DNA from: an uncultured delta proteobacterium | GTDB taxonomy: Bacteria; Desulfobacterota; RBG-13-43-22 | Direction of reading: 5' to 3' | Assembly (NCBI GenBank): GCA_963843145.1 | Contig: CAWJJC010000020.1 | Span: forward strand, 128,001-192,000 | DNA length: 64,000 nucleotides | In this document: positions 1 through 64,000 of the stretch, in pieces | Layout: each line of letters begins with the position of its first letter | Numbering within the stretch: position 1 is the first letter of the stretch | Notes under the pieces: model-generated | Seen by the model: only the letters and a program-made list of their open reading frames with translations | The model's database searches: none | Told to the model about the DNA's origin: nothing | Program-made: the position numbers and the translations under genes

Positions 1-922
1 GGAGCGCTTGGACTGCACCGAGAAGCGGTTGTGGGGCTTGATGCCGCCCTTCGGCGACATAAAAGGTGGATTGGCGAGGATCACGTCGGCGTATTCATTC
101 CACCGGTCCTGACTCGTGAGGGCGTCGTACTCGGCAATGTGTGGGTCGGCGAAACCGTGCAGGTACAGGTTCACCAGGGACAAACGCACCATATCAGGCG
201 AAATGTCGTAGCCCTTGAAATTCTGCGCGAGGCGTCCCTTTTCGTCTGGCGTCAAATTGATTGCGGATTGAGGATTGCTGATTGTGGATTTGGCAGAAGT
301 TCCGTGCATGATGATTGGCTCAGAATTGGCTTTCAGGATGTGTTTATACGCCGAGATCAGGAACCCGGCGGTGCCGCAGGCCGGGTCGAGCACGGTCTCG
401 TTCTTCTTCGGGTCGATTACTTCAACGATGAAATCGATGATGTGGCGCGGGAGTGCGGAACTGCCCGGCGTCGCCCTGGGAGCCGAGCACGGAAAGCAGA
501 TACTCGAAGGCGTCGCCGAGGCGCTCGCTGTGGTCGTATTCGAACTCGTCGATGACCTTGAGGAACATCTTTAGCGTTTCAGGGTCGCGGTAGGGCAGAT
601 AGGCGTTCTTGAAGATGTCGCGGAAAAGGGGCGGTATGCCGGGGTTCTCCGGCATCTTGGCGATGGCCTCGGCGTAGAGATTCAGGGTTTCAAAGCCGCC
701 CAAGCCGGAGCGCATGAGCTTGGCCCAGCCGTAGCGGGCGAACTTATTGGCGAAAAACTTGCGCTTCCCGCCGAACTCCTCGCTCTCGGCGTCCATGTCG
801 TCCATGAACTTGTAGATCAGGGCGATGGTGATCTGCTCGACCTGGCTCTTGGGATCGGGCACCTTGCCGACGAGGATGTCGCGGGCGGTGTCGATGCGGC
901 GTTTGGTGGCGGAGTCTAGCAT
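1..922 (-). CDS. hsdM: Type I R-M methyltransferase subunit (N6-adenine), 3' part outside window, apparent +1 frameshift at ~449-451
   Basis: ORF 422..922 reads MLDSATKRRID...AGQFRTP. Removing one base of the GGG at 449-451 continues as RHIIDFIV...DPACGTAGF (SAM motif)...NPPF (catalytic motif) to the window edge. Confidence 0.9.
260..290. repeat. Heptamer tandem repeat arm inside hsdM coding sequence
   Basis: ATTGCGG ATTGAGG ATTGCTG ATTGTGG ATT; read in the hsdM frame as KSTISNPQSAI. Confidence 0.85.
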
Positions 923-1296
923 TTTGGATTTCTGATTGTGGATTTTGGATTGTTTTCCTTCGCCGTCCGTCCGGAGGCGGTGAAAATGGCCGTCAGTTCT
1001 TCGGCTTCCTGATGAATTGGAGAAACGAGTTCGAGATTGAGAAGTCCCCCGTCCATGATCATTTCGAGCCAGAAAGCCGACTCATCAGCCTCTTCGGCGA
1101 CAGTGCCGATCTTGGCGATGAATTCGGCTTTTGATCGGCTGCGGCAGGCGGCGCGGTAGTTGGCGCCTACGGATGTTCCGCTACGAATCAGTTGGCTGCC
1201 GATTGCCCGTCCCGTTGTTGTTTTCGGCAACGCATCGACGAGATTCATCACGCGCAACCCGAACTGTTTGGTTCTGGCCTTTAGTTCTTGACTCAT
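916..1296 (-). CDS. Four-helix-bundle protein (TIGR02436 / 23S rRNA IVS protein / Avd-like family)
   Basis: 126 aa with family motif QLIRSGTSVGANYRAACRSRSKAEFIAKIGTVAEEADESAFWLE. Confidence 0.92.
   Translation of the reverse strand: MSQELKARTKQFGLRVMNLVDALPKTTTGRAIGSQLIRSGTSVGANYRAACRSRSKAEFIAKIGTVAEEADESAFWLEMIMDGGLLNLELVSPIHQEAEELTAIFTASGRTAKENNPKSTIRNPKC
921..951. repeat. Heptamer repeat arm at the 3' end of the four-helix-bundle gene, overlapping the hsdM ATG
   Basis: ATTTTGG ATTTCTG ATTGTGG ATTTTGG ATT. Confidence 0.9.
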
Positions 1297-1311
1297 TCAT
1301 AACAGTTTTTT

Positions 1312-1342
1312 AATCCACAATCAGCAATCCAAAATCCACAAT
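1312..1342. repeat. Heptamer repeat arm upstream of the four-helix-bundle gene, inverted relative to 921-951 and 260-290
   Basis: AATCCAC AATCAGC AATCCAA AATCCAC AAT. Confidence 0.9.
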
Positions 1343-1349
1343 TTACTTC

Positions 1350-2177
1350 CTATCCCTTGAGTTGTTTGACTGTCGGCGCAGCAGTAAGCACCTGCATCTG
1401 GCGGATGGCGATCTCGTTCAGGCGTTTGAGCCGGTCCCCTTGCGGCAGACCCATATGAATGAGTTCGGCGTTCATGCCTTCGATGTTGGCCAGTACCAGT
1501 AACTGTTCCACCGTGGCATATTCTCTCATGTTGTCCTCAAGTTTTGGATTGGCGTCGCGCCACTCCTTCGCGGTCTGCCCGAAGAGAGCAATATTGAGTA
1601 CATCCGCCTCAGTGGCGTAGGTGATGGCCGCCTGAGCCGGAGTAACGGCAGCAGGAATAAGATGGGCTTTCACGGCATCCGTGTGGATGCGGTAATTAAG
1701 CTTGGACAAAGTGCGGTTGAGGTTCCAGGATAAGGAGAGGCGACGATTTTCGTCGTCCTTGAGGCGCTGGAATTCCTTGATGAGGTAGAGCTTAAACTCA
1801 GGACTGAGCCAGGAGCCGAACTCAAAGGCTATGTCCTTGTGGGCATAGGTGCCGCCGTAGCGCCCGGCACTGGCGACTATACCACGGGCGGCAGTGCGCT
1901 CAACCCACTTCTTGGCTGATAGAAAAAAACTATTCCTTCCTGCCTCGTTTTTAATTCCCTCGAATTCGAGGGAATTAAAAACGGGATTGTGGATTTGCTC
2001 CCACACACCAAGGAAAAGAACGGTGTCTTTGTTCTTAAGCCACTGTTCGATCAGGGCGTTACCCCCATCAAAATGCTTTACCATATCAGTGAGTGAGATG
2101 AAATCGCCCTGGTCCTTGGAAAGAATGGTTATAGCCGTTCCCTGGACTTCTATGATTGCTTTTTTGCCCTTGCCCAT
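1350..2177 (-). CDS. KilA-N domain DNA-binding protein
   Basis: DFISLTDM...GRYGGTYAHKDIAFEFGSWLSPEFKLYLIKEFQRLK signature; GGGA RBS upstream. Confidence 0.9.
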   Translation of the reverse strand: MGKGKKAIIEVQGTAITILSKDQGDFISLTDMVKHFDGGNALIEQWLKNKDTVLFLGVWEQIHNPVFNSLEFEGIKNEAGRNSFFLSAKKWVERTAARGIVASAGRYGGTYAHKDIAFEFGSWLSPEFKLYLIKEFQRLKDDENRRLSLSWNLNRTLSKLNYRIHTDAVKAHLIPAAVTPAQAAITYATEADVLNIALFGQTAKEWRDANPKLEDNMREYATVEQLLVLANIEGMNAELIHMGLPQGDRLKRLNEIAIRQMQVLTAAPTVKQLKG

Positions 2178-2186
2178 GGTTCCCCC

Positions 2187-4733
2187 CTATGCCACAAACT
2201 GGTTCAAGGATACGTAATCTTTGACATATTCAGGAATGATCGTGCGGTACTTGGGCGGCACGGCCTTGAAATCGCGGGTGGAAAAGATTGGATTGGTGGC
2301 CAGGTCGGTGAACTGCTTTTCTTCGATAATGTGGCGCAATTGGCCGCTGGTGACGTAGGCTTTGAAATAGGTCTTGATGGCGGGGATGGCCTCAGCCTCT
2401 TGGGGCTTGGTATCGGCCACGAACTTGGCGAATTCCTCTTCCAGCAGTTCGTCCTTGGACTTGAACCGCGGGATGAGGCCGAAAATCTTCTCCAGGATCT
2501 CCCGCAGGGCCAGGCGTCGGTCCACGGCGGCAGCTTTGCGCAACTTGTGGAGGGTGTAGTACTCCTCGGGTTTGTCGAAGACCTCGCGGTTTACGTAGTC
2601 GATGACGCGGTCCCACTGCCCGGCCTCGACGGCTTTCGCGATGATCTCGTTCTCGCGCACGGTATCTTCGAATTTCTCGAAGAACATACGGTCGATCTTC
2701 ATCCCTTCGAAGCCGATATCAAAAATTTTCATGGAGGCGAGAATATCCTCGCCCAAGTGCTCGTAAGCGCCGCCGTACACCACTGGTCCCCTTCCACCGG
2801 TGTTTTCGCTCCCTTTGCCCTGGGGCCGGGGAAGCTTCAGCACCTCGTCATAGTTGAACTTCTCCTCGAAGTATTCGCAATTGGCGAAGAAGTCGAAAAG
2901 CTTGAAGGCGGACTTCTGCGGTTGTAAGACGCCCTCTTTGAGGCCGTCGTCGAAAAGCTGTTCGAGAAAGTTGTGCTTGCGGGTGCCGCGTCCCTTGATC
3001 TGGATGAAGTCCGTCGGCGAGAAAATCGGTCGAAACAGACCGAGATTGAGGATGTCGGTGCAATCGTAGCCGGTGGTCATCATGCCGACAGTCACGCAGA
3101 CGCGGGCCTTGCTGGTCCTGTAGGCGGGCAGGAAGTTGGTCGAACCGAGCAGGTTGTTGTTGGCGAAGTTGATGGTGAACTGCTGGGCGTCGGGGATCGT
3201 TGAGGTGACCTGAACGGCGAAGTCGGACTGGTACCTGCCGGGGAACAGGCGATCGGCCATCTGATTGAAGATCTGTACCAGCTTCGCGGCGTGATTTTGG
3301 CTGACAGTGAAGATGATGGATTTGCCGATCTCTCCGCTGACGGGATCGCGCAGGGCGTTTTCCAGAAAGGTCTTGCAGAAGAGCTGGTTGGTGGCCTTAG
3401 AAAAGAAGCTCTTCTCGAAATCGCTCTTCCGCTTCCTTAAGGTCTCCTGCTGGTCTTCATCCTCTTCGTCAGTGAAGGAGCATATGAAGCCCCGTTCGGA
3501 GAGCAATTGGGTTGTAATTTCAGTGCGGGCATCCACCACCGTGGGGTTGATCAGGTAGCCTTCCTTCACGCCGTCGAGCAGCGAGTAACGATAGGTTGGC
3601 TGGCTGTTCTCGCAGCCGAAGGTCCGGTAGGTGTCCAGCAACAGTCGGCGCTCGGCTTCGCGCGGGTCGCGGGTGGAAGGATTGGTCTTGTCAAACCGTT
3701 TAAGGTAGTCGCGGGGCGTAGCGGTAAGGCCGAGCTTGTAGCCGATGAAGTAGTCGAAGACGGCGCGGGCGTTGCCGCCGATGGAGCGGTGGGCTTCGTC
3801 GGAAATGACCAGGTCGAAATCGGTTGGCGAGAAGAGCCGCTGGTACTTGTTGTTGAAGAGCAGCGACTGCACCGTGGTGACCACTATTTCCGCCCGCCGC
3901 CAGTCGTCACGGTTTTCCTTGTAGATCACCGTCTGAAAGTCAGGGGACAGCAGCGCCTTGAAGGCCTTCCTGGCCTGATCCTCCAGTTCGAGGCGATCCA
4001 CCAGAAACAGCACGCGTCGGGCATTGCCGGATCGGAGGAAGAGTTTGATGACGGCGGCGGCCGTGAGGGTCTTGCCGGTGCCGGTGGCCATCTCGAACAG
4101 GAAGCGGTCTTTGCCGTCCTTCACGGCCCGCTGCAGGGCGTGAATGGCCTTCAACTGATAGGGCCGCAAGAAACGCAGTTTATTGGTCAGGATGTAGCCG
4201 GAACGCTCCGTCTCATTGCGCCAGGCCGCTTCGGATTGATAGTTCGGACGCTGAGTCAGCACGATGTAGTCTTCGTCGACCGGATCCTCGATTAGGCGTT
4301 GCGGGTTGGGCCTGACCTGCTGGTAGCCGATCACCGAGTCCGGCGTTGGGAAGGACGTAATAAGATAGGGGTTGCCGCGCTCCAGGTCCCAGAAGTAGTG
4401 CAAGTTGCCGTTGGAGAGGATCACGAACCGGCAGTTCTGGGACTTGGCGTATTTGCGGGCCTGCTCCTTGCCGACGAGCGGGTTCCTGTCCTCCGATTTG
4501 GCCTCTAGGACGATGAGCGGGAAACCTTTGCTGTCGAGCAGCAGGAAGTCGATGAAGCCCTTACTCGTCTTCTCGAAGTTCTCGCCCAGCGCTTCCAGAT
4601 CGGCTGACTTGATCGTCACGCTGGGTTCCAGGCGGATGTTAGCGTACGCGCCTCCTTCCGGAAAGAAGCGCCAGCCTGCCGCTTCGAGCAGCCTGTTGAT
4701 CTTTATACGGGCAGTGGCTTCTTTATTTGCCAT
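2187..4733 (-). CDS. hsdR: Type I restriction enzyme R subunit (nuclease + SF2 helicase)
   Basis: N-terminal D...LEAK nuclease motif, MATGTGKT Walker A, DEAH, TAT, QIKGRGTR motif VI. Confidence 0.92.
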   Translation of the reverse strand: MANKEATARIKINRLLEAAGWRFFPEGGAYANIRLEPSVTIKSADLEALGENFEKTSKGFIDFLLLDSKGFPLIVLEAKSEDRNPLVGKEQARKYAKSQNCRFVILSNGNLHYFWDLERGNPYLITSFPTPDSVIGYQQVRPNPQRLIEDPVDEDYIVLTQRPNYQSEAAWRNETERSGYILTNKLRFLRPYQLKAIHALQRAVKDGKDRFLFEMATGTGKTLTAAAVIKLFLRSGNARRVLFLVDRLELEDQARKAFKALLSPDFQTVIYKENRDDWRRAEIVVTTVQSLLFNNKYQRLFSPTDFDLVISDEAHRSIGGNARAVFDYFIGYKLGLTATPRDYLKRFDKTNPSTRDPREAERRLLLDTYRTFGCENSQPTYRYSLLDGVKEGYLINPTVVDARTEITTQLLSERGFICSFTDEEDEDQQETLRKRKSDFEKSFFSKATNQLFCKTFLENALRDPVSGEIGKSIIFTVSQNHAAKLVQIFNQMADRLFPGRYQSDFAVQVTSTIPDAQQFTINFANNNLLGSTNFLPAYRTSKARVCVTVGMMTTGYDCTDILNLGLFRPIFSPTDFIQIKGRGTRKHNFLEQLFDDGLKEGVLQPQKSAFKLFDFFANCEYFEEKFNYDEVLKLPRPQGKGSENTGGRGPVVYGGAYEHLGEDILASMKIFDIGFEGMKIDRMFFEKFEDTVRENEIIAKAVEAGQWDRVIDYVNREVFDKPEEYYTLHKLRKAAAVDRRLALREILEKIFGLIPRFKSKDELLEEEFAKFVADTKPQEAEAIPAIKTYFKAYVTSGQLRHIIEEKQFTDLATNPIFSTRDFKAVPPKYRTIIPEYVKDYVSLNQFVA

Positions 4734-4947
4734 TCGGTTTCAATTTTCTGTTCGTCCTACGTGGGTGGCCGATATGATAGCCAAAAAGGTCATCCGGAGC
4801 TCCCAGTATGGGCGATCGGGGGATTGGTGCGGCATGGTAGAAGGCAGGCAGGGAACGAACGCTGGCATTCCTAACACCCATGTGGGCCGGCAAAGCGGCA
4901 ACTCATTGAAAGAAGGGGTTAAAAAGTAAGAAAAGAAATTTCATTTG

Positions 4948-4976
4948 ACTTTAATTCGGAAGAATAGGGTTGTCAA
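4948..4976 (-). promoter_or_regulatory. Putative sigma70 promoter of the hsdR operon
   Basis: Minus strand TTGACA-17 nt-TAAAGT. Confidence 0.5.
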
Positions 4977-5095
4977 GGACTTTTGCAGTAAATACAAATG
5001 AATAGAGAATCAGGGAAGCTTGGGGGAGCGAAAAGTTGGAAAATTTCCGCAATCTAACCGCTGAGGTACTCGCAAAAGTCCGTCAGATCGTGCTT

Positions 5096-5134
5096 GTCAT
5101 TCCGAGTCCCGCGATAGCGCGGGACGAAGAATCT
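5096..5134. repeat. REP-like palindrome
   Basis: GTCATTCCGAGTCCCGCGATAGCGCGGGACGAAGAATCT; GTCATTCC start shared with the element at 36829. Confidence 0.6.
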
Positions 5135-5189
5135 TGTTTTTTAAAGGGAGGGTTTTAAACGGAATTGGGTTTGGTCCGGCTCAATTATT

Positions 5190-5213
5190 CACAGCCGAGG
5201 GCGGCTGTGCTAC
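5190..5213 (-). repeat. GTAG-type REP-like hairpin
   Basis: Minus strand GTAG CACAGCCG CCCT CGGCTGTG. Confidence 0.65.
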
Positions 5214-5273
5214 ATGAAAGCGCAATGGAATCCCTGTCCGCTGGAGCGCCAGGTCAGCCGCTGGGAATGCTGA

Positions 5274-6125
5274 TCACCCCAGTTCGAAAGTCGTCACGCC
5301 GAACACTCGGTTGATGGGCAAATCAGGGCTTTTCCCCTTGTACATGCGGGCCGTCTCGAAGGCGACCATCATCTTGTGCCGCTCCACCAATTGGACTGCC
5401 GCTGAATTCACTGACGGCGTGTCCAAAAAAATGGGGGCACCTTCCGGGGCCCGGGCCTTCAAAGCCAGGAATAGTTGGTCCGCAAACTCCGGACTGTCCG
5501 CAAACAACGGACCTACCTTGTATCCGGAGCGACAAATACGCAGGACCCCATAACCTGCCAGCTTGCGATTTCGTAGAATGCCCAGTGCCGCGCTTTGGGG
5601 TTGGTCAATCCAACACCTCAGGAATTGCCTGCGCTTATCGGGGAAAAAGGGTTCGTCGTAGGCGACAATCTCTTCAAAAGGGATCGTGGACAACGGGACG
5701 ATCCCTGAATCAGCCGGAAAATACCCGCCACCGGTTCCCTGAACGCGGATATTTTTATAAGCCAATGAAAACCCGGATTTCTGGTAGTTACCTTGTTGAG
5801 CGACTACCCCATCAAGCCCGACCGTACGACCTCTAAGGTCCGCAAGACCGGCATTCCATATCTGAATACCATAGCCCTGGCCACGATACTCCGGCTTGAC
5901 CAGGTAAAAACCAAGAAAGCCAAAGGAATCGCCATATTTCACGACTGAAAGCGTGGCGATCGGCTCATCCTCCAGCAATCCGATAAGGAAACCGGTGGGA
6001 TCGGCGGCGTAGAAGCAATCCGCATCGTACAACCCCGGATTCCATCCTTCTGCCGCCGCCCAGTCGATGGCCATATCGACTTCCTGCCGAGTCATCGCTC
6101 TGATGGTATAGCTTTGTCCTGGCAT
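5274..6125 (-). CDS. GNAT family N-acetyltransferase (two-domain, YitH-like)
   Basis: WAAAEGWNPG, VKPEYRGQGYG acetyl-CoA motif, KVGPLFADS, C-terminal GVTTFELG. Confidence 0.88.
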   Translation of the reverse strand: MPGQSYTIRAMTRQEVDMAIDWAAAEGWNPGLYDADCFYAADPTGFLIGLLEDEPIATLSVVKYGDSFGFLGFYLVKPEYRGQGYGIQIWNAGLADLRGRTVGLDGVVAQQGNYQKSGFSLAYKNIRVQGTGGGYFPADSGIVPLSTIPFEEIVAYDEPFFPDKRRQFLRCWIDQPQSAALGILRNRKLAGYGVLRICRSGYKVGPLFADSPEFADQLFLALKARAPEGAPIFLDTPSVNSAAVQLVERHKMMVAFETARMYKGKSPDLPINRVFGVTTFELG

Positions 6126-6140
6126 AATGACCCTCAGCGG

Positions 6141-6350
6141 CTATTCCGTTGTTGAACTTTCCAGGGCCTCCTGGACCATCCCCCGCAAACAGGACGGCAG
6201 CCGCTTCAAAACGGGGTCCTGGGTCCGGTTCTGGTGATTCCGAATACACTCACAACAGATCCCATGATTGGGGCAGTCCTCCTTGGGGCAAGAGCAATAG
6301 GAATTGATCCGGTCCCTGACCGGGCATTCGCAGGGTTGATTCGGGTCCAT
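6141..6350 (-). CDS. Small Cys-rich protein (DUF6485-like)
   Basis: CSCPKEDCPNHGICCECIRNH...LPSC; AGGA RBS; co-oriented between phoU and GNAT. Confidence 0.7.
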   Translation of the reverse strand: MDPNQPCECPVRDRINSYCSCPKEDCPNHGICCECIRNHQNRTQDPVLKRLPSCLRGMVQEALESSTTE

Positions 6351-6381
6351 CATTCTTCCTGTTTTGAAACTCGAAATTGGT

Positions 6382-7044
6382 TTATTCTTTCGGGGGGTGC
6401 AGGTGGCGGATAAATTTCCCCTCCACCATATAGATCACCATCTCGGCGATGTTGGTGGCGTGGTCGGCCATGCGCTCCAGGTGTTTGGCCACGTAGCTGA
6501 TCTTGACCGCCCGGGAAACCGTGCTGGGATCCTTGATCATGAAAAAAAGCAATTCGTTGAAAATCTGGACCGCCAGGTTATCCATCTGCTCGTCCCGCTG
6601 GATGACATCGTAGGCGATGGCCGTATCCGGTTTGGTGAAGGAATTCAGCACATCGACCACCATGCCCTGGACGATCTTGGCCATGAGGGGGATATCGATA
6701 TAGGGCTTTAACTGGGGCTCCGTATTCAGTTCCAGGGCCAAGTGGCTGATATTTTCCGCGAAGTCGCCGATGCGCTCCAGGTCGGTGGTGATCTTCATAG
6801 CCGTGGTGATGAAGCGCAGATCCCCTCCCACGGGCTGCCGAAGGGCCAGGACACGGATGCACTCCTCATCGATCTCCACGTCGTAGGTATTGATCACCCG
6901 ATCCCCTTCGATGACCTCTTCGGCTAAACGGTTATTCCGCTCCACCAGCGATCGGATAGCCCGTCCGATGGCCTCCTCCACTAAAGAGCCCATTTTCAGG
7001 ATCTTGACCTTCACTTCCCTCAGTTCATCCTCCACCGGTTTCAT
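6382..7044 (-). CDS. phoU: Phosphate signalling complex protein PhoU
   Basis: ALRQPVGGDLR, TDLERIGD, LERMADHATNIAE repeats; GGAGG RBS. Confidence 0.95.
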   Translation of the reverse strand: MKPVEDELREVKVKILKMGSLVEEAIGRAIRSLVERNNRLAEEVIEGDRVINTYDVEIDEECIRVLALRQPVGGDLRFITTAMKITTDLERIGDFAENISHLALELNTEPQLKPYIDIPLMAKIVQGMVVDVLNSFTKPDTAIAYDVIQRDEQMDNLAVQIFNELLFFMIKDPSTVSRAVKISYVAKHLERMADHATNIAEMVIYMVEGKFIRHLHPPKE

Positions 7045-8440
7045 GTTTAGGACCTCCTTTTTTTCTTTTCTTGGGCCGCAAGTAGACCCATAACGGGCCT
7101 TTCAACCCCAAGCGATGCATCTTGGAGGCCTCGCCGGGTAGCAGGTCTATCCCCAGACCCGGAAAGACCCAGTTCGGATGGACCTCCGAAAAATCCAGCA
7201 ATCGCCCTTCCAAATAATCCCGGACCTTGGGGGACAGATAAAAAAACGGCTCCAGGGGATTCCAGTCTCCGGGCAACAGCCCTTCTTCCCGGGCGATTTC
7301 CGCCAATCGCGTCCCCGGAAAAACGCGGATGCCGGTCATACAGATCACCGCGGTGGGTTTCAGCTCCTCCACCCGGGCCAAGGTTTCCTCCAGGGTGCCC
7401 CGGGTCTCCCCGGGGCCGCCCAACAGCAGGCTGAAACAAAAAGGGATATCCCGCTCCCGACAGATCCGGACCGCTTCCCGGATTTGAGGCAATGAAAAAT
7501 TCTTCCCCATGGCCTCCAGTTGCGCCGGGGCCGCCGCGTCCAGGCCGAACTCCAGGGCGGCGCAACCCGAGGCTTTCATGGCCTCGCCCAACCGGTCGGT
7601 CATGAAACCGGGGTTGACATAGGCTGTCCACTGAACCGGCACTTTTTGCCGAATAATTTCCCGGCAGATGCCTTCGGACTGTTCCTCCGGAAAATTAAAA
7701 TTGTTGTCCACGAAAAAAATGTAGTCCAACCCGCGGTCCACCAGGGCCTGGATTTCCCGGACCACCCCCAAGGGTTCCCGCACCCGGACCTTTCGGCCCT
7801 CGATCAGCGGGTAGGTGCAATAGATGCAGTGGAAAGGGCAACCGCGCTTGGATTGAATATTGGTCAGCCCACCCTGTTCCCGGTAGGCCCCGGCATCAAA
7901 GGCTTCCCGGTCCGGCCAGGGAAGGCCATTTAAATCCTCCAGGATGCTGCCGGTTTCCTTTCGGTCTCGGGAAGGACTGGGGGGGAATAACCCGGCAGCG
8001 GGCGCCGGATGAGTGTTCCCCGAGAGTCCGGCTAAGAGTTCAAGGAAAACCCGTTCCCCTTCGCCGACCACCCCATAATCCACCCCCAAGTAGCCCAAAA
8101 CCTCTTCCGGCAAAAGGGTGAAACCCGAACCACCGACCACGATCGGGGCCTGGCTCTTACGGCGGCAAAGCGCAACCACCTCTTTGATGAACGGCAGGTA
8201 GGCGGTGGAACGGGGATAGGTGACGTTATCGATGTTGCGGATGGACAGGCCGATGCAGTCGGGCTGGAACGATTCCAGGTCCTGTTCCAGGACCGCCTGC
8301 CAGCAAGGAAGGAAACACAGATCGCTGCCCTTGACAGTCATCCCCGCGGCCTTCAGCACCGCCGCCAGGCTCGCCAGGCCCAGCGGATACACCGGGTCAG
8401 GGCTGACCTCCCGGTTGGGAGAAATCAACAAAACGCGCAT
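7025..8440 (-). CDS. Cobalamin-binding radical SAM enzyme (lipid-biosynthesis B12/rSAM type)
   Basis: Start MRVLLISPN; PVYPLGL and SIRNIDN B12-binding domain; RGCPFHCIYC radical SAM motif. Confidence 0.88.
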   Translation of the reverse strand: MRVLLISPNREVSPDPVYPLGLASLAAVLKAAGMTVKGSDLCFLPCWQAVLEQDLESFQPDCIGLSIRNIDNVTYPRSTAYLPFIKEVVALCRRKSQAPIVVGGSGFTLLPEEVLGYLGVDYGVVGEGERVFLELLAGLSGNTHPAPAAGLFPPSPSRDRKETGSILEDLNGLPWPDREAFDAGAYREQGGLTNIQSKRGCPFHCIYCTYPLIEGRKVRVREPLGVVREIQALVDRGLDYIFFVDNNFNFPEEQSEGICREIIRQKVPVQWTAYVNPGFMTDRLGEAMKASGCAALEFGLDAAAPAQLEAMGKNFSLPQIREAVRICRERDIPFCFSLLLGGPGETRGTLEETLARVEELKPTAVICMTGIRVFPGTRLAEIAREEGLLPGDWNPLEPFFYLSPKVRDYLEGRLLDFSEVHPNWVFPGLGIDLLPGEASKMHRLGLKGPLWVYLRPKKRKKGGPKHETGGG

Positions 8441-8543
8441 ACTCAGGCCGCTGCCGGGGATTTGGCCGACACCTCCATCTTTCCAATCCGGCAATAACGC
8501 ATCGGTATTTGACCTTTCGGGCAGACCATCTTGGGCATACAAT

Positions 8544-8648
8544 CCATAGTATTCGTCTTTTGAAGAGCTTGTCAATCTTATTCCCCCGTACGAGCCGGTC
8601 GGAATCAAGACCTTTGCTATTGATTTAAACGGCTTTCTTAGATACAGT
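8544..8648. promoter_or_regulatory. Divergent sigma70-like promoters
   Basis: Minus: TTGACA-18-TACTAT; plus: TTGATT-17-TACAGT. Confidence 0.45.
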
Positions 8649-8661
8649 AGAAAGAATCGGC

Positions 8662-10266
8662 ATGAACCCTTCCAGCAGAAAAAAAAATCCGAGCGATCAA
8701 ACCTTAAGCCCGGCGGATCTGGCCCAGTTGAAGGCCGCGGGAATCACTCCGGCCCAGGTCCGGCGCCAGCTCGCCCTGTTCCGGAAGGCCGGCCACCACC
8801 GGAAACTCCACCGGCCCTGTACCCTCGGAGACGGCATCCACCGGATCTCCGCGGTTGCAGCCCGATCCCTGATCCCCCTGCAGGAGGAAGCCGCCGGGGC
8901 CGGGCGGTTTCTGAAATTCGTGCCCGCCTCGGGGGCCGCCAGCCGGATGCTCGAGTCCCTGCATTATTACCATTACCAGTCGGAAATGCCCCGGATCGAA
9001 CAGATACGGAAAAGGGCCGCGCGGGGAGGTCAAAGAGCCCGTATGGTCATTCGCTTTCTGGAAGAATGGGAGCGCTTTCCCTTCTCGGCTGAACTGAAAG
9101 AAAAACTCCTGGAAGAGGGCCTTCAGCTCGGCCATCTGACCAAAGGGGACCGCTGGCGCAAGGTACTGAACCTGCTGTTGACCGACCGGGGTTTGAATTA
9201 CCAGGTGCTGCCCAAGGCCCTGATGAAATTCCACCGCTACCCCGACGAATCCCGTTCCGCCATGGAGGAACACCTGATCGAAGCCGCTGCCACCATCCGC
9301 GACGAAAAGGGCCGCGCCTTTCTCCATTTCACCCTCTCCCCCGAACACGAGGCTCTTTTTCTGGAAACCCTAGCTTCGGTGAAGCCCAAACACGAGGAGC
9401 GCTCCGGCACCCGGTTTGAGATCAGCTATTCCCACCAGGACCGCTCGACCGACACCATTGCCGTGGACCTGGAAGGCCGGCCGCTGCGGGAACCCGACGG
9501 CCGCCTGCACCTGCGGCCCGGGGGGCACGGGGCGCTGCTGCTCAATCTGAACCGACTGCGTGGGGACTTGGTCTACCTGAAAAATATCGACAACGTGGTG
9601 CCCGATCACTTGAAGGGCAGCACCATCGAATGGAAGAAAATCTTGGGGGGGTACCTGATCCAGGCCCAGCGGCAGGTGTTCCGGCACCTGGATAAACTTC
9701 AGCAGAAACCCGGGGACCAAAGAGGACAGGAGGCGGCCCTGGATTTTCTCCAGCAAGCCCTCTCCATCTCCAAACCGGAAGGGTTCTGGAATTGGCCGGC
9801 GGAGAACCGCAGGGAATTCCTGCTGAAAAAATTAAACCGACCGCTGCGGGTCTGCGGCGTAGTGAAGAACCAGGGTGAGCCGGGTGGGGGTCCCTTCTGG
9901 GTAAGGGGGCGGGACGGCAGCCTGACGCTACAAATCGTGGAAAGCGCTCAGGTGGACCTGGAGTCCGACCAGCAGCATGAAATCTGGTCTCGGGCCACCC
10001 ATTTCAATCCGGTCGACCTGGTCTGCTCACTCCGGGACTATCAGGGAAAACCATTCGATTTAAGGCGCTACGTCGATCCCGAGGCCGTCTTCATCACCCG
10101 GAAATCCAAAGGCGGCCAGGCGCTGCAGGCCCTGGAACTGCCCGGCCTGTGGAACGGGGCCATGGCCGACTGGATCACCCTCTTCGTCGAAGTCCCCCTC
10201 GAAACCTTCAACCCGGTCAAGACCCTGATGGATCTCCTCCGCCCCGAACACCAGCCCGAATTTTAA
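8662..10266 (+). CDS. DUF4301 family protein (nucleotidyltransferase-like)
   Basis: KFVPASGAASRM, RPGGHGALL, KNIDNVV, GEPGGGPFW, ELPGLWNGAMA, TFNPVKT motifs. Confidence 0.88.
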   Translation: MNPSSRKKNPSDQTLSPADLAQLKAAGITPAQVRRQLALFRKAGHHRKLHRPCTLGDGIHRISAVAARSLIPLQEEAAGAGRFLKFVPASGAASRMLESLHYYHYQSEMPRIEQIRKRAARGGQRARMVIRFLEEWERFPFSAELKEKLLEEGLQLGHLTKGDRWRKVLNLLLTDRGLNYQVLPKALMKFHRYPDESRSAMEEHLIEAAATIRDEKGRAFLHFTLSPEHEALFLETLASVKPKHEERSGTRFEISYSHQDRSTDTIAVDLEGRPLREPDGRLHLRPGGHGALLLNLNRLRGDLVYLKNIDNVVPDHLKGSTIEWKKILGGYLIQAQRQVFRHLDKLQQKPGDQRGQEAALDFLQQALSISKPEGFWNWPAENRREFLLKKLNRPLRVCGVVKNQGEPGGGPFWVRGRDGSLTLQIVESAQVDLESDQQHEIWSRATHFNPVDLVCSLRDYQGKPFDLRRYVDPEAVFITRKSKGGQALQALELPGLWNGAMADWITLFVEVPLETFNPVKTLMDLLRPEHQPEF

Positions 10267-10295
10267 CCAAAAATAATTGATTGGCCAAGGGAAAG

Positions 10296-10415
10296 GTCGT
10301 AATTCCGGCGAAAGCCCTTCGGCTGGCTCAGGGCCATGAAGCTCTGTCGAATGGCCGGAATCCAGGACCGTTTATGCGGCCAATGCCCTGGATGCCGGAT
10401 CGAGTCCGGCAAGAC
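10296..10415. repeat. Composite REP-like element with a nested second repeat
   Basis: ATTCCGGCGAAAG[CCCTTCGGCTGGCTCAGGGCCATGAAGCTCTGTCGAATGG]CCGGAATCCAGG...CCTGGATGCCGGATCGAGTCCGGCAAGAC, between convergent genes. Confidence 0.7.
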
Positions 10416-10451
10416 AAATTAAATAAGGAAGGAAGGGTTGTCTAAGGTTTT

Positions 10452-11363
10452 TCATCGCCGGTCGAACCGGCAACTGCTCCCCTGGACCGCCTTGGCGTAT
10501 TTCTTCAGTTCCGAGGCTACTTCGGCCATCTGCCCGTAGTGGATAAATTTCTTGATCCGATTGTCGGTCACTCCGATGGACAGGCTGATCAAGGGGAAGG
10601 TCCGCTCCCGGCCCCGGCGGTCCCGGGCCAGAATCGCCCCCCGCTCCCGGTCCTCGGGATCATAAAAGGTGGGAATAATTTGTTTGAGATGATCGATAAT
10701 CTCTCCGGCGATCTCCTCCGCCAGGGCCGGTTCGACGATAAAAACAAAATCATCTCCCCCGATATGGCCCACAAAACTCTTTTGGGACTGTCTTTGCTTG
10801 ACGATGTTCAAAATAAGGCGGCCCAGCATCTTCAGGACCTCGTCTCCCCGGCTGAACCCGTAGGTGTCGTTGTACGGTTTGAAATAATCAATATCCGCGT
10901 AGGCCAGGGCGAATATGTCTCCCCGGTCCAGCCGGCTTTGAATCTGTTTGATAATGGTGATATTGCCGGGCAGACGGGTTAAGGGGCTGACTTCCATGTT
11001 GCGTTCCGCCCGCAGGATGGAGAGCCCCGCCCGGGCGGCCAAATCCGTTTCCAGAAGCGACCGCCGCAGGTAATCATCGCATTTCAGTTCTTCCCATCCC
11101 GTAATGAAGTAATCATCCCCCAGCACGGCCAGGACCGGGACCTGCCCGAAAATAGGATCTTCCTTCAGGTCGGAAAGCAGCCGGGCCACCAGAGGATCGC
11201 CGGGGCGCAAGTCGATCAGGATCAGGTCCGGCAGGGAATGATAGATGTAATCCAGGGAGGACTGGATCTGGTAAAAACAGACCAGTTTATAGGCCTCGCC
11301 CAGGTGCTTTTCGACCAGGCCGGCCAGGGTCTGATCCCCGGTAATATGCACGATGGTCTGCAT
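10452..11363 (-). CDS. Receiver-like + GGDEF diguanylate cyclase
   Basis: PDLILID receiver core; SPLTRLPGN, DIDYFKPYNDTYG, GHIGGDDF. Confidence 0.88.
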   Translation of the reverse strand: MQTIVHITGDQTLAGLVEKHLGEAYKLVCFYQIQSSLDYIYHSLPDLILIDLRPGDPLVARLLSDLKEDPIFGQVPVLAVLGDDYFITGWEELKCDDYLRRSLLETDLAARAGLSILRAERNMEVSPLTRLPGNITIIKQIQSRLDRGDIFALAYADIDYFKPYNDTYGFSRGDEVLKMLGRLILNIVKQRQSQKSFVGHIGGDDFVFIVEPALAEEIAGEIIDHLKQIIPTFYDPEDRERGAILARDRRGRERTFPLISLSIGVTDNRIKKFIHYGQMAEVASELKKYAKAVQGSSCRFDRR

Positions 11364-11369
11364 GGGGCT

Positions 11370-12203
11370 TTACTCCAGGGCTAAAAAGTCACCCGCCACA
11401 TCCAGGGAGTCGTCCAATTCCCTCAGGATGGCCCGGAGATCCTCTTCCGAGAGGTTGAGCAATTCCCAGGCCTGGGGATGGATGGCCGGGACAAAGGGGT
11501 CGCCGGCAAAACCGAATCCGCGGGCCCGCACCAGGATGTCCGACAAATGCACCACGGCAGTGGGTATCGGGACCTGCCGAGCCAAATGGGGTTTATGGTG
11601 GTACTCGATGATCTCGGTCAAGGCCGGTGGAAAATGCCATTTCAGCGCAATCCAGCCGCCGGCATCGGCGTGGTTGATCTCAAAAAATTCTTTTTCTCCC
11701 TGGAAGACGAATAACTCGCGCCGGGCTGCGTCTTCCAGGACCCGTTCATAATCCGCCGGGAACTTCAGGCTGAAGATGACCTTGCCGATATCGTGCAACA
11801 GGGCGGCTACCGCCACCTCATCGGGGTCTTTCAGCCCGATTTTCTGGCCGATAATCCGGGCGGCCGTGGCGCAACCCACCGAATGCTCCCAGAGCCCGGC
11901 CAGGGCCTTTTTCATCGCTTCAAACACCGACACCCCCAGCAGCAATCCGCGGATCAGATTCACCCCTAAAAGGACCAGGGACTGGTTGATCGAAGCGATC
12001 CGTCCCGGAAAGCCGTAAATGGGTGAATTTACCGCCCGCAAAACCCGGGTGGTCAGCACCGGATCGTTAGAGATAAAGTTGCCGATTTCTTTCAAGGAAA
12101 CCTTGGGGTTCTCAATGACCCGGAGCAGCTTGTGGAGGACACTGGGCAGGGTGGGCAGGGTCTCGATACTCTCAATTTCCCGACGTAAGGTTTTATAATC
12201 CAT
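11370..12203 (-). CDS. HDOD domain protein
   Basis: LPTLP, DPVLTTRVLRAVNS, LWEHS, LLHDIGK, NHADAG, EYHH. Confidence 0.9.
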   Translation of the reverse strand: MDYKTLRREIESIETLPTLPSVLHKLLRVIENPKVSLKEIGNFISNDPVLTTRVLRAVNSPIYGFPGRIASINQSLVLLGVNLIRGLLLGVSVFEAMKKALAGLWEHSVGCATAARIIGQKIGLKDPDEVAVAALLHDIGKVIFSLKFPADYERVLEDAARRELFVFQGEKEFFEINHADAGGWIALKWHFPPALTEIIEYHHKPHLARQVPIPTAVVHLSDILVRARGFGFAGDPFVPAIHPQAWELLNLSEEDLRAILRELDDSLDVAGDFLALE

Positions 12204-12501
12204 CGTCTTCGTACAATCCGGCGATATGGTCGGCCAGGATCCTTTTCAGTTCCACCATGTGAGGTTCTGTTTCGGTTTTTTGGAAACGATACTCCAATTC
12301 GGAAAGCAGGACTTCCAGCGACCGGGTGGGTAAGGTGCCGCCCCGCACAAAAACGCTTTCGATCTCCATTTTATGGAGCCGCTCGATCAGCTCCTCGGTT
12401 AATTCCAGTCCTTCGGTCAGCAAAACCATGCCGCTGGAGTTGGTCACCGCTTTCAAGAGCCGCATTCCGGGTTTAAGATCACTAATAATCCGCTTGGGCA
12501 A
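12193..12501 (-). CDS. Small hypothetical protein, first gene of the HDOD-GGDEF operon
   Basis: TTG start with AAGGAG RBS; ISDLKPGMRL...GMVLL..G..LT resembles the N-terminal module of HD-GYP proteins; overlaps the HDOD start. Confidence 0.75.
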   Translation of the reverse strand: MPKRIISDLKPGMRLLKAVTNSSGMVLLTEGLELTEELIERLHKMEIESVFVRGGTLPTRSLEVLLSELEYRFQKTETEPHMVELKRILADHIAGLYEDDGL

Positions 12502-12593
12502 TTTTCGTGCTCCTTAATGTAAAAATAGAAATATACCATTTTTTTGAATCAATTGGAACGCCTTTCCCTAAATCAACCTGCTTCAGACAATCT

Positions 12594-12621
12594 TTGACAT
12601 CCCACGGGTATTTGTTATGAT
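12594..12621 (+). promoter_or_regulatory. Sigma70 promoter of the MFS gene
   Basis: TTGACA-16 nt-TATGAT with TGn extension. Confidence 0.55.
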
Positions 12622-12649
12622 GGCCGATCGTTCCAGACAGGAACCCTTC

Positions 12650-13895
12650 ATGCCCCTTCACTATTATCATCGAGTCTGGCTGGTCCTGATCTTCGGTTGG
12701 ATCAGTAATTATATGGTCCGGGTGGCCCTTTCGCCGGTGCTCCTCCCGCTGATGAAAGAATTTTCGTTGAGTTACGCCCAAGCCGGCCTTTTGGCCAGCG
12801 CGGTGTTTTACTCTTACGCCCTGATGCAGTTCCCGGCCGGCTATCTGGGCGACCGTTTCGGAAAAAAACGCATCCTCATCCTCTGCATCTTGGGGTGGGG
12901 ACTCTCGTCCCTGGCCATGGCGGCGGCGGCCTCCTTCGCCGCCCTGGTCCTGGTCCGTTTTCTGACCGGACTGGCCCAGGGGACCTACTTCAGCAACGAC
13001 CGGCCGATTATCGCCTACTACACTCCCAAGGAAAAGGCCGGGATCGGCCAGGGCATCTCTTTTATGGGGTTGGGCCTGGGAATGTGTCTTGGAATCCTGT
13101 TGGCCGGCTGGATTTCAGACCATTGGGGCTGGCGAGCCGTATTTCTTATTTTTTCCCTGCCCTCCCTGGCGGCCGCTTATTCCCTTTTCCGGGTGATTCG
13201 GGAACCACCCCGGGAAGCGATTGTTTCCGGAAAACCCAAGGGACCGTCCCTTTCCTGGATCTTTAGACACCGGGACCTGTGGCTGCTCTACCTGGGCGGC
13301 ATCCCGGGCATCTACGCCCTCTGGATGATCGGAACCTGGGCCCCGGCTATGTTGAAGGAGATCGGCGTTCGGACCGTGACCGGCGCTTCCCTTTACGCCA
13401 GCCTTTTAGGCCTGTCCGCCATCCCGGGTCTGGCCCTGACCGGCTGGCTCAGCGACCGTCTGGTTCGCCGAGGGAAGGGGCCGCAAAGGGCTGATCGCCT
13501 CGGAATTCCTGATGATCGCCCTGCTGCTGCTCATCTTCGGCCTGGGTATCCGGGGGCGCTGGGAGGCCTGGATCATGGGCGGACTGATTTTTATTATCGG
13601 GATGGTCGTTTGGGGCCATTGGGCGGCTTATTATTCCCTGATCTCGGAATTGGTCCCCCAATCTATCTTAGGGACGGTTTTCGGCTTCACCAATTCCATC
13701 CATTTCATCGGCGGCCTGCTGGCCCCCTGGCTCACCGGGTGGATCAAGGATGCCACCCACTCTTTTGCCTCCGCCTGCTATGGAGCCGCGGTCTTCGCCT
13801 TTATGGGGGCGTTGATCCTCTTTTCGGTCCGGCCTGCTTTTCGCTGGAAGCCGGAGATTCCGCTAAGTGGTTCATTCCACGAGGATAGCGGTTGA
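12650..13895 (+). CDS. MFS transporter, apparent +1 frameshift at GGGG 13477-13480
   Basis: GYLGDRFGKK motif A; the two ORFs 12617..13888 and 13512..13895 join as LSDRLVRRGKGRKGLIASEFLMIALL if one G is removed. Confidence 0.85.
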
Positions 13896-13939
13896 TTACC
13901 TCGCAAACAGTCCATCAGAGAAGGCTTGCCATTTTTTCA

Positions 13940-13967
13940 TTGACATTTTTCTTCAGTCCGCTAACAT
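13940..13967 (+). promoter_or_regulatory. Promoter of the cobalamin operon
   Basis: TTGACA-16 nt-TAACAT just upstream of the riboswitch. Confidence 0.5.
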
Positions 13968-13980
13968 TATTATCGGCAAT

Positions 13981-14136
13981 CTGGGGTAGTTCGCTAGAAC
14001 TTTAAAAGGGAAGATGGTGTAATTCCATCACGGACCCGCCGCTGTGACCGGGGACGAAAGCCGCAAGAGCCACTGTTCGTTACGGACGGGAAGGCGCGGC
14101 CGGTAGAGAGATCCGGAAGTCAGAAGACCTGCCCAG
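13981..14136 (+). ncRNA. Cobalamin riboswitch
   Basis: AAAAGGGAAGATGGTGTAATTCCATCAC, CCCGCCGCTGTGA, GCCACTG, GGGAAGGC, and B12 box AGTCAGAAGACCTGCC. Confidence 0.95.
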
Positions 14137-14199
14137 CAGAATCTGGAATTTTACCCTCGCGGATATAGGGTTGCCTTTTGGGAGGATAGAAAACGGTAT

Positions 14200-14243
14200 C
14201 CCCGAAACCATTGGATTGGTTTCGGGGTTTTTTGTTTTATTTT
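14200..14243 (+). terminator. Intrinsic terminator, likely the riboswitch expression platform
   Basis: CCCCGAAACCA TTGGAT TGGTTTCGGGG followed by a T tract, upstream of the first gene. Confidence 0.85.
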
Positions 14244-14300
14244 CTTCGAAAATAAAATCAAGTTTCGCTTCAAGGTTAGCCCGAGCATTTGCTCATTTTA

Positions 14301-14329
14301 GTCATGCCGGACTCGATCCGGCATCCAGG
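14301..14329. repeat. REP-like palindrome
   Basis: GTCATGCCGGACTCGATCCGGCATCCAGG, inverted near-copy of 10387-10415. Confidence 0.7.
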
Positions 14330-14372
14330 AAACGGGGAAATCAGAACCCTAATAACAAGGAAGCCAGACAAA

Positions 14373-16955
14373 ATGTCAGACAACAACTTTGGACATGGCG
14401 GCTATATCAATCGGTTAGCCCGACAAGCCGGGCTCAGGCCCGACCAGGTGCTTGATTTTTCAGCGAATATCAATCCCCTGGGACCGCCGGAATGGTTCCG
14501 CTCGCTGATTAGTTCCCAATTAAGCTCCCTGGTCCATTATCCGGACCCGGAATGCTCCCCCCTGGTCGAAGCCATCGCCAAGCATTACCGGACTGACTCC
14601 CGGGAAATCGTGGTGGGGAACGGGTCCTCCGAACTGTTGTATCTGCTTCCCCGGGCCCTGCCTGTTACTAAAGCCCTGATCGCGGTTCCCGCCTATAGCG
14701 ATTATGCCCGGGCCGCTCAAATCGCCGGCCTGCCTATTGTCTGGCACCATTTAAAAGAATCCGCGGGGTTCAGACTGGACCCGAGTCAACTGGAGGACCA
14801 AATCTCCGAAGGAGGACTGGTCATCCTCGGCCAGCCCAACAACCCGACCGGCTTGACCTTCGATCCCCTGGCCTTACGGGCCTTGGCCGCCCGGCATCCC
14901 CAGACCTGTTTCCTGGTCGACGAGGCCTTTGCCGATTTCGTAGAAGGCCTGGACAGCCTGGCCCGGAATCGCCCTCCCAATGTGATCGTCCTCCTTTCCT
15001 TCACCAAATTCTACGCCGTCCCGGGCTTGCGATTGGGCAGCGCCCTCCTGGCGCCGGACTGGGCCCGAAAAATCCAGGAATTACGCCCACCCTGGACCGT
15101 CAATACCCTGGCCCAGCAATTCGGGGCGGACGCCCTGAGGGACCTGGAATATGAAGAGGCCAGCCGGGCCTATGTCCAGGAACAGCGTCTTCTTTTATTC
15201 CGAGCCCTCACGGCCATCCCTTATTTGACCGTTTATCCCGGTGAGGCCAATTTTCTTTTCCTGCGTTCCGACCATCCGAAGCTAAAAGCCCCCGAATTGG
15301 CCCGCAAGCTGCTAACCGCAGGGATCGCCATTCGGGTTTGCGCCAATTACCAGAGTTTGGATGACCGCTATTTCCGGGTGGCGGTGCGAACGGAGGCCGA
15401 AAATCAGCGGCTGGCTGACGCCCTGAAAGCCGTTCTAGCCAATACCAAAGCCCCCCGGCTAAAACGCCCCAAAACACCGGCCCTTATGTTTCAGGGGACC
15501 AGTTCCAACGCCGGCAAGAGCGTGTTGACCGCGGCGCTGTGCCGGATACTCCTTCAGGACGGTTTTCGGGTGGCGCCTTTCAAGGCCCAGAATATGTCGC
15601 TCAACTCCTTTGTCACCCCTGACGGCGGGGAGATGGGCCGGGCCCAGGTGGTTCAGGCTCAGGCCAGCCGACTGGACCCGGACGTGCGCATGAATCCGGT
15701 GCTGCTCAAACCCAGCAGCGACACCGGCGCCCAGGTAATCGTCCACGGCCGGCCGGTGGGTAATATGGACGTGAACCAATATATCGCTTACAAGCCCCAG
15801 GCCCTGATCCGGGTCCAGGAGGCCTATGATTCCCTGGCCGGGGAATTCGAGGTCATCGTCCTGGAAGGGGCCGGCAGTCCGGCCGAAGTCAATTTAAAAC
15901 ACCACGATATCGTCAATATGCGCATGGCCGATTACGCCGGCGCCCCGGTCCTGCTGGTGGGCGATATCGACCGGGGCGGGGTCTTTGCCTCTTTTATCGG
16001 GACCATGGAAGTTCTGGCCGAATGGGAACGCCGGCTGGTGGCCGGGTTTATCGTCAATCGTTTCCGGGGCCAGGAAAAACTGCTGGAACCGGCTTTTCAG
16101 TACACGGAGCGGCATACCGGCCGACCGGTTTTGGGGACCGTGCCTTATTTGAAAGATCATGGCCTGCCGGAAGAAGATTCAGTCAGTTTCAAGAGCGGCC
16201 AATGGGACCAGACGCTGGGGTCGGAAGCCGGGGTGGAGATCGCCCTGATCGATCTGCCGCATATTTCCAATTTCACGGACTTTGACTCCCTGCGGGTTGA
16301 ACCGGATGTGACCCTGCGCGTCGTCCGCGGCGCGCAGGACTTGAATTGTCCGGACGCGGTGATCATCCCGGGCAGCAAAAACGTTATCGGCGACCTGATC
16401 TATTTACAGGAAAGCGGCCTGGGACAGCGCTTGAACCAAATGGCCCGGGAAGGCCGAACGGAGATGGTGGGGGTTTGCGGCGGTTTTCAGATATTAGGCC
16501 GGGAGATCGCCGATCCTTACGGAATCGAATCCGAGGGCCGCTCTCTCCGGGGATTGGGGCTGCTGCCGGTGACCACGGTCCTCGAACAGGAGAAAACGCT
16601 GGTTCGGGTCCGGGCCAAACACCTGCCCTCCGGGCATGATCTGTACGGCTATGAAATCCATCACGGCCGGACCGACGGCCAGGGACTGCAGCCCGTCGTC
16701 CGCCGGGAAGACGGCGAAGTGATCGGGATCGGTCTGGATCAGGAACGGATTTGGGGGACCTATCTCCACGGGCTATTCGATGCCGACGCCTTCCGCCGCT
16801 GGTTCATCGACCGCCTGCGGGCGCGCCGGGGCCTTCCGGTGGACGGACGGATACGGGCCGTTTACAACCTGGAATCGGCCCTGGACCGGCTGGCGGAGAC
16901 GGTCCGCCGGAGCTTGCGGATGGATGCGATCTATCAGCTGATGGGACTGAAATAA
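14373..16955 (+). CDS. cobQ: Fused L-threonine-O-3-phosphate decarboxylase (CobD) / cobyric acid synthase (CobQ/CbiP)
   Basis: N-terminal [27 protein letters not shown] (PLP); C-terminal [39 protein letters not shown]. Confidence 0.93.
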
Positions 16956-16981
16956 AGCCAACCCCGGATAAAAGAATGGCT

Positions 16982-17118
16982 AAATTCGAAACTCGAAGCA
17001 CGAAATTCGAAACAAGCACGAATGTCCAAAATACAAAGGTTCAAAACAGGACCGTTTTGGATTTTGATATTCGGTCATTTGAATTTGTTTCGGATTTCGG
17101 ATTTCGGATTTCGGATTT
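16982..17118. repeat. Heptamer-armed hairpin element E1 (137 bp)
   Basis: AAATTCG AAACTCG AAGCACG AAATTCG AAACAAGCACG... core ...TTTGTTT CGGATTT x4. Confidence 0.9.
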
Positions 17119-17153
17119 TTACCCTAAACGAATTTGGAACCGTTAATTCTGGC

Positions 17154-17684
17154 ATGAATAATATTCACGGACGTCTGCTCATTTTCACCGGGGACGGCAA
17201 GGGTAAGACTACCGCCGCCCTGGGGATGGCCTTGCGGGCCGTGGGCCACGGGCAGGGGGTTTTGATCCTGCAGTTTATCAAGGCCAATACTTATAGCGGC
17301 GAATTGACGGCCCTGAAAAATCTTCCCGGGATAGAACTCCTTCAAATGGGCCGGGGTTTCCTGGTCCCGCCGGAAGACCCCCGGTTTGACGAACACCGCC
17401 GGGCCGCGGAAGAGGCGCTGAAAAAAGCGGTGGAAATTTTGGAAGCCGGGAGGCATCGGTTGATCATTTTGGATGAGGTCTGCACGGCAGTTAAAAAAAA
17501 CCTGCTGACAGAAGAAGAGGTGATGGCGGCGGTCTCCCGGAGAAAGGGAAACGCGGTTTTGGTTCTCACCGGGCGAGGGGCCGGTCCCGGCTTGACGGCC
17601 CTGGCCGACACCGTGACCGAAATGCGCAGTCTCAAGCATGGACTTACCGCCGGCTGGAAGGCCCAGGAAGGGGTTGAATTTTGA
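17154..17684 (+). CDS. cobO: Cob(I)yrinic acid a,c-diamide adenosyltransferase
   Basis: FTGDGKGKTTAALG, QFIK, ILDE, VLTGR, ADTVTEM. Confidence 0.92.
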   Translation: MNNIHGRLLIFTGDGKGKTTAALGMALRAVGHGQGVLILQFIKANTYSGELTALKNLPGIELLQMGRGFLVPPEDPRFDEHRRAAEEALKKAVEILEAGRHRLIILDEVCTAVKKNLLTEEEVMAAVSRRKGNAVLVLTGRGAGPGLTALADTVTEMRSLKHGLTAGWKAQEGVEF

Positions 17685-19072
17685 CCTGTTCCATCCCCCG
17701 GATCGTTGTGGCCGGCACCCAGAGCGGGGTTGGAAAAACCTCCCTGACCCTGGCCCTGGTGGCGGCCCTCAGCCAGCGAGGGCTGCGGGTTCAGACCTTC
17801 AAAGTCGGTCCTGATTTTCTGGACCCCTCTTATCTGACCATCGCCTCGGGAAGACCCTGTTATAACCTGGACGGCTGGATGACCGATCAGGTCTATCTCC
17901 TCCGGCTTTTCGAGCGGACCACCCGGAACGCCGATCTGGCCGTGGTAGAAGGAGTCATGGGCCTCTTTGACGGAGCCGACCCGGCCACCTCGGAAGGGAG
18001 CACCGCCGAGATCGCCCGCTGGCTGCAAGCGCCGGTGCTGCTGGTGGTCAATGCCCACGGGATGGCCCGCAGCATCGCCGCTCTGGTCAAGGGGTACGAA
18101 GAGTTCGATCCCGAACTCCGGATAGCCGGGGTGCTGGCCAATTATTCCGGCACCGACCGCCACCGGGAATGGATCAGCGCCTCCCTGGCCTCGGCCTCCC
18201 TGCCTCCTTTGCTGGGGGCCATTCCCCGGGGGGCCTTCCCCAATCTTCCCAGCCGTCACCTGGGTCTGGTGACCGCCGACCGGCACAACCTGTCCGCCAC
18301 CATCCTGGATGAACTGGCGGCCGTCGTGGACCGGCAGACGCGCTTGGAGCAAATTCTGGACGCGGCCCGCCAGGCCCCGGCCCTGTCTTTCCCCGCACCG
18401 CCGCCCGAAATCCCGCCTCCCTTCGAAGCGGTGCCCATCGGGATAGCCCGGGACCAGGCCTTTCACTTTTACTATCAGGATAATCTGGATGAATTGACTC
18501 GGCAGGGAGCCGCCCTGATCCCCTGCTCTCCCCTGGCCGATGAACACTTGCCTTCCGGTTTAAAAGCCTTATACTTTGGAGGTGGCTATCCCGAAGAATA
18601 TGCCCAAGCCCTGTCCGCTAATCGGCCTTTTCTCGAGGATATCCGTCGGTGGGCTGAATCCGGCCGCCCCCTTTATGCCGAATGCGGCGGCTTGATGTAT
18701 CTCACCCAGGGGATAGAGACCCGGGACGGGAAGAAATACCCCCTGGCCGGGCTTCTGCCGGCCTGGACCCGGATGTTGGAACGTTTAAAAACCTTGGGTT
18801 ATGTGGAAGTCTCCCTGGCCCGGGACACCCTCTTGGGCGGGAAGGGGGCTATTCTCAGGGGTCACGAATTTCATTACTCGGAACTACTGGAAGACCCGAC
18901 CCGTGACGGAGCATGGGCGGCGGCCTATCACCTGAAACGACGGCGTTCGATGGCCGGGGAACTGGAAGGCTTCCAGCACCGGCAAACGTTAGCCAGTTAT
19001 GTCCACCTGCACTGGGCCTCCCGCCCGGAAGCCGTTACGACCTTTATCCACCATTGCGGAGTTGCTTTATGA
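17681..19072 (+). CDS. cbiA: Cobyrinate a,c-diamide synthase
   Basis: GTQSGVGKT, FKVGPDFLDP, EGVMGLFDG, ECGGLMYL, GHEFHYS. Confidence 0.95.
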   Translation: MTCSIPRIVVAGTQSGVGKTSLTLALVAALSQRGLRVQTFKVGPDFLDPSYLTIASGRPCYNLDGWMTDQVYLLRLFERTTRNADLAVVEGVMGLFDGADPATSEGSTAEIARWLQAPVLLVVNAHGMARSIAALVKGYEEFDPELRIAGVLANYSGTDRHREWISASLASASLPPLLGAIPRGAFPNLPSRHLGLVTADRHNLSATILDELAAVVDRQTRLEQILDAARQAPALSFPAPPPEIPPPFEAVPIGIARDQAFHFYYQDNLDELTRQGAALIPCSPLADEHLPSGLKALYFGGGYPEEYAQALSANRPFLEDIRRWAESGRPLYAECGGLMYLTQGIETRDGKKYPLAGLLPAWTRMLERLKTLGYVEVSLARDTLLGGKGAILRGHEFHYSELLEDPTRDGAWAAAYHLKRRRSMAGELEGFQHRQTLASYVHLHWASRPEAVTTFIHHCGVAL

Positions 19073-19791
19073 CTTTAATCCAACCCAGCGATAATTCAAA
19101 AGCCAAGGATCAACGCATCCCGGTGATCCGTGATTTTTTGGCCGCCCCCTTCAACGGGGAAGAAATCGAGGCTCGGTCTTTTGCCGTGATCGACCGGGAA
19201 GCCCCTGAACACCCCTTCAGCCCCGGCGAATGGGAAGTGGTCCGGCGCATGATCCACACCGTCGGCGATTTTTCCATTATTCCCGACATCCGCTTTTCTC
19301 CGGGAGCCCTGGAGGCGGCTGTTTCGGCCCTGCGGGAGGGTCGCCTGATTTACTGCGATTCCAATATGATCCGTTCCGGTCTGTCTCTGGCTCGGTTGCG
19401 CCGGGTCAATCCCGGCTATGGACCGGAAAAAATTGTCTGCTATGTGGCGGATGAAGCGGTGGCCCGCGATTCCAAAGAATTGGGATTGCCCCGTTCCCTG
19501 TTGGGCATTCGGAAAGCCCGGCCCCTGTTGGAAGGGGCCATTGCGGTATTCGGCAATGCCCCCATCGCTCTGCTGGAATTGAATCGGATGATGGTGGAGG
19601 AAGGCCTGAAACCGGCCCTGGTCATCGGAATGCCGGTGGGTTTTGTTCATGTGGAGGAGAGCAAGCAGGAACTGCTGACGCTTCCGGTACCCTTCATTGC
19701 CCTGGTCGGGAGGCGCGGTGGAAGCCCGCTGGCGGTCAGCGTCGTGCATGCCCTCTGCACCCTGGCATTCAAGGAAGCCAAGGAGGGATAG
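19069..19791 (+). CDS. cbiC: Cobalt-precorrin-8 methylmutase
   Basis: IEARSFAVID, RRMIH, GNAPIAL, GMPVGFV, GRRGGS. Confidence 0.93.
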   Translation: MTLIQPSDNSKAKDQRIPVIRDFLAAPFNGEEIEARSFAVIDREAPEHPFSPGEWEVVRRMIHTVGDFSIIPDIRFSPGALEAAVSALREGRLIYCDSNMIRSGLSLARLRRVNPGYGPEKIVCYVADEAVARDSKELGLPRSLLGIRKARPLLEGAIAVFGNAPIALLELNRMMVEEGLKPALVIGMPVGFVHVEESKQELLTLPVPFIALVGRRGGSPLAVSVVHALCTLAFKEAKEG

Positions 19792-19849
19792 ATTTCTCCT
19801 TTCGCAGGGCTTATGGTTTGTTTCAAATATTGGAACCGGCGGGATCTTT

Positions 19850-19986
19850 AAATTCGAAATCCGAATATCGAAATCCGAAACAAGCACGAAGGTCCAAAAT
19901 TCAAATGATCAAAACAAAAATATTTCGGATTTTGAGATTTGATCATTTGAATTTGTTTCGGATTTCGTGCTTCGAATTTCGAATTT
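19850..19986. repeat. Heptamer-armed hairpin element E2 (137 bp)
   Basis: AAATTCG AAATCCG AATATCG AAATCCG AAACAAGCACG... ...CGGATTT CGTGCTT CGAATTT CGAATTT. Confidence 0.9.
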
Positions 19987-20036
19987 GAACCAAAAATGTT
20001 ATTATTTATTGAACAAGAATCAGCAGGGGGAAGATT

Positions 20037-20528
20037 ATGGAGGCGATTATTTTGCTGGGTCACGGCAGCCGGGTCCCGGACGCCGGCCAGGCCATGACCC
20101 GGGTGGCCAAACGTTTGAAAAAAAAATTCGGTTACCCGCAGGTGGAGGTTTGTTTTATGTCCCGCCTGGGGCCCCATTTCCCGGAAACTTTTGAGAAATG
20201 CGTGCGCCAGGGGGCCTCGCGAGTGGTAGTGATCCCCTACTTTCTGCACACCGGCTTGCATATCCTCCTGGACATTCCGGAAATGATGCAGGAAGAGGCT
20301 AAAAAACACCCGCAGGTGCAATTGATCTTCGGCCGAAGTCTAGGGTTCGACGAATCCCTGGTGGATCTGGTCAACCATTGCATCCAGGCCTCCGCGGATT
20401 GTACCGATGTGAGAGAGATCGTCCTCCCCCCCAAAGAGAAATTCCCCATCCCCCCGGGCCAGGCGGTATTCGTGCCCATGGATCCCGAGGAAGCGGCGGT
20501 TTATCGCAAAAACGGCAACGGCCTATGA
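20037..20528 (+). CDS. cbiX: Sirohydrochlorin cobaltochelatase, short single-domain type
   Basis: ILLGHGSR, PYFLHTGLH..DIP. Confidence 0.88.
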   Translation: MEAIILLGHGSRVPDAGQAMTRVAKRLKKKFGYPQVEVCFMSRLGPHFPETFEKCVRQGASRVVVIPYFLHTGLHILLDIPEMMQEEAKKHPQVQLIFGRSLGFDESLVDLVNHCIQASADCTDVREIVLPPKEKFPIPPGQAVFVPMDPEEAAVYRKNGNGL

Positions 20529-21283
20529 AGAAACAAAAACTGTTCGGCGCCCTTTTGGGTGTGCTGCTCTTCGATTTAACGTTTCCTTTGGACAGCGCCC
20601 GGGCCATGCATATTTCCGAAGGAATTCTGCCCTTTTCCTGGGCCGTCTTCTGGTTTCTGGCCGCTATCCCCTTTGTCGGCTATGGCCTTTACCGACTGAA
20701 AAAAATTTCTCGGACAGACCTGTCTTTCAAACCCCTGGTAGGGCTTTTGGCCGCCTTTGTTTTTATCATTTCCTGTATGCCGGTGCCCGTACCCACGGCC
20801 GGAACCTGTTCCCATCCCTGTGGGACCGGGTTATCGGCGATTTTGGTGGGCCCCGGCATCAGTATCCTGATTGCCGCCGTGGCCCTCCTGATCCAGGCCC
20901 TGTTTTTGGCCCATGGCGGATTAAGCACGCTGGGAGCGAATATAATGGCGATGGGAGTGCTGGGGTCTCTGGTCGGCTTTTTTACTTTCCGCATCTTAAG
21001 AACGTTTAAGGCCAGCCTGGCGGTGGCCGGTTTCTTAGCCGGATTACTGGCCGATTGGGCCACCTACGCCACGACCTCTTTCATCCTGACCCTGGGGATT
21101 CGAGGAGATGCTTCTTTCTCCTCCATTTTCACTAAAATCCTGATCGCCTTTATTCCCACCCAGTTGCCCCTCGGTCTCCTGGAAGGGGCGATGACGGCCG
21201 GCATGGTTATCCTACTCTCCAAAAAACGCCCCGACCTGTTAATCAAAATGAGGGTCTTGAAATCATCGGAGGCGCTGGTATGA
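20525..21283 (+). CDS. cbiM: Cobalt ECF transporter S component with N-terminal leader
   Basis: ARA|MHISEGILP, GTCSHPCG, HGGLSTLGAN, PTQLPL. Confidence 0.93.
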   Translation: MKKQKLFGALLGVLLFDLTFPLDSARAMHISEGILPFSWAVFWFLAAIPFVGYGLYRLKKISRTDLSFKPLVGLLAAFVFIISCMPVPVPTAGTCSHPCGTGLSAILVGPGISILIAAVALLIQALFLAHGGLSTLGANIMAMGVLGSLVGFFTFRILRTFKASLAVAGFLAGLLADWATYATTSFILTLGIRGDASFSSIFTKILIAFIPTQLPLGLLEGAMTAGMVILLSKKRPDLLIKMRVLKSSEALV

Positions 21284-21609
21284 AAACTTCCGCCCGGAGA
21301 ACGATGGTCTGGCTGGTATTCTTTTTTCTTAGCCTCTACCCCTTCTATGCCTTGGCTGTGGAAAAAAACGGGAAATGGTCCGGCATCGATGAGTCGGTGG
21401 TTGAAAAAATTGCCAAGGAGCATGGGCGCGAGGCCCGGGAACCGATCATTAATACCGATCAAGGTGACCTGCTGCTGTTCGTCTTCCTTCTGGCCGGGGC
21501 CGTGGGCGGATTTGTGGCCGGCTATTACTGGAGAAGGCTGATCACTGAAAAAGCGCCTCTCACCAACCGGGCCGAGGGCCCTAAAGGATCCCGGGGGACA
21601 CTTCATTAA
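21280..21609 (+). CDS. Cobalt transport small membrane component (CbiN-like)
   Basis: WSGIDESVVEK, GDLLLFVFLLAGAVGGFVAGYYWR; lies between cbiM and cbiQ. Confidence 0.8.
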   Translation: MKTSARRTMVWLVFFFLSLYPFYALAVEKNGKWSGIDESVVEKIAKEHGREAREPIINTDQGDLLLFVFLLAGAVGGFVAGYYWRRLITEKAPLTNRAEGPKGSRGTLH

Positions 21610-22368
21610 ATGGAACTCTTCCCCGAATCCTTTCATCCGGATCACTGGCTTTCAAAAATCGACGCCCGGGTTAAACTTCCGGCCGCGGTCCTGGTTTTGA
21701 TCATGATTTTGACCCAGCAGGGCTTTGCCTTCCCCTGGATAGTTACCGCCGCCGCCCTGCTCCTCCTGAACCGGATGAGGATACCCCTTAAGGTTTACCT
21801 GCTGAGAATCGGCGAGCCGCTGCTCATTATTCTCATGTTGATTTTTTTAAAAACCTTCTTCACCGGTCGGGAAGTCTTTTATTCCCTGGACCTCTGGGGC
21901 TGGACCTTGACGGCCCATCAGGACGGCCTGTTGGAAGGACTTCGGATCGGCAGCCGGATCATCGGAGCCGTTTCCCTGGTGGTCCTGCTCAGTTTTTGCA
22001 CTTCTTTCACCGATTTCATAGCCGGCCTCTCCTGGTTCAAGGTTCCCAAGGGCCTGATTGAGATTCTTCTCTTCGCCTACCGTTACATCTTCGTTCTTTT
22101 GGAAGAGGCCCAGGTGATCTACCTGGCCCAGAAAAACCGTTTCGGCTACTCCAGCCTGGCCCGGGGACTGAATTCTTTCGGGACCCTGACCGGCTCCCTG
22201 ATCCTCCGGGTCTTTGAGCACAGCCAGAATGTCTCGGTTTCCATGATCCAACGGGGTTATGACGGGCACCTGCCCTCGATGAAACATAAATCCTTCAAAA
22301 CGGCTGAAGTCCTTTGTTCCTGCCTGGTGCTGCTGGTCTTTGGAATCCTATGGCAGCTAACCCGATAA
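21610..22368 (+). CDS. cbiQ: Cobalt ECF transporter T component
   Basis: IDARVK, AYRYIFVL, RFGY, MIQRGY. Confidence 0.92.
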   Translation: MELFPESFHPDHWLSKIDARVKLPAAVLVLIMILTQQGFAFPWIVTAAALLLLNRMRIPLKVYLLRIGEPLLIILMLIFLKTFFTGREVFYSLDLWGWTLTAHQDGLLEGLRIGSRIIGAVSLVVLLSFCTSFTDFIAGLSWFKVPKGLIEILLFAYRYIFVLLEEAQVIYLAQKNRFGYSSLARGLNSFGTLTGSLILRVFEHSQNVSVSMIQRGYDGHLPSMKHKSFKTAEVLCSCLVLLVFGILWQLTR

Positions 22369-23234
22369 GGCTCCAGGCCCGGGAGGTATTCTACCATTAC
22401 CCGGACGGCACGGCGGCCCTGGGTCAGATCAACCTCTCTATCCACGATGGGGAGTTTATCGGCCTGTTGGGGGCCAATGGGTCCGGGAAAACCACGCTGC
22501 TTAAAGTTCTGGACGGCCTGATCCGGGATTTCAAGGGGACCGTCACCCTGGACGGGTCGAATATCAAAGCACTGACGGCCAAAGAAATCTACGGCCGGAT
22601 GGGCATGGTCTTCCAAAACCCGGACGACCAGCTTTTCGCCTCCACGGTCTTTGAAGATGTGGCCTTCGGACCGATTAACATGGGCTTTCCGGAGCGGGAG
22701 GTGCGGACGCGGGTCGCCCGGGCCATGGCCGACGTGGAAATGGAAGGGTTCGCCAAAAAATCGATCCACCATCTCAGCTTTGGTCAAAAGAAAAGGATCT
22801 GCATCGCCGGCCTGCTGGCCATGGGACATCAGATTCTGCTGCTAGATGAACCGACCGCCGGCCTGGACCCTATGGGCGAATATAAGATGATGAACCTGCT
22901 GACCAAGCTGAACCAGGAATCTCGGGTCACTATCGTCATGGCCACCCACAGCGTGGATCTGGTACCTATTTTCTTGGACCGGCTGTATATCCTGGTGCAG
23001 GGCCGGATTGTCCGTAGCGGTACTCCGGAAGAAGTCCTTACGGCGCCGGAAGAGATGACCCAGGTGAAACTCCGACTGCCTCAAATCGCGGAATTGATTT
23101 ATCGTCTGAAACACGAAGATCATCTGCCCTTTAAAAAAATCCCCTTGACCATCGGCGAGGCCCGCCGGGAGCTGCTGAGGCTGTTGGAAGACAAGGAGAA
23201 AGACCTAACCAAAAATTCAAATATTTTTGGTTAA
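22350..23234 (+). CDS. cbiO: Cobalt ECF transporter ATPase
   Basis: GANGSGKT, FQNPDDQLF, LSFGQKKR, LLDEPT. Confidence 0.93.
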   Translation: MAANPIRLQAREVFYHYPDGTAALGQINLSIHDGEFIGLLGANGSGKTTLLKVLDGLIRDFKGTVTLDGSNIKALTAKEIYGRMGMVFQNPDDQLFASTVFEDVAFGPINMGFPEREVRTRVARAMADVEMEGFAKKSIHHLSFGQKKRICIAGLLAMGHQILLLDEPTAGLDPMGEYKMMNLLTKLNQESRVTIVMATHSVDLVPIFLDRLYILVQGRIVRSGTPEEVLTAPEEMTQVKLRLPQIAELIYRLKHEDHLPFKKIPLTIGEARRELLRLLEDKEKDLTKNSNIFG

Positions 23235-23393
23235 AATTCGAAACTCGAAATCCGAAATCCGAAACAAATTCAAATGATCAAATTTCAAAATCGAAAAGTT
23301 TTTGTTTTGAACATTTGAATTTTGGACCTTCGTGCTTGTTTCGGCCTGCGACGAGCTCAGCCGAGTCGATTTCGTGCTTCGGATTTCGAATTT
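23234..23393. repeat. Heptamer-armed hairpin element E3 (inverted relative to E1/E2, carries a 24-bp insert)
   Basis: Same arms as E1/E2 in swapped order; CCTGCGACGAGCTCAGCCGAGTCG inserted at 23345-23368. Confidence 0.9.
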
Positions 23394-23461
23394 ATAGGTC
23401 CTCTTGTTCAAATGTTGGTGATGAATTCTCAGATTGAAACCTAAACGGATCTAACCAAAGG

Positions 23462-24541
23462 ATGAGCACTCTTCGTTCAGGCTTTACCACCGGAACCTGC
23501 GCGGCCGCGGCCGCCAAGGCGGCGACGCTTCTTCTTCTGGGGGAAGTCTCGGTCACCAACGTAGAAATCGGTCTTCCCGACGGGGAACGGATTCGATTCC
23601 CCGTGGTCTGGAGCCGGACGGATCAGGACTATGCCCAAGCCGCCGTGCGCAAAGACGCCGGAGACGACCCGGACATTACCCATCAGGCGGTGATCAAAGC
23701 CCGGGTGGATTGGAAGGAGGGAGCGGAAATTGAATTTCAGGCCGGGGAAGGGGTCGGGATTGTTACCAAGCCGGGATTAGCCATTCCCCCCGGGGAGGCG
23801 GCCATCAATCCGGTTCCCCGGCGGATGATCCGGGATGCGGTTCGCGAAGTCACCGACCGAGCCGTCCGCGTCACCGTATCCATCCCCGACGGGAAAGCCC
23901 TGGCCGCCAAAACCTTTAACCCCAAATTGGGGGTGCAGGGCGGTTTATCCATCCTGGGGACGACCGGGAGGGTCAGGCCGTTCAGTTGTCCGGCCCTGCA
24001 GGAATCGCTGCGCTGCGCCCTGCAGGTGGCCCTGGCCCTGGGCCTGAAAGACCTGGTCTTTGTGCCCGGCCATATCGGGGAAAAGGCGGCCCACAGGCAT
24101 TTTGCCCTCCGCCCGGAGCAGGTCATCGAGGTTAGCAACGAGTGGGGCTACATGCTGGGGCAGGCCATTCGTGAAAAGGTCCCCCGGCTGCTGGTGCTGG
24201 GGCATCCCGGGAAACTGGTTAAGCTGGCCGAAGGGATGTGGGACACCCATTCGGGCCGATCCGGAAGCGCCCTGCCTCTGGTGGAAAAAATCGCCGCCGA
24301 TCATTTTTCCAGACCCCTTCCGGAAGCCAACACAGTGGAGGGCTTTCTGGCCGCCTGGCCGGAGGGGACCCGAGGGGAACTGGCGGAAAGGTTGGCCCGG
24401 CGGGTGCATCGGGCGGTAGAAAAATTTACCGGGCAACAAATCCATGTCGCCGTGGTCCTAGTCAACCTCAAAGGAGACCGTCTGGGCAGCGCGGGAGATT
24501 TAACCCCATGGGCCATGAACCTTACCCCATCGTCATCGTAG
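23462..24541 (+). CDS. cbiD: Cobalt-precorrin-5B C1-methyltransferase
   Basis: LRSGFTTGTCAAAAAKAA, KDAGDDPDITH, AINPVPR, GGLSILGTTG, DTHS. Confidence 0.95.
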   Translation: MSTLRSGFTTGTCAAAAAKAATLLLLGEVSVTNVEIGLPDGERIRFPVVWSRTDQDYAQAAVRKDAGDDPDITHQAVIKARVDWKEGAEIEFQAGEGVGIVTKPGLAIPPGEAAINPVPRRMIRDAVREVTDRAVRVTVSIPDGKALAAKTFNPKLGVQGGLSILGTTGRVRPFSCPALQESLRCALQVALALGLKDLVFVPGHIGEKAAHRHFALRPEQVIEVSNEWGYMLGQAIREKVPRLLVLGHPGKLVKLAEGMWDTHSGRSGSALPLVEKIAADHFSRPLPEANTVEGFLAAWPEGTRGELAERLARRVHRAVEKFTGQQIHVAVVLVNLKGDRLGSAGDLTPWAMNLTPSSS

Positions 24542-25137
24542 GCTGCGGCCCGGGTTCTCCGAAATACCTGACGGCGGCGGCCATCCGGGCCGTTCAGGAG
24601 GCGGAAGTGCTGGTGGGTGCCCGGCGATTGCTGGATCTTTTTCCCGAACACCCGGGTGAACGAATTCTGATGGAAGCTCACACCGAAAAAGTGTTGGTCG
24701 CCATCGGTCAGCAACCGGGGAAAAAAATCGCCGTGCTGGTTACCGGAGACCCCGGGTTGGCCAGCCTGGCCCAACCGATCCTGAAACGCTTCGGCCGGAG
24801 CCGTTGCCGGGTGATCCCCGGGGTCAGTTCCCTTCAGGCGGCCTTTGCTCGTTTGGGACTGGATTGGCTGGGGGTCCGGATCATTGATGCCCATGGGAAA
24901 GACCCTTCGGTTCACCTGAAAACGTTGGAGGGTATAAACAAAATCGCTGTTTTGGGAGGTCGACAGGACTCCCTCGCCTGGATTCTTCAGGAGATCTCGG
25001 CTCTGGGTGATGATTTTAGGCTCTGGGCCTGCGAGGACTTGACCCTCGAGACCGAACGGATCCGGGAACTGGACCCGCGGACCTCTGCCGGGTTGGCGTT
25101 ATCCTCGCGAACGATTTTTATCTTGGTGCGGAAATAA
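24508..25137 (+). CDS. cbiE: Cobalt-precorrin-7 C5-methyltransferase (stand-alone CbiE)
   Basis: IVGCGPG, VLVTGDPG, IPGVSSLQAAFARLG, EDLT..TERI. Confidence 0.88.
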   Translation: MGHEPYPIVIVGCGPGSPKYLTAAAIRAVQEAEVLVGARRLLDLFPEHPGERILMEAHTEKVLVAIGQQPGKKIAVLVTGDPGLASLAQPILKRFGRSRCRVIPGVSSLQAAFARLGLDWLGVRIIDAHGKDPSVHLKTLEGINKIAVLGGRQDSLAWILQEISALGDDFRLWACEDLTLETERIRELDPRTSAGLALSSRTIFILVRK

Positions 25138-25156
25138 AAAAACTAGGACCGGTACT

Positions 25157-25972
25157 ATGAAATTAGGAACCATTTACGGGATCGGTGTAGGACCCGGCGA
25201 CCCCGAACTGATTACTTTGAAAGGGGCCAACGTACTGAAGAAGTGCCGACAGGTCTTTGTCCCCAAGGCCCGTGGGGAGGGGGACAGCGCGGCCCTGTCC
25301 ATTGCCGGGGCCTATCTGCGGGACGACGCTGAAATCCATGAGCTGGTTTTTCCCATGATCACGGATCCGGTGGAGCTGGCCCGCCGCTGGGAAGAATCAG
25401 CCGGGCAGGTGGCCGCCGCGCTTCAAGTCGGGGAAGACGCCTGCTTCCTAACCCTGGGGGACCCGCTGCTCTATTCCACGTATATTTATCTTCTCCGGGC
25501 CCTGCGGAAGCTCCTGCCCGAGACGCAGGCGGTGACTGTTCCGGGGATTACGGCCTTCAGCGCCGCCGCGGCCCTGACCGATTTTCCCATCGGCGAAGCC
25601 AAGGAACCGGTTACCATCGTCCCTACGGCGGACGACCTGCAGGCCCTGGAAGAAGCCCTGGACCGGGGCGGCACGGTGGTCTTGATGAAGATCGGCAAAC
25701 GGCTGGTCAAGATCCTGGACCTGCTGGAGAATAAAAAGCTGCTGGGCCAAGCCGTATTTGTGTCCCGGGCCGGACAGCCCGACCAGCGCTTGGAAACGGA
25801 CCTGCGCAAACTGCGGGCCGAAGGACCGGAAGCCGGTTACCTGTCCATTATTTTGGTTCATGCCGGAAAAGGCAAATTCGAAACTCGAAATCGAAATCCG
25901 AAACAAATTCAAATGACCAAAACTCGAAATTCAAAACCCTTGGTTCATAAACCTCAGCGACCCACCAGTTGA
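25157..25972 (+). CDS. cbiL: Cobalt-factor II / precorrin-2 C20-methyltransferase; C-terminus reads into element E4
   Basis: YGIGVGPGDPELITLK, LTLGDPLLYST, VPGIT, VLMK, YLSII. Confidence 0.92.
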   Translation: MKLGTIYGIGVGPGDPELITLKGANVLKKCRQVFVPKARGEGDSAALSIAGAYLRDDAEIHELVFPMITDPVELARRWEESAGQVAAALQVGEDACFLTLGDPLLYSTYIYLLRALRKLLPETQAVTVPGITAFSAAAALTDFPIGEAKEPVTIVPTADDLQALEEALDRGGTVVLMKIGKRLVKILDLLENKKLLGQAVFVSRAGQPDQRLETDLRKLRAEGPEAGYLSIILVHAGKGKFETRNRNPKQIQMTKTRNSKPLVHKPQRPTS

Positions 25973-26079
25973 GGCATACCATTCTTTCTATTTCTGTTCC
26001 GGAAGGGGAAGTCGTTTCGGACATTTGAATTTTGAACATTGTTATTTGTTTCGGATTTCGTGCTTCGAATTTCGAATTT
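25874..26079. repeat. Heptamer-armed hairpin element E4 (206 bp, long unique loop)
   Basis: AAATTCG AAACTCG AAATCG AAATCCG AAACAAATTCAAATG... unique spacer ...CGGATTT CGTGCTT CGAATTT CGAATTT. Confidence 0.9.
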
Positions 26080-26103
26080 AAACTCAACATAGGCTGTAAA
26101 ATT

Positions 26104-26862
26104 ATGAAGGTTTACTTTGTCGGCGCCGGGCCCGGAGACCCGGAATTATTGACCCTCAAAGCGGACCGGATACTCCGGGGCTGCCGCTGTTGCATCTATG
26201 CCGGTTCCCTCATCAACCCGGAGATACTGAAACGCTTGCCGGAAGAGGCCGAACGCTATGATTCAGCCAAAATGGACCTTCCGGAAATCATTAAAATCAT
26301 CGAACAGGCCCGGACCCGGGGAAACGATGTGGTCCGGCTTCATTCCGGCGATCCCTCGATCTATGGCGCCATCCGGGAGCAGATGAACGAACTGGACTTT
26401 CGAGGTATTCCTTACGAAGTGGTCCCCGGGGTCAGCTCCTTTCAGGCGGCGGCCGCGGCCCTGCCCGCCGAACTGACTGCTCCGGAGGTCTCCCAGACCA
26501 TCATCCTGACCCGCACTTCCGGCCGCACCCCGGTTCCCGAAAAACAGCAACTCCAGGAATTGGCCCGTTCCCAGGCGACCCTCTGCATCTTTCTGTCGGT
26601 AGATCGTTTAGCCGAGATCACCGCCGAGCTGATCCCCCATTATGGCGCTGATGGCCCGGCGGCTGTGGTCTACCGGGCCTCCTGGCCGGACCAAAAAGTG
26701 ATCCGGGGGACTTTGGCCGATATCGCCGGTCAGGTCGAAAAGGCCGGCATTAAAAAGACCGCCTTGATTATCGTGGGTCAAGCCCTTTCCCGCCGTATCC
26801 CGGCCTCCAAGTTGTATGACCAGGCCTTTTCCCACGGCTATCGAAAGGCCCGGCCGGAATGA
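26104..26862 (+). CDS. cbiF: Cobalt-precorrin-4 C11-methyltransferase
   Basis: MKVYFVGAGPGDPELLT, YAGSL, RLHSGDPSIYGAIREQ, ASWPDQ, SKLY. Confidence 0.95.
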   Translation: MKVYFVGAGPGDPELLTLKADRILRGCRCCIYAGSLINPEILKRLPEEAERYDSAKMDLPEIIKIIEQARTRGNDVVRLHSGDPSIYGAIREQMNELDFRGIPYEVVPGVSSFQAAAAALPAELTAPEVSQTIILTRTSGRTPVPEKQQLQELARSQATLCIFLSVDRLAEITAELIPHYGADGPAAVVYRASWPDQKVIRGTLADIAGQVEKAGIKKTALIIVGQALSRRIPASKLYDQAFSHGYRKARPE

Positions 26863-27632
26863 GGCTGGCCCTGATCAGCCTTTCCAACGAAGGGGCGCTG
26901 CTCCTTACCCGGCTGGCCCGTCATTTTCCCGAGTCCCGCATTTTTCTTCATGACAAATGCCGCTCCGACCATTCCGGAGAACGGTTCGGACAGATCACCG
27001 AATTGACCCGAAAAATATTCTGGGAGTATCCGGGACTGGTTTTTGCCGTCCCCACGGGGGTGGCGGTCCGGGCCATCGCCCCTTGGATCAAACATAAGAA
27101 AAAAGATCCGGCCGTAGTGGTCCTGGATGCGGTCGGGCGGTTCGCCATCAGCCTGCTCTCCGGGCACGAAGGCGGAGCCAATGCGTTAGCCCTGACCGTG
27201 GGGAACATTCTCGGCGCCGAGCCGGTCATCACCACTACCACCGAGGCCCTCAAGACGGTGATCGTCGGCGTGGGCTGCCGCCGGGGCGCCCCGGCCAAAA
27301 CAATCCTGGAGGCGGTCGAGGCGGCCCTTCAGGAAGCCGGAATCGACAAGGAAGAGGTACGCTGGCTGGCTTCGGCGGATATCAAGGCCGAAGAGGCCGG
27401 GCTCATTCAGGCGGCTGGGACCCTGGGGATTCCCTACCGGCTGGTCGACTCGGAGGAAATCCGCTTGTCCATTCGACCTTTCCGGCATTCCGAATTTGTG
27501 CGCCAAAAAGTAAACTTGCCCGCCGTGGCCGAGGCCTCGGCCCTGCTGGCAGGAAGGAGGACCCGATTAATACTGCCCAAGAAGATATTCAACGGGGTAA
27601 CCGTGGCCCTGGCCCGGGAAAACTTTTTGTAG
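26859..27632 (+). CDS. cbiG: Cobalt-precorrin-5A hydrolase
   Basis: AVRAIAP...DPAVVVLD, LLSGHEGGAN, GVGCRRG, VAEASAL. Confidence 0.92.
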   Translation: MRLALISLSNEGALLLTRLARHFPESRIFLHDKCRSDHSGERFGQITELTRKIFWEYPGLVFAVPTGVAVRAIAPWIKHKKKDPAVVVLDAVGRFAISLLSGHEGGANALALTVGNILGAEPVITTTTEALKTVIVGVGCRRGAPAKTILEAVEAALQEAGIDKEEVRWLASADIKAEEAGLIQAAGTLGIPYRLVDSEEIRLSIRPFRHSEFVRQKVNLPAVAEASALLAGRRTRLILPKKIFNGVTVALARENFL

Positions 27633-28345
27633 TCGGTATCGGCCCCGGGGGACCGTTGGATCGAACTCGGAGGGCCGAACGGGCCATCGAGGAAAGTCAG
27701 GTAATCGCCGGCTATTCCCGCTATCTGGAACTGATTGCCGATCTGACGAAAGGGAAAAAATTAGTATCTTCCGGAATGCGTCAGGAGACCGAACGCTGCC
27801 GGAAGGCCCTGGAATTAGCACGATCCGGCGAAACCGTAGCCCTGGTTTCCTCCGGGGACCCGGGAATTTACGGCATGGCCGGACTGGCCCTGGAGCTGGC
27901 CGCCGCCGAGGGAAGCTCCGTCTCCATCGAGGTAATTCCTGGGATCACGGCCTCCAGCGCGGCCGCCGCCCGTCTGGGAGCGCCGCTCATGTTGGATTAC
28001 GCCGTCATCAGCTTGAGCGATCTGCTGGTGCCCTGGGAGACCATCCGGATGCGCCTGGAAGCCGTGGCGGCTGCCGACCTGGTCACGGTCCTCTATAATC
28101 CCAGGAGCAAGAAACGGGTGAAGCAATTGGAAGAGGCCGTGGCCATCTTCGCCCGTCACCGGCCGGGAACCACCCCGGTGGGCATCGGCACCGCGGTGGG
28201 CACGGAAGAGGAACAGATCGTCCTGACCGATCTGGCTCAAGTCCTGGAAAAGGAAATCGGCATGCGCAGCCTGGTCATCATCGGCAACCGATCCTCCAGG
28301 AAAGTCTTGGACTGGTTCATCACCCCGAGGGGATATAAAGTCTAA
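27617..28345 (+). CDS. cbiH: Cobalt-precorrin-3B C17-methyltransferase (start uncertain)
   Basis: Frame encodes GKLFVVGIGPG from 27617, then SSGDPGIYGMAG, ISLSDLLVPW, LYNPRS, TPRGY. Confidence 0.92.
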   Translation, partial: GKLFVVGIGPGGPLDRTRRAERAIEESQVIAGYSRYLELIADLTKGKKLVSSGMRQETERCRKALELARSGETVALVSSGDPGIYGMAGLALELAAAEGSSVSIEVIPGITASSAAAARLGAPLMLDYAVISLSDLLVPWETIRMRLEAVAAADLVTVLYNPRSKKRVKQLEEAVAIFARHRPGTTPVGIGTAVGTEEEQIVLTDLAQVLEKEIGMRSLVIIGNRSSRKVLDWFITPRGYKV

Positions 28346-28346
28346 A

Positions 28347-28430
28347 ACCGTTTATTTCGTTGATTTGGTTGATTTCGTTTCTTTCGTTTCAACCAGACAA
28401 CCCAATCAACCCAAAAAACCAAACCAACGG
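28347..28430. repeat. Period-9 imperfect hairpin between cbiH and cbiJ
   Basis: CGTTTATTT CGTTGATTT GGTTGATTT CGTTTCTTT ... AACCCAATC AACCCAAAA AACCAAACC AACGG. Confidence 0.75.
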
Positions 28431-28432
28431 GT

Positions 28433-29194
28433 ATGATCTTATTATTAGGCGGTACCAGTGAAACCGCATCCCTGGCCGAGGCCCTGGCCGAACAGGGCTT
28501 CTTGGTGCTGGTCTCCACCGCCACGGATATCCCCTTGGATATCGGGAACCATCCCGCCATTCGGAGAAGGACCGGCCTGCTCGATGAATCCCAACTCCTT
28601 CGACTCCTTCTTGATAAAAAAATTCGCGGGGTGGTGGACGCCACTCACCCCTATGCCGAGGCCATCGGTCCGCTGACCCGCAAGGTCGCCGGCCAATTAC
28701 AACTCCCTTATTTTCGCTGGCTTCGGCCGCCGGCCCTTTCCGGATCAAGCGAAATCCTGACTGCCGCCGACCATGGGGAAGCGGCCGCCCTGGCCTTTTC
28801 CTTCGGCGCTCCCGTCCTGCTGACCATCGGCTCCAAGAACCTGGAGCCTTATCTCCGGGAAAGTCGGAGGACCGGCCTCCCGGTCATCGCCCGCGTCTTG
28901 GACCATCCCGATTCCCGGTCCGCCTGCCAAAAACTCGGCCTTCCCCCGGAAGCGACTATCACGGGCAAGGGGCCTTTTTCGGCAGACGAAAATCGGTCAA
29001 CTATCCGGGATTTTCGAATTGGGGTCCTGGTGACCAAGGACAGCGGAAGGGCGGGAGGAGTGACAGAAAAGCTGGAAGCGGCCCGGATGGAAGGATGCCG
29101 GGTCATAGTAGTTCGCCGGCCGGAACCGCCGGGGGAATACTTTGATCAAATAGAAACCCTCATAAAAGTTCTGTTGGAGGCCTTAACGCCCTAA
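28433..29194 (+). CDS. cbiJ: Cobalt-precorrin-6A reductase
   Basis: MILLLGGTSE, VDATHPYA, LTIGSK, VTKDSG..GG..EK, VVRRP. Confidence 0.93.
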   Translation: MILLLGGTSETASLAEALAEQGFLVLVSTATDIPLDIGNHPAIRRRTGLLDESQLLRLLLDKKIRGVVDATHPYAEAIGPLTRKVAGQLQLPYFRWLRPPALSGSSEILTAADHGEAAALAFSFGAPVLLTIGSKNLEPYLRESRRTGLPVIARVLDHPDSRSACQKLGLPPEATITGKGPFSADENRSTIRDFRIGVLVTKDSGRAGGVTEKLEAARMEGCRVIVVRRPEPPGEYFDQIETLIKVLLEALTP

Positions 29195-29767
29195 CCCAAT
29201 ATTAACGCTCCTTTCTTAATAAATCCATATAGGACTACTTCTTGTAATGGTGTTTTTGAATTTTGGCCATCCCGGCATGAGAGATAGGAACCAGACATAG
29301 GTGGTGGAAAGATGGTGCATCGCTTAAGCCGAGGGAACCGGCTCGACGAAAACAGGGACGAGGGCAATAGACGCTCCGCAGGCCGTATAGGACGAAAACA
29401 GCTATGCAATAAAGGGGACAAATTCAAAATAGGGAACCTGGGTATCGTATCCAGGTCCTAGCTTTTTGCAGCCGGAACAAATAGGCTGACTGTACTGACG
29501 AGGATGAATTCAACCTCCAGTATAATTTGAGATCGATTTTTCATTAATCAGTTGGGTAAAAATGAATTCGAAATTTTCGAATGGAAATCGCTAAATCAAG
29601 CACATGACAAAGGAAAACATTTGTAGGTGTACATTGGTAATCGATGGATTCAGGGATACTTTAGAGAATTTCTTTTTTAACCTTCGCAATTCCTTCTTAG
29701 AATATCCCCTGAATGCCCGGTAAATTTATGGATTTCCGCTGCCGGAGCAGCAGATCCTAAAAACATA

Positions 29768-29796
29768 TTGACAACTCTCCAAATGAGTTGTACAAT
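29768..29796 (+). promoter_or_regulatory. Sigma70 promoter with an embedded palindromic operator
   Basis: TTGACA-17 nt-TACAAT; inverted repeat ACAACTC-N7-GAGTTGT at 29771-29791. Confidence 0.8.
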
Positions 29797-29803
29797 ATAA
29801 AGT

Positions 29804-30193
29804 ATGGAAATAGTATCTGATGCAAGCGCGTTTCTCGCTGTGGTCCTTGATGAGGTCGCCCGTAAATGGGTTATCGATAAAACATCCGGGGCGGCCCTTA
29901 TTTCGCCCGAGGTCCTCCCTTACGAAATCGCCAATGCACTGACCGCCATGAAGAAAAAAGGACGTTTAACGGATCGAGAAGCTCTTAAGGCCTTTAACCT
30001 CTCACAAAGCATCCCGGTAAAGCTTGCGCCAATAAGAATATATGATGCTTTGAAAATAGCCATTAAATTCAATATCTATGCGTACGACGCCTACTACGTG
30101 CAGTGTTGTCTTGAGACGAAGTTGCCCCTCATCAGCCTTGATAACCACATGTGCGAAGTGGCGAAAATTCTATCAATAAAGGTGGTGATGTAG
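29804..30193 (+). CDS. vapC: PIN-domain toxin
   Basis: VSDASAF, YEIANAL, IYAYDAYY, ISLD acidic PIN residues. Confidence 0.88.
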   Translation: MEIVSDASAFLAVVLDEVARKWVIDKTSGAALISPEVLPYEIANALTAMKKKGRLTDREALKAFNLSQSIPVKLAPIRIYDALKIAIKFNIYAYDAYYVQCCLETKLPLISLDNHMCEVAKILSIKVVM

Positions 30194-30197
30194 TCTC

Positions 30198-30422
30198 ATG
30201 AAAGTTTACACCTATTCTGAGGCCAGAGGAAAACTGTCGGCTATCCTCGAAGAATCTAAGTCTGAACAGGTCGTCATAAAGCGTCGTAGGGGGGATATGT
30301 ACGCCATTGTTCCCCAGACTGCCCGCCCTCGCCGTTCTCCCTTTGACGTACCCGGTTTGAATAAAAGCATCACCCGTCAGGAAATACTGGAAGCCATTGG
30401 CGAATCACGAGAGAGGGTGTAA
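30198..30422 (+). CDS. Phd/YefM family antitoxin
   Basis: MKVYTYSEARGKLSAILE...VVIKRRRG. Confidence 0.85.
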   Translation: MKVYTYSEARGKLSAILEESKSEQVVIKRRRGDMYAIVPQTARPRRSPFDVPGLNKSITRQEILEAIGESRERV

Positions 30423-30646
30423 GGTGTCGTTGCAGCCGATGTGTAAGCGCCCCTCTAAACCTCGTGTCAACTTTGCCAATTGTCCGATGGAATATCCCCT
30501 GAGCGGCCGTTCGATTTCTGAATTCGGTAAGTGCGTCTCAGTCGACAACCCTTTCTTCCACCCCCAACTGGACTTGCTTTGCTGATGGAACGCCCAGCCC
30601 TTGCCATCGAAGCCTATATTCCATCGCCTTGGTTGACGAGAGTCGG

Positions 30647-30848
30647 CGGGTGGGCTGTGGGCGGAGGGGGCACCATCCTTCGCTGGAACGGAAGCACCTG
30701 GCGCTCCATCCCCAGTCCCAGCACAAAAGAATTGAATGCCGTCGCCCTGGTATCGGCCAATGACGGCTGGATTGTCGGAAGTGAGGGAGTAATCTTGCGG
30801 ACCAGCGGTTCCGCTAATAAGTCATATCTCCCGTTAATCATCTATTAG
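30647..30848 (+). pseudogene. 3' fragment of a beta-propeller (YCF48/BNR-like) secreted protein gene
   Basis: GWAVGGGGTILRWNGSTW...LNAVALVSANDGWIVGSEGVILR...YLPLII; no credible 5' part. Confidence 0.6.
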
Positions 30849-31073
30849 GTCCAAATTGGCAACGGATTATCTCGGAATCGCCAGGCGAACGAAAGTCGTT
30901 GTGTCCATCCCCTCCCCGAACCATTGCCCACCAAGGACCAAATTCACCCTATTTACTATTTCCAAAATGGTGTATAATTACCTTATATAATTATAAACTC
31001 GGATCAATAAGTTAACCCATCTTCCCGTTTCGTCCTTATACCGAAAGGGAGCATCCTTATGGGAGATTTACGG

Positions 31074-31112
31074 AAACCCCAATTCTCGGAGGAGAAGCGG
31101 GGTTTTTTTATT
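31074..31112 (+). terminator. Intrinsic terminator in the leader of the cyclase gene
   Basis: AAACCCC AATTCTC...GAGAAG CGGGGTTT followed by a T tract. Confidence 0.6.
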
Positions 31113-31197
31113 GAGGTTTCAGCGAATGGCCAAAGCAACGAAGTGGTTTTTATTACAGCCAAAAATATTTCAAAACTTTTTGGCTAGGTTTTAAGAT

Positions 31198-34063
31198 ATG
31201 AAGCTTCAATCCAAAGCGTCCCTTTTTCTTTCCGCCCTCCTTCTGGCGGCCCTGCTCAGCCAGTGGGGGCTATTGTCTCACTTTTTAGATAAATCCCTGC
31301 GGGACAAAGCCGACCAGGAACTTATCCATGAAGCCGCCGGTGTGAGCAGCCGCCTCGATGCCTTTATTTTAGATTCCCAAACCGATATCATGAATCTGGC
31401 TCAACATATGGATACCCAGGCTTTGGTGGACGGCAAATGGGTTAAGATCCAAACCTATTTACAATCTGCTTTTTTCGCCAATTCCCGTTTTGATAACGGG
31501 TTTTTTATCCTGGACGCCCAAGGGGTTCTGGTCGTGGATTATCCAGTCTCAGATATCAGAGGGATCAACCTATCCTTTCGGGAATATTTTAAAAGGACTT
31601 TTTCCGAAAAAAAACCCATCATCTCTTCTCCTTATCAATCCAAACGGACCGGGGCGAATATTATTACCTTTACGGTCCCCCTCCTCTCGTATCAGGGTAA
31701 TTTTTTAGGGCTTTTAGCCGGATCGGTCAATCTCCTGCAAAGAAACTTTGCCGGAAGCATCCGAGACATCCAGATCGGTCAGGCCCGAAAGATCATGATC
31801 TATGATTCCAAAGGAAAATTACTCTACTATCCTGATCTCGACTTGACCTCCAAAGAAGGAGAACCTCCTTACGCGGATCCGCTGCTCAAGGGCCTCCCTC
31901 AGGGAAGTAAAGGGGTAATAGATCGTCAAGGCGCCAATAGGATGGAATATACTCTGGCCTTTCACCCCCTGCAAACCACCGATTGGATGGTGGCCGTCAT
32001 CATGCAGAAGAAGGAAATTCTTGCCCCCTTGAATAGCTTAAAAGAGGAGATTGCCCTATTTTTCCTAATAGCCTTGGTCGTGGGCGTAGGGGTCGGGATC
32101 TGGGTAATAAGAATAATTATCAAACCCATCAAGGCCTTTTCTAACAGCATTAAACAGTATCAGGGGGGGGTCTGGGAAGAACCCGCCGGTCTGATTTCAC
32201 GCCGGGATGAACTGGGTGATCTCGGCAAAAGTTTTCAAAGCATGGCCTCCCTGCTCGGCGAGACCTTAAGTTCCCTAACTGAGTCAGAGACGAAATACCG
32301 GGCACTGGTCCAGGGGTCCACGGTGGGGGTATTTTTGATCCAGGGTGGGCGATTCGTTTTTGTCAATCCCCGCTTTGCCGAGATCTTTGGTTATCGCCCG
32401 GAGGAGTTGGACCCCTCATTTCGATCCCCTGGAGCTGGTTGCCCCTCTGGAACGTGATCGGGTCCTCAAGATTATGACCCAACCCATACCGGAAAATCAG
32501 CACCTGGTCCACTTTTTCTGGCAGGGCCTTCGAAAGGATGGCTCTCTGATAGAAGTGGAAGTCCTGGGAACTCCTTTATCCTATCAAGGGAAACCAGCCA
32601 TACACGGCACCCTGGTAGACATCTCCGATCGCAAGCTTATGGAAAGTAAACTAGCGCGAATCAATCGGGTGCGGGAGGAATTGATTACTTCTAAAACCAA
32701 GGGGGAAAAGCTCAAAATAATCACCGAGGGCCTGGTTCAAATATTTGAGGCGGATTTTGCCCGAATCTGGACCGTTAAACCTGGGGATCGATGCTCTGAG
32801 TGTCTGCACGCCCAGGTGAAGGAAGGTCCCCCCGTTTGCCGAGAGAAGGAACAATGTCTTCACCTGCTGGCCAGTTCCGGGCGTTACACGCACACCGACG
32901 GTGAGGTTCATGGCCGGGTGCCTTTCGGACAATACATGATAGGACTTATAGCGTCAGGGAACATTCCCAAGTTTTTGACCAACGACGTACTCCATGAACC
33001 CCTTATTGAAAATCACGACTGGGCCAAAGAGCTGGGTCTGATTTCCTGCGCGGGATACCGGCTCCTGTCTAACGAGGGGGGATCGATCGGGGTATTGGCC
33101 CTTTTCAGCCGGCACATTATTTCGCCCTACGATGACATTCTGTTGGAAGGTCTGGCCAACAGTACCGCTCAGGTTATCCAGACCGCCAGGATAGAAGAGA
33201 AACTTAGAGAGGGTGAAGAGCGCTATCGGACGGCCATTGAACAATCCAATGACGGTGTTGCCCTGGTTAAAGAGGACCGGCACCTCTTTGTCAATCAAAG
33301 GCTGGTCGAAATTTTTGGTTATGACCGTCCGGAAGAAATCATCGGCCAACCGGTTGGTATGGTGGTCCATCCGGATGACCGCGAGCGGGTAATGGATATA
33401 ACCCGTCGAAGGCAAAAAGGGGAAGCGCTGCCTCAAAAATATGAATTTATAGGCCAACGGAAAAACGGTGAACCCATCCCTATTGAAGTCTCCGCCGCCA
33501 GGACGACTTATCAGGGAGCGCCCGTTGCCCTGGTCTATCTAAGGGATATCACTGACCGTAAGCAGGCCGAGGAGCTTCTCAGGGCCTTATCGATTAAAGA
33601 TGAGCTCACCGGCCTCTATAACCGCCGGGGGTTTCTTACCCTGGCCGAACAGGAGTTGAAAAGGGCCCAACGGAAGGGAACAGAGGTGCTGCTCATTTTT
33701 GGAGATTTGGACAATATGAAGGGAATTAATGATACCTTGGGCCATAAAGAAGGTGACCAGGCCTTGAAGGATATCTCACGGATCCTGATAGAAACCTTTC
33801 GGGAATCGGACATCATTGCCCGCTTGGGGGGGGATGAATTTGTCGTTTTGGCGATGAACGGCTTTGAGACCTCAGCCGAAATAATGATCAGCCGCTTCAA
33901 GAAAGTCCTGGATGACCATAATCGCCAAACCAAGAACTCCTATACCCTCTCCATGAGCCTGGGTCTGGCCTTTTTTGATCCCCAAAATCCTTGTTCCATC
34001 GAAGTCCTGCTGGCCGAGGCGGACAAGTTGATGTATGAGAACAAGCAAAAAAAGGGGCGATAG
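31198..34063 (+). CDS. Cache-HAMP-PAS-GAF-PAS-GGDEF diguanylate cyclase, apparent +1 frameshift at ~32409-32410
   Basis: TM-dCache (SFREYF)-TM-HAMP (RDELGDL) in 31198..32457; PAS, GAF, PAS, DELTGLYNRR, RESD I-site and GGDEF in 32345..34063; frames join at EEL|TPHFDPL. Confidence 0.88.
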
Positions 34064-34113
34064 TTTCCGCATTATTGACCTGATGGTGAGAACCTCGACT
34101 GGAGATTTGAGAA

Positions 34114-34389
34114 ATGAACGATAACAGTAAGCCCAAAGACCAACTGATCCAGGAGTTGGAAAATCTTCGCCGGCGGATTTGTATCGCGGCGATGACCTGG
34201 CGGTCATCGAGAGCGGCTGCTCCAAATTTCTAATCGAGGACCCGGCCGACGATAAAATGCCTGTTCCTGTCCGGCTACACCGCCGAGGTGATCACTCACC
34301 GGGGCATGCTGGACGAGGGTCTACAGTTCATCCCCAAGCCCTTCTCGATGAGCGACCTGGCGGTTAAAGTCAGAAAAGTGCTGGGATAA
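34114..34389 (+). pseudogene. Internally deleted hybrid sensor kinase remnant
   Basis: GGAG RBS + MNDNSKPKDQLIQELENLRRRI, then a receiver C-terminus KCLFLSGYTAEVITHRGMLDEGLQFIPKPFSMSDLAVKVRKVLG*. Confidence 0.75.
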
Positions 34390-34393
34390 AGAA

Positions 34394-36265
34394 TTAAATT
34401 AGAATCTTCGGATTGACCTTTTCCGACTTCCCCTTTTCCCAGGCCTTAGTAAACCGCTCTCGCTGTCCTTCAAAATACTCGCGGTTATCGGGGTCGCCCG
34501 CCAGGATTTTTTCCACAATCCCCAATGACAGGTCCGGCCGGCCGTTGGCCAGGTAGGCCTCGGCCAGGGTGTCCCAAATCGTGGGGTCGGGCTTCAGGGC
34601 CGCGGCCGCCTGGGCCAGGACCAGGGCCTTCTCGGGCTTAAAATACTTGGGATCCCGGCTGGTGGCGTACATCCAGGCCAGGTTATTCAGCACCAGGGGA
34701 TTCCGGGGCTCTTTTTTTAAGACTTTTTCGTAGGCCGCTTCGGCCTCGCCATAGCGCTTCTGCTCTTGGTAAATGAGGCCCAAGCCCGACAGGATCCGGG
34801 GGTCTTCCGGCCGGACCCGCAATTCCCTGGTCAGCAGCTTTTCCAGGATTTGGACCTCCCCCTGTCCCCCGGAAGTAAAAAGGCCGGGGGAGCGCCAGAC
34901 AGAGGCCCCCAAGCCGATCAGCAAGACCAGGTAGATCCCCACGGACCAATAGACTTTCTTCTGGTGCCGCGCGATGATTTGGGGCTCCCGGCTGCTTTTT
35001 TCCAGGAAATCCACCCGTTGCGCGATGCTGTAATGATGCCAACTGGGCAGATGACGGTCCTGGCCGGAGTACAACCCGATTTTTTCCAGGGAACCGACTA
35101 GGGGGTCGGGAGACCCTAAAAGCTGCAGCGCGTACAGGTCGGCCTGACGCTCGAAATTGCGCATAAAATAGCCGAAAAGAAAGCGGAAATAAAGGACCAG
35201 GAAAATGGCCAGGGGGATCATGGACAGCAGGGAAAAAAGTCCCTCGAAATGGGATTGCCAGTGCGTAAGCAGCTTCAGGATCTCCGGCTGGGTCAACAGG
35301 TGCTGGCTGACCCACTGATAAAAAAGCAGGGCCAGCAGGGCATAGCCTCCGAAAAAAAGGAGATAAAAAAACATATGCTGCTTGCGAATGTGGCCGATCT
35401 CGTGGGCCACCACCCCTTTCAGTTCTTCCGGAGTAAGCAGTTGGAGCAGAGACGGGGTAATCAGGAGGTAGCGAAACCTTTTGATTAAGCCCATGACCCC
35501 GGCGGTCAACATCTGACCTTCAAACACCCGCCAGAGCAGTATCTCCTGAAAGGGGGCACCCAGTTCCCGGCAGAAACGGCTGATTTCTTCTTTCTTAGGA
35601 CTCTCGGGAATAGGCCGGCACTGCCACCAGACCTTGATCAGATAGGGCAAAAATATAGACATCAGCAACAAAAAAACCAGAATATAGGAAATCTCGCCCA
35701 GCGGATGGTCCAGGAAGGTCCTGACTTTGGCCCCGCCGAACTTCTCCAGCACATCCGTCAGCGCGGTGATCAGGATCCAGGGAAAAAGGATGGGCAAATT
35801 AAACTCGAACTGGGACCAGACATAGGCGCCCTGACCCTGGGCGACATGAAAAAGCGTCCGGTAAGCCGGGAAGCCGTAATACCAGATCAGGGATAGGTGG
35901 CCCAGATAGACGGAAATCCCCAGCACTCCCTCCCAGAAGGAATACTGACGGGCCCCGGGAACCAACAGGATCAGGGATTTCAGGTTTAAAAAATAAACTT
36001 CCGTGCCGAAAAACAGCAGGGACAAAATCATGAACTGCTGCTGGGCCCGCTGGTAACGAATTTGAATCAGGGAAGGGTCGACCGCTTCACCTTGGGCCAG
36101 ACGCCCCAATTGTCTGAAACGACGGTGTACTTCAAAACCAAAGAACGCCCCCAGCAGGAGGATCCCCAAAGTGGACATCCACAATCCGGGGATCGTCAGC
36201 CGATCGGCTGTCCCCGTGTGAAAGATGAACAGGGCCAGCATGAAGTAGATAATATTAAGGAACAT
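34394..36265 (-). CDS. M48 family membrane metallopeptidase with C-terminal TPR
   Basis: HEIGH, FERQADLYA, multiple TM segments, LNNLAW TPR. Confidence 0.9.
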   Translation of the reverse strand: MFLNIIYFMLALFIFHTGTADRLTIPGLWMSTLGILLLGAFFGFEVHRRFRQLGRLAQGEAVDPSLIQIRYQRAQQQFMILSLLFFGTEVYFLNLKSLILLVPGARQYSFWEGVLGISVYLGHLSLIWYYGFPAYRTLFHVAQGQGAYVWSQFEFNLPILFPWILITALTDVLEKFGGAKVRTFLDHPLGEISYILVFLLLMSIFLPYLIKVWWQCRPIPESPKKEEISRFCRELGAPFQEILLWRVFEGQMLTAGVMGLIKRFRYLLITPSLLQLLTPEELKGVVAHEIGHIRKQHMFFYLLFFGGYALLALLFYQWVSQHLLTQPEILKLLTHWQSHFEGLFSLLSMIPLAIFLVLYFRFLFGYFMRNFERQADLYALQLLGSPDPLVGSLEKIGLYSGQDRHLPSWHHYSIAQRVDFLEKSSREPQIIARHQKKVYWSVGIYLVLLIGLGASVWRSPGLFTSGGQGEVQILEKLLTRELRVRPEDPRILSGLGLIYQEQKRYGEAEAAYEKVLKKEPRNPLVLNNLAWMYATSRDPKYFKPEKALVLAQAAAALKPDPTIWDTLAEAYLANGRPDLSLGIVEKILAGDPDNREYFEGQRERFTKAWEKGKSEKVNPKILI

Positions 36266-36303
36266 GGGCTAATCTCTTCCGTAAATATTTCAAATATTTT
36301 TGG

Positions 36304-36729
36304 CTAGATACTATGCCACATATAAATCAATAAAAAGAGGCCTATCGAGGTAATGGACAAGGTCAAGAGGATATCCAAAATTAAAGAGGGATGGTAGGTG
36401 TCGTCATCGATCTGCCTTTCGGTGTGCTTGTAGCGGATAAAAGCCAGGACCCCCATCAAGGCTCCCAGGGCAATCAACATCAGACCCAAAATGGAAGAAT
36501 ATCCCGGGGAGACCGCTAGCGGATGAGGGGATTTTGCACCATCCGAAGAGGCCTGTCCTAAAAAATAACCCATCTGCCTCACAAATAGTCCGAATTTTTC
36601 CACCACGAACCCGAAGGCCATAATGCCAATGCCGGTTCGAATCCAGGCCAGAAAGGTTCGTTCGTTGGCCATGTGAACACGCCGGTTTTGAACCCGAACT
36701 TGTTTTAGTTCGATATTTTTTTTAGTCAT
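36304..36729 (-). CDS. DUF202 (YidH-like) membrane protein
   Basis: HMANERTFLAWIRT. Confidence 0.9.
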   Translation of the reverse strand: MTKKNIELKQVRVQNRRVHMANERTFLAWIRTGIGIMAFGFVVEKFGLFVRQMGYFLGQASSDGAKSPHPLAVSPGYSSILGLMLIALGALMGVLAFIRYKHTERQIDDDTYHPSLILDILLTLSITSIGLFLLIYMWHSI

Positions 36730-36828
36730 CCCTTCTTTCTTCCTACTACTTCGATTTTCGTATTAACCCTCATGCCCCGCGGCGGGGCACCCGCGAAGCA
36801 GGTAACTAATGCTTGACCATTTAAAGAA

Positions 36829-36947
36829 CCGTCATTCCGGACAAGCGAAGCGCGATCCGGAATCCAGGCCTCAGTTAAGCCTCACAGGACCTGGATGCCC
36901 CCGGCTTACTACCTGCCGGGGCAGGCTTATCGGGTCCGGCATGACGG
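36829..36947. repeat. Composite REP-like element with a nested repeat
   Basis: CCGTCATTCCGGACAAGCGAAGCGCGATCCGGAATCCAGG...CCTGGATGCC[CCCGGCTTACTACCTGCCGGGGCAGGCTT]ATCGGGTCCGGCATGACGG. Confidence 0.7.
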
Positions 36948-37010
36948 CAAAAAACTGAGGCCTAAAAAGCAGTGATAGATTCTTATTTACATACAAACCC
37001 CCCAGGCGAA

Positions 37011-39557
37011 TCACTGCTGCCAGAGAATATGAGCGGCCTCCAGGGGAACCGCCACCCCCGGATAGTGGGGTATCAGGCGGGCCGTATAGTCCGTGGCCGG
37101 GCGGTCCGCAGGGACCGCGGCCCGGTAAACATAGCCGCCCGCCGCGCCCGTCAGCGGACGAAGGCGCTTCATCTTCTGCCGCACCGGGCCGTCGTGGTTG
37201 GCGTCTTGGGCATAGAGCTCGACCTCTATGACCTGCGGATCGAGGTCATCGAGATATATTTGAATGTCAAAAACGTGCTGCTCCCCGCTGGATTCCACTT
37301 TCACCTCCCCAAAGCGCAGCGAGACCCAATGCTGTTTTAGGGCCTGCTGCCACTCGACCACCTGCCGGCCCACTGCGCCCTGATCGGCAGCACGTTCACG
37401 AAAGGCGGCCGCGGCCGGAAGATAGTGTTGCTCGGTATATTCGCGCACTGTGCGGTTGGCGGAGAATCGGGGCGTCAACTGCGCCATGCTCTCTCGGACC
37501 CGGGCCACCCAGGCCGTGGGGATACCGTTCTCATCGCGGGCATAATATTCGGGGATGACCTCCTGTTCGAGCAGATCGTAAAGGGTCTCGGCTTCGGCCG
37601 CATCCCAGATCGGATCGCCGTCATGCTCCCGGCCATCCCCCAAGGCCCACCCCACTTCCGGTCGGTAGGCCTCCGCCCACCAGCCATCGAGCTCGGAAAG
37701 ATTGAGGCCGCCATTGACGAGCACCTTCATGCCGCTGGTCCCGCAGGCTTCCCACGGTCGCCTGGGGGTATTGATCCAGACATCCACCCCCTGTACCAAT
37801 TGCCCGGTCATTAGCATGTCGTAGTCGCTCAGAAAGATCACCTGGTTATGGACCTTGTCCCTCCGGATGAATTGCATCCACTCCTGAATCATGTCTTGCC
37901 CGATCCGGTCGGCCGGATGGGCCTTGCCGGCCAGAATCAGTTGCACAGGGCGCCGGGAATCGGTCAGGATACGCCGGAGCCTCTCCGGATCGTGCAGCAG
38001 CAGGTTGGGCCGCTTGTAGGAAGCAAAGCGCCGGGCGAAGCCCAGGGTCAAGGCGTTGGGATCAAAAAGACGTTTCGCCCCTTCCACCTCCTCGGGTGAG
38101 GCGCCCGCGGCCTCCAGTTGCCGGGATAGTCGCTCCCGGACATATTCAATCAGGGACTGGCGGGCGGAGGCCCGGCATTCCCAGAGTCGGGTATCGGGCA
38201 GACCGCGCATGTCTTCCTCCAGGTTCTCCAAGGTTCCCAGCCAGCGGTTTTTTCCGCAAGAGCCTGTCCAGAGGGCATCGGTCTCTTCCGAATCCCAACT
38301 GGACATATGCACCCCGTTGGTCACGTATCCCACCGGCACTTCGTCCTCCGGCCAGCGCGGGAAGAGCCCTTGAAACAAGCGCCGACTCACCTGCCCGTGC
38401 AAGCGGCTGACCCCATTGGCCGCCCCGCTTCCTCGCAAGGCCAGGTAAGCCATATTGAATGGTTCCGAAGAATCGCTCGGGTTTCGACGGCCCAGGGCCA
38501 GTAGCTCGTGCAGCGAGATGCCCAGTTTATTTTGAGCGTACCAGCCGAGATAGCGTTCCATCAGGTCCGGAGGAAAATAGTCAAAACCGGCGCTAACCGG
38601 CGTATGGCTGGTAAAAAGGTTTCCCGCCCGGGTGACGGCCAAGGCGACTTCGAAAGGTTGCCCGGTCTCTTCCATAAAGGCTCGCGCCCGTTCCAACACG
38701 GCGAAGGCCGCATGCCCTTCGTTTAAATGGCAGACTTCGGGCCTGAGGCCGAGGGCGTCCAGCAGACGCCATCCGCCGATGCCCAGGACCAGCTCTTGAT
38801 TGAGGCGCAACTCCGGGCCGCCTCCGTACAATTCACTGGTAATCCCCCGTCGGGACGGAAAGTTGGCCGGATCGTTGCTGTCAAGCAAATACAGCTTCAC
38901 CCGCCCCACCTGGACCTCCCAGGCCCGCAGCCAGACCGAGTAACCGGGCAAGGTCAGCTCCAGCCGCAGCCACTCCCCGTCCGGTTCGCGCAGGGGCCTG
39001 ATCGGCAACTGGCCGGGGTCGTTGTAGGGAAAGAGGGCCTGCTGGGCTCCATCCCGGTCGATGACCTGACGGAAATAGCCCTGCTGGTAAAGGAGTCCCA
39101 CGCCGAACACCGGCACACCTAAATCACTGGCGGTTTTGAGTTGATCGCCGGCCACGTTGCCCAGCCCTCCCGAATAGATGGGCAGCGCTTCGCTCAACAT
39201 GAACTCTAAACTGAAATAAGCGACACCCGTCAACGGGGCGGGCGAATGGTTTTGTTGAAACCAGGCGGGAGAATCCTCCCGGCGGCGCTTGTCTCGTAAG
39301 AGTTCATCCACCTTTTTACGGAAAACGGGTTCCGCCAAGGCCCGATGGAGCTGGTCTCGGGAGATCGTTTGCAGGACGACCCAGGGATTATAGGTGAGTT
39401 GCCAGAGCGCGGGATCAAGCTGCCGCCAGACTTCATCGGCCGAGTGATTCCAATACAAATGCAGGTCCAACGCCAACTCAGCCAAAGAATCGAAACCTTC
39501 GACTTCGATAGGAAAAAAAGTGTAAATCGGGCTGCTGACCCTTTGAGCCTTATCCAT
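37011..39557 (-). CDS. glgP: Alpha-glucan phosphorylase
   Basis: YSGGLG, HLNEGH, FARRFASYKR, EACGTSGMK PLP lysine; GAGGAGG RBS. Confidence 0.95.
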   Translation of the reverse strand: MDKAQRVSSPIYTFFPIEVEGFDSLAELALDLHLYWNHSADEVWRQLDPALWQLTYNPWVVLQTISRDQLHRALAEPVFRKKVDELLRDKRRREDSPAWFQQNHSPAPLTGVAYFSLEFMLSEALPIYSGGLGNVAGDQLKTASDLGVPVFGVGLLYQQGYFRQVIDRDGAQQALFPYNDPGQLPIRPLREPDGEWLRLELTLPGYSVWLRAWEVQVGRVKLYLLDSNDPANFPSRRGITSELYGGGPELRLNQELVLGIGGWRLLDALGLRPEVCHLNEGHAAFAVLERARAFMEETGQPFEVALAVTRAGNLFTSHTPVSAGFDYFPPDLMERYLGWYAQNKLGISLHELLALGRRNPSDSSEPFNMAYLALRGSGAANGVSRLHGQVSRRLFQGLFPRWPEDEVPVGYVTNGVHMSSWDSEETDALWTGSCGKNRWLGTLENLEEDMRGLPDTRLWECRASARQSLIEYVRERLSRQLEAAGASPEEVEGAKRLFDPNALTLGFARRFASYKRPNLLLHDPERLRRILTDSRRPVQLILAGKAHPADRIGQDMIQEWMQFIRRDKVHNQVIFLSDYDMLMTGQLVQGVDVWINTPRRPWEACGTSGMKVLVNGGLNLSELDGWWAEAYRPEVGWALGDGREHDGDPIWDAAEAETLYDLLEQEVIPEYYARDENGIPTAWVARVRESMAQLTPRFSANRTVREYTEQHYLPAAAAFRERAADQGAVGRQVVEWQQALKQHWVSLRFGEVKVESSGEQHVFDIQIYLDDLDPQVIEVELYAQDANHDGPVRQKMKRLRPLTGAAGGYVYRAAVPADRPATDYTARLIPHYPGVAVPLEAAHILWQQ

Positions 39558-39853
39558 AGGTTGTCCTCCTCTCAGGGGCTTGCTCCGGTTTCTCTCAGAA
39601 GGACGATTTCCAATGGTAAAGAGGTGGGGGCTCGGGCAGCGAGCTCCAGGGGGTGCCGGTTCCTTCAGTTGCGGAAGATGCCCGCCTCTTTAACTGAATC
39701 CGAAAGGTCCCTGGTCGTCGGATTCGGTGCCATAACGGTCCGGACTCCGGGTCTCCTTCGTATTAGTCCCCTGGAGCGGATGGGTCCTCAGGGCCGACAG
39801 GATCTGACCCCTAAGCCACCCATCCGTTTCGGGTGGAGCGCTAAAGATTCCGG

Positions 39854-40105
39854 TTAGCCGGCGGTTTTAACGTTGGCTACTAACTGGGCAATCTGAAGCC
39901 CCAAACTGACACATTGCTTGCCTTCCATGCAGGTATCGGCATCGATCGGTTCCAGATAGGTTTTAAGATGATGGGCATCCTTATCCAGCTCCACTGTCCA
40001 GGCCTTCTTGGCCTCATCAAAGTCTACCTTGACCTCGATGCCGCATTCCCCCATTTCAGGATAAAGGGATCTGATTCGATCACACAATTCTTTTTTGTCA
40101 TGCAT
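39854..40105 (-). CDS. Small hypothetical protein with four Cys
   Basis: 83 aa ORF with AAGGAGG RBS. Confidence 0.7.
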   Translation of the reverse strand: MHDKKELCDRIRSLYPEMGECGIEVKVDFDEAKKAWTVELDKDAHHLKTYLEPIDADTCMEGKQCVSLGLQIAQLVANVKTAG

Positions 40106-40236
40106 GGCATACCCCTCCTTGGTGTTGTTTTAAGATACCAGTCTAAGGAAAATCGCGCTATTTTGCAACCTCCGTTTCTCAGTCGGAATACGGGCCTGCG
40201 TTAAATCAAATTAGCGAGTTAGGCCCGGATTCAAAT

Positions 40237-42717
40237 TCAAATATTCCCCGGGATGTTGGCCGCGGCGCTGTTAATTCTCAGGGTATTGGCGACCACGGTC
40301 AGGCTGCTGGCAAACATGGCCAGAACCGCGATCAAAGGATTCAGCAAGCCGGTCATGGCCAGGGGAATTCCCAGCAGATTATAAAAAAAAGCGAAGAGCA
40401 GGTTTTGTCGAATAATCCTAAAACTCACCCTGGCCAGGTGAAACACCTCCTGGATCCTGAGGGGATCAGGGGTTAAGAGCGTAATATCCGCAGCCTCCGA
40501 TAGGATTCCGGCCCTGGTTCCCAGGGCAAAACCCACATCGGCCTGGGCCAGGGCCGCGGCGTCGTTAAGTCCGTCTCCGACCATGCCCACCCGATGTCCT
40601 TTCTGCTGGAGTTCTTTAATGATGCGGACCTTGTCCTGGGCCTGGGCCTGGCCGATATAGGGGTCTATGGCCAGTTCCCGGGCCAGGGCTGCGGTAGTCT
40701 CCAGAGAGTCACCCGAAACCAGCCAGGTCCCAAAACCTTTTTCTTGAAGACCCGAAACGGCCTCACGGGCCGTTTTCTTGAGCGTATCCCCAAAAGCCAG
40801 AAACCCTCGAACCTGTTCCTCCCAGCCGAAGAAAACGACCGTCGCGCCCTGGCTCGACAGGGTCCTGGCCTGCGGCTCAAGAGTCGCGGGGAATATCAGC
40901 CCCTGAGACTGCATCAGATTTCGATTCCCGATGATCACCTCCAGGCCGGCAACCACCCCGCGGACCCCGAAACCGGGGAGTGTCTTAAAATCCTTCACTT
41001 CCTCCGGGCTGAGGGAAAACTCCCGGGACTGGTTTTGAATCTCCCGGGCCAGAAAGTGATCGGAAAAAGCCTCAACCGAAGCAATTTTTTGCCAGGCCTC
41101 CTGCGGCGAGCCTTCGAGGCAAACCATTTCCCGAAAGGAAAAACGGCCTTCGGTTAAGGTCCCGGTCTTGTCGAAGATCAAGACATCCAATTTTCTTATT
41201 TTTTCCAGGGCCGCCGGATCGCGGATGAGGATTCCTTTTCTTCGTCCCTGGCCGATGGCCGCCACCTTGGCCAGCGGGGTGGCAATCCCCAAGGCACAGG
41301 GGCAGGAAATGACCAGTATCGTGACGGCCCGCAGCAGGCTCTCCTCCAGCGAATAACCGCGAGAGGCCAGCACCAGCGCGGTTCCCGCGGCTAAAGCCAA
41401 GAGAGAAGGTACGATCCAGCGGGTCAACCGATCGGCCAAAAGTTCGACCGCGGTCTTCCTGGACAGGCCCTCCTGCATCAAAGTTATGATCTGACCGATT
41501 GAACTTTCCGCTCCCACGCGGGTGGCCCGCAACCTCAGCGGGTGGTCAAGGAGTAAAGCGCCGGCCCGGACCTCCTCATTGAGCCCTCTTTTTATCGGCC
41601 GCGACTCACCGGTCAAATAGGATTCGTCCAGTTTAGCCCGTCCAAAAAGGACCCGGCCGTCTACGGGGACCCTTTCCCCGGCCAGGACCTGAAAATCGTC
41701 CCCGGGTCTTACCTCCTCGGCCGCTCGCCATTCTTCCCCTCTTTCGGTCAGGAGGCGCACTTTTTGATTGGCCAGTTGATAGAGTTCAATCAGACCTTGG
41801 GAGATTTTTTCTCTGGCCTGGGCCTCCAGGTACTTTCCCAGCAGGACCAAAACGATCAGCATCGCGGCCGTATCGAAATAAAGGTGCAGGCTGCCTCGCC
41901 CCATCTGGACCAGGCTGTAAAAATAGGCCGACAGGGCACCAAGGGAAATAAGGACTTCCATGGTGGGATTTCCATGGCGCAATCCGGCCAGGGCCTTTTT
42001 AAAAATGGGAAAGCCCCCGTAAATCAGTACCGGGGTGGCCAGGATCCACAAGGGGTAGGAGAGATAGCCAATGGCCTCCTTCCCCAGATCCTGAAAAAGG
42101 CCGCCGTCAAGGGCCAGGGAGATCATCATCACCTGGACCGTCAGAATGGAGGAAATGCCCAGACGCCGTTGTACTCTTTTTCTTTCCCCTGAGGCCTCCG
42201 CCGGATCCTGAAAGGAAGAGGACCGATATCCCAGCTTGGAAATCCGGTCCCGGATTTCTTCTATCGTCACCTGATGCGGGAGGTATTTAATCCGGACCAG
42301 ATCGGAGGCAAAGAGGGCCTTGACCTCGAGCACTCCCCGAGTCCGCGGCAATACACTTTCAATCAACCAGGAACAAGCGCTACACCACATCCCCTCCAGG
42401 TTTAAGATCAATTCTTTGGCCAGCGCTTCTTCCAGGCCGGAAGCGTTCAAGGCTTGCGGGCCTGCTTCCCCGCCTTGAGCCGGGCTTTGTTCCCGCGCTT
42501 CAGCCTTCCGGCCGATCAGGTCAGCGGCCGCACAAAGACGATAAAGGTCTGAATTTTTCAGGTCGCCGGGAAGACCCCCGGGAAGACTGGTCAGCAGTTG
42601 AAAGACCTGCCGGCAGCCGAAACAACAGAAATGGAAAACCGCTGCTCCCCGCCTTTCCTCTACTCCTGAACGACCGACAGGCAAACCGCATAAGCGACAT
42701 TCCGCTTCAGGACTCAT
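40237..42717 (-). CDS. ccoI: Cu(I)-type P1B ATPase, CcoI/FixI-like
   Basis: CRLC...CCFGC, GMWCSAC, TGES, CPC, DKTGT, GDGLNDA, YN and MxxSS; in the cbb3 cluster. Confidence 0.88.
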   Translation of the reverse strand: MSPEAECRLCGLPVGRSGVEERRGAAVFHFCCFGCRQVFQLLTSLPGGLPGDLKNSDLYRLCAAADLIGRKAEAREQSPAQGGEAGPQALNASGLEEALAKELILNLEGMWCSACSWLIESVLPRTRGVLEVKALFASDLVRIKYLPHQVTIEEIRDRISKLGYRSSSFQDPAEASGERKRVQRRLGISSILTVQVMMISLALDGGLFQDLGKEAIGYLSYPLWILATPVLIYGGFPIFKKALAGLRHGNPTMEVLISLGALSAYFYSLVQMGRGSLHLYFDTAAMLIVLVLLGKYLEAQAREKISQGLIELYQLANQKVRLLTERGEEWRAAEEVRPGDDFQVLAGERVPVDGRVLFGRAKLDESYLTGESRPIKRGLNEEVRAGALLLDHPLRLRATRVGAESSIGQIITLMQEGLSRKTAVELLADRLTRWIVPSLLALAAGTALVLASRGYSLEESLLRAVTILVISCPCALGIATPLAKVAAIGQGRRKGILIRDPAALEKIRKLDVLIFDKTGTLTEGRFSFREMVCLEGSPQEAWQKIASVEAFSDHFLAREIQNQSREFSLSPEEVKDFKTLPGFGVRGVVAGLEVIIGNRNLMQSQGLIFPATLEPQARTLSSQGATVVFFGWEEQVRGFLAFGDTLKKTAREAVSGLQEKGFGTWLVSGDSLETTAALARELAIDPYIGQAQAQDKVRIIKELQQKGHRVGMVGDGLNDAAALAQADVGFALGTRAGILSEAADITLLTPDPLRIQEVFHLARVSFRIIRQNLLFAFFYNLLGIPLAMTGLLNPLIAVLAMFASSLTVVANTLRINSAAANIPGNI

Positions 42718-42805
42718 AGCGCAAAAATCCCGTCGGCTCTGAGTGGCCGGGCGCGAGTGGCTGGAGTCTGGTTTTTCTTTGGACCCGGCACCTTGAACCC
42801 TCAGG

Positions 42806-43519
42806 TTAAACCAGGAGCTTCGCGCCCTGGTAGATCAGGATCAGCCCCATAAAAATGACGGAAAAAGCGGCCAGTCGCTCCCCGATAAGTCTCGTCCGCA
42901 GGGTGAACAGGGAAGTGGAGATTCCCAGGCCCAAAAGAGCGGGTACCGTGCCCAGGCCAAAAGCCACCATGGTCATAAAGCCTTCCGCCATATTTCCTGT
43001 GGTGGCGGCCTTGATGAGCAGGGAACAGGATAGGCAGCAAGGCAGAAGCCCGCTGGCCAGTCCCAGGGCCATCTTGGAAGCTGAACCGGGAGATTGAAAC
43101 AGGAAAGGAAGGAGGCGGCTCCAGAGGGAACGAGGCGTCAAGGAAAATCGGGCCAAAAGACCCGGCAGGGGAATGACCCTCAAGAAGACCATTCCCAACA
43201 GCGTAATCAGGAACCCCCCGGCCAGGATGACCCCGCCGCGGATATTGAGATGTAAATTGAAGCCGGAGATAGTAAAGAGGCCCGCGGCCAGGCCGCCCAG
43301 GATTCCGTAGGTCATCAGCCTGCCGAAATGATAGGCCAGGTGATGAGAAAATCCTTTGGCCCAGGAAGAGGAATCCAAGCCCACGACCCGGGGTTCCAGG
43401 CTTTTAATGTGCACCGAATAGGCCAGGACCAGGGGGCCGCACATCCCCAGACAATGCAGGCTGCCGAACAATCCGATCAGGAACGGGGCCAGAAGCTCGA
43501 TAATCCAGGGAGCGTCCAT
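42806..43519 (-). CDS. DsbD_2 / TauE-like membrane protein (cbb3 biogenesis-associated)
   Basis: GSLHCLGMCGP, YHFGRL.TY, GLLPC, FGLGTVP. Confidence 0.85.
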   Translation of the reverse strand: MDAPWIIELLAPFLIGLFGSLHCLGMCGPLVLAYSVHIKSLEPRVVGLDSSSWAKGFSHHLAYHFGRLMTYGILGGLAAGLFTISGFNLHLNIRGGVILAGGFLITLLGMVFLRVIPLPGLLARFSLTPRSLWSRLLPFLFQSPGSASKMALGLASGLLPCCLSCSLLIKAATTGNMAEGFMTMVAFGLGTVPALLGLGISTSLFTLRTRLIGERLAAFSVIFMGLILIYQGAKLLV

Positions 43520-43528
43520 ATCCTCTCC

Positions 43529-44089
43529 TCAGCGGATAGCGGTCGGTTGGAAACCCGTCCGGCCCCCTTCATTTTTTTCTTTAGCCCGGGCCCTCAGATA
43601 ATGGATGACGGCCCAGCGGTCTTCCGCGCCGATGGTGGCATACAAGGGGGGTTGTCTCTTATGGCCCAGACTGATCTTGTAAAACAGTTCTCCGTCGCTC
43701 TGAGTCTGCACTTTGGGATCCAAAAGATAGGTGGGTAAAGGATAAAAGCTTTGACCCACCGTGGCCTTCCCGTCGAGCCCGGGGCCATGACAGTGCACAC
43801 AGTAATAGAGATAACTTTTCTTTCCCTGGCCTACCACAGCCGGGGTCATCGGCAAAGGGTTGATCAATTGTTTAGGGTTTGATCTTCTCAAGGTCTCGAT
43901 GCCCCCGCCTAGCGGAATAGTCCCTGTGGGCATGATCGGCAGGGAAAGCTGAAAGGTATTGATGGCTTCGTCATCCCTCATCCGGCCGTAGTAGTTGCTG
44001 ATCAGGATGGAAAGGAAAAAGAAAGAAAAGGCCAAAAGACCCACAACCAGACCGGTGATTAAGAAGGCTTTTCTCCCCGACACGATCAC
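43529..44089 (-). CDS. Monoheme cytochrome c, ActE-like
   Basis: RM.DDEA, MPTGTIP, NPLP, CVHCHG, DGELFYKI, DRWAVIHYLR. Confidence 0.8.
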   Translation of the reverse strand: MIVSGRKAFLITGLVVGLLAFSFFFLSILISNYYGRMRDDEAINTFQLSLPIMPTGTIPLGGGIETLRRSNPKQLINPLPMTPAVVGQGKKSYLYYCVHCHGPGLDGKATVGQSFYPLPTYLLDPKVQTQSDGELFYKISLGHKRQPPLYATIGAEDRWAVIHYLRARAKEKNEGGRTGFQPTAIR

Positions 44090-44355
44090 CGTCCTCCCCG
44101 TCCGCCGGTTTTTTCGGTCTTACCGCTGGGGCCCATCACATGTTGTTGCCGAATCCCTTCCCCTTCTTCCCCAGGAGCCGTGCCGGCCCGTTTTTCTGCC
44201 CCACGGACCGAATAGACTGACTGGCCGGGCACATCGGCGATGGTCCCGTAGCGCCAGGGGGGCGGCCAATGAACCCCGACGACGGAAAAAATAAAGAGCC
44301 CCCAGAGTAAAAAGCCCAGGGCCACGGCCAGTACGATGACCCAACTCCTGGCCAT
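44086..44355 (-). CDS. Small single-pass membrane protein
   Basis: AAGGAGG RBS + MARSWVIVL...PPPWRYGTIADVPGQS; translationally coupled to the next gene. Confidence 0.65.
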   Translation of the reverse strand: MARSWVIVLAVALGFLLWGLFIFSVVGVHWPPPWRYGTIADVPGQSVYSVRGAEKRAGTAPGEEGEGIRQQHVMGPSGKTEKTGGRGGR

Positions 44356-44419
44356 TGATCCCTCCTTTTCCGGGGGAACAGCGGCCTGACTTTTGTCGAT
44401 CAGGTTGTTGGCCTTCAGG

Positions 44420-44700
44420 CTACCCAATGGCCTTTCCTCCCAGTCCGACCAGGATCAAGTAGGCCAGGGCCCAGACGATGACCGCCAGGTAAGCCATAAT
44501 AAGAAATGGCGGCACGGGGTTATCGTCCTTCTTCTGTTCCTCCCCGGACCCCACCCCTCAGGCTCGAGTTCCGCTCCGCCTACCTCCGGCGGGGCCGGGG
44601 GATAAAAGGTCCAGGCCGCATAGAGAAGGACCAGAGTCCCCAGCCCCAAAAAAAAGGCCAGGGCCATATCCTGCAAGGTGGTCAAAGGGAAATAGGGCAT
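44420..44700 (-). CDS. Small two-TM protein resembling the CcoP N-terminal anchor; apparent frameshift at ~44547-44557
   Basis: MPYFPLTTLQDMALAFFLGLG...; adding one base gives GEEQKKDDNPVPPFLIMAYLAVIVWALAYLILVGLGGKAIG*. Confidence 0.6.
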
Positions 44701-44709
44701 GGCCGCACC

Positions 44710-44964
44710 TTACCCTCTTAAGGCCCAAAATAGAGATCCCGCTAAACCCACGACCAGCAAAAGTCCGATAAACATCAAAACATAAACCTCCACGGTCCAT
44801 TGGGCCGGATCCTTGACCAAGGGTTGCGGCAGGGCGTCTTGCAGGGGCAGGTAGCGGGCCCGGTCCTGATCGGAAAACTGTCCGCTCTGCAGTCCCCACA
44901 AAAAGGCCGCCAACGAGACCCACAGGCTGAAAGCGATCAAAATCATCCAGGCTGAAAAATACAT
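44710..44964 (-). CDS. ccoS: cbb3-type oxidase maturation protein
   Basis: AFLWGLQSGQFSDQDRARYLPL. Confidence 0.85.
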   Translation of the reverse strand: MYFSAWMILIAFSLWVSLAAFLWGLQSGQFSDQDRARYLPLQDALPQPLVKDPAQWTVEVYVLMFIGLLLVVGLAGSLFWALRG

Positions 44965-44965
44965 C

Positions 44966-45946
44966 CTATTTCTCCTTCTCCCGGCGCAAGGCCTTGGACA
45001 GGGGCTCATTCCCGGGGGGCTCATAAGCGGCAGCCATCCCTTTGGGTTCCTGATGGGCATCGCTTTGGCCGATGAAATAAACGGCCACATAATTCCCCAC
45101 TTCCCAGATTTTGGCGGATTCCAGTTCTTTTTTAAAATAAGGCATGGCCGTTCCGGTGATGCCGTTCATGATCTGGTGATAGAGGATGCCCCCGGAAATC
45201 CCCCGCTGGTTCAACAGGGTAAAGTTCAGCGGTGGGGGATAGAGATAGGGCTCCGCCGGCCCCATGCCGTCGCCGATCGGGCCGTGACAGCCGATGCAAA
45301 AACCCTGATAAATCTTGTGCCCCCGTTCCAGACCGGCCTCGGTGGTCGGGTAGGGGTTGGTCAGCTTTCTCCAGGGCTCGGGGACCATTTGATGCAGCCA
45401 CTGAACATTTTCATCCGGCCCGGCCTCATAGGCCTGGACGGCCTTGACCTTCCAGGCTTCCTGCCGCCGCACCCGGAAGTCGGCCATCCGAAATCCCAGG
45501 CTCTGTTTATAGGCGATCAGGGCCAGGATATTCTTCTTTCCCAGAAATTTCCAGGAAGGCATGATCGATTCCGGCCGGACAAACCTGGGATTGGTAAAGT
45601 GGGCCAGGTGCCAATCATCCGGGTGTTCTCCCCCTTCCTGGGAGAGATCCGGACCGGTCCGCTCGGTGCCTACCAGGGGGGGTTGGTCCTGAACATAATC
45701 CCCGGACAGGGCCACCCTCTCGGCGCCGATGCCCCAGTCGATATCGCGGATAAACTGGGTATGGCAAAAGGTGCATCCGTTCCGGATATAAATTTCCCGC
45801 CCCTGCGTTTCGAGGGAGGATCGCGCCCGAAAGATATCCGACGGCTGCTCGCTGATGGTCGTCCAGGGCAGGATGACGGCGATGGACAGCACCGAGGCGA
45901 AAATGATCAGACCTCCGAAAACAATGATGGCCAGGTTCATCTTCAT
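44966..45946 (-). CDS. ccoO: cbb3 oxidase subunit II fused to a second cytochrome c domain
   Basis: GREIYIRNGCTFCHTQFIR, ERTGPDL, PESIMP; second heme CIGCH...GTAMP. Confidence 0.9.
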   Translation of the reverse strand: MKMNLAIIVFGGLIIFASVLSIAVILPWTTISEQPSDIFRARSSLETQGREIYIRNGCTFCHTQFIRDIDWGIGAERVALSGDYVQDQPPLVGTERTGPDLSQEGGEHPDDWHLAHFTNPRFVRPESIMPSWKFLGKKNILALIAYKQSLGFRMADFRVRRQEAWKVKAVQAYEAGPDENVQWLHQMVPEPWRKLTNPYPTTEAGLERGHKIYQGFCIGCHGPIGDGMGPAEPYLYPPPLNFTLLNQRGISGGILYHQIMNGITGTAMPYFKKELESAKIWEVGNYVAVYFIGQSDAHQEPKGMAAAYEPPGNEPLSKALRREKEK

Positions 45947-47325
45947 CGGGCTTCTCCCTTCCAATCAGGGGAGGCCTCTTTTACCCCGTAGATAGTCTTG
46001 TAGATGTTGATCAGCCCCAGGACCGCCCCGCTGACGATCAACAGACCGATGGAGGCCCGAAGGATCATGTAGATATGGATCTCGGGCAGGATCTTGTAGA
46101 CCACCTGCCCGTTCAACCAGCCATGCCCCTGGACCAGGCCGGCCGCGGTCAGGACGGTAAAGAAGCCGGTCATGCCGATGAGCACCAGCCAGTACTGGAT
46201 GTCGGCCCAGCGGGGGTTGTAGAGGGGGCGGCCGGTTACCCGGGGCAGGATAAAGTAAATCCCCCCCAAGGCGATGGTCCCGGAAAATCCCAAAACGCCC
46301 ATGTGGGCGTGGGCCACCACCCAGTTGGTCAGATGGGTCACCCGCTGGACCGCGGGCAACGCCTGCAAGGGGCCCTGGATGCAGACCAAAAGGTACCAGA
46401 TCAGGCCGGCCATGACGAACTTTCCGCCGATGTCGGCATGGAACAATCCCAGACGACCGCGCATGGTCAGCCAAAGATTGATCAGCACGGTCAAAACCGG
46501 GATAAACATCCCTAAACTTCCGGTGATGGCCACCACCTTCAACCAGGTGGGTAGCGGCGTCTGCAGAAGATGGTGGGCCCCGATGTGGGTATAAATGACC
46601 AGCAGGGTCCAGAAACCGACCAGGGACAGGGAGTGGCTGTAAAGCGGAGAACGGCAGACGATGGGAATAATGTAATAGGAAAGGGCCACCGCCAGAGGAG
46701 TCAAAAACAAGCCCACCACGCCGTGGCCGTAAAACCAGGCCAGAACGGCATCGGGCATTCCGGTAATGGCCCCGCTGGAAGGGTTCCAGACGGCATTGCC
46801 GAAAAAATAGATCAGAAAAAAATAGATCAGGCCGGCGAAGATATACCAGATGGACACATAGAGGGTCTGCTCCTGACGATTTCCGGCCGTTCGCAAAAAA
46901 TTATAGAAAATCAGGGCGAAGGTGAGCAGCACGGCCAGATCGACCGGCCAGATCCATTCGGCGTATTCCCGGCCCTGGGAATACCCCAGGGCCAGGGTGA
47001 TCGTTCCCGAGGCGATAGTGAGATTCAGGATCCAGAGGGAAAGCTTTCCCAGTCGCTCGCTGAAAAGAGGGGTCCGCAGCAGGGTGGGAACCAGGTAGTG
47101 CGCCGATCCCAGCAGAGCGGTACCGACAAAACCGAAAATGACCAGGTTGGTGTGCATCGGACGGGTCCGCCCGAAGACCAACCAGGAGATGTTTCCCAGG
47201 AGGTCCGGAGCGACCAGATGGGTGGCATCGATGAAACCGATGGAGGTCCCGATGACAAACCAGACGGCGGCGCTCAAAAAAAAGGCCTTGACCGTTCCCT
47301 GGGGTTCTTCTTTTAGCAATTGCAC
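45943..47325 (-). CDS. ccoN: cbb3-type cytochrome c oxidase subunit I
   Basis: FGRTRPMHTN, WFYGHGVVG, Y....AHH, WVVAHAH ligand set. Confidence 0.93.
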   Translation of the reverse strand: MQLLKEEPQGTVKAFFLSAAVWFVIGTSIGFIDATHLVAPDLLGNISWLVFGRTRPMHTNLVIFGFVGTALLGSAHYLVPTLLRTPLFSERLGKLSLWILNLTIASGTITLALGYSQGREYAEWIWPVDLAVLLTFALIFYNFLRTAGNRQEQTLYVSIWYIFAGLIYFFLIYFFGNAVWNPSSGAITGMPDAVLAWFYGHGVVGLFLTPLAVALSYYIIPIVCRSPLYSHSLSLVGFWTLLVIYTHIGAHHLLQTPLPTWLKVVAITGSLGMFIPVLTVLINLWLTMRGRLGLFHADIGGKFVMAGLIWYLLVCIQGPLQALPAVQRVTHLTNWVVAHAHMGVLGFSGTIALGGIYFILPRVTGRPLYNPRWADIQYWLVLIGMTGFFTVLTAAGLVQGHGWLNGQVVYKILPEIHIYMILRASIGLLIVSGAVLGLINIYKTIYGVKEASPDWKGEAR

Positions 47326-47340
47326 CTTAAACCTTCTTTT

Positions 47341-47889
47341 CTAATGGTGGCAGGCCAGCCAGCAATCGATTTGGGCCTTTTTCTTAATGTGGCAGTCCTT
47401 GCAAAACTTCATCTGAAAAAGTTTTTTCTGCAATCGATCCATTTGCTCCACTGGGCCGTGACAATCCTGGCAATCCAGTTTTCCGAAGCGCAAATGGGGT
47501 TGATGCCTGAACTTGACGAAATCAGGGACATAGAAAATCCGCACCCAGGGGACCGGCTTGCCGCTGTCATAATGCTCCTTTTCCTTAAGGAGCATGGGAT
47601 GGGTGGGGATGATGTATTTGTGGCAGAAAAAACATTTTTCCATTTCCGGAAGTCCGGCATGGGCCGACCTTTCCACGTTCGGATGACAGAACCGGCAATT
47701 AATCGCCTTGACCCCGGCGTGCACCCGGTGACTGAAAGGGATGGGTTGTCGAGGTCCGATCCCCTGGCCGGGATAAGCATAATAAAAATAGAGCATCAGG
47801 GCCATCAACAAAACCCCCACGGAAAACCATTTTTTCCATGACGGCCCCGGCCTTGCTTTTCCCGGTCGCCTTTCAGCCAGGAGGCTCAT
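47341..47889 (-). CDS. actA: Pentaheme cytochrome c, ActA/QrcA-like
   Basis: QPIPFSHRVH; CRFCH, CFFCH, CQDCH, CKDCH, CWLACH. Confidence 0.85.
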   Translation of the reverse strand: MSLLAERRPGKARPGPSWKKWFSVGVLLMALMLYFYYAYPGQGIGPRQPIPFSHRVHAGVKAINCRFCHPNVERSAHAGLPEMEKCFFCHKYIIPTHPMLLKEKEHYDSGKPVPWVRIFYVPDFVKFRHQPHLRFGKLDCQDCHGPVEQMDRLQKKLFQMKFCKDCHIKKKAQIDCWLACHH

Positions 47890-49133
47890 CCCCGGCCTTC
47901 CTCCCGGTCCGCATCCAGGGTGTCTAAAAACAGGGGGTCCGTCAAGGGGAGCAACGGAAACCGTTTAAAAAACCATTGGAGGCTTAGGGCCATGAGGCCC
48001 AAGAAACCTAGGCTGATCAAGAATTCCGCCGGGCCCAATGGAAGGCCCGGTCTTTTCCACAGGGAGGGGGCCACCAACAGAAAACGCTCCAGCCACATCC
48101 CGATGAGAATAAGAGCGGTCAGAACCAGCATGGGACCCTGTTTCATCTTGACCTTCTTGCTCAACAGGGTGCCGAAGGGCACGATAAAAAAGAGAACCAG
48201 CACGGTCCAGGCCAGAAAATTCCAGGGAGGGAAATTGACCCGGTTGATCACGAAACGGGTCTCTTCAGGCAGATTCCCATACCAGATCACCAGAAACTGG
48301 GAAAAGAAAAAATCTCCGTTAGTCAGACAAAAGGCCAGGAGCAACTTTCCCAGATCGTGAAACTGGCTTTTTTGGATGACGTTTCCCAGATCAAAGATCT
48401 TGACCGCAAGGATGGAAAGGAAGATCAAGGCGGCCAGGGCGCTGTAAAAGGCACCGGTGAAAAAATACATCCCGAAAAGGGTGCTGTACCAATGAGGGGC
48501 TAAGGACATGACCAGGTCAAAGCCGATCAGGCTGAGCGTCAGGGCATAAAGGATGGCCAGGATGGGCGCCAGGATGGCCTGCTTGCGCAAATTTTCTTTT
48601 CCTTGCTCCCGGAATTTTTCCCAACCCGCCACCCCTTGGGAAGAAATTTTCTTTTCGCCCCGAACCGAAAAATACACCAGGCCCAGGGAAACGGCCGTCA
48701 GCAGAAAGAGGGCCAGACCGTCACGGGCAAAGAGAAAGCCGATATCCAACCAAGCGGCCTTGAAGGGCAGCGGGTGGAGAATCCAGGGGAAAATTCTTTC
48801 CCGGCCTAAAAAAAGGACCCAGAAAAGCAGGAAGGCCAAGGGCAGGAAAGCGACCGGGGCCTCGGCCAGACGCTTTATCGGCCTTCCCCAGCGGGCCTTG
48901 GTCATCACCAGGGCGGCGGAAAAAAGGACCGAGCCGAAGGCCATTCCGGACCAGAAAAGATAATTGACCAAAAAAATCTGCCAGGCCCTTTCCGGCTGCA
49001 GTCCCCCGGCCTCGATTAGAAAGACGGCCCCGCCGATCAGGACCGCGGCCAGGAAGACCAAGGTCCAGCCGTTGAAACCGGTGCCCGGGCCGGAGGCCTT
49101 TATCTCCCGGCAGATTTCATCCCGCGAAATCAT
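47886..49133 (-). CDS. actF: Alternative complex III membrane subunit (NrfD-like), ActF
   Basis: RLAEA, DLVMSLAPHWYSTLFG, HDLGKLL, SQFLVIWYGNLPEE. Confidence 0.85.
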   Translation of the reverse strand: MISRDEICREIKASGPGTGFNGWTLVFLAAVLIGGAVFLIEAGGLQPERAWQIFLVNYLFWSGMAFGSVLFSAALVMTKARWGRPIKRLAEAPVAFLPLAFLLFWVLFLGRERIFPWILHPLPFKAAWLDIGFLFARDGLALFLLTAVSLGLVYFSVRGEKKISSQGVAGWEKFREQGKENLRKQAILAPILAILYALTLSLIGFDLVMSLAPHWYSTLFGMYFFTGAFYSALAALIFLSILAVKIFDLGNVIQKSQFHDLGKLLLAFCLTNGDFFFSQFLVIWYGNLPEETRFVINRVNFPPWNFLAWTVLVLFFIVPFGTLLSKKVKMKQGPMLVLTALILIGMWLERFLLVAPSLWKRPGLPLGPAEFLISLGFLGLMALSLQWFFKRFPLLPLTDPLFLDTLDADREEGRG

Positions 49134-49647
49134 GGATATCCTCGGCACCGGACTCTCTGAGCCAGCCGGCGACTTTTTCCCGTTCCCTGGGCGGGTAGTA
49201 AATCAGCAGGCCGAAACGGTTATCGGAAAAACGGGGGTCATAGTGGGCCGGAAGATGCAGCCTAGGTAGACGGGTGTGAATGAGCATTCCGGCGAAGGAA
49301 ATAAGGACCCCGAACAAAATCAGAAACTCAAAACCGATGATGACAAAGGGGATCCAGGGGATTATCGGCTTGCCGCCGACGATAAACCGCCACTGGATGA
49401 CCGTATAAACGGCCAGGGAAAAACCGGAGACCAGGCCGAAGAGACCGCCGAAGAGGGTGTAATAGCGCACCGGACTGGGGCCCGTATTCAAGGCCTCCTG
49501 GACCTCCGGGGTGGCCGAGGGACTGAAGACGGTAAAATCCAGGTTGGCCTGCTGGGCGGCCTTCAGCGCCCCCAAAAGATCGTCCAGATAGATAAAGATC
49601 CCCATCAAGGCCGGCTGGGCCAGCGGTCTTTTCTCCGCCTTAGACAT
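49117..49647 (-). CDS. actD: Alternative complex III subunit D (DUF3341)
   Basis: VGGKP, FEFLILF, YDPRFSDNRFG, GAE. Confidence 0.85.
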   Translation of the reverse strand: MSKAEKRPLAQPALMGIFIYLDDLLGALKAAQQANLDFTVFSPSATPEVQEALNTGPSPVRYYTLFGGLFGLVSGFSLAVYTVIQWRFIVGGKPIIPWIPFVIIGFEFLILFGVLISFAGMLIHTRLPRLHLPAHYDPRFSDNRFGLLIYYPPREREKVAGWLRESGAEDIHDFAG

Positions 49648-50968
49648 GGCCCGCCCTTTCCCGCCGGGGAGGTTTGACCTCTTCTTTGACATCGGCAATG
49701 GACAGGGTGGGCAAGAATTTGGAAAATAAAAAGAAAAGGAAGAAGAAGATACTGAAGGCCCCGAAGAGGATTCCGTACTCCACCCAGGTGGGACCGGGAT
49801 AGATCCTCCAGATATAAGGATCATAGGCGTGGGCCGGGGAGCCGAGGATGATCACATAACGCTCATACCACATGCCCACGACCACCATGACGGCGATGAC
49901 CGTCAAGGTGATGGTGTTGGTTCGAATTTTTTTGAAAAAGTAAAACAGGGGGGCGACGGAATTGCCGAAGACCATCAACCAGAACCATTCTTTATAATAG
50001 CCGACCATGCGCCAGTAAAAATTGTCCTTTTCCGTAGGATCCCCGCTGTACCAGGAGATGAAGTGTTCGGTCAGATAGGAATAACCCATGATCAAGCCGG
50101 TGAGGATGATGGTCTTGGCGATATTTTCCAGGGTCTCCAGGGTGATGATGTTTTCGAATTTATAGATGCGCCGCAAGGGGATCAACAAGATGAGCACCAT
50201 GGCCAGACCGGAATGGATGGCCCCGGCCACAAAATAGGGCGCGAAGATGGTGCTGTGCCAGCCGGGTAGAATGGACAGGGCAAAATCCCAGGAAACCACG
50301 CTGTGCACGGAAATGACCAGAGGGGTGGCCAGGGCGGCCAGCAGGACGACCGCCCCGCCGTAATGACGCCACTGCCAGTGGGCCCCGGTCCAGTTTAAAG
50401 AAAAAAGTCCGTACACCTTGCGCCGCAGTCCCTGGGATCGGTCACGGATGGCCGCCAGGTCGGGAATAAGACCGGTATACCAAAAAAGGACACTGACGGT
50501 AAGATACGTGGAAATGGCGATCACGTCAAAAACCAGAGGGGACTGGAAATCAGGCCAGAGATTGCGCTGATTGGGATAGGGCAGGATCCAGTAAACCACC
50601 CAGACCCGGCCCAGGTGAATAAAAGGAAAAAGCCCGGCCACCATGACGGCAAAGACCGTCATGGCCTCGGCACTCCGGGATATGGCCGTTCGCCAGCGGG
50701 CCCGAAATAGAAAGAGGATGGCCGAGATCAGGGTGCCGGAATGGGCCAAGCCGACAAAAAAGACGAAATTGACCAGATAGGTGCCCCAGGCAATGGGGTG
50801 ATTGGGCCCGGCCACACCGAGGCCCATCAGGATCTGATAAGCCCAGCACCCGGCCCCCACCAGGATGCCGAAGAACCAGAAGGCCACGATGCCCAGATAG
50901 CGATTTCCCGGCGGGGCCATGGCCCGCAAAACTTCCTGATTGACGCTGCCGTAAGGTAAATCCTTCAT
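49640..50968 (-). CDS. actC: Alternative complex III quinol-binding subunit (NrfD/PsrC family)
   Basis: NFVFFVGLAHSGTLISA, RSAEAMT, HLGR, SVHSVVSWDFA, GWHSTIFAPYFVAGAI. Confidence 0.92.
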   Translation of the reverse strand: MKDLPYGSVNQEVLRAMAPPGNRYLGIVAFWFFGILVGAGCWAYQILMGLGVAGPNHPIAWGTYLVNFVFFVGLAHSGTLISAILFLFRARWRTAISRSAEAMTVFAVMVAGLFPFIHLGRVWVVYWILPYPNQRNLWPDFQSPLVFDVIAISTYLTVSVLFWYTGLIPDLAAIRDRSQGLRRKVYGLFSLNWTGAHWQWRHYGGAVVLLAALATPLVISVHSVVSWDFALSILPGWHSTIFAPYFVAGAIHSGLAMVLILLIPLRRIYKFENIITLETLENIAKTIILTGLIMGYSYLTEHFISWYSGDPTEKDNFYWRMVGYYKEWFWLMVFGNSVAPLFYFFKKIRTNTITLTVIAVMVVVGMWYERYVIILGSPAHAYDPYIWRIYPGPTWVEYGILFGAFSIFFFLFFLFSKFLPTLSIADVKEEVKPPRRERAGHV

Positions 50969-50970
50969 CC

Positions 50971-53934
50971 TCAGGCCTCAAAAATATCCGTTATCCTCTT
51001 TAAATAAATGACCGCCGGCTTGGTATTGAGATGACCCAGGACCTGATAACGGCGCGTGTCCTGGATCAATTGGGAAACACGGCTTTTCGGGTCAAGGAGG
51101 TTTCCAAAAATCAAGGCCTCGGTTGGACAGGTCTGGGCGCAGGCCGTGGTAAATTCCCCGTCTCTCACTTTGCGGCCTTCGGCTCTGGCCTGAATCTTGG
51201 CCCCGATGATCCGCTGGACGCAGAAGGAGCATTTTTCCATGACCCCTTTTTGACGAACCGTCACCTCGGGGTTGAGCTGCCAGTCCAGAGGACTGGGCCG
51301 CGTATAGTTAAACCAGTTGAACCGCCGGACCTTATAGGGGTCGTTTTGCAGACAAAAACGGGTACCGATACACCGGTTGTAGGTCTGGTTGTTCAGCCCT
51401 TCCGGGTTATGGACCGGGGCATAGACCGGGCAGACCGATTCACAGGGGGCGAAGTCGCAGTGCTGACAGAGCATGGGCAGCCAACGGGCCACCCCTTCCT
51501 GGGGGTCAAAGTAACGCTGAATCCGGATCCAGGACATCTCCCGGCCGTTGAGGACCTGCTCCTTTCCTACGACCGCCACATTGTTCTCGGCATAGCAGGC
51601 CGTCACGCAGGCCGAACAGCCGATGCAGCGGTCCAGGTCGACGACCATCGCCCAGCGGTATTCCTTGTGCTGGTGGGCCGGATAAAAATCCTTTCGGGGG
51701 TCGACCCCTTGCGGTAAAGGCAGGTCGAGGTGAGGGAGTACCGCGGATTTGAGGGCTTGCTGGTAATCCTTCAGGGTCATGACCTGCATAATTTCCCGAT
51801 CGTGCTGGAAAAAGCTCCCGTCCACGTGGGCCAGGACGATCTGCCGGCCCTGTTTTTGAAGACTGACCCGCAGGGCCGGTCGGTGCAATCCCCCTGAAGG
51901 GGGATCGATAGCCGGAGACAATAACGACAGGGGATTGGCCGGATGCCCATCGGCATACCTTCCATAATTCCAATGGCCCTGTCCGATGGGCAAGGCCAGG
52001 ATCCCGGGAGGAACCGTATATACGGGATAGGCCGGCACCTCCAGACTGCCGTGAGGAGATCGAATCAGAAGCACCTCCCCTTTTTGAATATCCAAGGTCT
52101 TGGCTGTTTCCGGGTGAATCTCCAGCCAACCATCCCAGGTAATCTGGGTCAGGGGATCGGGAAGCTCCTGGATCCAGGGTCGATTGGCCCCACGTCCGTC
52201 AAAAAACTGAATCGTCGGGTAAAGGGTCAAAGGCAGCGTTTGATCGGACCTCGAAACCGATTCGAAATCGGGAAAAGAGAAGGAAAAGTCCTTTAGCGGG
52301 GAAGGGGGGTTCCCGGGTTTGGTTTCTTTCCAGGCCCCTCCTCTTTCCATGGCCTTCTGCCAGAATTCTTCCGGAGAAAAATCCATTTCCATTTCCTTTC
52401 CCTTTTGGGACCAGGAATTCCGGAGGAACTGATAAAAATCTTTCCAGGGAAACTTTTCCGGGCCCCTGACCCTTTTCCCGGAAGAAAGCAGGATATCCCC
52501 TAACGGCCGGGTCTGGAAGACCGGTCCCATCACCGGCTGCATCAGCCCGGAGACCCCCTCCCGGGGCGCATAGTCCCCCCAGGATTCCAGGAAGGTAGGA
52601 TTGGGCAGGACCAGGTGGGCCCGGCTGCTGGTCTCGTCCAAATAACTCGAAAAGCTGACCACCAGCGGGACCGCCTCCAGACCCTGTTGGAATTCCGAGG
52701 AAAAGGGGAGCGTAAAGGCGGGGTTGACCTGCCCCAGGAGCAAAAGATCGACCGCTCCCCTCTTCATTCGCTCCGAAAGTTCTTTCATCCCGGCCAGAGG
52801 GGACGCTTGGCCATAGACCAAAGGACTTTGGAAATCCATGGTTTGTTGGGTGCCCGGTTTAACCAGGCAGAGGAGATTGGCCGTTACGGCCGCCTCGAAG
52901 GCCCGAGGCCCGGAGAGCCCCTGCCCCTCAGCCAGGACCAGCGGTCTTTCGGCCCGGATAAACCTCCCGGCCAGATTCCGGATCACCGACGCCTGGACCC
53001 CGGTCCTTTGGCTGATCCTTTCCAAAGAAAAATTTTGAAGGGCCCTGGCCAGCGCCGGCCTTTGGTCGGCAGGAAAATGGCCGAGTGTTCCTTCATCGAG
53101 CAGCACCCTAAGCAGACCCAGGCCGATGAGATACTCATCCCCCGGAGGGACGAAAATCCGCTGATCGGCATTGTTGGCCGTCAGGGAAAGCCTCGGCCCC
53201 ACGAAGATGAAGGGATTTCTGCCTTTTGGCCGCAGCGAATGGAAAACGGCAAATTGCCGGGCAAATTCCAAATTGGAGATCCAGGTCTCCAAAAAACCGG
53301 CCCCCAGGGAAATAAGAAAATCGGCCCGATCGATCCGGTAATGCGGAAAACCATCAAAGTGAAAAACGGCCTGGTTGGCCCGGCGCAAGGGCTCATAGGC
53401 AAAAGACTCATAGAGCAGGAGTTCCCGGGAACCCATTTCCGAAAGCCAGCGGGAGGTTAAGTCCCTTAAGCTGCCGTTCAGCAATTCGCTGACAAAGACG
53501 ATCCGTTCTCCCCGGCCTTTACGAACCAGGTCCTTCAGGGTTCGAACCAGGATTTCTTCCCCTTGATTCCAGGACACCGGGGCCATTTTCCCCTTCCCCT
53601 TCTTCATTAAGGGTCCGGGAAACCGATCGGGATTATAAAGCCCCTGGAGTGAAGCCTGCCCGCGGGCACAGAGTTTTCCTCCGCTGACCGGATGGAGGGG
53701 ATTTCCCTCCACTTTGATTACCCGGCCATCCCGGTTCTTGGCCAGAAGGCCGCAGCCGGCCGGGCACTCCCGGCAAGTGCTGGCATACCAGCTTGCCGCG
53801 CCGGGTATCAGGTCTTGGGGGGGAGATAGATAAGGGATCAGGTCATTGGGGGTAGTGGAGGAGCAGCCTAAGGCGGCGCTGGTCCCCGCCAGACCAATGA
53901 TCTTTAAAAAGTCCCGACGCTCGAGCTTATACAT
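50971..53934 (-). CDS. actB: Alternative complex III subunit B (molybdopterin-fold + polyferredoxin), Tat substrate
   Basis: RRDFLK Tat motif; WIQELPDPLTQITWD; CIGCSACVTAC, CQHC..APCESVC, CIGTRFC, GVMEKCSFC. Confidence 0.9.
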   Translation of the reverse strand: MYKLERRDFLKIIGLAGTSAALGCSSTTPNDLIPYLSPPQDLIPGAASWYASTCRECPAGCGLLAKNRDGRVIKVEGNPLHPVSGGKLCARGQASLQGLYNPDRFPGPLMKKGKGKMAPVSWNQGEEILVRTLKDLVRKGRGERIVFVSELLNGSLRDLTSRWLSEMGSRELLLYESFAYEPLRRANQAVFHFDGFPHYRIDRADFLISLGAGFLETWISNLEFARQFAVFHSLRPKGRNPFIFVGPRLSLTANNADQRIFVPPGDEYLIGLGLLRVLLDEGTLGHFPADQRPALARALQNFSLERISQRTGVQASVIRNLAGRFIRAERPLVLAEGQGLSGPRAFEAAVTANLLCLVKPGTQQTMDFQSPLVYGQASPLAGMKELSERMKRGAVDLLLLGQVNPAFTLPFSSEFQQGLEAVPLVVSFSSYLDETSSRAHLVLPNPTFLESWGDYAPREGVSGLMQPVMGPVFQTRPLGDILLSSGKRVRGPEKFPWKDFYQFLRNSWSQKGKEMEMDFSPEEFWQKAMERGGAWKETKPGNPPSPLKDFSFSFPDFESVSRSDQTLPLTLYPTIQFFDGRGANRPWIQELPDPLTQITWDGWLEIHPETAKTLDIQKGEVLLIRSPHGSLEVPAYPVYTVPPGILALPIGQGHWNYGRYADGHPANPLSLLSPAIDPPSGGLHRPALRVSLQKQGRQIVLAHVDGSFFQHDREIMQVMTLKDYQQALKSAVLPHLDLPLPQGVDPRKDFYPAHQHKEYRWAMVVDLDRCIGCSACVTACYAENNVAVVGKEQVLNGREMSWIRIQRYFDPQEGVARWLPMLCQHCDFAPCESVCPVYAPVHNPEGLNNQTYNRCIGTRFCLQNDPYKVRRFNWFNYTRPSPLDWQLNPEVTVRQKGVMEKCSFCVQRIIGAKIQARAEGRKVRDGEFTTACAQTCPTEALIFGNLLDPKSRVSQLIQDTRRYQVLGHLNTKPAVIYLKRITDIFEA

Positions 53935-54042
53935 GGATAACTTTCCGGGATAGAACAACAGTCAGGGATTTTTTAGGCATTGCCAATCGGACCTGGGGGC
54001 ATTTTACCTAAATAATAAAATAAGTAAATGGGGTTATTTGAT

Positions 54043-54240
54043 TTAGGATGAACCTTTATGGACTACATTACATTCATTGCATCCGCAGACCGGGCAGGTG
54101 ATCGTTTCAGTCAGCTCACTCTTTGGTTCATCCTTCCCAATAACCCGATCCATGAACACCTTGAACCCGTGTCCGCATTCCCGGCATAAGGCTTCCACTT
54201 CCTCTTTTTCCAGGTCTTCCAAATTCTCTTTTTGCTCCAT
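54043..54240 (-). CDS. Small zinc-ribbon-like protein
   Basis: GGAGG RBS; CRECG...CPVCGCNEC. Confidence 0.7.
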   Translation of the reverse strand: MEQKENLEDLEKEEVEALCRECGHGFKVFMDRVIGKDEPKSELTETITCPVCGCNECNVVHKGSS

Positions 54241-54297
54241 GGCTCTTTCCTCCCTTTGAATTTATCGCTTGGCCCTCATGGGTGGGCACCCTGGATT

Positions 54298-54411
54298 TAA
54301 TACGAAAATAGAACTCGGCACCACAAAGCCTTTATTAACAATTAATAATTAACAATTGATTATTAATTATTATTGGATGCCTAGGTGGTACCCAGTTTTA
54401 TTTTCGTATTA
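54298..54411. repeat. Long AT-rich palindrome with a heptamer core
   Basis: TTAATACGAAAATA...ATTAACA ATTAATA ATTAACA ATTGATT ATTAATT ATT...TATTTTCGTATTAA. Confidence 0.8.
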
Positions 54412-54573
54412 ATCCCCCATGGCCGGGGCGGGCACCCCGAAGCATGAAAATGGTATTCTCCAAACCTTATGCCTTGAACCTTATACCCTGTGCCCTATTT
54501 TCGTACTAATCCCCTCTCTATCCTGGCCGTCCGTCCCGAAGGGCGCACAACGAAATGAAGGAATTCCCTTCCC

Positions 54574-56000
54574 TCAGTTGCCCGGGATCAGGCAGCGGGC
54601 GGCCGCTCCGGCCAGTTCATAGAGATAACCGGGAAAAAGTCCCCCGCCGACGATGATAACGATCAAGGCCGAGGTGAGCAGTCGGGTCGCCGGGGATAAG
54701 GAAATCCGCGGCAGCTCTTCATCGGGGTCAAGGAAATAGGCCGCCTTCACGATCAGGGCATAATAGTACAACGAAACGGCCACATTGATCATGCCGATCA
54801 ACACCAGATAGAAATAGCCATTTTTCATGGCCGCGGCAAAGACCAGGAATTTCCCGGTGAAGCCGATGGTGGGGGGATTCCTCCGAGGCTGAAAACACCG
54901 AGCAACAGCGCCAAAGCCAACAGCGGGGAGCGGCGATGCAATCCGGCCAGTTGAGCTACCTGCAAATCGCGACCGGGGGAGGCGGCTTTGACCAGTACCA
55001 GAAAGCAGCTAAAGCTCATCACCAGATAGGCCAGGGCATAAAAGATGGCCCCGGCGAAGCCGGCCTCATTCAAACTGAGGATGCCGATCATTACATACCC
55101 GGCCTGGGCAATGGCGGAGTATCCCAGCAGCCTTTTGAGGTCCTTCTGGACCATGGCCCCCAGGTTGCCCAGGGTCATAGAGGCTATGGCCAGCACGGCC
55201 AGGACGTGGACCAACGGTCGGCTGCCGCCCCCGCTTAAGGAGACCAGGCGCAGCAGGATAGCTATGGCCGCCACTTTGCTCGCCGTGGCGATGTAGGCCG
55301 TCACCTGGTTGGCCGCTCCCTGATAAACACTCGGCGCCCAGACATGGAAGGGAAAGAGGGCCAGCTTGAAAAAAAACCCGCTTAACGTAAAAATCAGGCC
55401 GATGAAGGCCAGGGGCGATCCCAGCAGACCGGGAAGCACCCGGAGGAGTTCCCCCGCAAAGGTGGTTCCCGTAGCGCCGTAGAGGGCCGCCAGACCGAAA
55501 AGCATCACCGCCGAAGTGGTGGCCCCGATCAGGAAATATTTAATTCCCGCCTCCAGAGCCAGGTCGGGCCCTTTCCGCAAGGGGACCAACAGGTAGAGCG
55601 AATAACTGGCCAGCTCCAACGCCACGTAGAGGGTGAGCAGCTCCACACTGCTGACCAGGATCATCATGGCCCAAGTGCCCAGGACGAGGAGAAAATAAAA
55701 CTCGGAGTGGCGCCCCGCACTGATGTCGCTCAATTCCGAGCAGAGGCCGACCACGAGAAAAAGCCCCAGCGCCAGCAGGACCTTGAAAACCTGGGAAAAA
55801 AGATCCACGCGGAAAACCTGGGCGAAGAATAAGCCCTCCAGTCGGACGGCCCCCAGGCTGACGGCAACGCCCCCGGCCGTCAGGAAAAGGGCCAGACGAT
55901 AATCCCGTCGAGGGTTGGACCGGGAGCGCGTGGCCAAGACAAAAAATACGCCGGCCACCAGGAAAAAATAAGCCTCGGGGATGAGGGGCATCCAGTTCAT
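54574..56000 (-). CDS. nuoN: NADH-quinone oxidoreductase subunit N, apparent frameshift at G run 54871-54876
   Basis: EAGIKYF, FKLALFPFHVWAPSVYQGA, KRLLGYS; adding one base restores GIPPTIGFTGKF and joins the 54574..54828 ORF. Confidence 0.9.
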
Positions 56001-57478
56001 CGGGGCAAGGTCTCCATGAATGGGAGCACCGCGGTTTGAATCAGATCGAGCATCAGCCTTGGCCAGAGACCGAAGAGGACGATTACCGCCACCAGAATCA
56101 TCCGGGAAAGCCCCAGGCCGAAAGAAATATCGGGCAGATGCGCCCAACGCTCATTTCGCGGTCCGTAAAAGGTCTTTTGAACCACGCGGAGCATAAAAAG
56201 GGCGCTAACCGCCAGGGAAGAAATCGCCAGGACGCCGAGAACGGGGTAAACCTTTAGGGCCGAGACAAAGACGGTCACCTCCGCCCAAAAATTGGCGAAC
56301 CCCGGCACCCCCATGCCGGCCAGCGCGCCCAAGATAAAATAGGCGGAAGCGATGGGCATAATCGCACTCATCCCCCCCAGCTCCGGGATCATCTTGGTCC
56401 CGGTCCGGTCATGGAAATACCCTACCGAAGAAAAAAGCAGGGCCGTCATCGCCCCATGGGCAAACATCTGGAAGACGGCGCCGTTCAGGCCGCCCACGGT
56501 GACCGTGGAGAGACCCAGTCCGACGATTCCCATGTGGGAGACACTGGAGTAAGCGACCACATACTTGAGATCGGTTTGGGTCAGCCCGACAAAGACCCCG
56601 TACACAATCCCGATGGTCGCCAGAACGGCCATCCACTCCGCCCAATACTGCCACCCCAAGGGGCAGAGGGCTATGGCCACCCGCAGCACCCCAAAGGCCC
56701 CCAGCTTCATGAGCACTCCGGCATGAATCATACTGACCGAGGTCGGGGCGGCCACATGGCCCGAAGGGGACCAGGTGTGGAAAGGCCAGACTCCGGCCAG
56801 AATACCAAAGCCCAGATAGAGAAAAATGAAGGCCAATTTTTGTTGAAAGGGCGTGAAAGTCCCGGGACGCATTAAACTGACCAGATCGAAGGTCTGCAAA
56901 CCCGATTTCACGAAGAGATAAAGGATGGCCGGCAGAATCAGAGCGCTTCCCGCCAGTAGAAAGAGGAACAGCTTCATGGCGCCGTATTCTTTCCGCGTGG
57001 TGCCCCAGATCAGGATGAGGAGAAACATGGGGAAGAGCGAGACATCATACCAGACAAAGATAAAAAAAAGATCCAGGCTCATGAAGAAGCCGAAGACCCC
57101 CATGACCAGCAGGAAGTAGAGGGCAAAGAACTCCTTTACCCTTTCTTTCAGTTCCCACATGGCCAGCACCCCGGTAAAGTGAACGATCCCGGTCAAGAGC
57201 AGCAGGGGCAAATTAAAACCATCCGCTCCGTTGAAATAATGGATGCCCAGCGTTTTGACCCAGGAGACCTTTTCCACGAACTGGAGTCCGCCCTGGGATC
57301 GGTCATAAGCGATGAAGAGATAGATGGAGAGCAGCAAAGCGATTCCGGAAAAAACCGTACTGACCCCACGGATCAGGACTTTTCGTTCAGCGGGGATAAA
57401 AAGGATAAGCAGAAGACCCGCCAGGCAACTGAGCAGAATCGCCGTCAGCCAGGGAAATCCGGCCTGGTCAAGGTGCAT
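55997..57478 (-). CDS. nuoM: NADH-quinone oxidoreductase subunit M
   Basis: PFHTW, AGVLMKLG, DLKYVVAYSSVSHMG, PGFANFWAE. Confidence 0.92.
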   Translation of the reverse strand: MHLDQAGFPWLTAILLSCLAGLLLILFIPAERKVLIRGVSTVFSGIALLLSIYLFIAYDRSQGGLQFVEKVSWVKTLGIHYFNGADGFNLPLLLLTGIVHFTGVLAMWELKERVKEFFALYFLLVMGVFGFFMSLDLFFIFVWYDVSLFPMFLLILIWGTTRKEYGAMKLFLFLLAGSALILPAILYLFVKSGLQTFDLVSLMRPGTFTPFQQKLAFIFLYLGFGILAGVWPFHTWSPSGHVAAPTSVSMIHAGVLMKLGAFGVLRVAIALCPLGWQYWAEWMAVLATIGIVYGVFVGLTQTDLKYVVAYSSVSHMGIVGLGLSTVTVGGLNGAVFQMFAHGAMTALLFSSVGYFHDRTGTKMIPELGGMSAIMPIASAYFILGALAGMGVPGFANFWAEVTVFVSALKVYPVLGVLAISSLAVSALFMLRVVQKTFYGPRNERWAHLPDISFGLGLSRMILVAVIVLFGLWPRLMLDLIQTAVLPFMETLPR

Positions 57479-57566
57479 CGCTGTTCCCCCTCCGGAAGAC
57501 GCTCCCGATCTTCATTTCCCGGATATTCAATTTTAAACCACCGCTTTTCATTCCCGTCTCATTTTC

Positions 57567-59441
57567 CTATATAAAGAAAAAGTAAAGTGCCACCAATCCC
57601 ACTACGGACAAGGGCACCAAGAGGTTATACCGCAAACGGCCGGATTGAAGATAGGAGACCACCCGCCCGCTGCCCACGGTGAATTTACAGAACCCGTCGA
57701 TACCGCCGTCGATCACCTGCCGGTCATTACGGGTAAAGAGGTTGGCGAAAGTGCGATAAACCACCTGTTCCAAAAAGATCCGGTAAAAATGGTCCAGGTA
57801 CCAGCGCTCGGCCAGAAAGTTCCGGAGTAGCGGAATTCGCTCCACAAAACCTATCTGTTTGGAACCCTGGCGGCCGAACTCAAACCAGGCCAGCGCCAGG
57901 GCGGAGAAGACCAATCCCAGGGAACCGACGGTGACCCAGTCCCAATGAGCCGCGCTACTCTGCCGGCCCAGAAGGAAACCTTCCAGGGGGGCTTCAAAGA
58001 ACCCCAGCACACTAATAAGGATCGCCAGAATAATGAGCGGTCCGGCCATAGCCCAGTAAGCCGAGACGGACGGGCGACTTTCATTTGGATCATCCGGGTC
58101 CCTGTTTTTCGGGAAGAGGATGATCAAAATGGGCCGGAAGGTGTAATAGGGGGTCAGAAAGACGCCGAGAAACCCGACCAGGAGCCAGACGGGATTTTTC
58201 AGCCCGGTCAGCGCACCCAGGATGGCCTCCTTGCTGAAGAAACCCGCAAACGGCGGGAGTCCGGAAAGGCTGGCCCCGGCCAGAAGGAGACAGACCATGG
58301 GAATCTTCAGTCCCCGGCCCGAACGCCGGCCTATTTCGAACATATCATTGGTCCCAAAATAGGCGACCCAGACCCCCGAGCAGAGAAAGAGCAACGTCTT
58401 AAAGGCGGCGTGGGTCGTCAGATGAAAGATCCCGGCGAAGTACCCCCCTGCGCCTAAAGCCATAAGCATATATCCCAATTGGCTGATGGTGGAGTAGGCC
58501 CAGACTTTTTTGATATCCCGGTCCACCAGGGCCATGGTGGACGCCATGAGCATGGAGAGGCCCCCGATGGCCAGAATGACGGTCAGGGCCACGGTGGAAT
58601 GGCTGAAAAAGGGGAAAAGACGGGCCAACAAGTAGACTCCGGCGGCCACCATGGTGGCTGAATGGAGCAAGGCGCTGACCGGCGTGGGGCCTTCCATGGC
58701 ATCCGGGAGCCAGGTCAGGAGAGGGAACTGGGCGCTCTTGCCCACCACCCCGCCGAACATCAATAGCGCGCAAAGGGTGATGAGTCCTGAAGACAACCGG
58801 GCGGGGACTTCGGGGCTGTTCATTTCCAGGATATTCAGGTTGCCCAGGTTTAGCAGTACCAATAATAGCCCGATGAAAAAAGCGACATCTCCCAGACGGG
58901 TCATGACGAAGGCCTTTTTTCCGGCCTGGGTGGCGCTGAATTTTTCAAGCCAAAAACCGATCAACAGATAGGAGCAGAGGCCCACCAGCTCCCAAAAAAA
59001 ATAGAGCTGGAGCAGTGAAGAGGAGAGGGTCAGGGACATCATGGCCCAGGCGAAGAGGGAGTGGAGGGCGTAATAACGGGCCAAACCCGGGTCGCCGGCC
59101 ATGTAGCCCAGGGAGTAGACCTGCACCAGGAAACTGATTCCGGCCACCACGGTGAGCATGAGCAAGCTGGCCGGATCCAGTAAAAAGCCGAAGGGTATAG
59201 AGATATTCCCGCTGACGAACCACTGACCGGCGTGGAGGATCGGGTGCTCCAGGTCCCAATGGACCAGGAGCAGAAAAAGGGTGCTGCCCAGAGAAACCGC
59301 GACCGCCCCGATGGAGATAGCGGCGGAGATCCTGGGATAGGGCCGGACAAAAAGGATGATCAGCATAAACGCCAGGAAGGGCAGCGTGACCGCTGTCGCC
59401 ATGGCCAGGAGCGTCGGGTCCTTAAGCAAGGTCAGGAGCAT
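57567..59441 (-). CDS. nuoL: NADH-quinone oxidoreductase subunit L
   Basis: GKSAQFPL.TWLPDAMEGPTPVSALLHSATMVAAG. Confidence 0.95.
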   Translation of the reverse strand: MLLTLLKDPTLLAMATAVTLPFLAFMLIILFVRPYPRISAAISIGAVAVSLGSTLFLLLVHWDLEHPILHAGQWFVSGNISIPFGFLLDPASLLMLTVVAGISFLVQVYSLGYMAGDPGLARYYALHSLFAWAMMSLTLSSSLLQLYFFWELVGLCSYLLIGFWLEKFSATQAGKKAFVMTRLGDVAFFIGLLLVLLNLGNLNILEMNSPEVPARLSSGLITLCALLMFGGVVGKSAQFPLLTWLPDAMEGPTPVSALLHSATMVAAGVYLLARLFPFFSHSTVALTVILAIGGLSMLMASTMALVDRDIKKVWAYSTISQLGYMLMALGAGGYFAGIFHLTTHAAFKTLLFLCSGVWVAYFGTNDMFEIGRRSGRGLKIPMVCLLLAGASLSGLPPFAGFFSKEAILGALTGLKNPVWLLVGFLGVFLTPYYTFRPILIILFPKNRDPDDPNESRPSVSAYWAMAGPLIILAILISVLGFFEAPLEGFLLGRQSSAAHWDWVTVGSLGLVFSALALAWFEFGRQGSKQIGFVERIPLLRNFLAERWYLDHFYRIFLEQVVYRTFANLFTRNDRQVIDGGIDGFCKFTVGSGRVVSYLQSGRLRYNLLVPLSVVGLVALYFFFI

Positions 59442-59471
59442 CGCTGTTCTCTGGATTCATTAAGCCAACAC

Positions 59472-59777
59472 CTACCATTTCAATAGCGTAAAGCGGTCCG
59501 CATCCACGGAACCTTTGGACCGGTAGGCCGCGATCACCAGGGTCAGACCTACCGCCACCTCGGTTGCGGATACCCCGAGGATAAAGAGGACAAAGGCTTG
59601 CCCCTCCAATTGGTGCCAGCGCAGGGCGGAGGCTATAAACAGGATGGCCGCGGCGTTCATCATGATCTCCACCCCGATGAGGGTCATGATCAGATTGCGC
59701 CGCGTCAGCAAGCAGATCAGACCCAGAATGAAGAGGAGCGCCGCCAGGAGAAAGACCTGGCTGTAAGGTACAATCAT
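59472..59777 (-). CDS. nuoK: NADH-quinone oxidoreductase subunit K
   Basis: RRNLI...EIMMNA, GQAF, EVAVGL. Confidence 0.92.
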   Translation of the reverse strand: MIVPYSQVFLLAALLFILGLICLLTRRNLIMTLIGVEIMMNAAAILFIASALRWHQLEGQAFVLFILGVSATEVAVGLTLVIAAYRSKGSVDADRFTLLKW

Positions 59778-60292
59778 AGGTTCTCCCCGTTTTCTTCTTC
59801 CCCGCCTCTTTTTCCCAGTTGGATGACGGCCATCAGGCCGACGAGCAGGATCAGAGAAATAATCTCCACGGAAAGCCAGTACTTCTCGAAGATGAAACGG
59901 CCGAAGGCCTTGGGCGTGGCCACGGCCGGCTCCAAAGGGATCCGGCTGTGCGGGTCCGTAAAAACCAGAAGCAGGGCCACCGAAAGAAAGATCAACCCCA
60001 GACCCATGGCGGGCGCCCATTGGGCCGCCGTCATCCCGGCTTCAGCGGCCGCCTCTTCCTTCAGCAGCATAATGACGAAGAGAAACAGGACCATGATCGC
60101 GCCGGCATAGATGATGACTTCCAGGGCAGCCAAAAAGGGCGCCCCAAGGAGATAGAAAAGCAGCGCGCTCCCCAGAAAGGATAGGATCAGATAAACCACC
60201 GCATGCACCGGATGACGACGGGTAATCGCCAACCCGGTCGAAACCAGAATAAACCCGGCCAGCACATAAAAGATGACGGTGTAAACGGTCAT
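59774..60292 (-). CDS. nuoJ: NADH-quinone oxidoreductase subunit J
   Basis: HPVHA, YAGAIMVLFLFVIMLL. Confidence 0.93.
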   Translation of the reverse strand: MTVYTVIFYVLAGFILVSTGLAITRRHPVHAVVYLILSFLGSALLFYLLGAPFLAALEVIIYAGAIMVLFLFVIMLLKEEAAAEAGMTAAQWAPAMGLGLIFLSVALLLVFTDPHSRIPLEPAVATPKAFGRFIFEKYWLSVEIISLILLVGLMAVIQLGKRGGEEENGENL

Positions 60293-60347
60293 GAAGAATC
60301 CTTTCCCGGCGGCGCATCCTCAGGGGATATTGGCGAAGGGCCCCGGC

Positions 60348-60902
60348 TCAAGGCAGATTACTCCTCAGATCCACCGGTTTCTCCTCCTGGTTATGCTCCC
60401 CCTTGCCCCCGGCAACGTTTATGCCGGCCTGGCGATAAAAATTGTACTCCTTATTTTTTCCTCCGTGATCCACCAGAAGATCCTCTTTTTCCGCCAGCAG
60501 CGTCAAGACATCATAGCCGCAATGCTCAAAGGACGGGGTCAATTGGATAGCCAGCGTAGGACAGGCCTCTTCACAGAACCCGCAATAGATACAACGGGCG
60601 AAGTTGATCCGGAACCAGGGCGCCCAGCGACGCCCATCCGCTCGTTCGGCGGATTGCATGGAGATGCAGTTGACCGGACAGACCGCCGAACAGAGATAAC
60701 AGGCCACGCAGCGCTCCTCACCGTCCGGGTCCCGGGTCAGGATGATTCTGGCCCGGGAACGGGCAGGCAGCGGCCGTTTATACTCCGGGTACTGCTCGGT
60801 GACCGGTTTTCGGAAGAGATGTTTCAAGACGGTCCAAAAGCCTTTGGCCAATCCCGGCCCGACATCGGCCCCTATCTTTCGTATCCTGGAGGAGTCGGCC
60901 AT
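60348..60902 (-). CDS. nuoI: NADH-quinone oxidoreductase subunit I
   Basis: TEQYPE, CVACYLCSAVCP, CIYCGFCEEACP. Confidence 0.95.
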   Translation of the reverse strand: MADSSRIRKIGADVGPGLAKGFWTVLKHLFRKPVTEQYPEYKRPLPARSRARIILTRDPDGEERCVACYLCSAVCPVNCISMQSAERADGRRWAPWFRINFARCIYCGFCEEACPTLAIQLTPSFEHCGYDVLTLLAEKEDLLVDHGGKNKEYNFYRQAGINVAGGKGEHNQEEKPVDLRSNLP

Positions 60903-60907
60903 TTATT

Positions 60908-61909
60908 TTAAATTCCCCTGACCCATAAGATCATCCCGCCGGTAGCCATGATATTCAGCAAAGCCGCGGGGATGAGGATCTTCCAGCCCAAATCCATGAG
61001 CTGGTCATAACGGAGACGCGGCAGGGTGGTCCGCATCCAGATCATGACAAAAACCACGGCCAGGACCTTGATCAAAAACCAGATCATCGGCGGCAGCAGC
61101 GGACCGCGCCATCCGCCCAAAAAGAAAACCGCCATCAATCCGCCCAAGACGATCATGGTAATGTACTCACCCAAAAAATAAAGGCCGAAACGCATACCGC
61201 TGTATTCCAGATGATAGCCGGCCACCAGCTCGGCGTCGGCCTCTGGCAGGTCAAAGGGAATCCGTTTGCTTTCCGCCACGGCACTGATAAAGAAAATAAC
61301 CAGGGCCAGCGGCTGCACCAGGATAAAAGGGTAACGGGCCTGGGCGGCCACGATATCCACCAGGCTGAAGGAGCGGGCCAGCATGACCACGGGGACCAGC
61401 GCGAGTCCCAAAGAGAGTTCATAACTGATCATCTGGGCCCCGGCCCGGACGCCGCCCAGAAGGCTGTATTTGGAATGGGAGGCCCACCCTCCCAGGGCCA
61501 CCCCATAGACGCTGATCGAGGAAAGGGCCAGGACAAAAAGAAGGCCCACATTAAGATCAGTAATCACCAGGGGAACCGGCCGGCCCATGACGGTCCATCC
61601 CCGGCCGAAGGGGATGACGGCAAAAATCAGCAAGGCCGTGGCCGCCACGACGGCCGGGGCCACAAGAAATATAGGGCGGTCCGCCCCTTGGGGGACGGTG
61701 TCTTCCTTGGTCAGCATTTTGATGACATCGGCCAACGGCTGGAGCAGTCCGAATTTCCCCGCCCGGTTGGGGCCATAGCGGACCTGCATCCGCCCCAGAA
61801 GCTTTCGTTCGGCCAGGGTCAGGTAAGCGGCGAGGGTCAGCAGACCGACCAACACCAGGCCCAGCTTGATCAGGAGAAAGAGGTACCCTAAAATCCAGTC
61901 CGGGGTCAC
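60908..61909 (-). CDS. nuoH: NADH-quinone oxidoreductase subunit H
   Basis: GTG start coupled to the nuoG stop; ERK...RYGPN, QMISYE, PFDLPEA, PRLRYDQLM. Confidence 0.95.
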   Translation of the reverse strand: MTPDWILGYLFLLIKLGLVLVGLLTLAAYLTLAERKLLGRMQVRYGPNRAGKFGLLQPLADVIKMLTKEDTVPQGADRPIFLVAPAVVAATALLIFAVIPFGRGWTVMGRPVPLVITDLNVGLLFVLALSSISVYGVALGGWASHSKYSLLGGVRAGAQMISYELSLGLALVPVVMLARSFSLVDIVAAQARYPFILVQPLALVIFFISAVAESKRIPFDLPEADAELVAGYHLEYSGMRFGLYFLGEYITMIVLGGLMAVFFLGGWRGPLLPPMIWFLIKVLAVVFVMIWMRTTLPRLRYDQLMDLGWKILIPAALLNIMATGGMILWVRGI

Positions 61910-64000
61910 GGGGTCTCCTGACTTTTTTTGATTTGATCCTGGGACACCCGCAGCGGATGGACGGTTATTTTTTGCCAAGCCAGTTGGTCCTGCCGCGGCA
62001 GGATCATGACCCCCGCCGCCAGATGTTCCTGGAGATCCACCGCTATTTCCAGCGGCCCCCCCTCGAGGGAGAGTACCGCCGCCTCCCCATTCCGGAACCC
62101 TAACCGGTCTCCCACCTCGGTCGGCAAGGTCAGACTGGGCCGGCGCACTGTTTCCCGGAGGGGGCGGGAATAGGCGGAAATTTCTTCGGTCCCAAAGGTC
62201 CGGTCGACCAACAGGAGTTCCAGGGAATCACCGGAGACGGAGCCTTTGCTTCTCTCCAGATCCTCTGCGCCATTCGTTGCCGCAGGGCCTCCCTCCCCCT
62301 GATCGAGCCCTTGATCGGGAATGAGACGAATTTCCTCCCGGAGATCCTTCGGGTTCTGCAGTCGGGAGAAGATCGGATTTTCTTCGGCCAGGACTGTCCA
62401 GAGGGTATTCAGGGAGAGGTCTTCCTCCGGAGAGAGGAGCCGGGCCAGTTCAGCCAGTAGCCGGCCGGCCGGCCGGGGTTCTCCTCCGGGGATATCCTTT
62501 CGGAAGCGGCGCGGCGGATGGCCTCCGGCGTTCAGTTGTTCGACCGAGGTACCGCCGCGATAAACCGGCGCCGCCCATTGAATCCGGCCTTCCTGATTGA
62601 CGAAAGCGCCTCCGGCTTCAAATATGGTTTGGGTGGGCAAAAAAATATCTGCCTGGCGAGCCGACGGAGTAGGCAGAAAATCCATTACCAATAGAAAATC
62701 GAGCTTTCCCAAAGCCTTTTCCAACCGGGCTCGATCGGGGAAAAGCCGGAAGGGATCGCACTCCACCAAGATCAGAGCGGCCAGGGAACCGTTTTCAATG
62801 GCCTCCAGGGTCTTCAAAAAGGAGGCCCCGGGAGAGGAGAGCAGGGCTGCGCCGAAGGCATTGGCCTCCCCCAAGAGATAGAAAAGGCCGGCCGGCTGCC
62901 CCCTGGACTGAAGGGTAAGGACCAGATCGAAAGCCAGGGCCGGGGTGGTTGGCCTGACGACATCGGTGCCGCAAACGATGACCGGTCGACGGCTTTGTCT
63001 CATTTTCCGGGTTATTTCCTCCAGCCGGTCTCCAAGGGCGGGATCCGCGTCCGGGGGGGGCACGGTCCCTCGAGTCAGAAGGGCCAGACAGAGATCCAGG
63101 GCATCCGGGGTGACGGGAAGGTGCTCAAAAGTCAGGGGCAGAAAGACCGGTCGGGGATCAAGGACGGCAATGAAGGCCCCCTTCCGGAAGGCCTGTCGCA
63201 GAGTCAGGGACAACAGGGGGGCTTCCTGCTCCGGATCGGCACCGATAACCAGGATGAAGTCCGACTGTTCGATGTCCCTCAGAGAAACCGCCACCCGCTC
63301 ATCCAGTCTGGAGACCGCCCTCTTCACCGCATTTTCTCTAAAAGGATCCACCAGGTAGGCCGGGTCGGGCCAGCCTTGCCTCCGGCTGAGGCCTCTTAAC
63401 ATCCCCTGGGTCTCCAGGCTGCTTCGGCCGGAACCCTGACCGGCAACGGCCCCGGGTCCTTCGCTCCGGGTGATCTCAGCCAGCCGATCGGCAGCGGCCC
63501 GGAGGGCCTGATCCAGGGGAACTTCTTCCCGGGAAATCCTGGCCCGACGGGGCCGCTCCGGATGGTTGGCATAGGCATAGCCGTACCGACCCCGGTCACA
63601 GATGAAATACCCGTTAACCCTCCTGCTGAAGCCGGCTTCCATCCGGACCACTTCGCGATACCGGGCGCTGGCCACGACCCGGCAGCCCAGGGAGCAGTGA
63701 ATACAGAGGGAAGGGCTTCGTTCATACTCCCAACGCCGGCCTTTATAACGGGACGGTTTGTCGGTCAGGACCCCGGTGGGACACAAATCGATGATATTGC
63801 CCGAGAAGGGACTTTCCAGCGGACCGGCGCTGAACCGGCCGAAATACATGTGCTTGGCGATCCCCAGCGCCCCGAAATCCCGGTACCCGGCGAACTCCTG
63901 GTAAAAGCGACGGCAGCGAAAGCAATGGATACAGCGGTTCATCTCCTGCTGGATAAAAGGGCCCAGGTCTTGATCGTTAAAGGTCCGCTTTTTTCCGGCG
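61906..64000 (-). CDS. nuoG: NADH-quinone oxidoreductase subunit G (5' part outside window)
   Basis: EMNRCIHCFRC, FSGNIIDLCPTG, CIHCSLGC...ICDRGR. Confidence 0.93.
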   Translation of the reverse strand, partial: AGKKRTFNDQDLGPFIQQEMNRCIHCFRCRRFYQEFAGYRDFGALGIAKHMYFGRFSAGPLESPFSGNIIDLCPTGVLTDKPSRYKGRRWEYERSPSLCIHCSLGCRVVASARYREVVRMEAGFSRRVNGYFICDRGRYGYAYANHPERPRRARISREEVPLDQALRAAADRLAEITRSEGPGAVAGQGSGRSSLETQGMLRGLSRRQGWPDPAYLVDPFRENAVKRAVSRLDERVAVSLRDIEQSDFILVIGADPEQEAPLLSLTLRQAFRKGAFIAVLDPRPVFLPLTFEHLPVTPDALDLCLALLTRGTVPPPDADPALGDRLEEITRKMRQSRRPVIVCGTDVVRPTTPALAFDLVLTLQSRGQPAGLFYLLGEANAFGAALLSSPGASFLKTLEAIENGSLAALILVECDPFRLFPDRARLEKALGKLDFLLVMDFLPTPSARQADIFLPTQTIFEAGGAFVNQEGRIQWAAPVYRGGTSVEQLNAGGHPPRRFRKDIPGGEPRPAGRLLAELARLLSPEEDLSLNTLWTVLAEENPIFSRLQNPKDLREEIRLIPDQGLDQGEGGPAATNGAEDLERSKGSVSGDSLELLLVDRTFGTEEISAYSRPLRETVRRPSLTLPTEVGDRLGFRNGEAAVLSLEGGPLEIAVDLQEHLAAGVMILPRQDQLAWQKITVHPLRVSQDQIKKSQETP

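Follow-up and report, generated by a model that had tools for sequence, protein, structure and literature searches.

A 427-nt segment of an uncultured delta proteobacterium genome is a discrete insertion in a type I restriction operon, there or missing as one unit. It lies at positions 923-1349 of the window, the 64,000-nt stretch of one contig that was analysed. The segment is built like a 23S rRNA intervening sequence (IVS) but is located in an mRNA operon. It is probably a self-contained IVS-type cassette, a selfish rider of the operon and not a working part of the restriction system, and the operon itself is judged, within the same reading, likely to travel horizontally.

Anatomy of the cassette and its operon

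The cassette lies between the stop codon of a protein-coding KilA-N gene and the start codon of a fused hsdM-hsdS gene (hsdMS), and not inside a 23S rRNA gene (Table 1). An Rfam scan of window positions 1-5000 finds no rRNA match and only two matches, both at chance level.

Table 1. Features of the cassette and the surrounding restriction operon (window coordinates)
Feature	Position	Strand	Description	Basis
Fused hsdM-hsdS gene, 5' part	1..922	-	835-852 aa in relatives; broken in source genome	
Third, solo arm copy	260..290	-	oriented as 3' arm; 90% complementary to 1312-1342; in frame within hsdM	
Four-helix-bundle gene	916..1296	-	126 aa; S23p / 23S_rRNA_IVP family	profile matches
3' arm	921..951	-	sense strand C/A-rich; holds A and U of the hsdMS AUG	repeat search
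Whole inserted cassette	923..1349	-	427 nt; from KilA-N stop codon (1352-1350) to hsdMS start codon (922-920)	
5' arm	1312..1342	-	four GATTnnn-type heptamers plus 3 nt; sense strand G/T-rich	repeat search
GAAGTAA spacer, KilA-N stop to 5' arm	1343..1349	-	confined to filled allele; absent from 5/5 empty sites	
KilA-N domain gene	1350..2177	-	275 aa, intact	PF04383, 71.5 bits
hsdR	2187..4733	-	848 aa, intact	

Each arm is a run of tandem GATTnnn-type heptamers. The first-pass annotation, made from the letters alone, described two inverted 31-nt arms bracketing the gene, a 24-nt pairing with one mismatch when the arms are offset by one heptamer, and the AU of the hsdM AUG within the downstream arm. 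A repeat search bears out all three. The full arms (921-951 and 1312-1342, 31 nt) are 81% complementary, the pairing shifted by one heptamer (921-944 and 1312-1335, 24 nt) is 96% complementary, and a shorter core (935-952 and 1325-1342, 18 nt) is 100% complementary; the start codon at 922-920 overlaps the downstream arm. The inverted-repeat score of the locus is 21.5. The best scores of paired flanks with equal geometry at 1500 random places in the source genome have a mean of 8.1, a 99th percentile of 11.5 and a maximum of 14.

A solo copy of the arm, overlooked in the first-pass annotation, occupies positions 260-290. It sits in a net 45-nt in-frame insertion (approximately 253-319) in a loop of the HsdM methylase domain, which appears as a 15-aa gap relative to the orthologs in loci L042 and L043 and as 24 + 3 + 18 extra nucleotides relative to L130. 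This solo arm is the only other copy of the cassette's arm in the genome, and nothing shows movement of the cassette within the source genome.

Folding of the minus strand across 900-1370 predicts that the arm-arm helix closes both the minimum-energy and the centroid structure. The predicted energy is -161.3 kcal/mol compared with -133.1 +/- 5.6 kcal/mol for 100 shuffles (z -5.04), none of which folds as well. Terminal inverted repeats, a stem of 24-31 bp and an S23p ORF in the loop, all within 427 nt, give the segment the structure of an IVS. A promoter and terminator scan finds no promoter-like or terminator-like site within the cassette, and an RNase III gene is present in the genome (249 bits, cut-off 166).

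The 126-aa protein matches TIGR02436 at 75.4 bits (cut-off 24) over positions 3-107 of 109, in agreement with the earlier family assignment, and PF05635 at 51 bits (cut-off 33.8). Residues 5-115 match the sequence of PDB entry 2RLD (E 5.5e-15), which has five chains of that sequence. These scores, above the family cut-offs, predict a four-helix-bundle fold. Relatives at 43-83% identity share a conserved core and span at least nine phyla. In a control set, Bacteroides thetaiotaomicron also has a TIGR02436 match. The family motif is given as GxxRxxxSxxxNxxE in the accessible text of PMC3936711; the source protein reads R-SGT-S-VGA-N-YR-A, with R, S and N present and the final E replaced by A. 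Among 17 aligned relatives, the A is kept in those of at least 51% identity, whereas the more distant L143, L150 and L159 have E, so the substitution is a subfamily trait and not a sign of decay.

We infer both RNase III processing of cassettes and their means of spread. Read-through from the host operon would transcribe the cassette, and the transcribed arms would form a helix of 24-31 bp. The cell's RNase III may cut this helix as it cuts rRNA IVS stems, which would split the operon RNA without splicing. The 3' arm encodes the last ~11 codons of the four-helix-bundle ORF, whose TAG stop overlaps the hsdMS start; the overlap reads ATGCTAG in the source cassette and in L125, and ATGCTTGA in L130. 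Because the helix buries the hsdMS AUG, hsdMS translation would need ribosomes that cross the 3' arm. Such ribosomes would read the ORF through the arm, stop at the TAG over the AUG and reinitiate.

Any translational coupling of this kind is moot in the source copy, given the absence of a Shine-Dalgarno sequence that relatives show, an extra base near the start and a broken hsdMS. The extra base is 1291, identified relative to cassette contigs in all four runs compared; as read from the sequence, it moves the start to the second ATG. hsdMS carries a single extra base near 448-452 (base 452 is missing from most contigs of relatives), a second one beyond the left end of the window and an in-frame stop in the S part. 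In the source genome, the cassette would be a single-copy immigrant that arrived with the operon, at a locus that is decaying.

The buried AUG, and an upstream ORF that ends on it, are also what would be expected of a regulatory device of the restriction system, with hsdMS translation switched by the four-helix-bundle protein through binding to the period-7 stem. The same junction is retained in L125 and L130, the cassette of L151 precedes another hsdM-like gene (~30% identity), and family genes are reported inside cas loci in the accessible text of PMC3936711. Such a switch dedicated to hsdM, one of the options raised in the first-pass annotation, is nevertheless unlikely. Among close relatives of the four-helix-bundle gene, 33 of 37 show no such hsd or KilA-N gene in the surrounding 2.5 kb, and family cassettes in the source genome sit between unrelated genes throughout. 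Related operons manage without the cassette, and the hsdMS of the source genome is broken.

Empty and filled alleles of the locus

Empty alleles confirm that arm, gene and arm form a discrete unit, as the first-pass annotation had proposed when it suggested a search for empty sites at hsdR-KilA-hsdM loci. The same hsdM (78-90% aa) is carried by 5 of 80 KilA-N loci (L022, L041, L042, L043 and L082), and in each its start lies 0-3 nt past the KilA-N stop. Contigs of two DNA runs (X1 and X3) and of an RNA library (X2) skip exactly 923-1349 and join 922 to 1350, with only the letters GG or GGG at the joint. The filled form is seen as well, in contigs X4 912-1290 and X2 1001-1418. In a run search with sampled words of the stretch, no run contained half or more of them (best 0.22); the runs were used as contigs, in which RNA ends are not visible. 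In one X2 contig, with a side of 28 nt, 952 is joined to 1311 across unresolved letters; this contig may represent a gene-less relative or another repeat and is set aside.

The joint in the RNA library could be taken for an mRNA intervening sequence that is cut out with its flanks rejoined, restoring the KilA-N-hsdMS junction in RNA, as the first-pass annotation also considered. The same joint is present in the DNA runs X1 and X3, with two to three other letters, and the genomic empty allele of L022 has the same arrangement. The joint thus reflects a DNA allele carried by relatives, and rejoining in RNA has next to no likelihood. Excision of an rRNA IVS by RNase III leaves the fragments unligated.

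The empty alleles also revise the expected shape of the vacant site. Deletion of the cassette had been predicted to leave TAG GAAGTAA ATG; the arithmetic is right, but the real empty sites lack GAAGTAA. This 7-nt spacer is confined to the filled allele and so was no ribosome-binding site before the insertion. The accompanying claim that the cassette separates hsdM from its ribosome-binding site stands insofar as the former signals are split off, but the likely Shine-Dalgarno sequence of the empty alleles (AAGGGA/AAGGA) lies in the final KilA-N codons.

The KilA-N gene is itself a separable insert at the hsdR/hsdM junction, and alleles with and without it are found. In L125 (an Anaerolineales MAG) and L130 (an Armatimonadota MAG), the hsdR stop is followed by the cassette and then the hsdM ATG, so that in two other phyla this hsdM start is immediately preceded by the same cassette lineage. 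In L034 (a Nitrospira MAG), the KilA-N stop is followed by an arm of the same type and a truncated gene. Among hsdM relatives, the closest three (92-95% aa) are those of the three filled alleles. A single ancient acquisition that travelled with the operon explains the locus. Comparison of filled and empty junctions reveals no evident target-site duplication at the source site, and the cassette holds no recognisable recombinase; gene-bearing copies hold only the four-helix-bundle gene. Mobility is therefore deduced solely from patterns of presence and absence.

Arms, orientation and gene-less copies across the family

Inverted heptamer arms are strongly enriched around family genes in the source genome and elsewhere, an outcome for which the first-pass annotation had proposed a survey. 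With arms called at an inverted-repeat score of at least 15, above the maximum of 14 in the 1500 random controls, they flank 10 of the 12 family genes of the source genome and 19 of the 26 found in 20 related genomes. Among close relatives, drawn from at least nine phyla, 28 of 34 have them. Heptamers differ from one cassette lineage to the next but stay complementary between the two arms: 44 different dominant units are found among 54 cassettes, and in 40 of these 54 both arms share one unit (at most one mismatch) in inverse orientation. Units agree to within one mismatch in 33-56% of cassette pairs at 65% protein identity or more, and in 0-1% below that level. A heptamer "code" read by the protein was considered and rejected, as the pattern fits co-descent with fast turnover of the arms and not stable recognition.

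Stem mismatches served as a test of selection on the sense RNA, with G-U set against A-C. Only stems scoring at least 15 were kept, which removed 9 of 38 and 6 of 34, and L138, L153 and L155, whose flanks are missing, were omitted. The first set has 31 G-U and 56 A-C mismatches in 29 stems (G-U ahead in 4, A-C in 18), the second 30 and 27 in 28 stems (8 and 7), and the 57 pooled stems 61 and 83 on the sense strand (12 and 25 stems, p 0.047). The test is not robust and supports no conclusion about the strand. With no excess of G-U, nothing points to selection on sense RNA in particular, and the complementarity of the arms may be kept at the DNA level. G exceeds C in the 5' arm of 42 of the 57 stems.

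Cassettes lie in sense within gene arrays. Across 67 cassettes, the upstream neighbour is co-oriented in all 43 determinable cases, and the downstream neighbour is co-oriented in 41 of 45.

Gene-less copies, either arm-loop-arm hairpins or solo arms, number in the hundreds in the source genome and vary between close relatives; some retain the 5' part of the gene, and two sister families in the source genome have ~70 and ~130 arm matches. Away from family genes there are 377 period-7 tracts; the unit of 312 of them differs by at most one mismatch from that of a resident cassette, compared with 24% of random heptamers. Dependence of the tracts on a family gene is suggested across genomes by two in which the family has no match: G014 (98% complete) has no heptamer tract in 400 kb and G015 (87% complete) has three in 104 kb, one inverted pair included. 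The corresponding counts are 11 in 400 kb for G013 and 36 in 262 kb for G009.

Turnover is visible between genomes of the same genus. Where flanks are 91-97% identical, sites differ in carrying a hairpin or a solo arm. At one orthologous site, G000 and G002 share the same arms around unrelated loops; at another, the whole cassette is missing and one arm is left, the arms there being themselves palindromic. The number of heptamer units also varies between copies. A separate segment, C28:284947-285817, is absent from G002 and resembles an insertion-sequence remnant, outside the cassette class.

These patterns leave room for arms that act mainly at the DNA level, as hairpins or cruciforms or as dispersed homology for the capture, swap, inversion or deletion of cargo, whether or not a host enzyme, for instance a Y1 (IS200/RAYT-type) transposase, takes part; the RNA helix would then be a by-product. 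Exchanged loops, hairpin and solo-arm differences, the single arm left where arms are palindromic and the missing G-U excess all suit this account, as does quick heptamer change with the arms still matched, which copying between arms predicts. Elsewhere in the genome there are 11 Y1_Tnp matches. The near-universal sense orientation argues on the other side: a symmetrical DNA palindrome needs no orientation, so the bias suggests that the gene has to be transcribed. The single relative studied experimentally is processed as RNA, according to the accessible text of PMC4990558, no transposase adjoins the examined cassettes, and the source site has no evident target duplication. Action mainly on DNA is a possibility that falls clearly short of the preferred account of a transcribed, IVS-type operon rider. 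It overlaps that account in part and differs from it on the molecule under selection.

The absence of any element, with neutral slippage expanding simple sequence that happens to flank a gene, is very improbable. Unit number does differ between copies, and the excess of heptamer repeats in bacteria is ascribed to slippage in the accessible text of PMC4692102. Slippage leaves unexplained both the matched inverted arms around one gene family, genome after genome, and the presence or absence of the whole unit, and the controls at 1500 random places also disfavour it.

The selfish, IVS-type cassette of the restriction operon could belong to something broader. Tentatively, the four-helix-bundle gene with its inverted heptamer arms would represent a very widespread mobile element in its autonomous form, one undescribed in the papers searched. 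It would ride operons in sense, give rise to hundreds of gene-less hairpins and solo arms in each genome, and spread or be maintained through the S23p/Avd-like protein and no known transposase. The 23S rRNA IVS and the excess of heptamer repeats in bacteria would be its two visible faces. That every protein lineage would recognise a heptamer of its own, a narrower form of this idea, is less likely, as units are already unrelated at 50-65% protein identity.

Relation to known elements and consequences

The closest parallel is the 23S rRNA IVS of Coxiella burnetii. The accessible text of PMC4990558 describes an IVS of 428-444 nt that encodes S23p, with a 28-bp terminal stem that RNase III cuts mid-stem in vitro and tandem heptamers before the ORF, and calls it a selfish genetic element, the reading also given here to the source cassette. 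ORF-bearing 23S IVSs are likewise reported for Leptospira (through citations in the same text), Xanthomonas and Brucella. The cassette and the Coxiella IVS have in common an S23p/PF05635 gene, their size (427 and 428-444 nt), a long terminal stem (24-31 and 28 bp), heptamers in the arm before the ORF with a unit number that varies between strains, and a weak or absent Shine-Dalgarno sequence. Unlike the Coxiella IVS, the cassette lies between protein genes of an operon, its ORF extends across the 3' arm as far as the start codon of the following gene, and its excision by RNase III is putative. The accessible account of the Coxiella heptamers presents them, for one species, as direct repeats that precede the ORF and not as a two-armed frame general to the gene family (PMC4990558).

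Convergent heptamer pairs are known from Xanthomonas (GGGAATC) and Nostoc (GGGGA(C/T)T) (Rehm et al., 2015, PMC4692102), and heptamer repeats of Beggiatoaceae and Calothrix are cited in the accessible texts of PMC4692102 and PMC4853749. Common to the Xanthomonas and Nostoc repeats and those described here are intergenic tandem heptamers, often in close convergent pairs (70 cases in one genome and 75 in the other, as given in the accessible text), and length and sequence that vary between close relatives. The repeats in that report are studied as simple repeats that form G-quadruplexes; its accessible text draws no link to a four-helix-bundle gene, and "23S" is absent from its main text. Here, in contrast, the repeats frame four-helix-bundle genes, and the gene-less copies are cognate to resident genes.

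Avd of diversity-generating retroelements has a related four-helix-bundle fold and family, according to the accessible text of PMC10053308. Unlike Avd systems, the cassette has no reverse transcriptase nearby: the genome has eight RVT_1 matches, none of them in the window, and the only one on this contig (C20:400502) is ~271 kb from the gene. Like MITEs and REP/BIME elements, the cassettes are short, multi-copy, palindromic, mostly intergenic and variable between relatives, and some of them derive by internal deletion from a gene-bearing copy. The cassettes differ from both in their lineage-specific arms of tandem heptamers, in a sole gene without a recognisable transposase fold, and in the lack of a target-site duplication at the source site.

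Genes of the same family occur inside CRISPR-cas loci, for example between cmr3 and cmr2 (Zhang, Doak and Ye, 2013, PMC3936711). The accessible text of that study lists 23S_rRNA_IVP among CRISPR-Cas-associated functions, and flanking arms are unmentioned in the passage; it draws no HEPN link to 23S_rRNA_IVP, and HEPN appears there only in the reference list. Like the gene studied here, the cas-locus genes are wedged between genes of a defence operon. The present data suggest that such genes are insertions and not partners. A literature text search for TIGR02436 by name, covering main texts, found nothing, and a family of IVS-like cassettes was not found described as a class in the literature searched.

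Annotations of family genes are widespread among bacterial genomes, and such genes are found in defence operons, in restriction operons here and in cas loci according to the accessible text of PMC3936711. If they are insertions that ride host transcription, readings of these genes as defence partners by guilt of association are wrong. The cassette joins three subjects that the papers found treat separately: ORF-bearing 23S IVSs, convergent intergenic heptamers and multi-copy "four helix bundle protein" genes. It also presents an element without a recognisable recombinase that is nonetheless present or absent as a whole and whose two arms change quickly and in concert. As a natural module, a long helix with a coupled small ORF ahead of a gene may influence how operon RNA is processed and translated.

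The cassette and its neighbours

Between the KilA-N gene and hsdM, a 427-nt cassette (923-1349, minus strand) carries a four-helix-bundle gene between two runs of heptamers. A repeat search pairs the arms over 31 nt in register (81% complementary) and, offset by one heptamer, over 24 nt with one mismatch and perfect pairing over 18 nt, confirming the repeat positions of the first-pass annotation. Profile searches match the gene product to TIGR02436 (75.4 bits) and PF05635 (51 bits), and it also matches the solved chain 2RLD (E 5.5e-15). The inverted-repeat score of the cassette is 21.5, against a best of 14 at 1500 random places in the source genome scored with identical flank geometry. When a 471-nt stretch is folded as RNA, the arm helix closes both the minimum-energy and the centroid structures; fold stability reaches a z of -5.04, equalled by 0 of 100 shuffles. 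The 3' arm supplies about 11 final codons of the four-helix-bundle gene, whose stop codon, TAG, overlaps the start of hsdM (ATGCTAG).

Features of the hsdR to hsdM-hsdS region, in window coordinates
Feature	Position	Strand	Remark
hsdR	4733-2187	minus	intact
KilA-N gene	2177-1350	minus	intact
GAAGTAA, seven bases	between KilA-N and 5' arm	minus	
5' arm	1342-1312	minus	run of GATTnnn-type heptamers
four-helix-bundle gene	1296-916	minus	126 codons
3' arm	951-921	minus	inverted run of GATTnnn-type heptamers
hsdM start	922	minus	
extra bases in hsdM-hsdS	near 448-452; ~230 nt past the window's left end		missing in 4/4 relatives compared

The repeat search places a third copy of the arm at 260-290, within an in-frame insertion (net 45 nt) that lies in a methylase-domain loop of HsdM and is missing in four comparison loci (L130, L125, L042 and L043). 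This solo arm inside hsdM is the one other copy of the cassette's arm in the source genome. Base 1291 is missing from cassette contigs in all four sequencing runs; being extra in the source genome, it puts the first ATG out of frame, so that the ORF, as read from the sequence, begins 4 nt further on, at the next ATG. The GGAGGG Shine-Dalgarno of the L125 and L131 cassettes is missing here as well. A scan of the 427 nt found no promoter-like or terminator-like site, and Rfam returned nothing for them. The source-genome cassette is a single copy with a slightly degraded 5' end ahead of a broken hsdMS gene; it is an immigrant that has failed to multiply in this genome.

Relatives carry hsdM fused to hsdS, in one gene of 835-852 aa. 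In the source genome, two single extra bases and an in-frame stop in the S part break this gene (G000:C20:126300-128922, on the contig of the window), and base 452 is also left out in most contigs of relatives. Either the restriction system is decaying, or these breaks are errors of assembly.

Other repeats occur nearby. The KilA-N coding sequence contains a perfect 19+19-nt palindrome without spacer at 1946-1983 (CGTTTTTAATTCCCTCGAA / TTCGAGGGAATTAAAAACG), and a comparable palindromic stretch persists in the putative KilA-N remnant of G002, a genome of the same genus. Upstream of hsdR lie an ~80-nt repeat (5062-5145) with matches at more than 20 places in the related genomes G001-G003 and a ~25-nt repeat (5190-5215) with 100% identity matches in G001, G002, G003 and G007; both contain small palindromes, and on sequence reading heptamers are not their basis.

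Heptamer arms across the TIGR02436 family

The source genome holds 16 TIGR02436 matches, 12 of them strong. Flanking inverted repeats score at least 17 at 10 of these 12, above all controls; another strong gene scores 12, a value reached by 9 of 1500 controls, and the one without inverted repeats is cut off at its 3' end. TIGR02436 matches are present in 18 of 20 related genomes, where 19 of 26 loci score at least 15, as do 28 of 34 close relatives with usable flanks. Inverted heptamer arms are therefore enriched around family members, the pattern that the first-pass annotation had proposed surveying.

The heptamers themselves are diverse. Among 54 cassettes there are 44 distinct dominant units, and in 40 of the 54 both arms carry the same unit (at most one mismatch) in inverse orientation. 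Varied heptamers yet matched arms amount to large-scale compensatory change. Two cassettes have agreeing units only at 65% protein identity or above, indicating far quicker turnover in the arms than in the protein, which keeps a well-conserved core in an alignment of relatives. The comparison of units with protein identity gave no sign of a protein reading a particular heptamer.

In the source genome, 3 kb separates two near-identical cassettes (L005 and L006) set among very long heptamer arrays (G000:C4:1-10200), including ~240 nt of GGAGGAC units (C4:9909-10155) and a 39-nt higher-order repeat in five copies (C4:3054-3247). The two cassettes have GACAGAT / GACGGAT as their unit, the same heptamer that has been reported from the Coxiella IVS (PMC4990558). 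Four longer proteins with open frames of 204-240 aa (G000:C29:16758, C16:5217, C28:474993 and C27:146307) match only the first two thirds of TIGR02436 at 28-33 bits; their inspected flanks contain no heptamer arms, and they seem to form a different, arm-less branch of the family.

A protein search recovers 37 relatives of the four-helix-bundle protein at 43-83% identity, in assemblies labelled with at least nine phyla. In an Anaerolineales MAG (L125, 83%) and an Armatimonadota MAG (L130, 68%), the order is hsdR stop, cassette, hsdM ATG, with no KilA-N, and the N-terminal parts of their hsdM (92% and 95% aa, respectively) are the closest to that of the source. The four-helix-bundle ORF ends in ATGCTAG in the source and L125 and in ATGCTTGA in L130. 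In a Nitrospira MAG (L034) the KilA-N stop is directly followed by the same type of arm, along with a truncated gene (76% aa, 46 residues). For the hsdM locus, a single old gain that travelled with the operon suffices as an explanation. The cassette of L151 precedes a different hsdM-like gene. Within 2.5 kb, 33 of the 37 relatives lack all of these hsd and KilA-N genes, which argues against the suggestion that the cassette is a translational switch for hsdM.

Among 67 cassettes examined, the upstream neighbour is co-oriented with the cassette gene in all 43 callable cases and the downstream neighbour in 41 of 45. As read from the flanking sequences, arms commonly touch the stop codon of the gene before and the start codon of the gene after. 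A symmetrical palindrome is indifferent to gene direction, so this bias implies that transcription of the gene by the host unit matters.

Empty alleles, gene-less copies and turnover

Among 80 loci encoding a KilA-N relative, five have the same hsdM (78-90% aa over the matched part). All five are empty alleles, the form that the discrete-unit proposal called for, with 0-3 nt from KilA-N stop to hsdM start (TAG CCC GTG; TGA GC ATG; TAA CC ATG; TAA TT ATG; overlapping TAATG). None of the five retains GAAGTAA or arm remnants, so GAAGTAA is not borne out as a ribosome-binding site joining KilA-N to hsdM; the likely Shine-Dalgarno of these alleles is AAGGGA/AAGGA, within the final KilA-N codons.

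Contigs from four sediment and freshwater-sediment runs tell a similar story. Position 922 is joined to 1350 with GG or GGG between, skipping exactly 427 nt, in single contigs of two DNA runs (X1 and X3) and an RNA library (X2); no such contig was found in the fourth run (X4). Filled-form contigs occur in X4 (912-1290) and X2 (1001-1418), the latter running from the end of KilA-N across the 5' arm into the four-helix-bundle gene. Since DNA runs contain the joined form too, it represents an allele in the DNA of relatives rather than spliced RNA, and the reading as a spliced mRNA is not supported. Together with the five empty alleles, these contigs uphold a mobile, discrete unit as far as presence and absence go. 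In further contigs the hsdM start meets the hsdR end across 16-20 other letters, and hence alleles with neither insert exist. The junction ahead of hsdM is a hot spot at which KilA-N and the cassette are gained and lost independently.

In G002, hsdR and hsdM are 95% and 91% identical in DNA to the source. Its hsdR/hsdM junction (L167, G002:C30:78308-79174) holds a putative KilA-N remnant and a longer four-helix-bundle-like ORF that matches TIGR02436 weakly (positions 4-69); short GTCCAC-type repeats come next, immediately ahead of the hsdM start. The hot spot thus takes up inserts of differing kinds.

Arms also occur without genes. The source genome contains 396 period-7 tracts, versus 12-24 for periods 5, 8, 10 and 11 in the identical test, and these form at least 63 inverted pairings with loops mostly of 20-170 nt. 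Of 377 tracts away from family genes, 161 repeat exactly the unit that dominates the arms of a resident cassette, while 312 lie within one mismatch of such a unit (24% for random heptamers). The arms of two resident cassettes have ~70 and ~130 genome matches, their genes 2-3 and 1, and some short gene-less copies keep the cassette's first 100-160 nt.

Over a 6-kb syntenic stretch between the source genome and G002 (flanks 91-97% identical), a hairpin stands against a solo arm twice, and one site has the same arms and unrelated loops. Elsewhere, G002 lacks a whole cassette that stands in the source genome, G001 and G003, and keeps a single arm of it. G002 also has a separate 174-nt insertion (L174, G002:C5:48895-49068) from another family of palindromic repeats (GTCATTGCGA...TCGCAATGAC); the source genome lacks it at a site that is otherwise 91-95% identical, and in this stretch two further repeat families of the source genome have dozens of copies in G002.

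Known systems and the level of action

ORF-bearing IVSs share the build of the cassette but differ in their defining trait, since the cassette lies outside 23S rRNA. MITEs resemble the cassette class in copy behaviour; the cassette differs in having neither a target duplication at the hsdM site nor a recognisable transposase. With no reverse transcriptase nearby, its gene is not a DGR Avd. No link was found between cassettes and the Y1 transposases or reverse transcriptases of the genome, which sit elsewhere. Convergent heptamer repeats of Xanthomonas and Nostoc have been described as G-quadruplex-forming simple repeats; the main text of that paper lacks the term '23S', and no link to the four-helix-bundle gene family was found there (PMC4692102). 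Family genes inside cas loci have been listed among functions associated with CRISPR-Cas (PMC3936711). Searches of open-access main texts found no paper in which the family is described as bracketed by inverted heptamer arms or as a cassette that rides in operons.

The Coxiella 23S IVS spans 428-444 nt; tandem heptamers precede its S23p ORF, and in vitro RNase III cuts its 28-bp terminal stem midway (PMC4990558). By analogy with this rRNA case, the arm helix would be cut by RNase III, whose gene is present in the source genome. The helix contains the A and U of the hsdMS AUG, ahead of which a Shine-Dalgarno is absent; translation from this buried start would need ribosomes arriving from the upstream ORF through the 3' arm. 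Ribosomes would read the four-helix-bundle ORF via that arm to the overlapping stop, enabling hsdMS translation. Stem mismatches on the sense strand show no G-U excess (61 G-U versus 83 A-C in 57 stems), which counts against an RNA-only view, and the exchange of arms and loops between relatives resembles DNA recombination. The RNA and DNA levels of action are not exclusive. The cassette class is a discrete, recurrent gene-plus-arms unit with matched arms, in sense orientation within gene arrays, accompanied by cognate gene-less copies and turning over between relatives.
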